Assembly (NCBI GenBank): GCA_002269645.1
Contig: NIVC01001711.1
Location: 62,001 to 126,000 of the forward strand
DNA length: 64,000 nt
DNA from: Macrostomum lignano
Lineage: Eukaryota
Direction of reading: 5' to 3'
Shown here: positions 1 to 64,000 of the stretch, piece after piece
Numbering within the stretch: position 1 is the stretch's first letter
Layout: the number at the start of each line of letters is the position of its first letter
Notes under the pieces: model-generated
What the model saw: only the letters and a program-made list of their open reading frames with translations
Database searches by the model: none
What the model was told of the DNA's origin: nothing
Position numbers and translations under genes: made by a program

Positions 1-8
1 AATTAAAC

Positions 9-1281
<1,273 letters not shown>

Positions 1282-1669
1282 CCGGTAGATAGGTGGGTAG
1301 AAGGTCACCCTGTACTTAGCCGGTAGAGACCGCCTGTCCGCTGCCTCCCTCACTATTTTACAGCTAACTCTTACTCAGCCTCTGATTGGTTGTCAAAACA
1401 GCGGGCCTGGAGGTTTCCCAGTTCTCCCCTCATCCCACAATGATAATTTCATTCAGGCGCATCCAGGACCCTGGGAATGACAACAGTGTCGCATCTTTTA
1501 TATAACAGATGACTCTGTTTACTTATTAAACGCTTCTGGCAACATCGAATGCCGGTAACATTAAGATTTTTTCTTTAAGTGTGAAACTTATCACATGACT
1601 GGCACACATCATGCTTCATCGGTGTGTAAGTTTCTTAAATATTTAATTGTTAACATTTCCAACAGCTGT

Positions 1670-3379
1670 GACTCACTGAATGATCATCAAGGAATATCAG
1701 CTCAGTGACAATGACTCACTGAATGATCATCAATGAATATCAGCTCAGTGACAATGACTCACTGAATAATCATCAAGGAATATCAGCTCAGTGACAATGA
1801 CTCACTGAATGATCATCAAGGAATATCAGCTCAGTGACAATGACTCACTGAATGATCATCAATGAATATCAGCTCAGTGACTCACTGAATGATCATCAAG
1901 GAATATCAGCTCAGTGACAATGACTCACTGAATGATCATCAAGGAATATCAGCTCAGTGACAATGACTCACTGAATGATCATCAATGAATATCAGCTCAG
2001 TGACTCACTGAATGATCATCAAGAAATATCAGCTCAGTGACAATGACTCACTGAATGATCATCAAGGAATATCAGCTCAGTGACAATGACTCACTGAATG
2101 ATCATCAAGGAATATCAGCTCAGTGACAATGACTCACTGAATGATCATCGATGAATATCAGCTCAGTGACAATGACTCACTGAATGATCATCAAGGAATA
2201 TCAGCTCAGTGACAATGACTCACTGAATGATCATCAAGGAATATCAGCTCAGTGACAATGACTCACTGAATGATCATCAATGAATATCAGCTCAGTGACA
2301 ATGACTCACTGAATGATCATCAAGGAATATCAGCTCAGTGACAATGACTCACTGAATGATCATCAATGAATATCAGCTCAGTGACAATGACTCACTGAAT
2401 GATCATCAAGGAATATCAGCTCAGTGACAATGACTCACTGAATGATCATCGATGAATATCAGCTCAGTGACAATGACTCACTGAATGATCATCAAGGAAT
2501 ATCAGCTCAGTGACAATGACTCACTGAATGATCATCAAGGAATATCAGCTCAGTGACAATGACTCACTGAATGATTATCAATGAATATCAGCTCAGTGAC
2601 TCACTGAATGATCATCAAGGAATATCAGCTCAGTGACAATGACTCACTGAATGATCATCAAGGAATATCAGCTCAGTGACAATGACTCACTGAATGATCA
2701 TCACTGAATATCAGCTCAGTGACAATGACTCACTGAATGATCATCAAGGAATATCAGCTCAGTGACAATGACTCACTGAATGATCATCAATGAATATCAG
2801 CTCAGTGACTCACTGAATGATCATCAAGAAATATCAGCTCAGTGACAATGACTCACTGAATGATCATCAAGGAATATCAGCTCAGTGACAATGACTCACT
2901 GAATGATCATCGATGAATATCAGCTCAGTGACAATGACTCACTGAATGATCATCAAGGAATATCAGCTCAGTGACAATGACTCACTGAATGATCATCAAG
3001 GAATATCAGCTCAGTGACAATGACTCACTGAATGATCATCACTGAATATCAGCTCAGTGACAATGACTCACTGAATGATCATCAAGGAATATCAGCTCAG
3101 TGACAATGACTCACTGAATGATCATCAATGAATATCAGCTCAGTGACTCACTGAATGATCATCAAGAAATATCAGCTCAGTGACAATGACTCACTGAATG
3201 ATCATCAAGGAATATCAGCTCAGTGACAATGACTCACTGAATGATCATCACTGAATATCAGCTCAGTGACAATGACTCACTGAATGATCATCACTGAATA
3301 TCAGCTCAGTGACAATGACTCACTGAATGATCATCACTGAATATCAGCTCAGTGACTTACTGAATGATCATCAAGGAAT
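1670..3379. repeat. 43-bp minisatellite (38-bp variant)
   Basis: Unit GACTCACTGAATGATCATCAAGGAATATCAGCTCAGTGACAAT, roughly 40 copies. Contains TGACTCA, the palindrome ATGATCAT and inverted TCACTGA/TCAGTGA arms. Confidence 0.95.
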
Positions 3380-4089
3380 CATCAAGTTCTCTCATGTCTC
3401 TCATCTCTCACGCCCTCATTTTCTTGCCCACTGAAACGCTAGATTTTCAGTGGATAATCTTCACATACGACAATTATACAGTTTCAATCTTTGTCTTCGT
3501 GTATTTGGCTAGTAGTAGGGTAAAATATATAAATGCAAGCAAATTAGTCATATACATTGGTATTTCCCATCTGCCTCCGCAGCCCCCGTGACCCTCCTGT
3601 AACCCGCCACCGAATCAATGTTGTTTAGTTACATTAGTGGAATAGTGGAACGTGCTGCTTCGATCAAAAAATGTGTCCTAAGGTCAGAATATAAAAAATA
3701 TATAACTTAATATACCTTGCAAGATAAGGGAACTAGTGTTTGTGCGTGTGTTATTTTCAAACCAGATTCCTATATTCCAGCATCTTGATATTGTAGCTTC
3801 ATCATTCTCTTTGTGCGCCGAAATTTTCTCCTCTGTCCCTCACCTCTCACTTCAGTGAACTTGTGTGGTTGACCTTTGTTTGTGTGATCTTTGATTGCTA
3901 TAAATGAAAGAGCCAGGTCTTTATAGACTTAGTGGAGCCCAGTAAATCTTAAATTCCTTTCATCCCCATCGTATCCCATGATGTTCCATCTTCAGGAATT
4001 TTAGTTAATTTTAAGTTTTAGAAGGCGAAACATTTATATACCTGACTTGTATTACGAATTCTATTTGGTCTAAGATTATTTAGACTCAA

Positions 4090-4795
4090 ATCATTGGGAA
4101 TGGGTATTCAGTCTCATTGATAATGGGTGTTCAGTCTCATTGTTAATCAGTGTTCAGTCTCATTGAGAATGGGCCTTCAATCGCATTGAGAATCGTCTTC
4201 AATATCATTGAGAGTCATCCTTCAATCTCATTGAGAATAGGCCTTGAATCTCATTGAGAGTCGTCCTTAAATCGCATTGAGAATGGGTATGCAATTTCAT
4301 TGAGAATCGGTATGCAGTCTCATTGAGAATCGGTATGCAGTCTCATTGAGAATGGGTATGCAGTCTCATTGAGAATCGGTATGCAGTCTCATTGAGAATC
4401 GGTATGCAGTCTCATTGAGAATCGGTATGCAGTCTCATTGAGAATCGGTATGCAGTCTCATTGAGAATAGGCCTTGAGTCTCATTGAGAGTCGTCCTTCA
4501 ATCTCATTGAGAGTAGTCCTTCAATCTCATTGAGAGTAGTCCTTCAATCTCATTGAGAGTAGTCCTTCAATCTCATTGAGAGTCGTCCTTCAATCTAATT
4601 GAGAGTCGTCCTTCAATATCATTGAGAGTCGTCCTTCAATCTCATTGAGAATCGTCCTTCAATCTCATTGAGAGTCGTCCTTCAATCTCATTGAGAATCG
4701 TCCTTCAATCTCATTGAGAGTCGTCCTTTAATCTCATTGAGAGTCGTCCTTCAATCTCATTGAGAGTCGTCCTTTAATCGGTATTCAGTCTCATG
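4090..4795. repeat. 23-bp minisatellite with two variant domains
   Basis: TCTCATTGAGAATCGGTATGCAG (about 4280-4460) and TCTCATTGAGAGTCGTCCTTCAA (about 4480-4780). Shared dyad TCTCA-T-TGAGA. Confidence 0.92.
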
Positions 4796-5172
4796 AAGAA
4801 TCGCATTGAGGCTGTCCATAAGAATCGCCCCATAAAATTTTTCTACTGACCTTTTCTGTTCTTTTCATTTTCGGATCAGCAATCAGGAAATGCAGCAGCA
4901 ATATGGCTCGGTACTTGTAATGAAAGTCTCTACTAAGCGTTCTGAGTCATTGCTTGTTCTCTGTCCATATCTGAATTCTGGTAGATTTCTGCTTTTTGAT
5001 TTTTTCCTTCCGCGTGCTCCCCCATTAGCGCTCGTCTTTCCCGTTTATTTTTGCTCAAACTCGAATCTACAACGCGGAAGCAAAAAAATGTCGAACTATT
5101 AAGGACGGAAGTTAAAATAGAAACATTTTCTGGTGGAAAATTCTCCAAATCTTGTCGTTCATTTTTCCTGCC

Positions 5173-5179
5173 TATATAA
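5173..5179 (+). promoter_or_regulatory. candidate TATA box of the RasGAP gene
   Basis: TATATAA about 30 nt upstream of an Inr-like TCAGC (5205-5209) and about 65 nt upstream of ATG 5241. Confidence 0.35.
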
Positions 5180-5240
5180 GCGGCCTCTGTTGGGTCCGAG
5201 AATTGTCAGCCATCTTTTATTGAATAAAAGCCTGCTAAGC

Positions 5241-5453
5241 ATGAGCTGGCCTCTATCGAGACTTCCTGATCTGTTTGCTAATTGGTGTCGCTCCATTCGG
5301 CAACAGGCTGCTCAGGTGCTCAATCAATTGCTGTCAGATTTTTGCATTGGCTTCGCTTTGTAGATGTCAAGTAAATATTGAAAGTTTATAAACATCATTA
5401 GATAATAATCAAGACGGACACTAAGGCACAGGCCGATGGACAGGCAGGCGGGC

Positions 5454-5484
<31 letters not shown>

Positions 5485-5508
5485 TAGACAGAGACACCGA
5501 CAGACAAT

Positions 5509-5545
<37 letters not shown>

Positions 5546-8500
5546 TAAGACAGACACACAGTAAGACCGACAGGCTGGCAGACAGACGTACTAACACAGG
5601 CGTACAGGCGCAATGCACACAAAGACCTTGATATTTGCACGAAAAAAGACGCGCAGGTAAGCAGGGACGCATCAATGCTATCCCCATTGTGCCCGCAGAA
5701 CTCACCCAACTACGACCCGGAGCTGGAGAGCTGCGAGTTCTACCATCCCAGCCACAGGGAGGAGCGCGTCGAGGAGCTGAAGAGCCGGCCAACCGGGACC
5801 TACTTCCTTCGGCCGAGCGCCAAGAGCCGCAGCGTGTCCGTGCTCTGCGTCAATTGTAACGACGCTATAAAAAAATTCGAAATCGAGAGAATCCCGGGCG
5901 GCTTCAATCTGTCCGGCAAAGCATTTCGCACTATTGACGAAGTCATCCAGCGCTACTCCGTTAAGTACATCGACGAGAAGAACGAGGTGAAGTTGCGCGA
6001 GCCGCTGCTCAGACGGAGTCACGCCGCATCCAACCTACCGCAGGAGGACATCTACGCTCCCAATCGGGCTTCATCAACTCAGATTCGGGAGTGCCAACTG
6101 GCCGCCGAGTTTCACTGCCTGTTCCCGAAGCGTCGGAGTCGGCAGCGAGCCTGGAAACGGCAGCGCTGCATTCTGCATCGGCGGCAGGACGAGAATCACG
6201 AGGTGCTGATCACGTCCAGCTCGGAGGTTGGCAGGCAGCCGAAGGGCAAGCCAAAAGGCTTGATAGCGTTGGAGTTCGCTCACTTGTACCCTGTGTGCCA
6301 CGGCGCTTATGACAGGCCGCACTGCCTGCAGTTGGTCATCTTCAATGAGGTGTCTGCGAATTCGACACCGCCTGATGTCTACGTGCTGGCGGCCGACTCG
6401 CAGGCTGTGCTGGCCGAGTGGCTGGCCGCTCTCAAGCCGCTGTGCAAGTGCAGCAAGGTGTGCAACCACGGCCAGAGGAGCGGGCACGTCAGGCATGTCA
6501 GCACGCTGGAGGTGAGCTGATTAGGTTTGTCGGATTTCTAGTGTGGGATTTCTAGTGTAGGGTTTCTAGGTTGGTGATTTTTTGTGGGATTTTTAGTGTG
6601 GGTTTTTTAGTGTGGGATTTCTAGTGTGGGATTTCTAGTGTGAGATTTCTAGTGTTAGGTTTCCAGTGGGGATTTTTAGTGTGGGATTTCTAGTGTGGCA
6701 TTTCTAGTGTGGGATTTCTAGTTTTGGATTTCTAGTGTGGCATTTCTAGTGTAGGGTTTCTAGGTTGGTGATTTTTTGTGGGATTTTTAGTGTGGGTTTT
6801 TTAGTGTGGGATTTCTAGTTTGGGATTTCTAGTGTGGGATTTCTAGTGTGGGATTTCTAGTGTGGGATTTCTAGTGTAGGATTTCTAGTTTGGGATTTCT
6901 AGTGTGGGGATTTTCAGTGTGAGCTTGCTGTTTAGGGTCATTATTTAGCTGCATGATGGCTACCTCCCGCCTGCGCCCATCCAGGTGGCCGTCAAAGGCG
7001 TCCGCAATCTCAACGTCAGCTGTAAGACCGCCTTCGTCGCGGTTCACTTTAACGGGGTTGTGGTGGCGAAGACCCGGTCCAACCGGCGGGAGCAGGACGA
7101 TGACAGCGTGCTCAACTGGGACGAGCAATTCCACTTGTGAGTGCTTCTCATTTTACTTCTCTTTGTCTACCTCTGTATCTGCATTTTAATTTGATTTCCT
7201 CTGGCTATCACTTCTCTGAATTTCGCACTCTCAATTCACTCTGTATATCCCTTTTTTATTTACCTTTGTAGTCCACTTCTCTGCTTAGAGTCTGCCTCTT
7301 AATCTACCTCTCAGTCTACTTCTGTCTGGTAATTAGTCTACTTTTCAGTCTACTTCTTCTGATAATTAGTCTACCTATCAGTCTACTTCTCCTTTTTAGT
7401 CTACTTCTTAGTCTACTTTCCTGTCTGGTAATTAGTCTACTTCTCAGTCTACTTTTCTGTCTGGTAATTAGTCTACTTCTCAGTCTGGTAATTAGTCTAC
7501 CTATCAGTCTACTCTGTCTGGTAATTAGTCTACTTCTCAGTCTACTTCTCAGTCTGGTAATTAGTCTACCTATCAGTCTACTCTGTCTGGTAATTAGTCT
7601 ACTTCTCAGTCTACTTCTCAGTCTGGTAATTAGTCTACCTATCAGTCTACTCTGTCTGGTAATTAGTCTACTTCTCAGTCTACTTCTCTGTCTGGTAATT
7701 AGTCTACTTATCAGTCTACTTCTCTGTCTGCTTATACATGTACGTTGGAGTATTTTGCAGAACTTTATGTCACTCTGTGTCCCCAGCAATAAAAGTACAC
7801 CTCGTAGAACTGCCCTAGATAAATGAAATTGTACAGAATTGAGGCCACTCTGCGTGGGAGGCGAGAGGTCACATGGTGCACAGTGTGTATACACAGATTG
7901 AACTGGTAATTCGCCTGATTTCAGCATGAGTCATAGGATAGTGGAATTTTCACCCTAATATGCAAGTATGCCCATTTTTAAGTAGAATTCCAAGCTTTTC
8001 ATTATTAAAAATGTTACAATTATATAGCATTTCGCTTGTTAAACTTATGTTGCATTGAGCAGCCCCTCAAGAAATTTTGATTGTCTTTATGCTATAGTAA
8101 ATTGAGTGTAGTACAGGAATGTACATCTTCCATAGGGTGCAGAGGTGTACATCTGTTCCATAGGATGCAGAAGAGGTGTACATCTGTTCTAAAAGGTGCA
8201 GAAGTGTACATCTGTTCCATAGAGTGCAGAGGTGTACATCTGTTCCATAGAGTGCAGAGATGTACATCTGTTCCATAGGGTGCAGAGGTGTACAAGTGCA
8301 TCTGTTCCATAGGGTGCAGCAGAGGTGTACATCTGTTCCATAGGGTGCAGAGGTGTACAAGTACATCTGTTCCATAGTGTGTAGAGGTGTACAAGTGCAT
8401 CTGTTCCATAGGGTGCAGAGGTGTACAAGTGCATCTGTTCCATAGGGTGCAGCAGAGGTGTACATCTGTTCCATAGGGTGCAGAGGTGTACAAGTGCATC

Positions 8501-11500
8501 TGTTCCATAGGGTGCAGCAGAGGTGTACATCTGTTCCATAGGGTGCAGAGGTGTACAAGTGCATCTGTTCCATAGGGTGCATCAGAGGTGTACATCTGTT
8601 CTATAGGGTGCAGAGGTGTACAAGTACATCTGTTCCATAGTGTGTAGAGTTGTACAAGTGCATCTGTTCCATAGGGTGCAGAGGTGTACAAGTGCATCTG
8701 TTCCATAGGATGCAGCAGAGGTGTACATCTGTTCCATAAGGTGCAGAGGTGTACATCCGTTTCTGTAGCATGTACTGAACAGCAAAAGCTTCAACCCTTA
8801 CGCCTCTCCACTGCAGCGAGTTCTTCCCAGAGTGCATTCACACTCTCAGCCTGCACATGACTCGACGTAAGACGCCCAAGACTACCAAAGTGATGAAGCA
8901 CGACGTTCGAGTGTCCGATTTAAGCCTGGGTCGAACCTCAGACTTCAAAGTGCCGGCGGCGCAGGACAAACTGCAGTTGTGCTTCTCCGTCCGCAGAGTC
9001 GGGTACGCGGTGCTGCAGGCCAGCAAAGACTACGTCCCAATTCGGGATATTTTCCTCAAGTCAAAAGACGATCCCACTGAATGCCTGCGAGCACTTGCCG
9101 AGGTGTGCACCTCCGAGGATTTGACTTACCTGGCCAGGGCCATCTACAAGGTGTTCGCTTATTACGATCAAGTGGCAAACCTGCTAACCAGCCTCCTGCT
9201 TAGAGAAATTCAGTCTATTAGCAGCGAGTCCGAGGGTGTGCTGTTCAGGACCACCACTATTGGCACTTCGGTGCTTGAAGTCTACCTGGTCACCGATGAG
9301 CCTATGCAGTTTGTGCGCCACTGTCTCGGCGAAATGGTTCAAGAGGTGCGTCTTTTGCTCGATTGAGATCCGTTCGGGCCAGGATCAGTGTTGCTTGTCA
9401 GTAGTGTCATAGATTATATCATGGTCATTCATGACCTGTGTCAGTGGCTAGAGAATCATAGGCAGTGTCAGTGCCTAGTGCTTGGAATTGTCAGCAGATG
9501 CTCATAGCGAGTTTCAGTCAGCAAGATGCTCATAGCCACAGTCAGCAGATGCTCATAGCCACAGTCAGTCAGCAGATGCTCATAGCCACAGTCAGTCAGC
9601 AGATGCTCATAGCCACAGTCAGCAGATGCTCATAGCCAGAGTCAGTCAGCAGATGCTCATAGCCACAGTCAGCAGATGCTCATAGCCACAGTCAGCAGAT
9701 GCTCATAGCCAGAGTCAGTCAGCAGATGCTCATAGCCAGAGTCAGTCAGCAGATGCTCATAGCCAGAGTCAGTCAGCAGATGCTCATAGCCACAGTCAGT
9801 CAGCAGATGCTCATAGCCAGAGTCAGCAGATGCTCATAGCCAGAGTCAGTCAGCAAATGCTCATAGATACAGTCAGCAGATGCTCATAGAAAGTTTCAGT
9901 CAGCAGATGCTCATAGCGAGTTTCAGTCAGCAGATGCTCATAGCCACAGTCAGCAGATGCTCATAGCCACAGTCAGTCAGCAGATGCTCATAGCCACAGT
10001 CAGTCAGCAGATGCTCATAGCCACAGTCAGTCAGCAGATGCTCATAGCCAGAGTCAGTCAGCAGGTGCTCATAGCCACAGTCAGTCAGCAGATGCTCATA
10101 GCCACAGTCAGTCAGCAGATGCTCATAGCCACAGTCAGTCAGCAGATGCTCATAGCCAGAGTCAGTCAGCAGGTGCTCATAGCCACAGTCAGTCAGCAGA
10201 TGCTCATAGCCACAGTCAGTCAGCAGATGCTCATAGCCACAGTCAGTCAGCAGATGCTCATAGCCACAGTCAGCAGTCATTTCTCCCTCGCAGATCGTCA
10301 ACAGCAACGCCAACCTGGAGCTGAAGGCGGACCGCCTGTTGCACTCTAGTGGCGAGATGAGCGACCTGGACGAGGCGGACTCTATTGCTAGGAGGAACGC
10401 GGCCCGGCTCATCGAGCTGCTGAACAGCTGCATGAGGCGGACATTGCGGCACTGCCAGGCAAGCGGCTGCCCGGCCATCCTGCACCAGGTGAGCGTGGCC
10501 TGTCAGCAGGAGACAACTCGGCGCTTTCCTCAGGCCACGGCTCGCGTTCTGTCTGCTTTCTTCTTTCTGCGCCTGTTCTGCCCGGCGTTGACCACGAAGT
10601 TTAGGCAGGTGTTCGGAGCCGAGCTCCATCAGGAAGTCAGTCCGCAGGTGCTGCGATCTCTGCAGCTGGCCGCCAAGGCTCTGCAGTTGTTTGCTAATCA
10701 GTCAAAAACTATGCGAGAGGCTTGCATGGAGCTGGTGCGACCTTTTGTGTGCGAGAATACGGATTTGTTTAACCAGCTCAACGCTTGTCTGGTGAGTTGT
10801 CTGGCATGGCATTGATTTCATGTTCTGGGTGATTTTTGTTTTTTAAATTGGGACAATTTCTGGCAATTTTCTCCACTCGAATTGGGATAATCTGTGGCTA
10901 ATTTCCCCACTCGAATTGGGATAATCTGTGGCAATTTTCCCCACTTAAATTGGGATAATCTGTGGCTAATTTCCCTACTCGAATTGGGATAATTTGTGGT
11001 AATTTTCCCCACTCGAATTGGGATAATCTGTGGCTAATTTCCCCACTCGAATTGGGATTATTTGTGGCGATTTTCCCCACTTGAATTGGGATAATCTGTG
11101 GAAATTTTCCCTAATTAAATTGGGATAATCTGTGGCAATTTTCCCCACTCGAATTGGGATAATTTGTGGTAATTTTCCCCACTCGAATTGGGATAATCTG
11201 AGGCGATTTTTCCTAATTAAATTGGGATAATTTGTGGCGATTTTCCCCACTTGAATTCGGATAATTTGTGGCGATTTTCCCCACTGGAATTGGGATAATC
11301 TGTGGGAATTTTCCCCATTCCAATTGGGATAATCTGAGGCAATTTTCCCCATTCCAATTGGGATAATCTGTGGTAATTTTCCCCACTCAAATTGGGATAA
11401 TCTGTGACTAATTTCCCCACTCGAATTGGGATAATCTGTGGCGATTTTCCCCACTCGAATTGGGATAATTTCTGACGATTTTCCCTAGTTAACTTGGGAT

Positions 11501-11932
11501 AATTGTTGACAATTTTCCCCACTGGAATTGGGATTATTTGTGTCTATTTTTTCAGTAACTCGTATGTAAGATGTTATGGGGATTTTTTTATGTTGTAGAC
11601 TTTTTTATTGAGGCTATAAAGAAATACAAGTCATCCCCTCTCAACTCCAGACGGCTTCCCCGGATCCGGTGGCTCCCCTCTCCGCCGGTTCCTCCGCCGA
11701 CGCTCCGTCCTCTTCGTCCGCCGGCGCCGCCGCTGCCGCCGCGTCAAGCAGCCCGTCGGATTTGCAGAACATCAGCCTGACGTTCGAGCTGGCCAGCGTC
11801 CACGATTTTTGCGCCCGACATCTCGACGACCTGCGCAATTTGCAGACTCGCTCAGGCAGTCAGAATCTCAACACGCTCATCAAGGCCACCGAGTTCCTAT
11901 CGAACCGGCTGTCAAATGAGACGAATAGGTGA
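5241..11932 (+). CDS. RASA1: p120 RasGAP (RASA1-like): SH2-PH-C2-RasGAP, about 801 aa
   Basis: Phase-consistent exons: 5241-5315 (weak, uncertain), 5600-5656, 5699-6511, 6985-7136, 8817-9345, 10294-10791, 11651-11932 (TGA). SH2 motif FLRPS. PH motifs KPKGLI and RPHCLQLV. C2 motif VAKTR...WDEQF. GAP arginine finger LFRTTT and FFFLRLFCPA. C-terminal ELASVHDFCARHLDDLR resembles RASA1 DLAALHEICVAHSDELR as recalled. The 5' end is less certain than the core exons. Confidence 0.88.
5455..5545. repeat. (CAGA)n/(GA)n microsatellite in candidate RasGAP intron 1
   Basis: Direct reading. Confidence 0.9.
6531..6918. repeat. 14-bp intronic minisatellite
   Basis: Unit GTGTGGGATTTCTA filling intron 6512-6984. 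Confidence 0.92.
7312..7728. repeat. modular 12-mer-based intronic minisatellite
   Basis: Alternating AGTCTACTTCTC, AGTCTGGTAATT and AGTCTACCTATC modules. Confidence 0.88.
8118..8762. repeat. 28-34-bp intronic minisatellite
   Basis: Unit GTGTACATCTGTTCCATAGGGTGCAGAG with AAGTGC or CAG insertions. Confidence 0.92.
9493..10276. repeat. 27/23-bp intronic minisatellite
   Basis: Unit CAGCAGATGCTCATAGCCACAGTCAGT, running up to the polypyrimidine tract of acceptor 10293. Confidence 0.93.
10845..11540. repeat. 34-bp intronic minisatellite
   Basis: Unit AATTGGGATAATCTGTGGCAATTTTCCCCACTCG with an imperfect TGGG...CCCA hairpin. Confidence 0.93.
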
Positions 11933-12024
11933 ACCTGACTTAGAGAGCTTGCGCTTCCGCTCTACTGATAGTAGTAAGCCGTAGCATTTCTCCTGTATCT
12001 CTGGGTCCGTTGCTAATACCCGCT

Positions 12025-12315
12025 GTGCATCCCCACTGATGAACAACCCCTTGTGCATCCCTACTCTGATTTACATCCCCACTGATGTGCATCCCCACTC
12101 TGATGTACATCTCTATTCTAATGTACATCCCCACTCTGATGTACATCCCCACTCTGATGTACATCCCCACTCTGATGTACATCCCCACTCTGATGTACAT
12201 CCCCACTCTGATGTACATCCCCACTCTGATTTACATCTCTATTCTAATGCATATCCCCACCCTGATGTACATCCCCACTCTGATGTACATCCCCACTCTG
12301 ATGTACATCCCCACT
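12025..12315. repeat. 18-bp minisatellite in RasGAP 3' region
   Basis: Unit ATCCCCACTCTGATGTAC. Confidence 0.9.
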
Positions 12316-12522
12316 GTACGCCCCATTTCCCACCGAAAGTCTCATATTCACTGCGGTTAAACAAACTTCAACTTCAATGGAAATCGGCTTTGCCCAGCTG
12401 TTAGAATCTGCCAGTTTTATTCATGATTTGCGAACCCTCACTGTTTATTGCGCTCCGATCTGGTTATCTTGGATTAAAACATTGATTGATTAGTACACCT
12501 TTGCAGTGATTATTACAAATTT

Positions 12523-12528
12523 AATAAA
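12523..12528 (+). terminator. candidate poly(A) signal of the RasGAP gene
   Basis: AATAAA about 590 nt after the stop codon. Confidence 0.3.
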
Positions 12529-12867
12529 AATTGCATGTATCTCGTACACTGTGCGATACTTGTATCTGTGCCATCCGTCTGCTCATCACGGGCACGGAAA
12601 TGATGCATGATTTCTGATCCAGTTTTAATGCTCAGTGCGTGTAGCATGGTATCACGTGACTTAATTAATTTTCTATATTCCTGTCATGCTGGAAATTTCA
12701 CTGTGCGATTTTAAACTTGCGATTTCAATATAATTGATTAATTATGTTACCAAATTTTCGGCTGATTGATTATGTTGTACTTCAGCATAGTCTGCTTTGT
12801 AAAGCAGCGGGTTTTGAAATAAATTTGTTTCCCACTTTCTGTTGCGATTCGCTGATGCCAGTAATGA

Positions 12868-14022
12868 AATCCCAGATTCTCAAATCCCAGAATCCCATAT
12901 CCTCAAACCCCAGATTCCCAGATCCTCAAAACCCGATTCCCAGATCCTCAAAACCCAGAATCCCAGATCCTCAAATCCCAGAATCCCAGATCCCCAAACC
13001 CTAGAATCCCAGATCCTCAAATATCAGAATCCCAGATCCCTAAACCCCAGAATCCCAGATCCCCAAACCCCAGAATCCCAGATCCTCAGATACCGGAATC
13101 CCATATCACCAAATCCCAGAATCCCAGATCCCCAAACCCCAGAATCCCAGATCCCCATACCCCAGAATCCCAGATCACCAAACCCCAGAATCCCAGATCT
13201 CAAATCCCAGAATCCCATATCCTCAAATCCCAGAATCCCAGATCCTCAAAACCCGATTCCCAGATCCTCAAAACCCAGAATCCCAGATCCTCAAATCCCA
13301 GAATCCCAGATCCCCAAACCCTAGAATCCCAGATCCTCAAATATCAGAATCCCAGATCCCTAAACCCCAGAATCCCAGATCCCCAAACCCCAGAATCCCA
13401 GATCCTCAGATACCGGAATCCCATATCACCAAATCCCAGAATCCCAGATCCCCAAACCCCAGAATCCCAGATCCCCAAACCCCAGAATCCCAGATCACCA
13501 AACCCCAGAATCCCAGATCTCAAATCCCAGAATCCCAGATCCCCAAACCCCAGAATCCCAGATCCTCAAAACCCAGAATCCCAGATCCTCAAATCCCAGA
13601 ATCCCAGATCCCCAAACCCTAGAATCCCAGATCCTCAAATACCAGAATCCCAGATCCCTAAACCCCAGAATCCCAGATCCCCAAACCCCAGAATCCCAGA
13701 TCCTCAAATACCGGAATCCCATATCACCAAATCCCAGAATCCCAGATCCCCAAACCCCAGAATCCCAGATCCCTAAACCCCAGAATCCCAGATCACCAAA
13801 CCCCAGAATCCCAGATCTCAAATCCCAGAATCCCAGATCCCCAAACCCCAGAATCCCAGATCCTCAAATACCAGAATCCCAGATCCCCAAACCCAGAATC
13901 CCAGATCCCCAAACCCAGAATCCCAAATCCCCAAACCCCAGAATCCCAGATCACCAAATCCCAGAATCCCAGATCTCAAATCCCAGAATCCCAGATCCTC
14001 AAATACCAGAATCGCAGATCCC
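12868..14022. repeat. CCCAGAATCCCAGATCC-type satellite with about 320-bp higher-order repeat
   Basis: 7-mer-derived modules. The diagnostic AATCCCATATCCTCAAA recurs at 12891 and 13211. Confidence 0.92.
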
Positions 14023-14487
14023 AATAGAAAAATATCGTTATGCTTTGTACAAGTATTAAATATTTGTAAGCTGAATCACAATTTTTGTTAATGAATCATT
14101 CTGATTTTCTTATATACTGAGTCCTGTTCTTTAAATAGTTTAGGTTTAAAGCGTTAATTTGCGTTGGCAAAGCAAAAGAAACTCTGGTGTCTTCTTAATT
14201 TAGTATTGTCCAAGCCAAGCTTTTCTATAATCCTAACTTTTGCTGCATGTACTACTTCTATTTTTGCCCCACCAGTAGTTGTAGTGGCATATGCGGTCAT
14301 TCTGTTTCCGTTATTTTTGTTTTACAGATTAAAATTGTGCACCCTAAATACATAGTATTTTTATTATTGACATGCTTTTAATGTCAATAAGTGCGTTTCA
14401 TTTCTTATCGAATTTTATTCGATCCTGAAGGCTTGAGTCTGTCTGTTTCTTTAAGCCAATAATTTTAAGTGTTTTAATCTAGGATTT

Positions 14488-15161
14488 TTTGGCATCTGGG
14501 ATCTAGGATCTGGGATCTAGGATCTAGGATCTGGGATCTAGGATCTGGGATCTAGGATCTAGGATCTGGGATCTAGGATCTGGGATCTGGGATCTAGGAT
14601 CTGGGATCTAGGATCTGGGATCTAGGATCTGGGATCTAGGATCTGGGATCTAGGATCTGGGATCTAGGATCTAGGATCTGGGATCTAGGATCTGGGATCT
14701 AGGATCTGGGATCTAGGATCTGGGATCTAGGATCTGGGATCTGGGATCTGGGATCTAGGATCTGGGATCTAGGATCTAGGATCTAGAACCTGGGATCTAG
14801 GATCTGGGATCTAGGATCTGGGCTCTAGGATCTGGGACCTAGGATTTGGGATCTGGGCTCTAGTATCTGGGATCTAGGATCTGGGATCTAGGATCTGGGA
14901 TCTAGGATCTGGGATCTAGGATCTGGGATCTAGGATCTGGGATCTAGGATCTGGGATCTGGGATCTAGGATCTAGGATCTAGGATCTAGAACCTGGGATC
15001 TAGGATCTGGGATCTAGGATCTGGGATCTAGGATCTGGGCTCTAGGATCTGGGACCTAGGATTTGGGATCTGGGCTCTAGTATCTGGGATCTAGGATCTT
15101 GGATCTAGGATCTGGGATCTAGGGTCTGGGATCTAGGGTCTGGGATCTAGGATCTGGGATC
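14488..15161. repeat. (GGATCTG/GGATCTA)n satellite, left part
   Basis: 7-mer pairs GGATCTGGGATCTA, interrupted at 15161 by the LINE. Confidence 0.95.
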
Positions 15162-16054
15162 AGCTTCAAAAAGTGTGGAGTGCTGTTGACTCCTATCTGA
15201 TTGAGCTGACTGTCGAGGAGGGAATCTCCATCGGCATTGAGCGGATGGTGCTGCGAAGCACATTCGTTCTTATTGCTCCTAGCAGCGAGGAGGACGCTCG
15301 GCAGCTGCTCCAGTGGCTACCGACGGTCTCCTTGGATGCTGACCTTGGTGGAGCTCTTTTTCTTCGCGAGGGCCAGCGTCCAAAGACGATACCCTACGTG
15401 GTGTTCGTTCCTGCTAAGAGCACCGCAGCTGGACCAGACGTTATTCGCCGGGTCCTACTGCGTCTGAACCCCGACCTCCCTGCTAGTGGACTGGTGTATC
15501 ACTGCCGAGTCCGCAGGGGGGAGACGGGCAACTCAATTGTCCTCGGCCTTTCCAACGCTTGGGCGAGTCGGTACCCTAATGGATCCTCTTTCCAGCTGGG
15601 TGCCCTCAAGCTCAAGATGCGCCGAGGAAAGTCTGCCAAAGGGAAGGCTACTGCCAACCCCGGCATCTCCGGCAAGAGCGGGGCGCAGTCTAAGGCCCAA
15701 GGAAAGGCGCAAGCCGATCCCAAAGCCAAAGCTGCATCTCGCCCCTCTGCTAGCAGCAGTTCGGCGACCGCGGTAACGGCTCCGGCAAAGCCCCGGGAAC
15801 CAAACCTGCCAGTCGGAGAAGGAGTTGAGGACGAGGCCGGGTCTTCGGAATCCGAGCTCTCCTCGGCCACCCTGGTGGGGTCTGAAGGTAAAGATGCAGA
15901 TGAGGAAGCTTCCTCCATCCTGTCATCGGAGCCTGAGGACTCTGCTGGGGGGACCGGTGGGAGTGAGGAGGCCATGGACGTCGACCAACTCCCATCTCCC
16001 AGTCAAGCCCCAGCGGCCTGGGACGAGGACGATCTGTTGTCCAAGTCTCCTTGA
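15162..16054 (+). CDS. LINE ORF1 (5'-truncated; LOA-type ORF1 with low-complexity acidic tail)
   Basis: The frame is open from the satellite junction (CAG CTT CAA AAA GTG...) with no ATG start. It ends with TGA at 16054, 39 nt before ORF2. Confidence 0.7.
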
Positions 16055-16093
16055 TGGCCCTGGGGTCTAGCCAGACACTGCATTTAATACAGT

Positions 16094-19000
16094 ATGACTA
16101 AGCTCCACGCTGCCAAAGGAGCGACATTCTGTCTGCAAATAAATTTACAGCATTGCGTATCTGCGTCAGTAAATCTGATGAAGATTGCTGAGCTGTACAG
16201 GCCAGGCCTCATCCTGATCCAGGAACCCTGGATGCGCAACGGTAAGTTGCCCAACATTCCCTCTGGCTACTCTGAATTTTATGTGTGTGGCCCGGGGAAC
16301 AACCGCCCTAGAGCGGCTATCCTCGCTGCTAGCCATCTCCAGGCTTGGCTGAGGACTGATCTCTCTGATGGAGACCTTTGCGTCATCCAATCTAATCATT
16401 TCTCTCCGCGTACGTGTCTTGTTGCCTCGGTTTATATCCCAGGCGACAGAGACCCTGCTCCCGAGAGTTTACTGCGCCTCGCGCAGTACTGCAAGTCCCA
16501 GAACGCTGAGCTGTGCTTAGGGGGTGACCTCAACGCGCACCACAAGCACTGGGGCAGCAAAGATACCAACACTAGAGGAGAGGAGCTTCTGGCCCTCATC
16601 TCTAACACAAACCTCATGCTCTGCAACCGCGGCAGCACTCCTACCTTTAATAATGGCAGATGGACCGAGGTCCTCGACGCCACACTCGTTACCCCAAGAC
16701 TCTTTGACAGAGTTGAGGAGTGGAGAGTCTGGTCTGAGGAGCCCTCCCTGTCTGACCACTGCTTTATCGCCTTTAATATCGCGGACACTAAAACCCAGTC
16801 TCCGATCACTTGGAGGCGCAATATCCGCAACACTGATTGGGCGGCCTACAAGGCTGCCCTTGATCTGCACCTGCAGGAACTCACGGACTTACGTCCGATT
16901 GAGACCTGCGAGGATGTGGATCATATGGCTGAGACGCTGACAGGTTGCATTATTGAAGCCTACGAAGCGGCTTGTCCTGCTCGCGCCTACCAAGGCAAGA
17001 CCTCGGCGCCGTGGTGGAACCCGGAACTGGGGAAACTCAGGCGGAAGGCCAAAAGCCTTCATCGCCGTGCCATGAAGACCGGAAACCCGGAGGACATGGA
17101 GCTTTTCCGGCAAGCCTCCCGCAATTTCAAATCTGAAGTGCGCAAGGCCAAGGAATGTAAGTGGCGCCAATTCTGCAATGAATTGGATCAAGACAGACCT
17201 ACTTCTAGGCTTGTCAAGGCCCTTACAATGGACAAAATGTCCAAATTAGCCATGATCAAAAAAGATGACGGCTCTCTTACTAAAGACCCTGAAGAAGTGC
17301 TTCAGCATATGCTTAGCACATTCTTCCCGAGGGTACCTACTGCTAGACCGGAGCCCAACCATTCGATGGATGGAGCCACCCTAGCGGCGGGCATTGTCAC
17401 TGAAGACCTAATCGCTCGTGCGGTCAGAACCTTCAAACCCTTCAAATCTCCTGGACCTGATGGTATCTACCCTGTTCTCCTTCGTGAAGCAGCCAAGATA
17501 CCCTCGTTCCTGAGACTCACCCGCAATCTTATGCGGGCCTCTATCCAGCTGGGATACGTTCCCAAATGCTGGACTGAAGCTCGGGTAGTCTTTATTCCCA
17601 AACCTGGGAAGGGTGACTACCAAAGCGTCAAGGCCTTCCGGCCTATTAGCTTAACGTCAGCAATGCTTAAGCTCACTGAGAGGCTTATTCTCTGGCGGCT
17701 GCTGTCCTGCGAGCTGACAGCGATGCCCCTCAGCAATAATCAGCACGCCTTCCGTACCGGGAGGTCGACTGACAGCGCCCTGCATGCGATTGTCGAGAAG
17801 ATTGAAAGGGCGGTACTGGGTGACGGTTACGCTCTGGCTCTCTTTCTTGACATTGTTGGCGCCTTCGACAACGTTATCTTTGAAGCGTTTCAGAGGGCCC
17901 TTCAAAATCGCAAAGCTCATGCTACCCTCATACGGTGGATCATGTACATGATCTCCAACCGTACGGTCACTGCCCAACTTCTTGGGCAAACTGCCTCCAC
18001 CAGAGTCTGTAAGGGTGGACCCCAAGGCGGAGTCCTCACCCCGACGCTCTGGAACCTGGTCATGGACGCTCTTCTGAGTGACTCCCGACCCGACCCCGTC
18101 TTCAAAGTCGGGTATGCTGATGACGTCACGGCCATTGTGGCAGGACCGTCTCCCAGCACGCTCAGGGATCTGATGCAGAGCTTTATCTGCAAAGCAGAAA
18201 CCTGGGCCAATGACAATGGTCTGGAACTCTCTGAGCCCAAAACCGTTGCCATTATGTTTACCAGCAGACTACGCTGGAACATACGTCCTCTGCAGCTCTA
18301 CGGCAGAGATATTGCCTTCGCGCACCAGACCAGATGTCTCGGGGTCACACTTGACCACCGGCTTAACTGGTCCTTCCACGTGAAAGCAAAAGCCAAGCGT
18401 GCCTCAGCCATCCTGGCCCAGCTCCGACGAGCACTTGGCACTTCTTGGGGTCTATCCCCAAAGCGGCTTTGGTGGATCTATACTTCCGTAGTTAGACCTG
18501 CCATTACGTACGCCTCTGTTGTCTGGGTTAGCGCTACCCAGGTCAAAAGCCATGCAGACCTGCTCAACAAGATCCAAGGCAGAGCGTGTAGGCTCATCTG
18601 CAACGCCACCAGGTCCACGCCCTTTGCTGGCATGGGGGCCTTCCTTAATCTACCGCCTCTTGACCTCTTCGTCAGGGGTGAGGCGGCTAGAACGACGCGG
18701 CGTCTAATTGATGCCGGCGTCAAATTCATTTACATGAGAGCACCTGCTAAGCGGAACCTTGTCCCGCATAGCGACCTGTGCCTCAACTTTCTCAACGAGT
18801 GTCAGGCCAATCGCGTCTTCACCGATGGCATTGCCTCAACGCTCAACCTGAGACAGCGCTACTCCGTAGCTATCGACTCGCGCGATAACATCAATGACCA
18901 ATGGAACCTTGGTGAGCTTCATTGCTACACCGACGGTTCTAAGCAGTCAGCCAACACCGGCTTTGGTGTTGGAATCTTTCTGAACGGGAGGGTCATCGCT

Positions 19001-19838
19001 ACCCACGCTCAATACACTGGGGTCAACTTCAGTGTTTTCCAAAATGAAGTTCTGGCAATCAGCTCCTGCACTGCAGAGCTTCTCGCCACTGGCGTTATTG
19101 GCAAGAACATCATTTTCCATTCGGACAGCCAAGCTGCCTTGCACGCCATCAGTGGCTGCAGCACCAACTCTGCTACAGTCCTCGACTGTATCAAACTTCT
19201 CAACGTGTTGGGTTCCGCCAACAAAATTACCCTTAAGTGGGTTCCGGGGCATGTGGGGATCCGAGGAAATGAGTTGGCTGACTGACACCCTTGCAAAAGT
19301 TGGTGCCTCCGGCTCCTCTCTCGGCCCCGAACCCCTTGTCCCGATTCCTGGCTGTGTCATCGACTCGCGCATCAAAGCGTGGATCAGGACTCAGCACCGC
19401 TCGACTTGGGCGAACCGCACGAACTGCAGGCAATCCAGAGGCGCTGTCCCTCAGCCCTCTCACCAGCTCCGGAAGCTCCTCTTGCGCCTCTCGCGCAGAG
19501 ACATCCGGGCTGCCACCATGACCCTCTCTGGTCACGGCTGCTTCTCCAGGCACCAGTACCTGCAGGGCAACGCCACCAACGCCACCTGTAGTTTCTGCAA
19601 CTCAGGTGACGAAACTGCTGAGCATTTCGTCAGCATCTGTCCCGCCTTCACGCGGGCCAGACTCACTTACCTCGGGCCACACACATGTATTACTGAAGCG
19701 TGCAAACCCGAAAACTTTAATCAGCTCACGCGCTACCTTCGGGCCACCCGCAGGGCTGAACTCTCCTTTCCAGAGAGCACTATAGCTGCTGGCGACACTG
19801 GGGGACCTCCCTGGGCGGCGCCAACCCTCCGTCCATAG
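16094..19838 (+). pseudogene. LINE ORF2 (endonuclease, reverse transcriptase, RNase H, zinc knuckle) broken by one 4-bp duplication
   Basis: APE motifs IQEPW, GDLNAHH, SDH. RT motifs PGPDG, FRPISL, QHAFR, FLDIVGAFD, PQGG, YADD. RNase H motifs YTDGS, E, SDSQA, NELAD. CSFC-x8-H-x4-C knuckle. TGAC is duplicated at 19279-19286, creating the stop at 19283-19285. Removing it joins the 19287-19838 frame (about 1246 aa). Confidence 0.92.
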
Positions 19839-19941
19839 CGACGCGTCGGCCGTTCAGGGATTAGCGGAATGGGCGCCCGCGCCTTCCCGCTGTATCCCCT
19901 CCGGGACAGCCCTGCAGCTAAGTCAAGTAAGTCAAGTAAGT

Positions 19942-21604
19942 ATCTGGGATCTAGGATCTGGGATCTAGGATCTGGGATCTAGGATCTGGGATCTAGGATC
20001 TGGGATCTAGGATCTGGGATCTAGGATCTGGGATCTAGGATCTGGGATCTAGGATCTGGGATCTAGGATCTGGGATCTAGGATCTGGGATCTAGGATCTG
20101 GGATCTGGGATCTGGGATCTAGGGTCTGGGATCTAGAATCTGAGATCTTAAATCTAGCGTCTCAGATCTAGGATCTGGGATCTAGGATCTAGGGTCTGGG
20201 ATCTAGGGTCTGGGATCTAGGATCTGGGATCTAGGATCTGGGATCTAGGATCTGGGATCTAGGATCTGGGATCTAGGATCTGGAATCTGGGATCTAGGAT
20301 CTGGGATCTGGGATCTAGGATCTGGGATCTGGGATCTAGGATCTGGGATCTAGGGTCTGGGATCTAGGGTCTGGGATCTAGGGTCTGGGATCTAGGGTCT
20401 GGGATCTAGAATCTGAGATCTTGAATCTAGCGTCTCAGATCTAGGATCTAGGTTCTAGGATCTGGGATCTGGGATCTAGGATCTGGGATCTGGGATCTGG
20501 GATCTAGGGTCTGGGATCTAGAATCTGAGATCTTAAATCTAGCGTCTCAGATCTAGGATCTGGGATCTAGGATCTAGGGTCTGGGATCTAGGGTCTGGGA
20601 TCTAGGATCTGGGATCTAGGATCTGGGATCTAGGATCTGGGATCTAGGATCTGGGATCTAGGATCTGGGATCTAGGATCTGGGATCTAGGATCTGGGATC
20701 TAGGATCTGGGATCTAGGATCTGGGATCTAGGATCTGGGATCTAGGATCTGGGATCTAGGATCTGGGATCTAGGATCTGGGATCTGGGATCTAGGGTCTG
20801 GGATCTAGGATCTGGGATCTAGGATCTAGGGTCTGGGATCTAGGATCTGGGATCTGGGATCTAGGATCTGGGATCTGGGATCTAGGGTCTGGGATCTAGG
20901 GTCTGGGATCTAGAATCTGAGATCTTGAATCTAGCGTCTCAGATCTAGGATCTAGGTTCTAGGATCTGGGATCTGGGATCTAGGGTCTGGGATCTAGGGT
21001 CTGGGATCGAGGATCTGGGATCTAGGATCTGGGATCTGGGATCTAGGGTCTGGGATCTAGAATCTGAGATCTTGAATCTAGCGTCTCAGATCTAGGATCT
21101 AGGTTCTAGGATCTGGGATCTGGGATCTAGGGTCTGGGATCTAGGGTCTGGGATCTAGGATCTGGGATCTAGGATCTGGGATCTGGGATCTGGGATCTGG
21201 GATCTAGGGTCTGGGATCTAGAATCTGAGATCTTGAATCTAGCGTCTCAGATCTAGGATCTAGGTTCTAGGATCTAGGATCTGGGATCTAGGGTCTGGGA
21301 TCTAGGATCTGGGATCTGGGATCTAGGGTCTGGGATCTAGAATCTGAGATCTTGAATCTAGCGTCTCAGATCTAGGATCTGGGATCTAGGATCTGGGATC
21401 TGGGATCTGGGATCTGGGGTCTAGGATCTGGGATCTAGGATCTGGGATCTAGGTTCTGGGATCTATGGTCTAGGATCTGGGATCTGGGGTCTAGGATCTA
21501 TGGTCTGGGATCTAGGATGTGGGATCTGGCATCTGGGATCTAGGATCTATGGTCTGGGATCTAGGATCTGGGATCTAGGATCTGGGATCTAGGATCTGGG
21601 ATCT
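19942..21604. repeat. (GGATCTG/GGATCTA)n satellite, right part
   Basis: Same unit as 14488-15161, with a recurring module AATCTGAGATCTTGAATCTAGCGTCTCAGATCT. Confidence 0.95.
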
Positions 21605-22469
21605 AAGGATGTTTTTATTTGAGGTAAGTCATTTCTGATCTGTAGCTGGCTAGAGAATGACAGGGAGGGGGTAGATGGAGAGTATCTCATGACTGCTCCC
21701 CGGATTATAAACAGTGGAGAGGAAGCGAGAGACAGAGTGTGCAGGAAAAATTCGGTTCGGAGAAGAAGAGACCTGCCCCAATCTTGAAGCAACAATATTC
21801 GGGCTGATGGCAGCTCAACTTGTCAGGTTTGTTCTCAAATTCACAGTCACAATTGACTACTTGCTGGCTTCTCAGTTTCCTCAAGGCAGGCATGGGAATA
21901 ATGAATGCAAGCAGCGAGGCAGCTGACTCAGGCAATTTCCGCTGTTGTGAGCTGATCGCTGCTGCTAGGCGTGGCGGATAGCGGAATCCCAACTTAAGCA
22001 GCTGTCGTATCTGGGATTCGACATGGTCTATCACGGCATGGTCTAAGCAGCTGTGAGGCGGAAATCTCAGTCAATATTTGCTCCAGGATGTTTTTTGCGT
22101 GCTCGAGGCCTGCTTTTTTCTATTCTGGCCACTGGCTGTAAAGTGCGGTCCGACCTTGAGATACCCTGTCTGAGAACTGCATGGCATGGCACAGAAAGGA
22201 TTTAACTCAAGCAAAAGTATACAAGCCGCGCTACAGACGTGACTTTTGTATTTTTATTTTTTGATAAACAGTTATAACAAATAACTGATAAAATAATACA
22301 AGGATTTTGTACCAGTATACAGCCAAGCCGCTTGAATATCTGTTGCGGTGCAAGTGGGATTAAAGTTGCCTACAAATAACACTAAACTTGTTTGCGAGGG
22401 GGTAGGTGAAATCAATAAAATGAATTACTCATGAATTTTTGCAATCTGAACAGCTGAAACTGAAATACA

Positions 22470-23140
22470 GAAATTTTCTCAGATGTGGGGTCATGAACTC
22501 TAATTTTCTCAGGGGTGGGGTCATGACCCCTTAATTTTCTCAGGGGCGGGGTCATGACCCCTAATTTTCTCAGGGATGGGGTCATGAACCCTAATTTTCT
22601 CAGGGGCGGGGTCATGACCCCTAATTTTCTCAGGGTGGGGTCATGACCCCTAATTTTCTCAGGGGTGGGGTCATGAACCCTAATTTTCTCAGGGGCGGGG
22701 TCATGAACCCTAATTATCTCAGGGGCGGGGTCATGACGCCTAATTTTCTCAGGGTGGGGTCATGACCCCTTAATTTTCTCAGGGGCGGGGTCATAACCCC
22801 TAATTTTCTCAGGGGCGGGGTCATGAACCCTAATTTTCTCAGGGGCGGGGTCATGACGCCTAATTTTCTCAGGGTGGGGTCATGACCCTTTAATTTTCTC
22901 AGGGGCGGGGTCATGACGCCTAATTTTCTCAGGGGTGGGGTCATGAACCCTAATTTTCTCAGGGGTGGGGTCATGAACCCTAATTTTCTCAGGGGCGGGG
23001 TCATGAACCCTAATTTTCTCAGGGGCGGGGTCATGACGCCTAATTTTCTCAGGGTGGGGTCATGACCCCCTAATTTTCTCAGGGGCGGGGTCATAAACCC
23101 TAATTTTCTCACGGGCGGGGTTCAGGACCCCCTAATTTTT
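22470..23140. repeat. 30/29-bp minisatellite
   Basis: Unit CCCTAATTTTCTCAGGGGCGGGGTCATGAA. Many units carry the 14-bp palindrome GGGGTCATGACCCC or a near match. Confidence 0.93.
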
Positions 23141-23939
23141 TCAGGGAGAAGTCCGCCGACTCCCTTGTCGTCCCCCCCTAGATACGTCAGTGGTAAAAAG
23201 CAGAAAAATGTAGCAAAACACGTGCAACATTCCGGATAAAATTGAAGTTACACAAAGAAATCACAAACAAAAATATCGTTGGATAATAGCATAATTCTTT
23301 TTTTCAAAAAACATTTTTGACTTTACCAAGTCTGACTAGTTTAAAAATACACCGATCAAAAGTTTTACAGCCTTCCGCCAACTTGCATAAATGTACGAGT
23401 GTAGTAAAACAAAAAACGCGGCGCATCGAAAGAGTTTAACAAAATAATTTTTTTAAACTAAAAACTTTCATAGAAATGGGACGAATTTGATTTATATAAC
23501 AACTGTCGATGAGTTGCGGATTAAATAATGCATAAATATAGATAAAAAATTAACAGATATTAGAGCAAGCACAGTTCACACAAATACAAGCGTTACAAGC
23601 GCTGCATCAAATTATAATATTGAAAAAGCGGAAACAAAAACTGCCTACAGATTTCACCAAACCGACTCAAAAGCGGACTACGAGTATAAAGCTACGGAAA
23701 ACTTTTTACAACAGCCATGCGTGCGTGCAATCAATCGTGCAGTCTTGCAATGCGGACGCTTCGTTTCTTCTGTGGTTTCTTGGAATTGAAGTTCGAATTG
23801 CTTATTAAATATTCGACTTGGGCGTCCCAACTATGGTCGCGCAATGTTTCACTGAATCATTGTTACTTTGCTCTCCTCTCCAGGTTCGCCTTTCTCGTAC
23901 CTGAGTTGAGGAAGTCGGTTCGCGGCTTTATTCTTAACT

Positions 23940-24884
<945 letters not shown>

Positions 24885-24900
24885 ATAGAAAACCTCTCTC

Positions 24901-26121
24901 TCACCTGACTGTCAAGTCAGCGTCGCGGTCGACACGGTCGACGTCTTCAGCCTCGTGAACTTCGCATTCGGTTTCAGTAGTCCCGTTATTTGAGGCGGCG
25001 GCGCCAGTCTCGGCAATCATCGCAGCCTCCTGATTGGTCCCGGTGGCCTCGTTGTTGTCCTCCGTCAGGTTGTCATCCTGAATTCCGTCCTCAGGTCCGA
25101 CGTGGCCACCGTTCTGACGCTGGCGGCTCTTGTCGACGGTGGAGTACCGGTAGGACGTGTTCAGCCGCGAGTCACTCCGAGCGGCATTGGGGGGCCGCTT
25201 CGGGAACAAGCAGGGCAGGATGTTGCGGAACTCGTTCTGGAAGTTGGCGTTCATCCAGCCGTACAGGAACGGGTTGTACATCACGGAGCTCATGGCCAGC
25301 AGGTGGCACACGAAGAAGAGGCTGCGGAACAGGCCCTCCGAGGTTATGCCGACATCGTTCAGCATCCACAGCAGGTTCAGCGGGATCCAGCACACCACGA
25401 AGATGACCACCATGGCGATGAGCATCCGGTTGGTGCGCCGCTTCCTGCGGATGTCCAGCTCCTCCTTGCTGCGCGACTTCTTGGCCAGAGTTTTCTTGTG
25501 GCGATTCTTCAAGCTGATGCTCACCTTGGAGTAGCAGGCCGTGATGATGGAGCAAGGAATGAGGAACTGCAGCACGAAGCTGATCACGGTGAAGACTGGC
25601 CGGTATTCGGGCTTCCAGTCCTCCACGCAGCTCTCCGTTGCCGCCTCGTCCGAGGACTTCACGCGCTGGAACACGGCGATGGGCAGGCTGATGAGCACGG
25701 CCACCAGCCAGATGATCACCACGATGAGCAGGCAGAGGCCCGTCTTCATCCGGGGCACGAACGGGTGCACAATCATGCAGTAGCGTTCAACGGCGATGGC
25801 CGTTGAAGTCAGGGTCGACACGTACACGGAGACGCCCATGGTCATCGGCATGAGCTTGCAAACTGCGCCCGGCAGCGTCCAGGTCTGCATGAACATCACC
25901 GTCGGCGTCAGCGGCACGTTCACCGTGCTCATGATGACGTCAGAGATGGCCAGGTTGGTGATGAGGATGTTGGTGATGGTCTGCATGCTGCGCTTCCTCA
26001 GTACAACTGTGATCACCAGCAGGTTGCCCAGGGTGCCGAGCATGCAGATGATGGAGTAGAACAGGACGCACAGCGACTTCACCCACATCGGGTGGGTGGG
26101 GATGGTCGCGTTGTGGCTCAT
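24901..26121 (-). CDS. class A neuropeptide GPCR, NPY/NPF-PrRP/sNPF receptor family, 406 aa, intronless CDS
   Basis: Seven hydrophobic segments. Motifs GN (TM1), NLAISD (TM2), C in ECL1, AVERY (TM3), W and P in TM4, QFLIP (TM5), CWIPLN (TM6), MSSVMYNPFLYGWMNANF (TM7). The ATG at 26121 gives N-terminal MSHNAT with an NAT glycosylation sequon. Confidence 0.93.
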   Translation of the reverse strand: MSHNATIPTHPMWVKSLCVLFYSIICMLGTLGNLLVITVVLRKRSMQTITNILITNLAISDVIMSTVNVPLTPTVMFMQTWTLPGAVCKLMPMTMGVSVYVSTLTSTAIAVERYCMIVHPFVPRMKTGLCLLIVVIIWLVAVLISLPIAVFQRVKSSDEAATESCVEDWKPEYRPVFTVISFVLQFLIPCSIITACYSKVSISLKNRHKKTLAKKSRSKEELDIRRKRRTNRMLIAMVVIFVVCWIPLNLLWMLNDVGITSEGLFRSLFFVCHLLAMSSVMYNPFLYGWMNANFQNEFRNILPCLFPKRPPNAARSDSRLNTSYRYSTVDKSRQRQNGGHVGPEDGIQDDNLTEDNNEATGTNQEAAMIAETGAAASNNGTTETECEVHEAEDVDRVDRDADLTVR

Positions 26122-26367
26122 TGCAGGCGGGCGACTCGGTCTGGGTTTAATGGAATGGGTGGCTACGCGTGTATACAGACAGCACTCAGCAACGGTTGAG
26201 GCTGACCCCTCCTGACTCGGACAGACATTATCAGTCAGAAGACGCGGGGTCACGAGCACGCAAAAGTGGCGCCCGTGGTGGTGGCATCAGGGAGGCGCAG
26301 CCAGGTACTTTCCAATGTGTACATGCAACCCGGAGTTCGATTCCTGCTCGCGCGGTCACATTACTGT

Positions 26368-26490
26368 GAAATGGCGCCAGAGCTATATACTTTGAAATGG
26401 CGCCAGAGCTATACTGTGAAATAGCGCCAGAGCTATACTGTGAAATGGCGCCAGAGCTATACTGTAAAATGGCGCCAGAGCTATACTGGG
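26368..26490. repeat. 24-bp tandem repeat, about 5 copies
   Basis: AAATGGCGCCAGAGCTATACTGTG upstream of the GPCR CDS. Confidence 0.85.
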
Positions 26491-26934
26491 AAATGTGGTT
26501 ACCAAACCTTGAACTAAGGCTCAAAAATAGTTCTGGCTTCAAAACGCATTGAGCTGCATATTTTATTAATAGAACTCCAAAAAAAGAGTTGAGTACAATT
26601 TTCACTTGAATAAAACTTCAATTTGCCTTTCGTTGGCAGGCAGGCTAAGGCAGAGTCTGCCCCAGCATATGCAAATATGCCAGCCCAGTGCCAATACGAG
26701 AACTGGGTTGGGTAAGTTTGCTCAGGGGATTAATAAGTGTCTTCATATTGCTGCTGCCATTAATGATTGGGTTGATTGATTGGCGCTGTCCTGAGGAATT
26801 CATTATCAATCATCAGGCTTACTACTCTCCTAATTATGATGATTTGACAGCATCATCAAGGCTCTGGACTCTCTGTAGATCGCATCCGATAAAGTAATTC
26901 GGCAGCCTTGATGACTTCAGCGACTGCATCGATA

Positions 26935-28330
26935 CAGAGACATGCCCCCCCCGACAAAGACCTGGCTCCCCCCCCCCGACAAAGACCTGGCTCCCCCCCC
27001 CGACAAAGACCTGGCTCCCCCCGACAAAGACATGGCTCCCCCCCGACAAAGACATGGCTCCCCCCGACAAAGACATGGCTCCCCCCGACAAAGACATGGC
27101 TCCCCCCCGACAAATACATGGCCCCCCCCGACAAAGACATGGCTCCCCCCCCCGACAAAGACATGGCTCCCCCCCCCGACAAAGACATGGCCCCCCCCGA
27201 CAAAGACATGGCTCCCCCCTCCGACAAAGACATGGCTCCCCCCCCCGACAAAGACATGGCCCCCCCCCGACAAAGACAGGGCTCCCCCCTCCGACAAAGA
27301 CATGGCTCCCCCCCCGACAAAGACATGGCTCCCCCCGACAAAGACATGGCTCCCCCCGACAAAGACATGGCTCCCCCCCCGACAAATACATGGCCCCCCC
27401 GACAAAGACATGGCTCCCCCCCCCGACAAAGACATGGCTCCCCCCCCGACAAAGACATGGCCCCCCCCGACAAAGACATGGCTCCCCCCTCCGACAAAGA
27501 CATGGCTCCCCCCCCCGACAAAGACATGGCCCCCCCCCCGACAAAGACAGGGCTCCCCCTCCGACAAAGACATGGCTCCCCCCTCCGATAAAGACATGGC
27601 TCCCCCTCCGACAAAGACATGGCTCCCCCCCCTCCGACAAAGACATGGCTCCCCCCGACAATGACATGGCTCCCCCCTCCGACAAAGACATGGCTTCCCC
27701 CCGACAATGACATGGCTCCCCCTCCGACAAAGACATGGCTCCCCCCGACAATGACATGGCTCCCCCCGACAATGACATGGCTCCCCCTCCGACAGAGACA
27801 TGCCCCCCCCGACAAAGACATGGCTCCCCCGACAATGACATGGCTCCCCCCTCCGACAGAGACATGCCCCCCCGACAATGACATGGCTCCCCCGACAATG
27901 ACATGCCCCCCCCGACAAAGACATGGCGCCCCCTCCTGAAAAAGACATGGCGCCCCCCCCGACAAAGACATGACTCCTCCCCGACCCCGACAAAGACATG
28001 GCGCCCCCTCCTGAAAAAGACATGGCGCCCCCCCCCCGACAAAGACATGACTCCTCCCCGACCCCGACAAAGACATGGCGCCTGGCGCCCCCTCAAAGAC
28101 ATGGCGCCTGGCGCCCCCTCAAAGACATGGCGCCCCCCAAGGACAGGGCGCCCCCTAACAAAGACATATGGCGCCCCCCAAGACATGGCGCCCCCCAAAG
28201 ACATGGCGCCCCCCCCAAAGACATGGCGCCCCTCCAAAGACATGGCGCCCCCCAAAGACAGGGCGCCCCTAACAAAGACATGGCGCCCCCCCCCGGACAA
28301 CGACAAGACATGAAACCCTCCCCCGACAGA
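26935..28330. repeat. C-rich 20-22-bp minisatellite
   Basis: Unit GACAAAGACATGGCTCCCCCCC with variable C-run, drifting to ...ATGGCGCCCC toward the right end. Confidence 0.93.
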
Positions 28331-28507
28331 CATGGCAACACAAATGTTTCAAACTCACCAAATGCAAGGCAAAAATCTGTTGTCCAGAATTGAAAAATAG
28401 CTTTAACTGAAATTCAACCAAAGACATTGATTTAATAAACAGGATCCAAGCTTAAAGTACTCAAATCCTTTATGAGAATCAGAAGAAAGCTTCTCAGATC
28501 AACTCAC

Positions 28508-28680
28508 CCGCTGAGAGCAAATCCTTGAGCAAAACTGCCGCCGCCCACGTTTTGCCTTCTCATTCTGTCTCTTTTTTTCAAATCCCCTTTAAAACCCTTC
28601 GCCCCTGCCTCTCGGATCCCCGATTTTTCGTCCCCGCACTCGCACCGTCTCCTGCCCAGACAGCCAATCCGCTAAGCAGC
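28508..28680 (-). other. possible non-coding 5' exon of the GPCR
   Basis: GC-rich segment ending in a minus-strand donor CGG|GTGAGT at 28507. Several AG acceptors lie just upstream of ATG 26121. The 5' boundary is a guess. Confidence 0.25.
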
Positions 28681-29111
28681 AGCATCTAGAAAAGGTGAGC
28701 CCCGTCTGCTCAAAGGGAGACGGTAGAGATGGAGGAGTTCGAAGGAATGAAGACAGGAAGGAGTGCAGAGGGGGACAGGGAAACAGTGGAATTTGGCAGC
28801 CAATAGCAGTGCGGATGGGGGGGGTGGCCGAGTTTCACTTGTTTCAATTGCTTCCCCCCGTGTCTACATCAGCTCCCTGCCTTCACCCTGTGTTCCCCGC
28901 GCGTCTTTTTGAAGTCCCCGCTGCTCCCGATGAGTGCCTCTCGAAAGCGATGTCTGTGTGGGTGGGTGGGAGCGCAGCTAAGCAGCTTCTCCGTCACTCT
29001 GCCTCACTGCCGAGATGCGGAAAAACAATTTCTGAAAGGATTTCATTCCAAATATTCTAAAAATAGTTCTCTTGATTGTATCGCGTTTCTGTGTCTCTGC
29101 CTGCTAGAAGA

Positions 29112-29959
<848 letters not shown>

Positions 29960-30524
29960 CCCCAAGCCCTTAAAAACGAAGAGCTCGAAATCCGACAGCG
30001 CCTCGTGCATCTCTTTGATCCTTCGCGAAGAAAATGCTTACAGGATGAGATTAAAAACAGGGTGATTAAAGGCCGCTCTTCATTTAGCCCTCGAAAACAG
30101 CTTTTGCCTCATCACATCACCTCCAGCCTGTCCGGAGCCGGGGGGGGGGTTCGCGTGATGGGGATCTACAGATAGAGTCGCCATTAGCCTGGGATTAGCA
30201 CGCCACTTCCCTCTCTCCTCGCCCTCCTTCCTCAGTGATTCGATCTGCATGAAAATGGATATTAAATTTTTATTCATCTGGGCCATCACGAGATGGATTA
30301 AATAAGCTTTTAATCTGCCTAAAGAGCCTTCGAAAAAAGCAGTGGCTCTCCGTTGTCCGTTCAAGACTAAGAGTTGGGTAGCTGAGGCAGCTGAGAAAAC
30401 AGGATAAAATAGAATCGGATTTAGTTGCATTTAAAAAGATTTTTCTGGTTTTTGAAGGCCTCAAATTTCGATTTAAATGTGGCTTGGAAAATTACATATT
30501 TACCTGCCAGGTTTCGAGGGCACT

Positions 30525-32945
30525 CAGATCCCGCACTGTCTCACTCAGATCCCGCACTGTCTCACTCAGATCCCAAACTGTCTCACTCAGATCCCAAACT
30601 GTCTCACTCAGATCCTACACTGTCTCACTCAGATCCCACACTGTCTCACTCAGATCCCACACTGTCTCACTCAGATCCCACACTGTCTCACTCAGATCCC
30701 ACACTGTCTCACTCAGATCCCACACTGTCTCACTCAGATCCCAAACTGTCTCACTCAGATCCCACACTGTCTCACTCAGATCCCACACTGTCTAACTCAG
30801 ATCCCACACTGTCTCACTCAGATCCCACACTGTCTCACTCAGATCCCAAACTGTCTCACTCAGATCCCACACTGTCTCACTCAGATCCCGCACTGTCACT
30901 CAGATCCCACACTGTCTCACTCAGATCCCACACTGTCTCACTCAGATCCCACACTGTCTCACTCAGATCTCACACTGTCTCTCTCAGATCTCACACTGTC
31001 TCACTCAGATCTCACACTGTCTCTCTCAGATCTCACACTGTCTCACTCAGATCTCACACTGTCTCACTCAGATCCCGCACTGTCACTCAGATCCCACACT
31101 ATCACTCAGATCCCACACTGTCTCACTCAGATCCCACACTGTCTCACTCAGATCCCACACTGTCACTCAGATCCCACACTGTCACTCAGATCCCACACTG
31201 TCACTCAGATCCCACACTGTCACTCAGATCTCATACTGTCACTCAGATCCCACAGTGTCACTCAGATCCAATACTGTCACTCAAATCCCACACTGTCTCA
31301 CTCAGATCCCACACTGTCTCACTCAGATCCCAAACTGTCTCACTCAGATCCCACACTGTCTCACTCAGATCCCACACTGTCTAACTCAGATCCCACACTG
31401 TCTCACTCAGATCCCACACTGTCTCACTCAGATCCCAAACTGTCTCACTCAGATCCCACACTGTCTCACTCAGATCCCGCACTGTCACTCAGATCCCACA
31501 CTGTCTCACTCAGATCCCACACTGTCTCACTCAGATCCCACACTGTCTCACTCAGATCTCACACTGTCTCTCTCAGATCTCACACTGTCTCACTCAGATC
31601 TCACACTGTCTCTCTCAGATCTCACACTGTCTCACTCAGATCTCACACTGTCTCACTCAGATCCCGCACTGTCACTCAGATCCCACACTATCACTCAGAT
31701 CCCACACTGTCTCACTCAGATCCCACACTGTCTCACTCAGATCCCACACTGTCACTCAGATCCCACACTGTCACTCAGATCCCACACTGTCACTCAGATC
31801 CCACACTGTCACTCAGATCCCACACTGTCACTCAGATCCCACACTGTCACTCAGATCCCACACTGTCTCACTCAGATCCCACACTGTCTCACTCAGATCC
31901 CACACTGTCACTCAGATCCCACACTGTCACTCAGATCCCACACTGTCACTCAGATCCCACACTGTCACTCAGATCTCATACTGTCACTCAGATCCCACAG
32001 TGTCACTCAGATCCCACACTGTCACTCAGATCCCACACTGTCACTCAGATCCCACACTGTCACTCAGATCCCACACTGTCTCACTCAGATCCCACACTGT
32101 CACTCAGATCCCACACTGTCACTCAGATCCCACACTGTCACTCAGATCCCACACTGTCACTCAGATCTCATACGGTCACTCAGATCCCACAGTGTCACTC
32201 AGATCCCACACTGTCACTCAGATCCCACACTGTCACTCAGATCCCACACTGTCACTCAGATCTCATACTGTCACTCAGATCCCACAGTGTCACTCAGATC
32301 CAATACTGTCACTCAAATCCCACAGTGTCTCACTCAGATCTCACACTGTCTCACTCAGATCCCACACTGTCTCACTCAGATCTCACACTGTCTCACTCAG
32401 ATCTCACACTGTCTCACTCAGATCTCACACTGTCTCTCTCAGATCTCACACTGTCTCACTCAGATCTCACACTGTCTCACTCAGATCCCACACTGTCTCA
32501 CTCAGATCCCACACTGTCTCACTCAGATCCCACACTGTCTCACTCAGATCCCACACTGTCTCACTCAGATTCCACACTGTCACTCAGATCCCATACTGTC
32601 ACTCAGATCCCACACTGTCTCACTCAGATCCCACACTGTCTCACTCAGATCCCGCACTGTCACTCAGATCCCACACTATCACTCAGATCCCACACTGTCT
32701 CACTCAGATCCCACACTGTCTCACTCAGATCCCACACTGTCACTCAGATCCCACACTGTCTCACTCAGATCTCACACTGTCTCACTCAGATCCCACACTG
32801 TCTCACTCAGATTCCACACTGTCTCACTCAGATCCCACACTGTCTCACTCAGATCCCACACTGTCTCACTCAGATCCCACACTGTCACTCAGATCCCATA
32901 CTGTCACTCAGATCCCACACTGTCTCACTCAGATCCCACACTGTC
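30525..32945. repeat. 21/19-bp minisatellite with 589-bp internal duplication
   Basis: Units CACTCAGATCCCACACTGTCT and CACTCAGATCCCACACTGT. Variants TCTAAC (30791, 31380) and ACTATC (31098, 31687) recur 589 bp apart. Confidence 0.95.
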
Positions 32946-33283
32946 CCAAAGTGCTTCAAACAAAATTACAACCCGTCAGAGGGAGTTTCAGCAGCTACCT
33001 GCAGCCCGAACAATGCCATTTCATCTACGGGAAGTTAAAGCCGCTGCTATTCACTACTGCAGCGTGAGAAACAAAAAGCAGTCTGAAAGACCCCCCATCC
33101 ATCTGTCTGATTAAGTGGAGCCCTTGCTCACGGCTGATAATGACAGGATGCGGGACAAAGGAAGCATTCCATTAGTCTTTGCATTCGGCTGTCGCTCTTT
33201 CCCCACTCGCAGATGATGCCAGCTGACTGATGCGGCGCTCTGAGAGGCTGCGCCCTTCCTTTTTTCCGCACCTTCTGCACCTC

Positions 33284-33289
33284 TTTATT
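33284..33289 (-). terminator. candidate poly(A) signal of the FAD enzyme gene
   Basis: AATAAA on the minus strand about 105 nt after the stop. Confidence 0.4.
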
Positions 33290-33394
33290 GAACAGAAAAT
33301 GTTATTGAAAACGGAAAGCATGCCGTTCGGGAAATATGTTGCTCAAAGGTTTTTTTCACTTGTATTTTATCGCGACTTTAGAGGCCAGTCTCTT

Positions 33395-36300
33395 TCAGAT
33401 CTCTTTCAACCGATTCTCCAGCTCAGGAAAGGCCTTCAGCAGCAGCATTTTGTTATACTTCATGACGCTTTTCACCGAGTCAAACGACACGGAATGACCT
33501 GTGAACCAGGTGCGCCTGAAGCCCTGCACTTGGTCAAGGATTCGCCACAGAACCCCATCGGCAATTTCCGGTATGGTGTATCGAGGCATGTAGTTGAAGG
33601 TTATTGAGGCCAGGGTGTCGCCGCTAGCCAGCGGGTCGTGAGCTTCCGGTGCTGTCTGCAGGTCGCTGCTTGAGCCTTCCGCATTGGAGTAGCCTGACAG
33701 GTAGTAGGCTACGATGGTGGAGGAGGCTGGAGTCTCCGGGCTTCGATTGAAATCTGGCGAGTTCAGAGCCAGTTCGGAGTTGCGAATGGCCAGGAGGCGA
33801 TCGAGACTGGGGCTGCGGATTTCCGTGCGGGGGTTGATATTAGGAGGGTGCAGACTGTGAGTGGAGGGTGTAGACTGTGAGTGGAGGGTGCAGACTGTGA
33901 GTGGAGGGTGCAGACTGTGAGTGGAGGGTGCAGACTGTGAGTGGAGGGTGCAGACTGTGAGTGGAGGGTGCAGACTGTGAGTGGAGGGTGCAGACTGTGA
34001 GTGGAGGGTGCAGACTGTGAGTGGAGGGTGTAGAAAGTGAGTGGAGGGTGTAGACTGTGAGTGGAGGGTGTAGAATGTGAGTGGAGGGTTTTGATTGAAC
34101 CTAGATTCTCTGGCTTCTATAGAGAAAAGAAGAGCTGTCAACAATTGTGAATGGAGACGAGGCTAGAGAGAGATGGAGCTACTGCATGCAGATAATGAAT
34201 TTCCATCACATACTTCTCCATGTCCAGCTGGTCCAGGTAGTAGGCCACAGGGTAGGCCGCCACTTCCGGTTGACCGGAAAAGCGCACCAGCTTAGTCAGA
34301 AACTTTCTGGACTTCAGTCTGGAGAACACGTCCTTCTCAGCCGGGGTCAGGTCATCCAACAGGCCGCCCGTGACCGCCTGCGCGCTGGGAGTCCACACCA
34401 GCCAGTCCGCCGTCTCCATGCTGTTGTCAAGGAGTCGAATCTTGATGGGACGGCCGCCGCCGCCACCGCTCCTGCTGACACCAACGACACGACTGTTCAT
34501 GCGGAACTGCACACCGCCAGCCAGCTGGAGACGGTCGCGCGCCGACTCCCAGAAAGTCTGGGTGGATCGAATTCAATGATAACGATATGAAATGAGAGCT
34601 AAGATGGCCAGCTTACACTTTGGTGCTTTGGAGTGGGGTAGGAATTGAAGATAAGATCTCCAATGTACAGTCTAGCTTTGTTAGAATTGGAGTAGGGTAG
34701 GAATTGAAGATAAGATCTCCAATGTACAGTCTAGCCTTGGTGGCATTGGAGTGGGGTAGGAATTAAAGATAAGATCGCTAATGTACAGTCTAGCTTTGGT
34801 AGAATTGGAGTGGGGCAGGAATTGAAGATAAGATCTCCAATGTACAGTCTAGCTTTGGTGGCATTGGAGTGGGGTAGGAACTGAAGATAAGATCTCCAAT
34901 GTACAGTCTAGTTTTGGTAGAATTGGAGTGGGGCAGGAATTGAAGATAAGATCTCCAATGTACAGTCTAGCTTTAGCAGAATTGGAGAGGGGTAGGAATA
35001 GAAGATAAGATCTCCAATGTACAGTCTAGCTTTGGTAGAATTGGAGTGGGGTAGGAATAGAAGATAAGATCGCCAATTTACAGTCTATATAGCTTTGGTG
35101 GCATTGGAGTGGGGTAGGAATTGAAGATAAGATCGCCAATGTACAGTCTAGCTTTGGTAGAATTGGAGTGGGGTAGGAATTGAAGATAAGATCACCAATG
35201 TACAGTCTAGCTTTGGTGGCATTGGAGTGGGGTAGGAATTGAAGATAAGATCGCCAATGTACAGTCTAGCTTTGGTAGAATTGGAGTGGGGCAGGAATTG
35301 AAGATAAGATCGCCAATGTACAGTCTAGCTTTGGTGGTAATAGAGTGGGGGAGGAATCGAAATGGGTTGAAGATGGCAAGTAGAGCAATCTGTAATCACC
35401 TAATACAGAGCACAAGAATGGTCGGGCGCACCTGGAATCCCTTGCGCAACATGCCGAGCCTGGACTCCTTCCGGGGCACCAGCAGGTCAGTCAGGTAGGC
35501 CTCCGACATCCACATGAGTCCGTAGAGAGCGGACGTGTCGCTGGGGCTGCCGTAGCCCATGGCGGTCATGCCGAACAGAAAGTAGGGCTCCAGAGCCAGC
35601 AAGCCGTTCTTCTCCAGATAGCTGAGCGCGCTGCAGTTCAACTCGGCCAGCGCCTCGCTTGACGGCTCGGCCAGCGGGAACTCCAGGAAGTCCGGCTGCT
35701 GGGCCGGATAGAGCTTTGAGCGCAGGCGGATGTAGCGCTGACTGGCCTGCAGAATGTGCTGCTTGACCTCCTCATCGGATGCGTTGGGCGGCAGCGTTGG
35801 ATCCAGGCGTCGAACCCTGCCGAACACGAACTGCTCAAGGTCCATCTAGAAGTTGGAAAAGTTTCTTTCCTAACTTACGGATTTGCCACTTACTAGAGTA
35901 CACGCTCACACAGGGTGAATAGGGGCGCCAGCACCAGGAGCTTTAGCACCAGGGGCTTTAGCACCAGGGGCTTTAGCACCAAGGGGCTTTAGCACCAGGG
36001 GCGCCAGCACCAGGGGCGCCAGCACCAGGGGCTTTAGCACCAAGGGGCGCCAGCACCAGGGGCGCCAGCACCAGGGGCGCCAGCACCAGGGGCTTTAGCA
36101 CCAAGGGGCTTTAGCACCAGGGGCTTTAGCACCAAGGGGCTTTAGCACCAGGGGCGCCAGCACCAGGGGCGCCAGCACCAAGGGTGCCATCACCTGGGGC
36201 GCCAGCACCAGAAAAACTTGTGAACCAGCGCAGGATCAGAACAGCGCAAAATTCAGTGCTACTGAAAACTCGCAAGTTTCGAGTTCAGCTGACAGCTCAT

Positions 36301-36692
36301 ACCTGGCGAGCGGATGGCTCAGACGATTCTCTGATCACCGCGGCAGGCAGGGTGGCTTCATCCAGATCGTAGCCGATGCCCTGAGCCATGCGGCGCAGGT
36401 CTCGGTAGTCGCTGCTCACGTAGCAGGTGCCCAACTCGTGCGGCAGCGGGTCCGCCTCCGAGACCTTCAGCGTGACGGAGCGCCCGCCGACCCGGCCGGA
36501 GGACTCCAGCACAAGGAGATTCTTGAAGCCCAGACTGCGGAGCAGGTAGGCCATATGCATCCCGGCTGGGCCGGCGCCCACAATGGCCACCCTCGAAGAC
36601 CGGCTGGGCCGCTCGGCAGCTGTCGGCAGGCAGGCGGCGTCATGGTTGCTAAGCAACTGCAGCAGCAACAGCAGCAGCAGTGATGATCTCAT
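33395..36692 (-). CDS. secreted FAD-dependent oxidoreductase, polyunsaturated fatty acid isomerase (PAI/PFI)-like, 521 aa
   Basis: Exons 36692-36303, 35845-35432, 34557-34214, 33812-33395 (1566 nt; phases 0, 0, 2; donors GTATGA, GTGCGC, GTATGT). Signal peptide MRSSLLLLLLLQLLSNHDAA. Rossmann motif RVAIVGAGPAG...VLESSGRVGGRS...HELG. Central TAMGYG. C-terminal YMPR...QGFRRTWFTGHSVSF. The FAD-enzyme call is firm; the isomerase-family call is from recalled similarity. Confidence 0.85.
33843..34090. repeat. 20-bp intronic minisatellite
   Basis: Unit GTGAGTGGAGGGTGCAGACT. Confidence 0.92.
34600..35345. repeat. 59-bp intronic minisatellite
   Basis: Unit GAATTGGAGTGGGGTAGGAATTGAAGATAAGATCTCCAATGTACAGTCTAGCTTTGGTA. 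Confidence 0.92.
35915..36210. repeat. 15-bp intronic minisatellite
   Basis: AGCACCAGGGGCGCC and AGCACCAGGGGCTTT variants. Confidence 0.92.
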
Positions 36693-37284
36693 GCTTTATC
36701 ACTCGCTTTATAGTCTCTAAATCAGCTGTTAGGAATAATTGGTTTAAATGAGTACAATTAGCAGGCTAGCAAGCGCAAAACTCTGCTGTGAGAAAAGACT
36801 TAATAAGGGCCTATAAGTCGAGGCTCTTATCGGAAACCCCCCACCCCCTAATGCAGCAGCTCAATGGGCCGGCCCCTGCCATGTGTTATTGTTCCATTGT
36901 TTGAAGGCAAAATAATTTGTGACAGGAGTTGGCGATTATTTATGACTGATAATAAAATACTCACGATTCCAGAGTTCGACCGGATTGCCCCCCCCCCATG
37001 CGGGATTGCGTGCGCACTACTTGAAATTAATTCTGTCACTTTTTGCCAGGCGTTGTTGCTATTTATAGCTTTAGTTGACGTTTTACCGGCCCGCGAGATA
37101 TGGCATGAGTTCGTGGAGGATCGCGGCAAAATTTGAAGTGCCATGCACTTGATAAAAAAACTATTATGGCCGAGATTTGAAAAGCTGCACGAAATTATTC
37201 CACGGCTAATCGAACTGCTTGAAATCTGCGCAATTTTACCAGCAGGGATCGACTTTCGAAAAGCCAATGAAACAACAAATTAAT

Positions 37285-37470
37285 CGATTTAAATGATTTA
37301 ATCGATCGATTTTTATCGATTTTTATCGATTTTCATTGAATTTATCAATTTTCATCGAATTTATCTATTTTTTCGGACCTTTGAGATTTTTTCTCAGTTT
37401 TATCGATTCTTATCGATTTTTAGCGATTTTATCGATTTTTATTGACTTTCATCGATTTTATCGATTTTAT
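37285..37470. repeat. degenerate ATCGATTTT low-complexity repeat
   Basis: Direct reading. Confidence 0.7.
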
Positions 37471-37529
37471 TGAGCATATTCTTTAGCAGTTGCTAATCGG
37501 AGTCCAGATTCTGGGTTAGTTCGATGTGT

Positions 37530-37850
37530 TTTGTAATTTTTTTGCTAATGTAATTGCAAGACACGCACACGACTGCCCCTGAGCAGGCACACAAGCGCCC
37601 GGATACGTACGCAGTCATACGCACAGGCACACACTCACACAGGAGTGTACAGCGGCCCTAACTTTATTTACCGATAGACATGTACACTTCACTGTGATTT
37701 GGGGGTCGGCCTTCAAGGCCGTTAATTGCGCAAGCAGAGCCAAGCCAAGACTCCGATTTAGCCCCAAATTAATGTGACTGCACTGGGAATCGATCCTGGG
37801 CCGCTGGCACACCAGAACGCCGCTCTACTAGATCGCTGGGCTACGCCCCC
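37530..37850 (-). mobile_element. putative tRNA-derived SINE
   Basis: Minus-strand head GGGGCGTAGCCCAGCGATCTAGT...CCAGGATCGATTCCC carries A-box-like and B-box-like motifs at tRNA spacing. An A-rich stretch lies about 300 nt downstream. No intact cloverleaf. Confidence 0.4.
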
Positions 37851-38242
37851 ATAAAAGTGCAATTACCCCGCCCTAACTTAGCTGGGATTGACATAAACAC
37901 AAAAGCGATTAGCATCTAAATTTAGTTTGAAAGAATCTGAAATCAGATCCTCTCATGCAGCTCATGAAACTCAATGCCAATACAAAGGAATATTTTTCTT
38001 GGATAAAAGAAACATCCAGGCCAGGCATTGTGAGCTCACGCAAGTCTCCGCCTGACTGCTTCGGGCCAGGGCTGAGAGGGCCGAGTGGAGGGGAAGTCAG
38101 CCAAGCGTGCGCCTGCTGGCGACTCGAGCCTGACAGGGCAGAAGTTCGCGGGCTCGTCTGTCGCTGAACGGCACCGAATCCCAAGGGTGCAGAGAAAATT
38201 TGAATTTTAATACCATGAGACGCGTCCTTTTCAGCCTCAGTC

Positions 38243-38418
<176 letters not shown>

Positions 38419-39254
38419 CATCGATCTTCCCCTCTTTCCTTTCTGTGTCCCACTGCAAATCTCTGGTGAATTTTCGACAAAAGAGCTCAAATATAAATAG
38501 ACGCAATGAAAGGCCTAAAAAACGCAATGATAATTAGCAGGAGTCGAATTCCATTTTTGGCCTTCTACTAGCTTGTATTTCTGAAAAAAATCCGACTTTC
38601 TGAAAGGGGTGGTCGAATATCTGAATGCCTTACAAGCACATGAACTGTAAGTCTTAGGATTAGATATTGGGAAATTTATGTGTCCACAGAGTACTGAAAT
38701 CTACCCATCTCGCAAATGCATTCAGGCAGGGAAACTCGGCCTGAAACAAAACAGAGTAAGGAGTCCTTGTACTTGAGTTGTCCATCAGTGAGTATATTGC
38801 ACCCATGCAGCCAAATTACTTTTGCAGCGCATAAGCTGTCAAAATGACAAAACAAATATTTTCAAATCCATCGTCTTCCCACATATCAGCAGCTTTGCGC
38901 GCCTGAGGCTGCAGCGAATTATGAGAAGAACTGAACTCAAAATTTTTCGTTTGATTTTTCCCTCCTTTGCCCGGGTCTCCGCGTACAGCCCGAAGGAATT
39001 GCCAAGGCGCCCGAGACTGAGGCTGCAACTCGATCAAGGCGGGGCCCGTCGCCCACGCCTCTGTCTGGGGAGAGGAAATTGAAATTCAAAAAAAGAAAAA
39101 ACATGACACCGCTCGAACTGGGTGGCCGGGGCGCGTGTTCCTTGATGAGGAGAACAAGGGAGGATGGGGCGTTGACGCTGGTTGCTAATTAAACAGCCAG
39201 CATCTCTGACTCGGGGCGGAAGCCATATCATACTGGCGCATTTTGAGTCAATTT

Positions 39255-39570
39255 TGTCGTTGACTAGATTAGCAATCCATCTCATTCTTTCCTGTTGACT
39301 AGATTAGCAATCCATTTCCTACTTTCCTGTTGACTAGATTATCAATCCATTTCCTACTTTCCTGTTGACTAGATTAGCAATCCATTTCCTACTTTCCTGT
39401 TGACTAGATTAGCAATCCATTTCCTACTTTCCTGTTGACTAGATTATCAATCCATTTCATAATTTCCTGTTGACTAGATTAGCAATTCCATTTCATACTT
39501 TCTTGTTGAATATATAGATTCTTGTTGAATTTCATACATTCTTGTTGACTAGATTAGCAATCCATCCTGC
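39255..39570. repeat. 35-bp minisatellite
   Basis: Unit GTTGACTAGATTAGCAATCCATTTCCTACTTTCCT. Confidence 0.88.
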
Positions 39571-40644
39571 ATCTTTATACTCTGGCAGAAATTGAGACAG
39601 AGAAATCAGAAGCGAAGAACAACAATACGAGTATAAGCACATGCATAAGCAGAAATGGCATGCAAATGTAGATTGTCTCAGAAAGTGTTCAGACAGGCCA
39701 GCCGTGAGCACCTCTGAGATCTCAGCAGCGCCGGCAGGAGCTGTAGATCACCAGGAGGCAATAAATTAGAGGGGTCGGCCTTGTAGGGACGGGGAATTTA
39801 ATCAGTCCTGGGTCTGCTATGGATTTTGTACATGCGAGCTCACGCGGGGCGTCCCAGAGGCTGGCTGATATATAATTACCTCAATAGCCATAAAACACGA
39901 TTTCCAGTCTTTACAAGGCCGCCGATTCTTGTTTTTCCATCGATAAATAAAATTCCGCACTGACTACTTGCAACTGAGACTGGCAAAAAATTAATTAATT
40001 TGATAACTATGCGAGACAGACTGCACGTTTCTTTTGGCTCAAAGGTTGTTGGAAAAATTTATTGCAGAAAACCGCTGCATGGGAATTGCATATAGGACTC
40101 GCCATCTTCATTGGCTCCTGGTTTGGCAGTCCTGCGCCTTGATCATCAGTATATTAAACTCTCTAGCCCTTTCGACGATTTATAATTTCGAGCTTGTAAC
40201 AGCTAACCCTTTTTCGACTCACCGATATGTTACGTTAAACAATTTTTAAGGCAGTTTTTTCCACGAAGAAACGCATGCACTTTTGCGAGTGTTTCTTGAA
40301 AACAGAAACCTGCATCATTACGCTCGTAACAGGAAGCAGCACCTGGATCAGTTGGCGTGAATCAAAAGCTTCTGCGGCATTGCAGGAAATCTGAGGAATT
40401 TGCTTGGCTTCCAGAATGCACAAGTTAATTAACGCTGGCCCCGATCGTGCAGCCCTTTTCACAATAGCATGTAGCGGAAGTACTCGAAATTCAACAATTT
40501 CTGCAAACACGTCCAGCTCACTAATTGAATCCCAGCTACTCACTTGTCTGTTTTCAATCGATCCGAAGGGATCTATTTCCTTGCTTTGTTTGCTTCTAGG
40601 GGTCAGTTTCCGATATGTATAGTAAACATCATTTGTTTGTAAAA

Positions 40645-41080
40645 CAGGAAAGCTGGTGGCTTTGCCGACACGTTGAGTAAATAACTTTCTTGCCAGTTAT
40701 AGTGAGCCAAGAAGAGTTATGAGTAGGTTTGCCGATATGCTGAGTAAATAACTTTCTTGCCAGTTATAGTGAGCCTGTAGGTTTGCCGATATGTTGAGTA
40801 AATAACTCTCTTGCCAGCTATAGTGAGCCTGTAGGTTTGCCGATATGTTGAGTAAATAACTCTCTTGCCAGCTATAGTGAGCCTGTAGGTTTGCCGATAT
40901 GTTGAGTAAATAACTTTCTTGCCAGCTATAGTGAGCCTGTAGGTTTGCCGACACGTTGAGTAAATAACTCTCTTGCCAGCTATAGTGAGCCTGTAGGTTT
41001 GCCGATATGTTGAGTAAATAACTTTCTTGCCAGCTATAGTGACCCAGTAGGTTTGCCGATATGTTGAGCAAATAACTTCT
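40645..41080. repeat. 54-bp minisatellite
   Basis: Unit GTAGGTTTGCCGATATGTTGAGTAAATAACTCTCTTGCCAGCTATAGTGAGCCT. Confidence 0.9.
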
Positions 41081-41809
41081 CAGACTGGTTAATACTAAAT
41101 ATTAGACAGGTACCTCCTGATGTCGAAGAATTTCCAAAAACGCATCCGAATCTCTCACCAAAGCTCCCGGGTTCGAATCCCGGGTTTAAGGACCAGAAAT
41201 TCGAGTGCAGACGCACTCTCCTGTCTAGGCGAGTTCTGTCGTCAACCCCTAAAAGCCGCTGCAATCTGTTAATTAACTAATGGCATTGAACAAGTCAGTG
41301 GGCAGCCCAGACCCTCAGCTTGTCACGTTCGCGGGCACAAAAGCTACACAAATATGCATGCTTCATTTTCTAATTTCTTTAATAAAGGCTTAAAATAATT
41401 AACAAAATGCCCAAGAGTCAAGATTATTCATTTGCAGATAACTACATGTAAGTAAAGTTAGGTAAGTTAATTTAATCATACCTGTATCAATTTGGACACA
41501 ATACCAGATTATATGCAAGCAGCGAATATTACAAATGTGATGCGCTGAAAAGCTTGCAAAACGACCAGTGAACCCCATTTACAAGAAAATGCATTGTGCA
41601 GTATAAAACGCACAGGGACATACTAAGGACATGCAAAAATGCACTGCAATTATATGAAAAATAGGAATTATTCCAAACTGCTCTACTAGTATCAGTAGCA
41701 ATCAAAGCGTTCAATGCTAAAACGTACAAAATAAAGAAACAAATGAATTGAACAGTTTGGAAACGCAGAATAAAGTATAAAAAAATGTTTTGACATACGA
41801 GTAATTTAC

Positions 41810-41977
41810 GAAACATATCGTCAATTTATGGCTTACAAGGTTACTAACGCAACATATCGTCGATTTATGGCTTACGAAGTTAAGAACGCAACATATCGTC
41901 AATTTATAGCTTACAAACTTACTAACGCAACATATCGCCGATTTATGGCTTACGAAGTTACTTACGCAACATATCGT
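41810..41977. repeat. 39-bp tandem repeat, about 4 copies
   Basis: Unit ATTTATGGCTTACAAGGTTACTAACGCAACATATCGTCG, directly 3' of the BAP18 stop. Confidence 0.85.
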
Positions 41978-42000
41978 ACAGCTACAGACCAAGCCACAAA

Positions 42001-42726
42001 TTACAGAAGCTCATCAACATCATTGCTTTCAGAGTGAATATCATTAATAGAAGAAACTGTCCCAGCTTCCTTCTCCATCTCAGCCTGCTCAGTGCAGTCA
42101 TTCTGCAGCTCTTCCTCTTCCTTCACCGCCAGCTCATTCTCCAGGTCGGCGTCAACGCCAGCCAGCGGAGGCGGCGGCGGAGCCGGAGTGACGGCGGCGG
42201 CCCCAGCCTCATCTTCATCCGCTGCGTCATCGATTCCTCTCTCAACATCGTCGTCAGCATCGTCAGCAGCGGCGGCAGCGACATCCGCTTCGCTGCCGTT
42301 CTGACGCTCAGCAACATCCACTTCCTCCAGCTTCGGCAGTTTCACGTCCAAAGACGAGTCCTCCTCATCGACATCGTCAACATCGTCGGTGTTATTGACG
42401 CTGTCATCGGCTCCTCGTTTCAACGACTGCGGCGGCGACTTCAAGCTGGCCGGCTGACGGGGCGGCAGCAGCTGGGAGCGCCGGATCTGCGCCTTGATCT
42501 GGTGCACAGATTTTGTGCGCAGAGTCTCGGCAATGCGGGCCAAGTCGGTGTGGCCGTGCCGGGCCACGCAGTCGCGCAGCATCTGCAGCTCGGCGCTGGT
42601 CCACTTCAGCCGGCCGCTGCTGTCCTCGGCGGTCTGCAGGGCCAGCGTCGTCTGCTCGGCAAGGCGGCTGAATGCGGCACCGGCGAACAGAAACAGCTCG
42701 GAGACTGCGGCCGCGCCGGAGGTCAT
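42001..42726 (-). CDS. BAP18: BAP18 / BACC1 (C17orf49) homolog, SANT/Myb-like chromatin complex subunit, 241 aa
   Basis: N-terminus MTSGAAAVSELFLFAGAAFSRLAEQT...KWTSAELQMLRDCVARHG..DLARIAETLRTKSVHQIKAQIRR matches recalled human BAP18 MTSASTKVGEIFSAAGAAFTKLGELT...KWTETEIEMLRAAVKRFGDDLNHIS...KERTVAQIKATVKR. Single uninterrupted ORF ending TAA. Confidence 0.88.
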   Translation of the reverse strand: MTSGAAAVSELFLFAGAAFSRLAEQTTLALQTAEDSSGRLKWTSAELQMLRDCVARHGHTDLARIAETLRTKSVHQIKAQIRRSQLLPPRQPASLKSPPQSLKRGADDSVNNTDDVDDVDEEDSSLDVKLPKLEEVDVAERQNGSEADVAAAAADDADDDVERGIDDAADEDEAGAAAVTPAPPPPPLAGVDADLENELAVKEEEELQNDCTEQAEMEKEAGTVSSINDIHSESNDVDELL

Positions 42727-42844
42727 GATGGCGGATGACGGGGCTTGATGGAGCAAACAGGGGGATGCTGGGCACTAACTGGATCAGCTGCCGCTGAAAC
42801 AGGCGGGTTCAGGATGGACAGTAAGAATGAATACTTGCTATGCT

Positions 42845-43255
42845 TCTACTACTACTGATACTACTACTACTACTGCTGATACTACTACTACTACTACTGC
42901 TGATACTACTACTACTACTACTACTATTACAACAACTACTACTACTACTGATACTACTACTACTACTGCTGATACTACTACTACTACTGATACTACTACT
43001 ACTACTACTGATACTACTACTACTACTACTGATACTACTACTACTACTACTGATACTACTACTACTACTGATACTACTACTACTACTACTGATACTACTA
43101 CTACTACTACTGATACTACTACTACTACTACTACTGATACTACTACTACTACTACTGATACTACTACTACTACTACTACTGATAGTACTACTACTACTGA
43201 TATTACTACTATTACTACTACTACTACTACTACTACTATTACAACTACTACTAAA
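42845..43255. repeat. (TAC)n microsatellite with TGA interruptions
   Basis: Direct reading. Confidence 0.95.
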
Positions 43256-44214
43256 ACTCCTACCATAAAGTAGACTTTTCCATTAAAATCAGCACCAACT
43301 CTAGAAATGAAGCTCTGTGGACATAATAATTGCTTTAAAACTGTCTACTTGATTGTATTTTTTAAACAGAGAGAGAAGAGCCTTGAACAACTTGGCTTGG
43401 CTTGCATTCTTGCAATTTGCGTGGTCGGTCTTTTCCTATTGAATGCATTGAGAGTGGCCTTCTAGGGAATATAAAATCTATGCTACTAACACTATGAGTA
43501 CTGAAAAAATATACTACTTATGCTACTGTATACTAGCTTACTACAGCACTATAAAGGAGAAAATCAGGGGTAAAGCAGAATACCGCAGGTGAAGAGGAGA
43601 CAATTATATTTATACAATTAGCAAATATGTATTCATGGCATCAGCTTTTGTCTTGCACAGAAGTTTTTCAGTCAAATTCTTAAAAAATAGAGAATAGAGA
43701 TAAGCTACTTTGAGTAATAATTAATGAAAACTTTCTAATTAAAACAGGAAAATACAGCGGAAAAGTTGGGACGGAAATTACTAAATATAATTATTTAAAA
43801 AGCTTTGGAATGAGCATTAAATTAAGAATATTTTTGCGATAAACTATTCACTGCCAATACACAGCGCATTGCAGAACCAGTCTGCCCCTACAGTTCAAAC
43901 AAATTTTTATCAAACAATTTGATACTACTTGTTAGTTAGTAGTATGGGCTTATGCTCATTGCAGCAATATAAAAATAACTAGATGTACTTTTATTATTAA
44001 GGCAAATATCGAGTAACTACAAGTTGTTGAATAAGAAAATACAAAAAATGAAGCAAACAGAACAGCTAACAATTTCGCTAGTGACTACTCGAACTGGTCG
44101 AGCAGTAGATAGTGGCGAAACTATGTAGGAAAATAAAATAAAACTGCTAATATTGTTATACAAACATTCAATGTTCAAGTTATATCAAGGACGGAATAAA
44201 AATTTGCAAGTTAG

Positions 44215-45945
44215 TGAGATGGTTATCAAATTGGTCAGACCAATCTGGCAATGCTCAGTTATCGATCTATTATCAGATTGGTCAGACCAATCTGGCAATG
44301 CTCAGTTATCGATCTATGATCAAATTGGTCAGACCAATCTGGCAATGCTCACTTATCGATCTATGATCTAATAGGTCAGACCAATCTGGCAGTTATCGAT
44401 CTATTATCAAATTGGTCAGACCAATCTGGCAGTTATCGATCTATGATCAAATTGGTCAGACCAATCTGGCAGTTATCGATCTATGATCAAATTGGTCAGA
44501 CCAATCTGGCAATGCTCAGTTATCGATCTATGATCAAATTGGTTAGACCAATCTGGCAATGCTCAGTTATCGATCTATGATCAAATTGGTCAGACCAATC
44601 TGGCAATGCTCAGTTATCGATCTATTATGAAATTGGTCAGACCAATCTGGCAATGCTCAGTTATCGATCTATTATGAAATTGGTCAGACCAATCTGGCAA
44701 TGCTCAGTTATCGATCTATTATGAAATTGGTCAGACCAATCTGGCAATGCTCAGTTATCGATCTATTATGAAATTGGTCAGACCAATCTGGCAATGCTCA
44801 GTTATCGATCTATTATGAAATTGGTCAGACCAATCTGGCAATGCTCAGTTATCGATCTATTATCAAATTGGTCAGACCAATCTGGCAATGCTCAGTTATC
44901 GATCTATTATCAAATTGGTCAGACCAATCTGGCAATGCACAGTTATCGATCTATTATGAAATTGGTCAGACCAATCTGGCAATGCTCAGTTATCGATCTA
45001 TTATCAAATTGGTCAGACCAATCTGGCAATGCTCAGTTATCGATCTATTATCAAATTGGTCAGACCAATCTGGCAATGCTCAGTTATCGATCTATGATCA
45101 AATTGGTCAGACCAATCTGGCAATGCTCAGTTATCGATCTATGATCAAATTGGTTAGACCAATCTGGCAATGCTCAGTTATCGATCTATTATCAAATTGG
45201 TCAGACCAATCTGGCAATGCTCACTTATCGATCTATGATCTAATAGGTCAGACCAATCTGGCAGTTATCGATCTATGATCAAATTGGTCAGACCAATCTG
45301 GCAGTTATCGATCTATGATCAAATTGGTCAGACCAATCTGGCAGTTATCGATCTATGATCAAATTGGTCAGACCAAACTGGCAATGCTCAGCTATCGATC
45401 TATGATCAAATTGGTTAGACCAATCTGGCAATGCTCAGTTATCGATCTATTATGAAATTGGTCAGACCAATCTGGCAATGCTCAGTTATCGATCTATTAT
45501 CAAATTGGTCAGACCAATCTGGCAATGCTCAGTTATCGATCTATGATCAAATTGGTTAGACCAATCTGGCAATGCTCAGTTATCGATCTATTATGAAATT
45601 GGTCAGACCAATCTGGCAATGCTCAGTTATCGATCTATGATCAAATTGGTCAGACCAATCTGGCAGTTATCGATCTATGATCAAATTGGTCAGACCAATC
45701 TGGCAGTTATCGATCTATGATCAAATTGGTCAGACCAATCTGGCAATGCTCAGTTATCGATCTATGATCAAATTGGTTAGACCAATCTGGCAATGCTCAG
45801 TTATCGATCTATTATGAAATTGGTCAGACCAATCTGGCAATGCTCAGTTATCGATCTATGATCAAATAGGTCAGACCAATCTGGCAATGCTCAGTTATCG
45901 ATCTATTATCAAATTGGTCAGACCAATCTGGCAATGCTCAGATTT
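44215..45945. repeat. 47-bp minisatellite (40-bp variant)
   Basis: Unit ATCAAATTGGTCAGACCAATCTGGCAATGCTCAGTTATCGATCTATG with the perfect dyad ATTGGTC-A-GACCAAT. Confidence 0.95.
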
Positions 45946-46037
45946 CAACCTAATTTCATACCAAATTAATATTTATGACTACAATAGATTTGCAAAGCAA
46001 TAAACCAAGGAATCAGTCAGTCGCTAAGGCATCCTGT

Positions 46038-46110
46038 TCATTCCTGCTGACTGTGCCGGGCACCTGACGGACTGTAGGGTCGCTGCTGACGTGGTGTTGG
46101 CGAAGTGTTG
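46038..46110 (-). CDS. CEP135: candidate alternative terminal exon of CEP135
   Basis: Strong T-rich acceptor ending ...TATTTGCAG at 46111. In phase 2 with donor 48056 it encodes SNTSPTPRQQRPYSPSGARHSQQE-stop. Confidence 0.4.
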
Positions 46111-46512
46111 CTGCAAATATATGAAAAATAAAATTAGTATATTAAACAAACTGTAATTCTGCCGTTGAACAGACTGTAAAAGCACAGATATACAGACAAT
46201 AAATGAAGGCATTAAAGATGTCTAGCTACATAGCCAGTGTCATCATATTGTTGCGGGATTTTAGATTACCGCGTGCAAACACAATAAATATAGAATGTGA
46301 TTTGAACAAAGAGTGAATGACGATTCAAATTTTAATAAAGACTGACGTGAACAACAGCCACCTGGATCCACCAAGCAGCTAAAAACCTTGTACGGTTGTA
46401 CGAGCGTAAGGGGCAAGTATCACAACAAAAATATCACAGACTAGATACCGATATTCTAGATTATGATCTCTAATTTAGATGCCAAACATCAAGTGGTTAA
46501 TCCTTGATCTCA

Positions 46513-47050
46513 TAGCCAGATCCCAGATCCCAGATCCTAGATCCCAGATAACAGATCCCAGATCCTAGATCCTAGATCCTATATCCCAGATCCTAGGTCC
46601 CAGATCCTAGATCCCAGATCCTAGGTCCCAGATCCTAGATCCCAGATCCTAGATCCCAGATCCTAGATCCTAGATCCCAGATCCTAGATCCCAGATCCTA
46701 GATCCCAGATCCTAGATCCCAGATCCTAGATCCTAGATCCCAGATCCTAGGTCCCAGATCCTAGATCCCAGATCCTAGATCCCAGATCCTAGATCCTAGA
46801 TCCCAGATCCTAGATCCCAGATCCTAGAGCCCAGGTCCCAGATCCTAGATCCCAGATCCTAGATCCCAGATCCTAGATCCCAGATCCTAGATCCCAGATC
46901 CTATATCCCAGATCCTAGGTCCCAGATCCTAGATCCCAGATCCTAGGTCCCAGATCCTAGATCCCAGATCCCAAATCCTAGGTCCGAGATCCTAGATCCC
47001 AGATTCCAGATTCCAGATCCTAGATCCCAAATCCTAGGTCCCAGATCTGA
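46513..47050. repeat. (CCCAGATCCTAGAT)n, the GGATCT satellite in opposite orientation
   Basis: Reverse complement of the 14488-21604 satellite, including the GGGACCTAGG and GGGCTCTAGG variants. Confidence 0.93.
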
Positions 47051-47183
47051 GACATTTAGCACAGCGACATGGACAGTGACAATGGCACGGTGACTCAGCA
47101 GCACAAGGAATTGAACTACAATAAAGTAGACCTTGCGAAAGCGGCTTATCGGCCAACCTACAAGAGCTCTAGATAGCAGAGTC

Positions 47184-50100
47184 TCAATTGGAGCCTAACC
47201 GAGACTGCCCCTGAGCAGTTCGACGCCTGTGAGAAGTGACGGTGGAGGTGGTGTAGCTGCTCAAGACGCGACTGCCGCCTCCACCGACAACTCCTGCGTC
47301 AGACTGATGGTGCTGGTGATGCTGATGATGATGCAGCAGTTTGCTGCTTCTCGACGTTGGTGACATTTGTTGATGCTGGTGCTGATGGATGCTGCTTGAT
47401 GGAGAAGCTAAAGCATCCACTGCAGACACATCCCTGTTTATTGGTTTATTGTTTAGGGGAATCGATGGGGGCTGGGTGTCTGGCTAGAGATAGGCGATTA
47501 GTAATAGTAATAAAAAACTGTGCCTGGCCACATACTATTTAGAGTCAATTAGTGCCTGGCCATAGATTATTTAGAGTCAATTAGTGCCTGGCCATAGATG
47601 ATTTAGAGTCAGTTAGTGCCTGGCCATAGATGATTTAGAGTCAGTTAGTGCCTGGCCATAGATGATTTAGAGTCAGTTAGTGCCTGGCCATAGATGATTT
47701 AGAGTCAGTTAGTGCCTGGCCATAGATGATTTAGAGTCAGTTAGTGCCTGGCCATAGATTATTTAGAGTCAATTAGTGCCTGGCCATAGATAATTTAGAG
47801 TCAGTTAGTGCTTGACCATAGACTATTTATAGTTATTTAGTGCCCGGCCATAGATTATTTAGAGTCAGTTGGTGCCTGACCATAGACTATTTATAGTTAA
47901 TTAGTGCCTGGCCATAGACTATTTATAGTCAATTAGTGCCTGGCCATAGATTATTCAGAGTAAATATAAAATAGGCCATAGATAATGTGGATCACGGATC
48001 AGCTCATAAATTAGTTATTAACACTGCTAATATTAACTGGATATATATAAAATTACCTTCGAGAATCGCTTCTGTACAATCCAGCTGAGTTGGCCGCCTG
48101 GGCAGCGCCGTACAGGGCGCCCGTAGATGAAGAAGCTGCTAAGCCGCTCCCGCCGCCTCCGCCACCGCCCGCTCCGCCGCCGCCAGTTCGTCGCAGCTCG
48201 GCGGCCAGACGTTCGCGTTCGAATCTTTCCGAAGCCAGCTGCCTTGTGAGACGTTCGACATCCGATTCTAGCTCGGAGTTGCGCGAGCGGAATCTGAGAG
48301 AGAGAGCGTGTGGGACTGGGACTTGGCTGGGGAGATACTATGAAAAACTAAGGATGTCAGATGGAGATTCTTGAAGGGGTCAGATGGAGATTCTTGAAGG
48401 GGTCAGATGGAGATTCTTGAAGGGGTCAGAGGGCGATTCTCGAGGGAGTCAGAGGGCGATTTTTGAAGAGTCACAGGGCGATTTTTGAACGGGGTCAGAT
48501 GGCGTTTATTGAAGGGGATCAGAGGGCGTTTCTTGAAGGGGGTCAGAGGGCGATTCTTGAAGGGGGTCAGATGGCGATTCTTGAAGGGGGTCAGATGGCG
48601 ATTCTTGAAGGGGGTCAGATAGCGATTCTTGAAGGTCAGATGGCGATTCTTAAAGGGAGTCAGAGGGCGATTCTGTACAACCGACCTGGCCAGATCCCGC
48701 CCAAGCTGCTCCAGCTTGGTGTCGCTCAGTTCCAGGCGCTCCCGCAGCATGGCCAGCTCGGCTTGCCTCTCCTGCGCCTCCAGCTGAGTCTGGAATTCTT
48801 TCTCCCTGCTAGCGCTGAGCACAGTCTCAAGGCTCTTCTTGGCGTCAGACTCGGCAGCCAGCTGCTCCCTGAGCAGGTCGGCTTCGTGCTGAAGCTCGTC
48901 CACCTGTCCGGCCAGCTGCTCAGTGTCCAGAGCTTTGCTAGTGAGCTGACGCTGCACGCTGTCCTTGCTGGACTCGAGGCGGGCGCAGAGGTCGCGCAGG
49001 GCGGCGAGATCCTTCATGGTTTCGGCTCGCTCCAGCTCCTGCTGACGGAGCGAGTCTTCCAGGTCCGACACTGAGCGGGTGAGGTTGGACAGCTGAGGGA
49101 GGGGGGAGAAAGAGGGAAAGGATGGGAATTACAGGCTTTAGGTTTTTGAGTAACGTTTCAATGAACTATATTTTCTGAGTCTATAGTCCATGTATTTAAT
49201 TCTGATTTTTTTTATTCAGAATCTTAAATCGTACCGTATATCTCGAATCTCGCTTTATAAATACTGAATCTTGAATCCCACTTCTAGAATCTTAAATCCT
49301 TGATCCTTAATCCCGTCCCAAATCCTTAATCCTGTATACTTAATCCCGTCCTGAATCCTTAATCTCGACTCCGGAATTTCAAATCTTTAATCCCGAATCC
49401 CATCCTTGATCTCTAATCACATCCCAAATCCAGAATCCCCAATCAAAATCATAAATCCTGAATCCCCAATCAAAATCATAAATCCTGAATCCCCAATCAA
49501 GATCCCGAATCCTGAATCCCCAATCAAAATCATAAATCCTAAATCCCCAATCAAAATCCCAAATCCTAAATCCCCAATCAAAATCCCAAATCCAGAATCC
49601 CCAATCAAAACCCCAAATTCTGAATCCCCAATCAAAATCCCAAATCCAGAATCCCCAATCAAAATCCCGAATCCTAAATCCCCAATCAAAATCCCAAATT
49701 CAGAATCCCCAATCAAAATCCCGAATCCTAAATCCCCAATCAAAATCCCAAATCCAGAATCCCCAATCAAAACCCCAAATTCTGAATCCCCAATCAAAAT
49801 CCCCAATCAAAATCCCAAATCCTAAATCCCCAATCAAAATCCCAAATCCAGAATCCCCAATCAAAATCCCGAATCCTAAATCCCCAATCAAAATCCCGAA
49901 TCCAGAATCCCCAATCAAAATCCCAAATCCAGAATCCCCAATCAAAATCCCGAATCCTAAATCCCCAATCAAAATCCCAAATCCAGAATCCCCAATCAAA
50001 ATCCCGAATCCTAAATCCCCAATCAAAATCCCAAATCCAGAATCCCCAATCAAAATCCCGAATCCTAAATCCCCAATCAAAATCCCGAATCCAGAATCCC

Positions 50101-53100
50101 CAATCAAAGTCCTGATTCCCTAATCCCCAATCCTAAATGCCTAATTCCTAATCTCAAAAATCCTCAAATCTCAGTTTCATAACCCAAATCTTTAATGCAG
50201 CCTTCCAAGTCCTTAAAAAATCAGAGTCCCCAAACTTCAAATCGTACCTGCAGTTCATAAGCTGACGCGGTGTGCCGGCAGTCTCTCAGGTCGGCCTCAG
50301 CCTGCTCCAGACGCTCCTTTAACCGTTTGCAGTCAGCCTCCTTGGCGGCCAGCTCCAGCCGCAGGCTGCTGCCCTCGGACTCGAGCTGGTGGGCGTCGGC
50401 CTGGAACCTGTCAGACTCGCTAGACAGCTGGCGGTACTGCTCCAGCAGGTCTGCCCGCTCCTGCTCCTTCTGGCCGAGCAGCTCCTCGACTCGACGCACC
50501 TCGGCCAGGTAGTCCTGCGCCTTGGACTTGAACTGCTCCCGCTCCTGGGCCGTGTCCTGAATCTCCGACTGCAGGCTGGCGTTTTCGCGGGTCACGACCT
50601 GGCGTTGAGGCATTGAGCATAAATGCGTCACATAAAAATGAAATTTTAGGCAAGCGAAGCATGCATAGCAGTTGACACCAAGGTCTGTGAATATGGAATC
50701 ATAACCTGTACAAGAAACCTAAATCAGTAAAGGACACACTGAGATCAGTACGAGAAACACACTAAAATCAGTACAAGAACACACTTAAATTAGTACAAGA
50801 ACACACTTAAATCTGTACAAGAACACACTTAAATCTGTACAAGAACACACTTAAATCTGTACAAGAACACACTTAAATCTGTACAAAAACCACACTTAAA
50901 TCTGTACAAGAACACACTTAAATCTGTACAAAAACCACACTTAAATCTGTACAAGAACACAATTAAATCTGTACAAGAACACACTAAAATCTGTACAAGA
51001 ACACACTAAAATCTGTACAAGAAAACACTTAAATCTGTACAAGAACACGCTAAAAAATCTGTAAAAGAACACACTTAAATCAGTACAAGAAATCTAAATC
51101 TACAGTGTACAAAGAAAGCACCTAGATCTGTACTACAAATAACTAAAACGCACAAGAATCCAATATCTGTACAAGACTGCCACAAATATCAGTACAAATA
51201 TTTGCATGGACGCCAGCTGCACCAGCACCCACCTGCAAGTCGTCCTGCAGCCTGGCGACATCCCTCTGCAGGCAGTCGGCCCGGTGCCGCTCGCTGGCCA
51301 GCTCAGCCTGGGCGGTCTCGCTCGCCTTCCGCACCTGCCGCAGCTCCTGCTCCCTGTTGCCCAGCTGGTCCTGGGCCCGGCCGAGCTGGTATTCGGCGTG
51401 GTGCAGCTGGGCGCGCAGATCGGCGGTCAGCGCCTCCTTGGCTTTGGCCTCCTCTTCGGCGGCGCGCAACCGATCGGCGCGCTCTTGCAGCGCGCCCTCC
51501 AAGCTGTCCTTCTCGTAGTCCAAGTTGTTGATGCCAGCGCGCAATTGGGCCTGCTCGTCGCGTAGAGACTTCACCTCGCGGTCCAGACAGATGCAGCGGT
51601 CCTGGGTATGTTAGGGGAAGTAAATTTAATTCACATCTATAGATGCATGCGAGTCATGGGCTATTAAAACTATAGAGCTTCTTACTGGGTACTACTATTT
51701 CCGGTATAAATACTTATTTTGAATGAATTATTGTAGATTAGCACAATTTCCGGTTTAGTCTGAGTTTGGATGAGCACTACTTCCGGTTTAGTCTGATTTT
51801 GGATGAGCACTACTTCCGGTTTAGTCTGAGTTTGGATGAGCACTACTTCCGGTTTAGTCTGAGTTTGGATGAGCACTACTTCCGGTTTATTCTAAATTTG
51901 GATTAGCACTACTTCCGGTTTATTCTAAATTTGGATTAGCACTACTTCCTATTCATTCTTAATTTGGATTAGCACTACTTCCGGTTCATTCTTAATTTGG
52001 ATTAGCACTACTTCCTATTCATTCTTAATTTGGATTAGCACTACTTCCTATTCATTCTTAATTTGGATTAGCACTACTTCCTATTCATTCTTAATTTGGA
52101 TTAGCACTACTTCCTATTCATTCTTAATTTGGATTAGCACTACTTCCGGTTCATTCTTAATTTGGATTAGCACTACTTCCGGTTCATTCTTAATTTGGAT
52201 TAGCACTACTTCCTATTCATTCTTAATTTGGATGAGCACTACTTCCGGTTCATTCTTAATTTGGATTAGCACTACTTCCGGTTCATTCTTAATTTGGATT
52301 AGCACTACTTCCGGTTCATTCTTAATTTGGATTAGCACTACTTCCGGTTCATTCTTAATTTGGATTAGCACTACTTCCTATTCATTCTTAATTTGGATTA
52401 GCACTACTTCCGGTTCATTCTTAATTTGGATTAGCACTACTTCCTATTCATTCTTAATTTGGATTAGCACTACTTCCTATTCATTCTTAATTTGGATTAG
52501 CACTACTTCCTATTCATTCTTAATTTGGATTAGCACTACTTCCTATTCATTCTTAATTTGGATTAGCACTACTTCCGGTTCATTCTTAATTTGGATTAGC
52601 ACTACTTCCGGTTCATTCTTAATTTGGATTAGCACTACTTCCTATTCATTCTTAATTTGGATTAGCACTACTTCCGGTTCATTCTTAATTTGGATGAGCA
52701 CTACTTCCTATTCATTCTTAATTTGGATTAGCACTACTTCCGGTTCATTCTTAATTTGGATTAGCACTACTTCCTATTCATTCTTAATTTGGATTAGCAC
52801 TACTTCCTATTCATTCTTAATTTGGATTAGCACTACTTCCGGTTTATTCTAAATTTGGATTAGCACTACTTCCGGTTCATTCTTCATTTGGATTAGCACT
52901 ACTTCCGGTTTATTCTTAATTTGGATTAGGACTACTTCCGGTTTATTCTTAATTTGGATTAGCACTACTTCCGGTTTATTCTTAATTTGGATTAGGACTA
53001 CTTCCGGTTTATTCTAAATTTGGATGAGCACTACTTTGGTTTATTCTTAATTTGGATTAGCACTACTTTCGGTTTATTCTTAATTTGGATTAGGACTACT

Positions 53101-53411
53101 TCCGGTTTATTCTAAATTTGGATGAGCACTACTTTGGTTTATTCTTAATTTGGATTAGCACTACTTTCGGTTTATTTATTCTATCTTGTCTTGAACTATC
53201 ACTACTTCCGGTTGGATATTGCTTGAGTTATCACAACCTCTGGCTTGATAAAACTTCAATTACTAGTGGGGATCGAACCTCATGCAGACAGACAACCACC
53301 TGTTTGCCTTCATCAGTCAGCCATAGCAACAGGCCTTCCTCTCCCACCACTCTCAGTGTGCACAGACGTTTCTTTTATGAAGACATTTTTGTCTATTTGG
53401 AGACTTTACAT

Positions 53412-53454
<43 letters not shown>

Positions 53455-54211
53455 CAATCATCATCATCATCATAACGAGAAGACAGATTATTGGGCCAGA
53501 TGTGCAACCGACAGCTCAGCCGCAGCTATTGCGGCTCAGTCCAAGGACTGGGGGGGGGGGGGGGTCGCCACACACTCACCCTCAATTACCCCAGCTAATG
53601 CTGGCACCCATTTTACAGCTGGGTGAACTGAAGCAATGCAGAGTTTAGTGTCTTGCTCAAGGACACAAATTGTTTCAGTGGGATCGGGAATCGAACCCCC
53701 GACCTTCAAGTCGTGAGTCTGACGCTCTGACCACTGCCTACAACCCATCTACGATTCAGATTTTTATCCGTTTACTTTTCTCAGTTCAATTGAACCGCTT
53801 ACAATTATAATCAACTTCCGGTTCGTTATATACTGGATTATCACTACTTCCGGTTCATTTTTCAGCCTCAATACCCCTCGAGAATCTGAAACCCACCTGC
53901 AGCAGCGCGGCCGCATCCTGAGCCTGAGCCAAGTCGGCCTCCAGCTGGCGGCACTGCCGCTGGGCGGACTCCAGGCTCAGCCGGGCCTGGTTCGCGCCGC
54001 CTCTCTCGTTCGCCAACTCGTCGTCCCGGTCGGCCAGGGCCCGGTGCAGCTGCTTGGCCTGCTCCTCCAGCTCCTGGCAGCGGTGGCGCAGGGTGGCCGC
54101 CTTCGTGCCGTTGTCGTCTCGCTCGGCTGCGGCCTGAAATCATGCAGCCAGGTGAACGTCGGTTAATGATGGACTGATAGCCTCACAAACGGCAGAAAGA
54201 CAGAGACAGAC

Positions 54212-54254
<43 letters not shown>

Positions 54255-54449
54255 AAGACAGACAGAAAGACAGAAAGACAAACAGACAGACAGACAGACA
54301 CTAAGACAGACAGACAGACAGATAGACAGACAGACACACACAGACAGACAGACAGAAAGACAGACAGACAGACAGACAGACAGACGGACAGACAGACAGA
54401 CAGACAGAAAGAAAGACAGACAGACAGAAAGACAGACAGAAAGACAGAC

Positions 54450-54482
<33 letters not shown>

Positions 54483-54495
54483 CTAAGACAGACAT

Positions 54496-54548
<53 letters not shown>

Positions 54549-54589
54549 AAGAAAGACAGACAGACAGAAAGACAGACAGAAAGACAGAC

Positions 54590-54622
<33 letters not shown>

Positions 54623-54635
54623 CTAAGACAGACAT

Positions 54636-54684
<49 letters not shown>

Positions 54685-54773
54685 AAGACAGACAGACAGA
54701 AAGACAGACAGACAGACAGACAGACAGACACTAAGACAAACAGACAGACAGACACACAGACAGGCAGGCAGGC

Positions 54774-54816
<43 letters not shown>

Positions 54817-54909
54817 TAGACAGACAGAAAGACAGACAGAAAGATAGACAGACAGAAAGACAGACAGACAGTAAGACAGACAGAAAGACAAACAGACAGA
54901 CAGACAGAG

Positions 54910-54940
<31 letters not shown>

Positions 54941-54997
54941 AAGACAGACAGAAAGACAGAAAGACAGAAAGACAGACAGACAGTAAGACAGACAGAA

Positions 54998-55046
<49 letters not shown>

Positions 55047-58000
55047 CTAAGACACAGTCACAAACAACCACTAGCAACCCCCAAAAAGCCCTAAACAGCC
55101 ACAAGCAGATTCGAACAGCCCCCAAAAAGCCACTAACAGCCACAAGCAGATTCAAACAGCCCCCAAAAAGCCCTAAACAGCCACAAGCAGATTCGAACAG
55201 CCCCCAAAAAGCCACTAACAGCCACAAGCAGATTCAAACAGCCCCCAAAAAGCCATTAACAGCCACAAGCAGATTCGAACAGCCCCTAGAAAGCCATTAA
55301 CAGTCACACGAACCTTCCGCGCAGCAGCCTGCAGCTCCTCAATCCGCTGCTCCAGTCGGGCCCTGTCGGCCGATGCAGAATCAGCCGCCGCCTTCATCCG
55401 ATCCCGCAGGCTGTCCCGTTCCACAGCCGTCCGTCGCAGCTCCGCAATGGCGTCGTCTCGTTCAGTTTCGACGCGTTTCAGCACCGCCTGAGCGGCCAGC
55501 GACACCTTGGGCTGCTGGTTGGCGGACGACATGACCTCGCGCCTGGACCGGTGCAGCTCGTCCTTGGTGTCGTCCAGCATCCGCGCCAGCTGGTCGCGCT
55601 CGTGCGTCAGGGCGCGCACGTTGCCTTGAATCTCCGCCATGTGCCGCTCGAACTTGTCCAGCAGGGCCTGAAGCTCGTCGCGTTCGCGCTTCACGCGGAG
55701 CAGCTCGGCATCGTCGTAGGCCGCAGCGGTGTCGCGATCTCGCGTCGGCGGGGAGCGACCACGCTGGCGCAGCGTCGTCTCGTAGCTGCCGACGCCGCCG
55801 TTGCCGACATAGTCGGCGCCGTGGTCCGACGAGTAGTCCTGCGAGATGAGGGTGGGGGAGGTCGAGAGTTCGAATCTTTCGCTTGAGGTCGGGAGTTCGA
55901 ATCTTTGGTTGAGGTCGGGAGTTTGAATCTTTCGGTTGAGGTCGAGAGTTTGAATCTTCGGTTGAGGTCGGGAGTTCGAATCTTCGATTGAGGTCGGGAG
56001 TTCGAATCTTTCGGTTGAGGTCGGGAGTTTGAATATTTCGGTTGAGGTCGGGAGTTTGAATCTTTCGGTTGAGGTCGGGAGTTTGAATCTTTCGGTTGAG
56101 GTCGGGAGTTTGAATCTTTCGGTTGAGGTCGGGAGTTTGAATCTTTCGGTTGAGGTCGGGAGTTTGAATCTTTCGGTTGAGGTAGAGAGTTCGAATCTTC
56201 GGTTGAGGTCGGGAGTTCGAATCTTCGATTGAGGTCGGGAGTTTGAATCTTTCGGTTGAGGTCGGGAGTTTGAATCTTTCGGTTGAGGTCGGGAGTTTGA
56301 ATCTTTCGGTTGAGGTCGGGAGTTTGAATCTTTCGGTTGAGGTCGGGAGTTTGAATCTTTTGATTGAGGTCGAGAGTTCGATCTTTCGGTTGAGGTCGGG
56401 AGTTCGAATAATCGTGTCGATTTTTTAACTTACAACTAATTAACTTGAATCTAACATGAATTGGATTAATAAGGCTTACCAGCAGGCCAGCTTATTTTGA
56501 GACCAGGTTTAATAGCCAATATGCTTTTTGAAAAAAATGGTTACAATACCGCAAGCCAAGCGGCTGTAGACTCGCTGCAGACTTGACAAGCGATCTTAAT
56601 GAATGAGACCAGAGCTGTGATTTCTCAGCAACTAGCCTATACTAATAAGAAATGCTAAGGTTATAATATTTCAGGTAAAGCTGCATGCATAATTTATAAG
56701 TCTGTACCTGGCGCACAGGGCAACTGTGTCAAATAAACATAAGTCAGGCATGCCCCATAGCAGGTAAGATACGCGTATTTGAGGTTGTCGCCATGGCAAC
56801 CATCTTAAACAATGCGTGCAGGCAAATATTTACGGAATTCGTGTACGCCATCTGCGCCAGTTTTTTGTGAATTATAATCACTAAATTCTCTGCATACTAC
56901 TTACTGATGCTACGCAAGTTATAAATAAATACATGTCGTGTTTAAAAGCAAGGAAGTGGCGGTGACATCCCCAAGGAACTAAAAGGAGGAAGATACTAAA
57001 GAACTAGGGCCTGTTCTTTACTCACTTCCTCCTCGGAAGAGGGAGGGAGCTCAGACAAAGAGTTCTGGTGACCCATGAGGAGCTGGAAAATGGGAAGGGC
57101 AAGTGACCCCCTCCCCTGAGGAGCTCCGAGAATGAGAGGGGAAGTGACCTGGAGGAAATGAAGAAACAAAGGAGGGCCGGTGACCCCCCTGCCCCTAGGA
57201 TCTAGAGTAAGAGAGGGCGGTGACCCCTGAGGAAATAGGGGAGTGAGGGCGGTGACCCCTCGGAGGAACTAGGGAAGTGAGGGGCCGTGACCCCTTGAAG
57301 AACTACTACTAGTAGGGGAGTGAGGGCGGTGACCCCCTCATGAGGAACTAGAAGAGTGAGGGCGGTGACCCCTCATGAGGAACTAGGGAAGTGAGGTCGG
57401 TGACCCCTCTGAGGAATTAGGGAAGTGAGGTCGGTGACCCCTCTTAAGAACTAGGGGAGTGAGAGGGCGATGACCCCCAAAGATACTAAGGGAGGCATTG
57501 ACCCCGAGTGAGGCAGAAAATTATAATTAGTAAGCCTCAGAGGAATAAAATAAGGACAAGGTGTGCTGAGTCCGCACTGATCCCAAATACCTTTCCGTTG
57601 ACTGCAGCCGTGCCGCTTCTGCTGGCTGGCCGGGCCGGACTCGGTGATCTGAGCTTGCCGCCGCGACTCATCCTGGCGCCGCCGCTGGGACTCGAACCCC
57701 GGCTGCCAGCCGACCGACCGGCCATGAGAACGGGAGATTTCAGCATCTGGGACAACTGCTCGGCCTCCCGCTTCCAATAGTCTCGGTCGCTTTCAACGCC
57801 TTTGAAGTATTGCTCAATTTGAGAAGTTGTGGTTGCTGAGTTACCAGCTGGGGCCTTCTTGGCTGAGCCGACTCTGCGCTTCAGCCGCTCGATCTCCAGT
57901 ACCAGCTCGCGCTCTGCAGTCGATGAAGAATAGAGGCTGTGTTACTTGTTGCTAACGGAAAGCTATTTGGGTAACTTAGAGGGCATTCTTAGGGTAGCTT

Positions 58001-61000
58001 AGGGAAGATTTGAGGCTAGTTTAGGGGGTTTCTTGGGTAGTTTAAGGAGAATTCTTAGGGGAGCTTAGGGAGCATTTTAGAGTAGTTTAGGGAGCATTTT
58101 AGGGTAGTTTAGGGAGCATTCTTAGGGTAGTTTAGGGAGCATTTTAAGCGTAGTTTAGGGAGCATTCTTAGAGTAGTTTAGGGAGCATTCTTAGAGTAGT
58201 TTAGGGAGCATTTTAAGAGTAGTTTAGGGAGCATTCTTAGAGTAGTTTAGGGAGCATTTTAAGCGTAGTTTAGGGAGCATTCTTAGAGTAGTTTAGGGAG
58301 CATTTTTAAGAGTAGTTTAGGGAGCATTCTTAGAGTAGTTTAGGGAGCATTCTTAGAGTAGTTTAGGGAGCATTCTTAGAGTAGTTTAGGGAGCATTTTA
58401 AGAGTAGTTTAGGGAGCATTCTTAGAGTAGTTTAGGGAGCATTTTAAGCGTAGTTTAGGGAGCATTCTTAGAGTAGTTTAGGGAGCATTTTTAAGCGTAG
58501 TTTAGGGAGCATTCTTAGAGTAGTTTAGGGAGCATTTTTAAGCGTAGTTTAGGGAGAATTTTTAAGAGTAGTTTAGGGAGCATTCTTAGGGTAGTTTAGG
58601 AACAATTTTTAGGGTAGTTTAGGAAAAATTCTTAGGGTAGTTTAGAGAGGATTTTTTGTAGTTTAGTAAGAATTCTTTGGGTAGTTAAGTGAGAATTCTT
58701 GGGGTAAGTTTATGACATACCTCAAGGTAGTTAAGGCTTTCTTGTAAAGGAACGTTTTAATTAACAGCTAAAAGGCACTCTGAAACGATTCTAAAGACAG
58801 TTACAAGAGAGGTTTCAGGTTAATTGAAGGGGCTGCCATTGTGTTGTAGTTGCAAGGAAAGCTTCATTCTTACGGTGGCCAAATTTTTCAAGTGTGTTGC
58901 GCCCGGCTCAACCCAAGGGTGAGTTATTTCGCCTATGGACTGTTGTCACTCATTCAGCTTCATGACTAAAGGGAGCTTTGCAACACCCTTTCTATTGTAT
59001 TTAATTAATTTCTTGAAAACCCTCGAAAACACTCCACAAGCCTATCAATCATCTTCTGGACTGAGCAGCAGAACTTGATTAAAAGAACCGAAATTAAGCG
59101 AAAATTTGCAGGAGAAAAAAAGATTTTTGAAGTGGTCCGTGGTTAGCCGCAAACTCAACCACGGGTTTGGGCATCGACCATTTGCTCAATGCAAAATGAT
59201 CTGCAGCATGCATAAATCTATTGAACATGCGGCTTGCATATAGCTCATGAATAATTAATTAGATAGCCATTCAAGCCGTTTTATTGCAAGGTCGTTTAAT
59301 CAATAGCCATAAAAACTTTTTGATTTATGATTACAATTATAATTACTATACTATTCGCCATATTTGATGATCTCTCATAAAATATGTCCTATTTCTCTCT
59401 TTGTACCCTCTCTCATCAAATACCCGCTTTCCCCTCTCTATACCCTCTGTCATCAAATACCCGCTTTCCCCTCTCTACTCACTCTTATAAATACCCGCTT
59501 TACCTTCATTATGCCCTCTCTCATCAAATGCCTGCTTTCCACTCTCTATACCCTCTCTAATCAAATACCCGCTTTCCCCTCTCTATACCCTCTCTAATCA
59601 AATACCCGCTTTCCCCTCTCTATACCCTCTCTAATCAAATACCCGCTTTCCCCTCTCTATACCCGCTCTCATCAAATACCCGCTTTCCCCTCTCTATCCA
59701 CTTTTATAAATACCCGCTTTACCTTCATTATGCCCTCTCTAATCAAATGCCTGCTTTCCACTCTCTATACCCTCTCTAATCAAATACCCGCTTTCCCCTC
59801 TCTATACCCGCTCTCATCAAATACCCGCTTTCCCCTCTCTATCCACTTTTATAAATACCCGCTTTACCTTCATTATGCCCTCTCTAATCAAATGCCTGCT
59901 TTCCACTCTCTATACCCTCTCTAATCAAATACCCGCTTTCCCCTCTCTATACCCGCTCTCATCAAATACCCGCTTTCCCCTCTCTATCCACTTTTATAAA
60001 TACCCGCTTTACCTTCATTATGCCCTCTCTAATCAAATGCCTGCTTTCCACTCTCTATACCCTATCTAATCAAATACCCGCTTTCCCCTCTCTATACCCG
60101 CTCTCATCAAATACTCGCTTTCCTCTCCTTACAACCTCTCTCATCCCCTCTTTACACCCTCTCTCATCAAATACCCACTTTCCCCTCCTTACACCCTCTC
60201 TCATCAAATACCCACTCCCCCCTCTCTATACCACTCTCATCAATTACCCGCTTCCCCCTCTCTATACCACTCTCATCAATTACCCGCTTCCCCCTCTCTA
60301 TACCACTCTCATCAATTACCCGCTTCCCCCTCTCTATACCACTCTCATCAAATACCCGCTTCCCCCTCTCTATACCACTCTCATCAATTACCCGCTTCCC
60401 CCTCTCTATACCACTCTCATCAAATACCCGCTTCCCCCTCTCTATACCACTCTCATCAAATACCCACTTTCCCCTCCTTACACCGCTAGCAGACGGGAAT
60501 TTACCAGGCTGGTGGAACTGCTGAGAATCCCTCTGATCCCAGCTGCTGCCAGTGGAAGACGCCGCCGATTCAGTTCGCCTGGCTATGCGATTTTGAGTCG
60601 CAGTGGAAATCAGCCCGGGATACTTCTGCTGCTGCTGCTGCTGCTGCTGCTTTCTAGTCTTCTTTGACCGATTGTGGTGATTGCTATTATTACGAGTTTT
60701 CCTATCGGAATTACTGACTATTGACACTCGTTTAGAATTTGATAACAACAAAGGTGAATCGTTGCCAGTCGACCAATAACCGCTGCTGCTCATAGTCTAA
60801 GATTTTTACTCAAACAAAAAAGTTGGCTGTTTTTTTCCAATAAATTTTTCCTAGCTTCTCTGGACGGACATGGCTTCTCTGTGACTGCGACAAAGGGGAT
60901 GCGGGCGTCAGGGCAGAGCTGGGGTTTTCATACCGCAGTTTTCAAGACTAGCTCTAGTCTAGATGAGAGAGGCGGAGAGACAGAGGCACACTGGCACAGA

Positions 61001-64000
61001 GAGTACAGAGGCAGAGTGGGTAAAGGGAAGTGAAAGGCCCCCGGTGTAGTCCACCAATTGAAACTTTTCTGGCGCAGAGGGGGTGGGGCAGCGCCAAGGG
61101 TTACGCTGCATTATATTAATGTAGTTGTAAGTGCATGGAGTACTAAATATATTTGAATAGCTATGTCTACAACCTGGATAATGATATTTAAATACCTACA
61201 GGGCTAAAAATGGCGCTAATATCCAGTCTTGTACAGGGCTAAAAGTGGCGCTAATGTCTAGTCTTCTACAGCGCTAAAAGTAGCGCGAATATCTAGCCTT
61301 CTACAGCGCTAAAATTGCCGCTAATATCTAGTCTTCTACAGGGCTAAAATTGCCGCTAATATCTAGCCTTCTACAGCGCTAAAATTGCCGCTAATATCTA
61401 GTCTTCTACAGGGCTAAAATTGCCGCTAATATCTAGCCTTGTACAGCGCTAAAATTGCCGCTAATATCTAGCCTTCTACAGCGCTAAAATTGCCGCAAAT
61501 ATCTAGTCTTCTACAGGGCTAAAATTGCCGCTAATATCTAGCCTTGTACAGCGCTAAAATTGCCGCTAATATCTAGCCTTCTACAGCGCTAAAATTGCCG
61601 CAAATATCTAGTCTTCTACAGGGCTAAAAGTGGCGCTAATATCTAGCCTTGTACAGCGCTAAAAGTGGCGCTAATATCTAGCCTTCTACAGCGCTAAAAT
61701 TGCCGCTAATATCTAGTCTTCTACAGGGCTAAAAGTGGCGCTAATATCTAGCCTTCTACAGCGCTAAAATTGCCGCTAATATCTAGCCTTCTACAGCGCT
61801 AAAAGTGGCGCTAATATCCAGTCTTGTACAGGGCTAAAAGTGGCGCTAATATCCAGTCTTGTACAGGGCTAAAAGTGACGCTAATATCTAGCCTTCTACA
61901 GCGCTAAAAGTGGCGCTAATATCCAGTCTTGTACAGGGCTAAAAGTGGCGCTAATATCCAGTCTTGTACAGGGCTAAAAGTGGCGCTAATATCCAGTCTT
62001 GTACAGGGCTAAAAGTGACGCTAATATCTAGCCTTCTACAGCGCTAAAATTGCCGCTAATATCTAGTCTTCTACAGGGCTAAAAGTGGCGCTAATATCTA
62101 GTCTTCTACAGCGCTAAAAGTGGCGCTAATATATAGTCTTCTACAGCGCTAAAAGTGGCGCTAATATCTAGCCTTCAACAGCGCTAAAAGTGGCGCTAAT
62201 ATCTAGCTCTAGCCTTCTACAGCGGTAGAAGTGGCGTTTATTGAACTAAGGTTTTATTTAGTACACCATGAGAGAGAGATGCAGAGAGACCACGACAACC
62301 GGTGTGGTAGGCAAGGCTAGTTAGTGGGGATCTGTGTGAGAAGCAATCCCTTACCCAACTCACCAACCCCACAGGCCCCAGAGTCGGTATACACAGAGCG
62401 GGGATTCTCAAGCCAAGGGGGAAGAATGTATGACTCATACAGTTTTTTAACTCCCCTCCCAACCTACTCAAACCATTGACATACGCGCATAGCCACTTGG
62501 TTTGCATGCTTTATGACAACTGTGAGACAAAGGTGAAGTGTGCATTAAGGCCCCATTCTTTCATTGTTGAACACCAAAGTATAGAATGCTAGTTAACAAC
62601 ACTAGTAATTTCGAAATTTTAGTAACTACTACATCAATAGAGTCTACATGCAAACTTTCGCACAACTCTCTCTGTGAAGTCATTTTTAACATTGTTCTTA
62701 TAATTGTTTGCCCAACAAAAACGAAACTTAACCAAGATTTGTTTACACACTATCGCTCTTTCTCTCTCTTCTTAGCCTGCACCCAAGCCTCTTCTCCATA
62801 CTGGCAATTATTATTGGCAAACATTGGCGACATCAAAGTCAAACAGTTCCCACGGGGCATTGAGTTTGGCAGCCAGAATTTTAATTAAATTTTAAATAAA
62901 GAATGAAAAACGCATTCTTTCCACCTACTATAAGTAGGCTTATCGATTCGCTCACCATTGGCGGTTAGTTTTTCAACTCGCTGAGCTAAACGTTTCTTAT
63001 CAGCTTGGAGTCGAAGCAGCAGATCCTGCAGTTCGCGATTGTCTTGAGTAGACTCCGTAGCTGCTCGTTTAGTATCAGCCAGCGACTCCTGCAGTTGCTG
63101 GCGCTCCTGATTGTGTCGTTAGTTAAAATGATAGGTTGATTAGATAACGAGACAATTAACTATCCTTATAGAGCTATAGTTACTTCCACTGTTTACCCAG
63201 AACATGTGGCTGACTTTTCGGCATTGGTCACCATACTAGCCATAATTGGCATACTGGGACCAACTTCCTATATGTCAGCGCTACAATCTACTCCTCTCTT
63301 TGGCGAAGTAACAACCACTTACACCCGAAGGGATTTAGGTTGATCTTCATGGCGGAAGGAGCTGCATATAGATAAGCATTAGAATCCGAAACAATAAGAG
63401 AAATGCAAAGATAAGCTATTTCGAGGTCTTCATTTTCGTAAAGCAAAATAATAAGTTGAAAATACACACAAATGATGAAGGATTTCTTCAATACACAAAT
63501 TCACTTGTACAACATACAATATTTTAAATTATTCTTTTTTTATTTTTTATACGACTTGATAACAACCATAAGTAATATTATTTACCGAAAAAAATCTAAA
63601 TTATACTACTCACTACTAAGTAGCATAAATTGTATATTATAAATTTAATTGGAAGTTATGCAAAAATTAAATGCTTCGAATTCAGGTGCACAAAATTTTG
63701 GCTAAAAATGCGCAGGCACTACTACCCGTCATTTACAATTTGAGTAGTAATATCAAGATTGAACTCGAGTATTTACCTCTTCAAGCTGAGCGCAGGCTTC
63801 CTCGAGCTGGGCAAGTCGCTGCCGAGTCGCCTCTAATTGAGCTTTGGCTTGAGCAATTTCTGCGTCAGCGGCTGCCAGCACCTCAGCCTTCTCCACTTCA
63901 ATACGGTGGGCCATACGACCGACATTCTCCAACTCGCCGCTCAGGTGTCGATTCCTGGCGCCCAAGTCGAATTCAGCGCGTCGATCGGCCCCAATTCGGG
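47184..64000 (-). CDS. CEP135: centrosomal protein CEP135 / Bld10 (5'-partial; runs off the window end)
   Basis: Phase-consistent exons: >64000-63777, 63106-62956, 57913-57591, 55838-55314, 54133-53897, 51601-51233, 50598-50248, 49092-48686, 48293-48057, then a terminal exon near 47391-47184 (uncertain). Coiled coil with recalled CEP135/TSGA10 signatures: YFKGVESDRDYWKRE, RERDELQALLDKFERHMAEIQGNV, DLAALRDLCARLESSKD, QLASERFERER. Confidence 0.9.
47520..47955. repeat. 32-bp intronic minisatellite
   Basis: Unit TTAGTGCCTGGCCATAGATGATTTAGAGTCAG. Confidence 0.9.
48345..48672. repeat. 24-bp intronic minisatellite
   Basis: Unit GAAGGGGGTCAGATGGCGATTCTT. Confidence 0.9.
49395..50110. repeat. 27-bp intronic minisatellite
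   Basis: Unit GAATCCCCAATCAAAATCCCAAATCCA. Confidence 0.92.
50745..51085. repeat. 22-bp intronic minisatellite
   Basis: Unit AATCTGTACAAGAACACACTTA. Confidence 0.9.
51740..53170. repeat. 33-bp intronic minisatellite
   Basis: Unit ATTTGGATTAGCACTACTTCCGGTTCATTCTTA with a CCGG/CCTA dimorphism. Degenerate remnants reappear at 53815-53865. Confidence 0.95.
53412..53748 (-). mobile_element. tRNA-derived CORE-type SINE with (GAT)n/(TTA)n tail
   Basis: Minus-strand head GCAGTGGTCAGAGCGTCAGACTCACGACTTGAAGGTCGGGGGTTCGATTCCC (A/B boxes; resembles elongator tRNA-Met). It is followed by GTGTCCTTGAGCAAGACACTAAAC...TCAGTTCACCCAGCTGTAAAATGGG (53666-53607), which aligns to the recalled MIR/CORE consensus, then a microsatellite tail. 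Confidence 0.8.
54195..55055. repeat. (GACA)n microsatellite
   Basis: Direct reading. Confidence 0.95.
55075..55305. repeat. 41-bp intronic minisatellite
   Basis: Unit CCCCCAAAAAGCCCTAAACAGCCACAAGCAGATTCGAACAG. Confidence 0.88.
55855..56410. repeat. 27-bp intronic minisatellite
   Basis: Unit GAGGTCGGGAGTTTGAATCTTTCGGTT. Confidence 0.92.
56787..56800. promoter_or_regulatory. RFX X-box inside a CEP135 intron
   Basis: GTCGCCATGGCAAC, a full match to GTNRCC-AT-RGYAAC, in unique sequence. Flanked by forkhead-like ATAAACA (56733-56739) and TAAACAA (56806-56812). Confidence 0.6.
57050..57500. repeat. degenerate 30-35-bp GC-rich minisatellite
   Basis: Recurrent GTGAGGGCGGTGACCCC...GAGGAACTAGGG. 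Confidence 0.75.
57965..58700. repeat. 23-bp intronic minisatellite
   Basis: Unit GTAGTTTAGGGAGCATTCTTAGA. Confidence 0.92.
59400..60483. repeat. 36-bp minisatellite with 145-bp higher-order repeat
   Basis: Unit close to ACTCTCATCAAATACCCGCTTCCCCCTCTCTATACC. Identical ORF starts fall at 59730, 59875 and 60020 (145-bp period). Confidence 0.9.
60482..60793 (-). CDS. CEP135: candidate alternative first coding exon of CEP135 (Ser/Gln-rich leader)
   Basis: ATG 60793 opens 104 stop-free codons (MSSSGYWSTG...QQQQQQQQ...KFPSAS) ending at tandem donors G|GTGTAA (60484, phase 1) or GT|GTAAGG (60482, phase 0). Same strand as CEP135, inside its 5-kb intron. Confidence 0.4.
61190..62235. repeat. 35-bp intronic minisatellite
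   Basis: Unit TACAGCGCTAAAATTGCCGCTAATATCTAGCCTTC and variants. Confidence 0.93.

What the first reader, a model, noticed from the sequence alone, without database searches (positions are those of the whole stretch)
33395..36692. Secreted, intron-containing homolog of polyunsaturated fatty acid isomerase (PAI) in an animal genome
Seen in sequence: a clean 4-exon, 521-aa ORF with a signal peptide and FAD Rossmann fold. Recalled knowledge: it follows Cutibacterium (Propionibacterium) acnes linoleate isomerase along its whole length, not just the GxGxxG motif. Matches are SRVAIVGAGPAG vs SRIAIIGAGPAG, SYLEKNG...TAMGYG vs EFLALNG...TAFGYG, KGFQTFWE vs DGTQAMFE, and YMPR...QGFRRTWFTGHSVSF vs YFPH...QGRRNTFYAGEIMSF. 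The characterised members I know are bacterial (PAI) and red-algal (PFI, also with a leader) and make conjugated fatty acids. I know of no characterised animal enzyme of this type. Spliceosomal introns and host-style intronic minisatellites show it is a resident gene, not contamination. Inference: it could be a secreted gut or mucus enzyme that conjugates dietary PUFA (digestive, antimicrobial or oxylipin-like role), acquired by HGT or retained patchily. The residue matching the PAI TAFGYG Phe is Met, so substrate or chemistry may differ.
Basis: partly seen in the sequence, partly recalled or inferred. Interest (0 to 1): 0.78.

Follow-up and report, generated by a model that had tools for sequence, protein, structure and literature searches.

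The report
Flatworm secreted PAI/PFI-like fatty-acid isomerase gene
A flatworm (Macrostomum lignano) gene with three introns encodes a probably secreted flavoprotein of the small enzyme family that turns polyunsaturated fatty acids into conjugated ones; relatives occur in corals, jellyfish, scallops and a copepod, and I found no report of an animal member being tested.

Summary
On the minus strand at 33395-36692 there is a 4-exon, GT-AG spliced, 521-aa gene. The same exon boundaries on the Mlig_3_7 assembly reproduce the GenBank protein BOX15_Mlig024262g1 of Macrostomum lignano exactly. That copy is 98% identical, and dN/dS between the two copies is 0.20.

The protein has a hydrophobic N-terminal leader, a GAGPAG FAD-binding fold, and PAI-type similarity along its whole length:
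- A family profile hits PAI (PDB 2b9w) at E 1.5e-44, against 1e-11 (N-terminus only) for any amine oxidase.
- hhalign gives 99.9% probability over 407 columns.
- The AlphaFold model matches 2b9w best (TM 0.84 against 0.65 or less).

Neighbouring genes (GPCR, SH2/PH, LINE) and the repeat content show a resident animal gene.

- The family is not unique to this animal. Secreted-type homologues exist in octocoral, hydrozoan, scyphozoan, scallops (RefSeq already names some "polyenoic fatty acid isomerase-like") and a copepod, and also in protists, fungi, a red alga and bacteria.
- The PAI residues recalled as substrate-binding are not conserved: R88 aligns with Ala (uncertain alignment), F168 with Met, F193 with Leu.

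Isomerase activity, substrate and origin (HGT or patchy retention) remain untested. This is a new member of a known kind, of moderate interest.

The parts
36303..36692 (-). Coding exon 1 (aa 1-130): start ATG, signal-peptide-like leader, FAD Rossmann beta-alpha-beta
   Evidence: ORF and donor CAG|GTATGA; boundaries reproduce P0001 on L007
36630..36692 (-). N-terminal hydrophobic leader MRSSLLLLLLLQLLSNHDAAC (predicted signal peptide)
   Evidence: Translation. The best 10-residue Kyte-Doolittle mean is 3.07. Similar leaders occur across the animal clade and are absent in bacterial members. PAI aligns only from residue 30 on.
36561..36578 (-). GAGPAG dinucleotide-binding motif (aa 39-44)
   Evidence: Translation. 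G39, G41 and G44 are invariant in the 40-sequence family alignment. Pfam NAD_binding_8 and Amino_oxidase hits.
35846..36302 (-). Intron 1 (phase 0, GT..AG), 64% occupied by a 15-bp minisatellite (35921-36211)
35432..35845 (-). Coding exon 2 (aa 131-268): helical substrate-domain part with the family signature TAMGYG..ALYGL
35549..35566 (-). TAMGYG motif (aa 224-229); Met226 sits at the position of PAI Phe168
   Evidence: Y228 and G229 are invariant or nearly so in the family. Residue mapping.
34558..35431 (-). Intron 2 (phase 0), 84% occupied by a 59-bp minisatellite (34628-35361)
34214..34557 (-). Coding exon 3 (aa 269-383, ends in phase 2)
   Evidence: Acceptor cccag|ACTTTC and donor GAGAA|GTATGT. 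The region aligns to homologues, which argues against the shorter 491-aa UniRef model P0002.
33813..34213 (-). Intron 3, 62% occupied by a 20-bp minisatellite (33843-34089)
33395..33812 (-). Coding exon 4 (aa 383-521 plus stop): C-terminal FAD-domain part with YMPR..QGFRRTWFTGHSVSF
   Evidence: The acceptor cgcag|CC at 33812 gives 521 aa, which equals the annotated model. Q479, G480 and G488 are invariant in the family. This part aligns to PAI residues 339-423.
33284..33289 (-). AATAAA, candidate polyadenylation signal about 105 nt after the stop codon
   Evidence: Read directly from the sequence; not tested

Best explanation
This is a functional nuclear gene of the flatworm Macrostomum lignano. 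It encodes a secretory-pathway, FAD-binding enzyme of the PAI/PFI family (the Cutibacterium acnes polyunsaturated fatty acid isomerase and the red-algal polyenoic fatty acid isomerase).

Proposed mechanism, step by step:
1. Inferred from sequence: the N-terminal leader sends the protein into the ER and out of the cell or into a lumen. There is no KDEL-type C-terminal ER-retention signal, and three N-x-S/T sequons are present.
2. Motifs shown, binding inferred: FAD is held by the GAGPAG/E63/GG Rossmann unit and the C-terminal QG...G488 segment.
3. Inferred by homology to PAI and PFI: a free long-chain PUFA enters a hydrophobic channel formed by the two non-Rossmann domains. A bis-allylic hydrogen is passed to the flavin and returned at a shifted carbon. 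Methylene-interrupted cis double bonds thereby become a conjugated diene or triene, with no net redox change and no H2O2.

The worm eats diatoms, so EPA or arachidonate are plausible substrates. This is inference from general knowledge that diatoms are EPA-rich. The channel-mouth residues differ from those of PAI, so chain length, regiochemistry and the need for a free carboxylate may differ.
For: The gene is real and constrained:
- The exon model equals GenBank BOX15_Mlig024262g1 on the second copy.
- The exons have no indels and dN/dS is 0.20 (15 synonymous, 9 non-synonymous changes; binomial p 1e-4). The introns are 6-12% divergent with many indels.
- The Mlig_3_7 annotation was built from RNA-seq-guided transcript assembly (PMC5730564).

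Family assignment:
- Profile against PDB: PAI at 1.5e-44 over the whole chain, all others 1e-11 or weaker and N-terminal only.
- hhalign: 99.9% probability, E 1.5e-32, 407 columns.
- Foldseek: 2b9w at E 7e-28 with TM 0.84, against TM 0.68 or lower for the amine oxidases (model pLDDT 80, pTM 0.85).
- Scallop 'PFI-like' and red-algal members also hit PAI best.

Chemistry of the two characterised members:
- PAI is an FAD-dependent, non-redox isomerase working through an ionic mechanism (PMC13076199).
- PFI makes conjugated trienes from EPA and arachidonate (PMC7700177).
- Both are isomerases. PAI splits off at the base of my PAI-rooted tree. If PFI lies within the eukaryote-rich clade, as the RefSeq names suggest, the two would bracket the flatworm protein.

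Secretion and diet:
- A hydrophobic leader is shared by the animal clade.
- M. lignano is cultured on the diatom Nitzschia curvilineata (PMC5730564, PMC7053086).
Against: - No activity, cofactor or expression data exist for this protein or for any animal homologue.
- Identity to PAI is only 21%.
- The PAI residues I recall as carboxylate clamp and channel lining are not conserved: R88 aligns with Ala in a poorly aligned loop, F168 with Met226, F193 with Leu251.
- Only two members have been characterised, out of about 390 clusters at 50% identity with E <= 1e-10. Functional diversity within the family is therefore unknown.
- I could not align the Ptilota PFI sequence itself. The PFI link rests on RefSeq product names.
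- The signal peptide was not scored with a dedicated predictor.
Confidence: 0.5

Rival explanations
1. The fold is the same but the chemistry differs. The protein would be a secreted flavin oxidase or dehydrogenase that generates H2O2, like the secreted L-amino-acid oxidases of molluscs, fish and snakes. It would act on an amine, an amino acid or a lipid, with a defensive role.
For: - Pfam Amino_oxidase is hit above its threshold (45 bits against a cut-off of 19.8).
- The protein belongs to the MAO/LAAO/PAO superfamily by fold.
- Secreted LAAO-type enzymes are common animal defence proteins (general knowledge).
- The recalled PAI substrate residues are not conserved.
Against: - Similarity to every solved amine or amino-acid oxidase is confined to the first 70-110 residues. 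PAI aligns end to end.
- TM-score is 0.84 to PAI and 0.68 or lower to the amine oxidases listed in the Foldseek output.
- The Pfam match covers only profile positions 2-260 of 443.
Confidence: 0.2
2. A PAI-like non-redox flavoenzyme that acts on a different lipid. Candidates are esterified or amide-linked PUFA, an oxylipin, a carotenoid or another polyene. The product would not be a conjugated free fatty acid.
For: - The Arg that clamps the carboxylate in PAI (recalled) is Ala, Pro or Ser in the animal clade, while 19 of 81 other members keep Arg.
- The family is large and diverse.
- Some protist members carry MG... N-termini that suggest membrane anchoring.
Against: - The loop around R88 aligns poorly, and an Arg (R120) lies three residues further on.
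- Both characterised members use free PUFA.
Confidence: 0.2
3. Origin rival. The gene entered the Macrostomum lineage by horizontal transfer from a microbial eukaryote or a bacterium and gained its introns afterwards. The alternative is an old metazoan gene that most phyla have lost.
For: - No other flatworm appeared among the named hits, and the next-best hits are only 32-34% identical.
- The flatworm protein sits on a long branch whose position has 1-45% bootstrap support.
- A chytrid protein is as similar (31.6%) as the best animal protein (31.8%).
- The octocoral-type copy (L001) and an unidentified eukaryotic copy (L003) are intronless.
- Met at the TAxGYG position is shared with actinobacterial members.
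Against: - The best named hit is an octocoral protein (3e-65). The NJ tree places the flatworm protein next to the clade of cnidarians, scallops and copepod.
- Like those animal proteins, and unlike the bacterial ones, it has a secretory leader.
- It is far from the bacterial groups: 85 bits to an actinobacterial HMM and 36 bits to a PAI HMM, against 200-310 bits to the eukaryote-rich groups.
- It has three spliceosomal introns and host-type repeats.
Confidence: 0.25
4. Artefact: a contaminating microbial sequence, or a decaying pseudogene.
For: None beyond the microbial affinities of the wider family.
Against: - The gene lies between a rhodopsin-type GPCR, an SH2+PH gene, a LINE element and a Myb gene.
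- The Myb gene lies upstream of the homologous gene in an independent M. lignano assembly too.
- It has GT-AG introns filled with the same kind of minisatellites that cover 46% of the window.
- The reading frame is intact in both copies, with dN/dS 0.20.
Confidence: 0.01

Closest known systems
PAI, polyunsaturated fatty acid (linoleate) isomerase of Cutibacterium (Propionibacterium) acnes, PDB 2B9W/2BAB
   Same: - Three-domain FAD fold, collinear along the whole chain (hhalign 99.9%, 407 columns; Foldseek TM 0.84).
- Shared signatures: GAGPAG, RxGG, TAxGYG, AxY, QGxRxT(W/F)xxG..SF.
   Different: - 21% identity.
- About 100 residues longer, with inserts at about 130-190 and 395-445.
- Has a signal-peptide-like leader, whereas PAI is cytosolic (PMC2885616).
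- R88, F168 and F193 are replaced by Ala(?), Met and Leu.
- Eukaryotic, with three introns.
- In the NJ tree PAI is separated from all other members by a 100% bootstrap split.
[quoted passage not shown]
   Same: - Eukaryotic.
- As I recall from Zheng et al. 2002, PFI carries a leader peptide and is a flavin-containing glycoprotein.
- Scallop proteins that RefSeq names 'polyenoic fatty acid isomerase-like' are 27-29% identical to the flatworm protein over the full length.
- A red-algal (Gracilaria) homologue is 26% identical.
   Different: - I could not retrieve the PFI sequence, so there is no direct alignment.
- The red-algal member falls in a different part of the NJ tree from the animal sequences.
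Uncharacterised secreted 'PFI-like' proteins of marine invertebrates: Dendronephthya gigantea, Clytia hemisphaerica, Sanderia malayensis, Pectinidae (multi-copy), Neocalanus flemingeri
   Same: - Closest named relatives (Dendronephthya 31.8% identity, E 3e-65).
- Same length class (about 490-570 aa).
- N-terminal hydrophobic leader.
- Same conserved motifs.
   Different: - The flatworm protein is on a long branch and lacks the 30-residue segment these proteins carry between leader and Rossmann fold.
- It has TAMGYG where they have TxQGYG.
- The octocoral-type genomic copy is intronless, whereas this gene has three introns.
Flavin amine oxidases (MAO, polyamine oxidase, L-amino-acid oxidase; Pfam PF01593) and prenylcysteine oxidase
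   Same: FAD-binding domain and the overall two-layer architecture; a Pfam PF01593 hit.
   Different: - The substrate domain is not detectably similar in sequence.
- Alignments stop after about residue 110.
- The structural match is clearly poorer.

Membership tests
PAI/PFI-type FAD-dependent PUFA double-bond isomerases | N-terminal FAD dinucleotide-binding fold (GxGxxG, acidic residue at the end of strand 2, RxGG) | tested here: met
   GAGPAG (aa 39-44), E63 and R67-x-G69-G70 are present. G39, G41, G44 and G70 are invariant in 40 family members.
PAI/PFI-type FAD-dependent PUFA double-bond isomerases | Sequence homology to PAI beyond the Rossmann part, covering domains 2 and 3 | tested here: met
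   Three collinear HMMER stretches cover PAI residues 5-75, 121-282 and 339-422 (156 bits). hhalign aligns PAI 4-423 at E 1.5e-32. With the single sequence alone the signal is weak (5.7e-7).
PAI/PFI-type FAD-dependent PUFA double-bond isomerases | Three-domain PAI fold | tested here: met
   The AlphaFold2 model (pLDDT 80.4, pTM 0.85) matches 2b9w first, at E 7.2e-28 and TM 0.84 normalised to PAI. The next hit is at 4e-20 and TM 0.65.
PAI/PFI-type FAD-dependent PUFA double-bond isomerases | Family signature motifs T-A-x-G-Y-G, A-x-Y-x-L and Q-G-x-R-x-T-(W/F)-x-x-G-x-x-x-S-F | tested here: met
   TAMGYG, ALYGL and QGFRRTWFTGHSVSF are present. Y228, Y238, Q479 and G480 are invariant in both family alignments, including 40 diverse members; G229 and G488 are invariant among the 11 closest relatives and nearly invariant in the 40.
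PAI/PFI-type FAD-dependent PUFA double-bond isomerases | PAI substrate-channel residues (Arg88 and Phe193 at the carboxylate entrance, Phe168 near the flavin). Their roles are recalled from Liavonchanka et al. 2006, which was not readable here. | tested here: not met
   R88 aligns with Ala in a poorly aligned loop, with R120 three residues downstream. F168 aligns with Met226; the family majority there is Gln (87 of 137). F193 aligns with Leu251. These residues are not conserved across the family, so they define PAI's specificity and not family membership.
PAI/PFI-type FAD-dependent PUFA double-bond isomerases | Catalysis: conversion of methylene-interrupted PUFA into conjugated dienes or trienes without net redox; bound FAD | not testable with these tools
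   Needs recombinant protein and UV or GC-MS assays.
PAI/PFI-type FAD-dependent PUFA double-bond isomerases | Direct similarity to the Ptilota filicina PFI sequence | not tested
There is only an indirect link through the RefSeq 'polyenoic fatty acid isomerase-like' names of scallop homologues and through a red-algal homologue.
Flavin amine oxidases (MAO/PAO/LAAO, PF01593) and prenylcysteine oxidase | Pfam PF01593 match above the gathering score | tested here: met
   45.4 bits against a cut-off of 19.8, but only profile positions 2-260 of 443 are matched. PAI itself is deposited as 'putative aminooxidase'.
Flavin amine oxidases (MAO/PAO/LAAO, PF01593) and prenylcysteine oxidase | Homology of the substrate-binding domain to characterised amine, amino-acid or prenylcysteine oxidases | tested here: not met
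   All such PDB hits align only to query residues of about 20-135. Their Foldseek TM-scores are 0.56-0.68, against 0.84 for PAI.

The most novel reading that the evidence does not exclude
Several marine invertebrate lineages (cnidarians, scallops, copepods and this flatworm) may share an uncharacterised family of secreted flavoenzymes. These would convert dietary algal PUFA (EPA, arachidonate) into conjugated polyene fatty acids. That would be an animal route to bioactive lipids (antimicrobial, signalling or digestive) independent of lipoxygenases and cyclo-oxygenases. In Macrostomum it can be tested genetically.
Probability: 0.35. Interest if true: 0.7.

Novelty: new member of a known kind. 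Interest (0 to 1): 0.45.

Why it matters
To my knowledge, enzymatic formation of conjugated fatty acids by this family has been shown only for one bacterial enzyme (PAI) and one red-algal enzyme (PFI). I found no study of an animal member.

If the flatworm protein and its cnidarian, scallop and copepod relatives are active isomerases, animals that graze on PUFA-rich algae would have their own secreted machinery for making conjugated dienes or trienes. That bears on marine lipid ecology, on oxylipin-like signalling and defence, and on biocatalysts for conjugated PUFA production.

Macrostomum lignano has transgenesis, a defined diatom diet (PMC5730564, PMC7053086) and, to my knowledge, RNAi. It would therefore be a practical system for a first in vivo test.

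The finding is less striking than first proposed, because databases already label scallop homologues 'PFI-like'.

Tried and rejected
1. Alternative gene models.
- An acceptor at 33854 would give 535 aa. I rejected it because it inserts 14 residues absent from all homologues and from the GenBank model.
- The 491-aa UniRef model (P0002) drops 30 residues that align to homologues and form predicted strands. I rejected it as well.

2. The single-sequence PDB search barely separated PAI (5.7e-7) from L-amino-acid oxidases (8e-6), so a family profile was needed.

I used the 98%-identical P0001 instead.

4. Phylogeny.
- An NJ tree with 100 bootstraps resolves the PAI split (100%). It does not resolve the flatworm's position (1-45%).
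- Scoring the protein against clade-specific HMMs did not discriminate animal from protist groups either.
- No ML tree software was available.

5. The two primary PAI papers (PMC1413795, PMC2658094) are not held. The roles of R88, F168 and F193 therefore come from memory.

6. I could not retrieve the Ptilota PFI sequence.

7. Searches for Mlig024262 found nothing, neither in full texts nor in the supplements of PMC5730564. Searches for animal PFI-like enzymes also found nothing.

8. The Fusarium 'FgLAI12' paper (PMC5384231) does not state the protein family, so I did not use it.

9. tblastn found no second copy of the gene in the window.
Full report
**1. What is in the sequence**

The finding's coordinates are exactly the start and stop of a minus-strand gene. 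Reading the DNA and the ORF list gives four coding exons:
- 36692-36303, from the ATG to CAG|GTATGA
- 35845-35432, from ctag|ATGGAC to CAG|GTGCGC
- 34557-34214, from cccag|ACTTTC to GAGAA|GTATGT, ending in phase 2
- 33812-33395, from cgcag|CC to the TGA stop

All three introns are GT...AG, and the spliced product is 521 aa. Another in-frame acceptor at 33854 would give 535 aa. I rejected it because the extra 14 residues have no counterpart in homologues or in the deposited model.

An AATAAA lies about 105 nt after the stop. tblastn finds only this one copy in the window.

**2. Whose gene it is**

A protein search returned a 521-aa GenBank protein, 'hypothetical protein BOX15_Mlig024262g1 [Macrostomum lignano]', at 98% identity (P0001). 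Its locus is L007, on GCA_002269645.1 contig NIVC01001511.1 of the Mlig_3_7 assembly. It aligns with the window over the gene and flanks. My exon boundaries projected onto L007 give P0001 exactly.

That annotation was made from RNA-seq-guided transcript assemblies (PMC5730564). The junctions therefore have indirect transcript support.

The two copies compare as follows:
- Exons: 24 substitutions in 1566 nt and no indels, 15 synonymous and 9 non-synonymous. dS is 0.039, dN is 0.0077 and dN/dS is 0.20. The binomial p for so few replacements is 1e-4.
- Introns: 6-12% mismatches and hundreds of gap columns.

[quoted passage not shown] Its DV1 assembly is also redundant. This explains the second copy. 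Both copies look selectively maintained.

**3. Resident gene, not contamination**

The window also holds:
- an intact LINE-type ORF (endonuclease, reverse transcriptase and RNase H; 16094-19285)
- a single-exon rhodopsin-family GPCR (24901-26259, minus strand)
- an SH2+PH ORF (5675-6520)
- a Myb-like ORF (42001-42756, minus strand)

The Myb gene is also upstream of the gene in L007.

Thirty-eight tandem-repeat arrays cover 46% of the window. The three introns are 64%, 84% and 62% minisatellite, with 15-, 59- and 20-bp units. This fits a genome described as unusually rich in simple and tandem repeats.

**4. What the protein is**

- *Pfam.* Only generic matches: Amino_oxidase at 9e-12, covering 260 of 443 profile positions, and NAD_binding_8. 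NCBIfam gives nothing above its cut-offs.
- *Single sequence against PDB.* The best hit is 2b9w, the P. acnes fatty acid isomerase PAI, deposited as 'putative aminooxidase'. It matches in three collinear pieces, but only at 5.7e-7, against 8e-6 for L-amino-acid oxidases.
- *Family profile against PDB.* A profile of the protein with ten relatives settles the question. PAI scores 1.5e-44 (156 bits) over residues 5-75, 121-282 and 339-422. The next structure, a spermine oxidase, scores 1.2e-11 on the Rossmann part alone.
- *Profile-sequence alignment (hhalign).* I recovered a 424-aa Cutibacterium orthologue whose matched 162-residue stretch is 95% identical to PAI. hhalign against it gives probability 99.9%, E 1.5e-32, 407 aligned columns and 21% identity.
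- *Structure.* An AlphaFold2 model (mean pLDDT 80.4, pTM 0.85) matches 2b9w first, at E 7.2e-28 and TM 0.84. All amine oxidases follow at 4e-20 or weaker, with TM 0.56-0.68.

That criterion is not met.

**5. The wider family**

An exhaustive phmmer search with P0001 against 1.84 billion cluster representatives finds 1278 proteins at E <= 1e-3, 390 at <= 1e-10 and 52 at <= 1e-30. Named members include:
- Scallops: Argopecten, Pecten, Mizuhopecten and Ylistrum, with several paralogues each. Some are already called 'polyenoic fatty acid isomerase-like' by RefSeq.
- Cnidarians: the octocoral Dendronephthya, the hydrozoan Clytia and the scyphozoan Sanderia.
- The copepod Neocalanus (transcriptome only).
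- Other eukaryotes: a chytrid (Terramyces), oomycetes (Aphanomyces), Arcella, a foraminifer, a chlorarachniophyte and the red alga Gracilaria.
- Bacteria: actinobacteria (Mycobacterium simiae) and a proteobacterial MAG.

The unnamed best metagenomic hits (P0003, P0004 and others) are 70-75% identical to the Dendronephthya protein, so they are octocoral.

Both a scallop 'PFI-like' protein and the Gracilaria protein hit PAI as their best solved structure (4.5e-15 and 1.9e-17). PAI and the eukaryotic PFI-like proteins are therefore one family.

**6. Position of the flatworm protein**

Its best named match is Dendronephthya (31.8% identity, 3e-65). After that come:
- Terramyces: 31.6%
- scallops: 27-29%
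- Gracilaria: 26%
- M. simiae: 23%
- PAI: 21%

In an NJ tree of 81 sequences (468 columns), PAI is separated from everything else with 100% bootstrap support. The flatworm protein falls beside the clade of cnidarians, scallops and copepod. The nodes that place it there have only 1-45% support. Clade-specific HMMs did not discriminate between groups either.

One shared character does link it to the animal clade. Animal members have a hydrophobic N-terminal leader (best 10-residue hydropathy 2.2-3.5). Bacterial members start directly at the Rossmann fold, and several protist members begin with MG..., which is myristoylation-like.

I conclude that a recent bacterial origin is unlikely. Old metazoan inheritance with many losses, or transfer from a microbial eukaryote, cannot be told apart with these tools. 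No other flatworm appeared among the named hits.

**7. Likely mechanism**

*Shown:*
- the leader
- the FAD motifs: GAGPAG, E63, RVGG, and QG...G488 (G488 is invariant among the 11 closest relatives and nearly invariant in the 40-sequence alignment)
- the family signatures TAMGYG and ALYGL
- the PAI-type three-domain fold

*Inferred:* secretion. There is no KDEL-type C-terminal ER-retention signal, and there are three N-x-S/T sequons.

*Inferred by homology:* the chemistry. PAI uses FAD in a non-redox, ionic double-bond migration of linoleate (PMC13076199). PFI turns EPA and arachidonate into conjugated trienes (PMC7700177). PAI lies at the base of the family in my PAI-rooted tree. If PFI sits in the eukaryote-rich clade, the two would bracket the flatworm protein.

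The worm is fed diatoms, which I know to be rich in EPA. A secreted enzyme that conjugates dietary PUFA is therefore a reasonable reading.

*Against over-confidence:*
- The PAI residues I recall as substrate contacts are not kept. R88 aligns with Ala in an unreliable loop, with R120 three residues further on. F168 aligns with Met226. F193 aligns with Leu251.
- At the F168 position most of the family has Gln.
- Only two members of a large family have been assayed.

I put the isomerase reading at about 0.5. An oxidase-type chemistry and a different lipid substrate each get about 0.2. Artefact gets about 0.01.

**8. Novelty and verdict**

The gene is a genuine new member of the PAI/PFI family in a flatworm. 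It is currently annotated only as a hypothetical or amine-oxidase-domain protein.

Animal homologues already exist in public databases, and some are machine-named PFI-like. No paper in the searchable library discusses an animal member.

This is a 'new member of a known kind', of moderate interest. The interest comes mainly from two points. The family looks like a secreted enzyme class shared by several PUFA-eating marine invertebrates. Macrostomum also offers the genetics to test it.

Noticed in passing
window 30521-32945 (also 29112-29959): A 21-bp minisatellite with 120 copies lies immediately downstream of the gene. It creates spurious ORFs of up to 853 aa in several frames ('TQIPHCL...' repeats). 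Next to it is an (AGAT)212 microsatellite.
   Followed up: partly
window 1-64000: 38 separate tandem-repeat arrays (units of 3-263 bp) cover about 46% of the window. This is far above the 15% genome-wide figure quoted for simple and tandem repeats in Mlig_3_7 (PMC5730564).
   Followed up: partly
window 16094-19285 (+): An uninterrupted 1063-aa ORF of a non-LTR (LINE-type) retrotransposon, with endonuclease, reverse transcriptase and RNase H domains. It may be a recently active element.
   Followed up: no
window 24901-26259 (-): A single-exon 452-aa rhodopsin-family GPCR ORF (7tm_1, E 4.6e-56).
   Followed up: no
window 5675-6520 (+) and 42001-42756 (-): An ORF with SH2 and PH domains, and a Myb-like DNA-binding ORF. 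The Myb gene also lies upstream of the homologous gene in the Mlig_3_7 contig (L007 350-1069).
   Followed up: partly
L001 5001-6593 and L003 10001-11806: The octocoral-type homologue (P0003) and an unidentified eukaryotic homologue on a 781-kb metagenomic contig (P0016) are single-exon genes, whereas the flatworm gene has three introns.
   Followed up: no
proteins P0038, P0020, P0028, P0210, P0050 (protist-type family members): Several non-animal eukaryotic members start with MGxxxS/C. This looks like an N-myristoylation or palmitoylation signal in place of a signal peptide, and suggests a membrane-anchored cytosolic subfamily.
   Followed up: no
L005 1545-2912 and 2936-4474: In a Bacillota MAG, a PAI homologue (63% identical to PAI over the matched 162-residue stretch) is followed 24 bp downstream by a second 512-aa ORF that begins with a GxGxxG-type dinucleotide-binding motif (IIIGGALAGLA). 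I did not scan it against any family library. The pair may be an operon.
   Followed up: no
L006 (Colwellia marinimaniae contig of 246 bp): A 246-bp contig in a Colwellia assembly encodes a fragment 100% identical to PAI residues of Cutibacterium. It is probably skin-bacterium contamination of that assembly.
   Followed up: no
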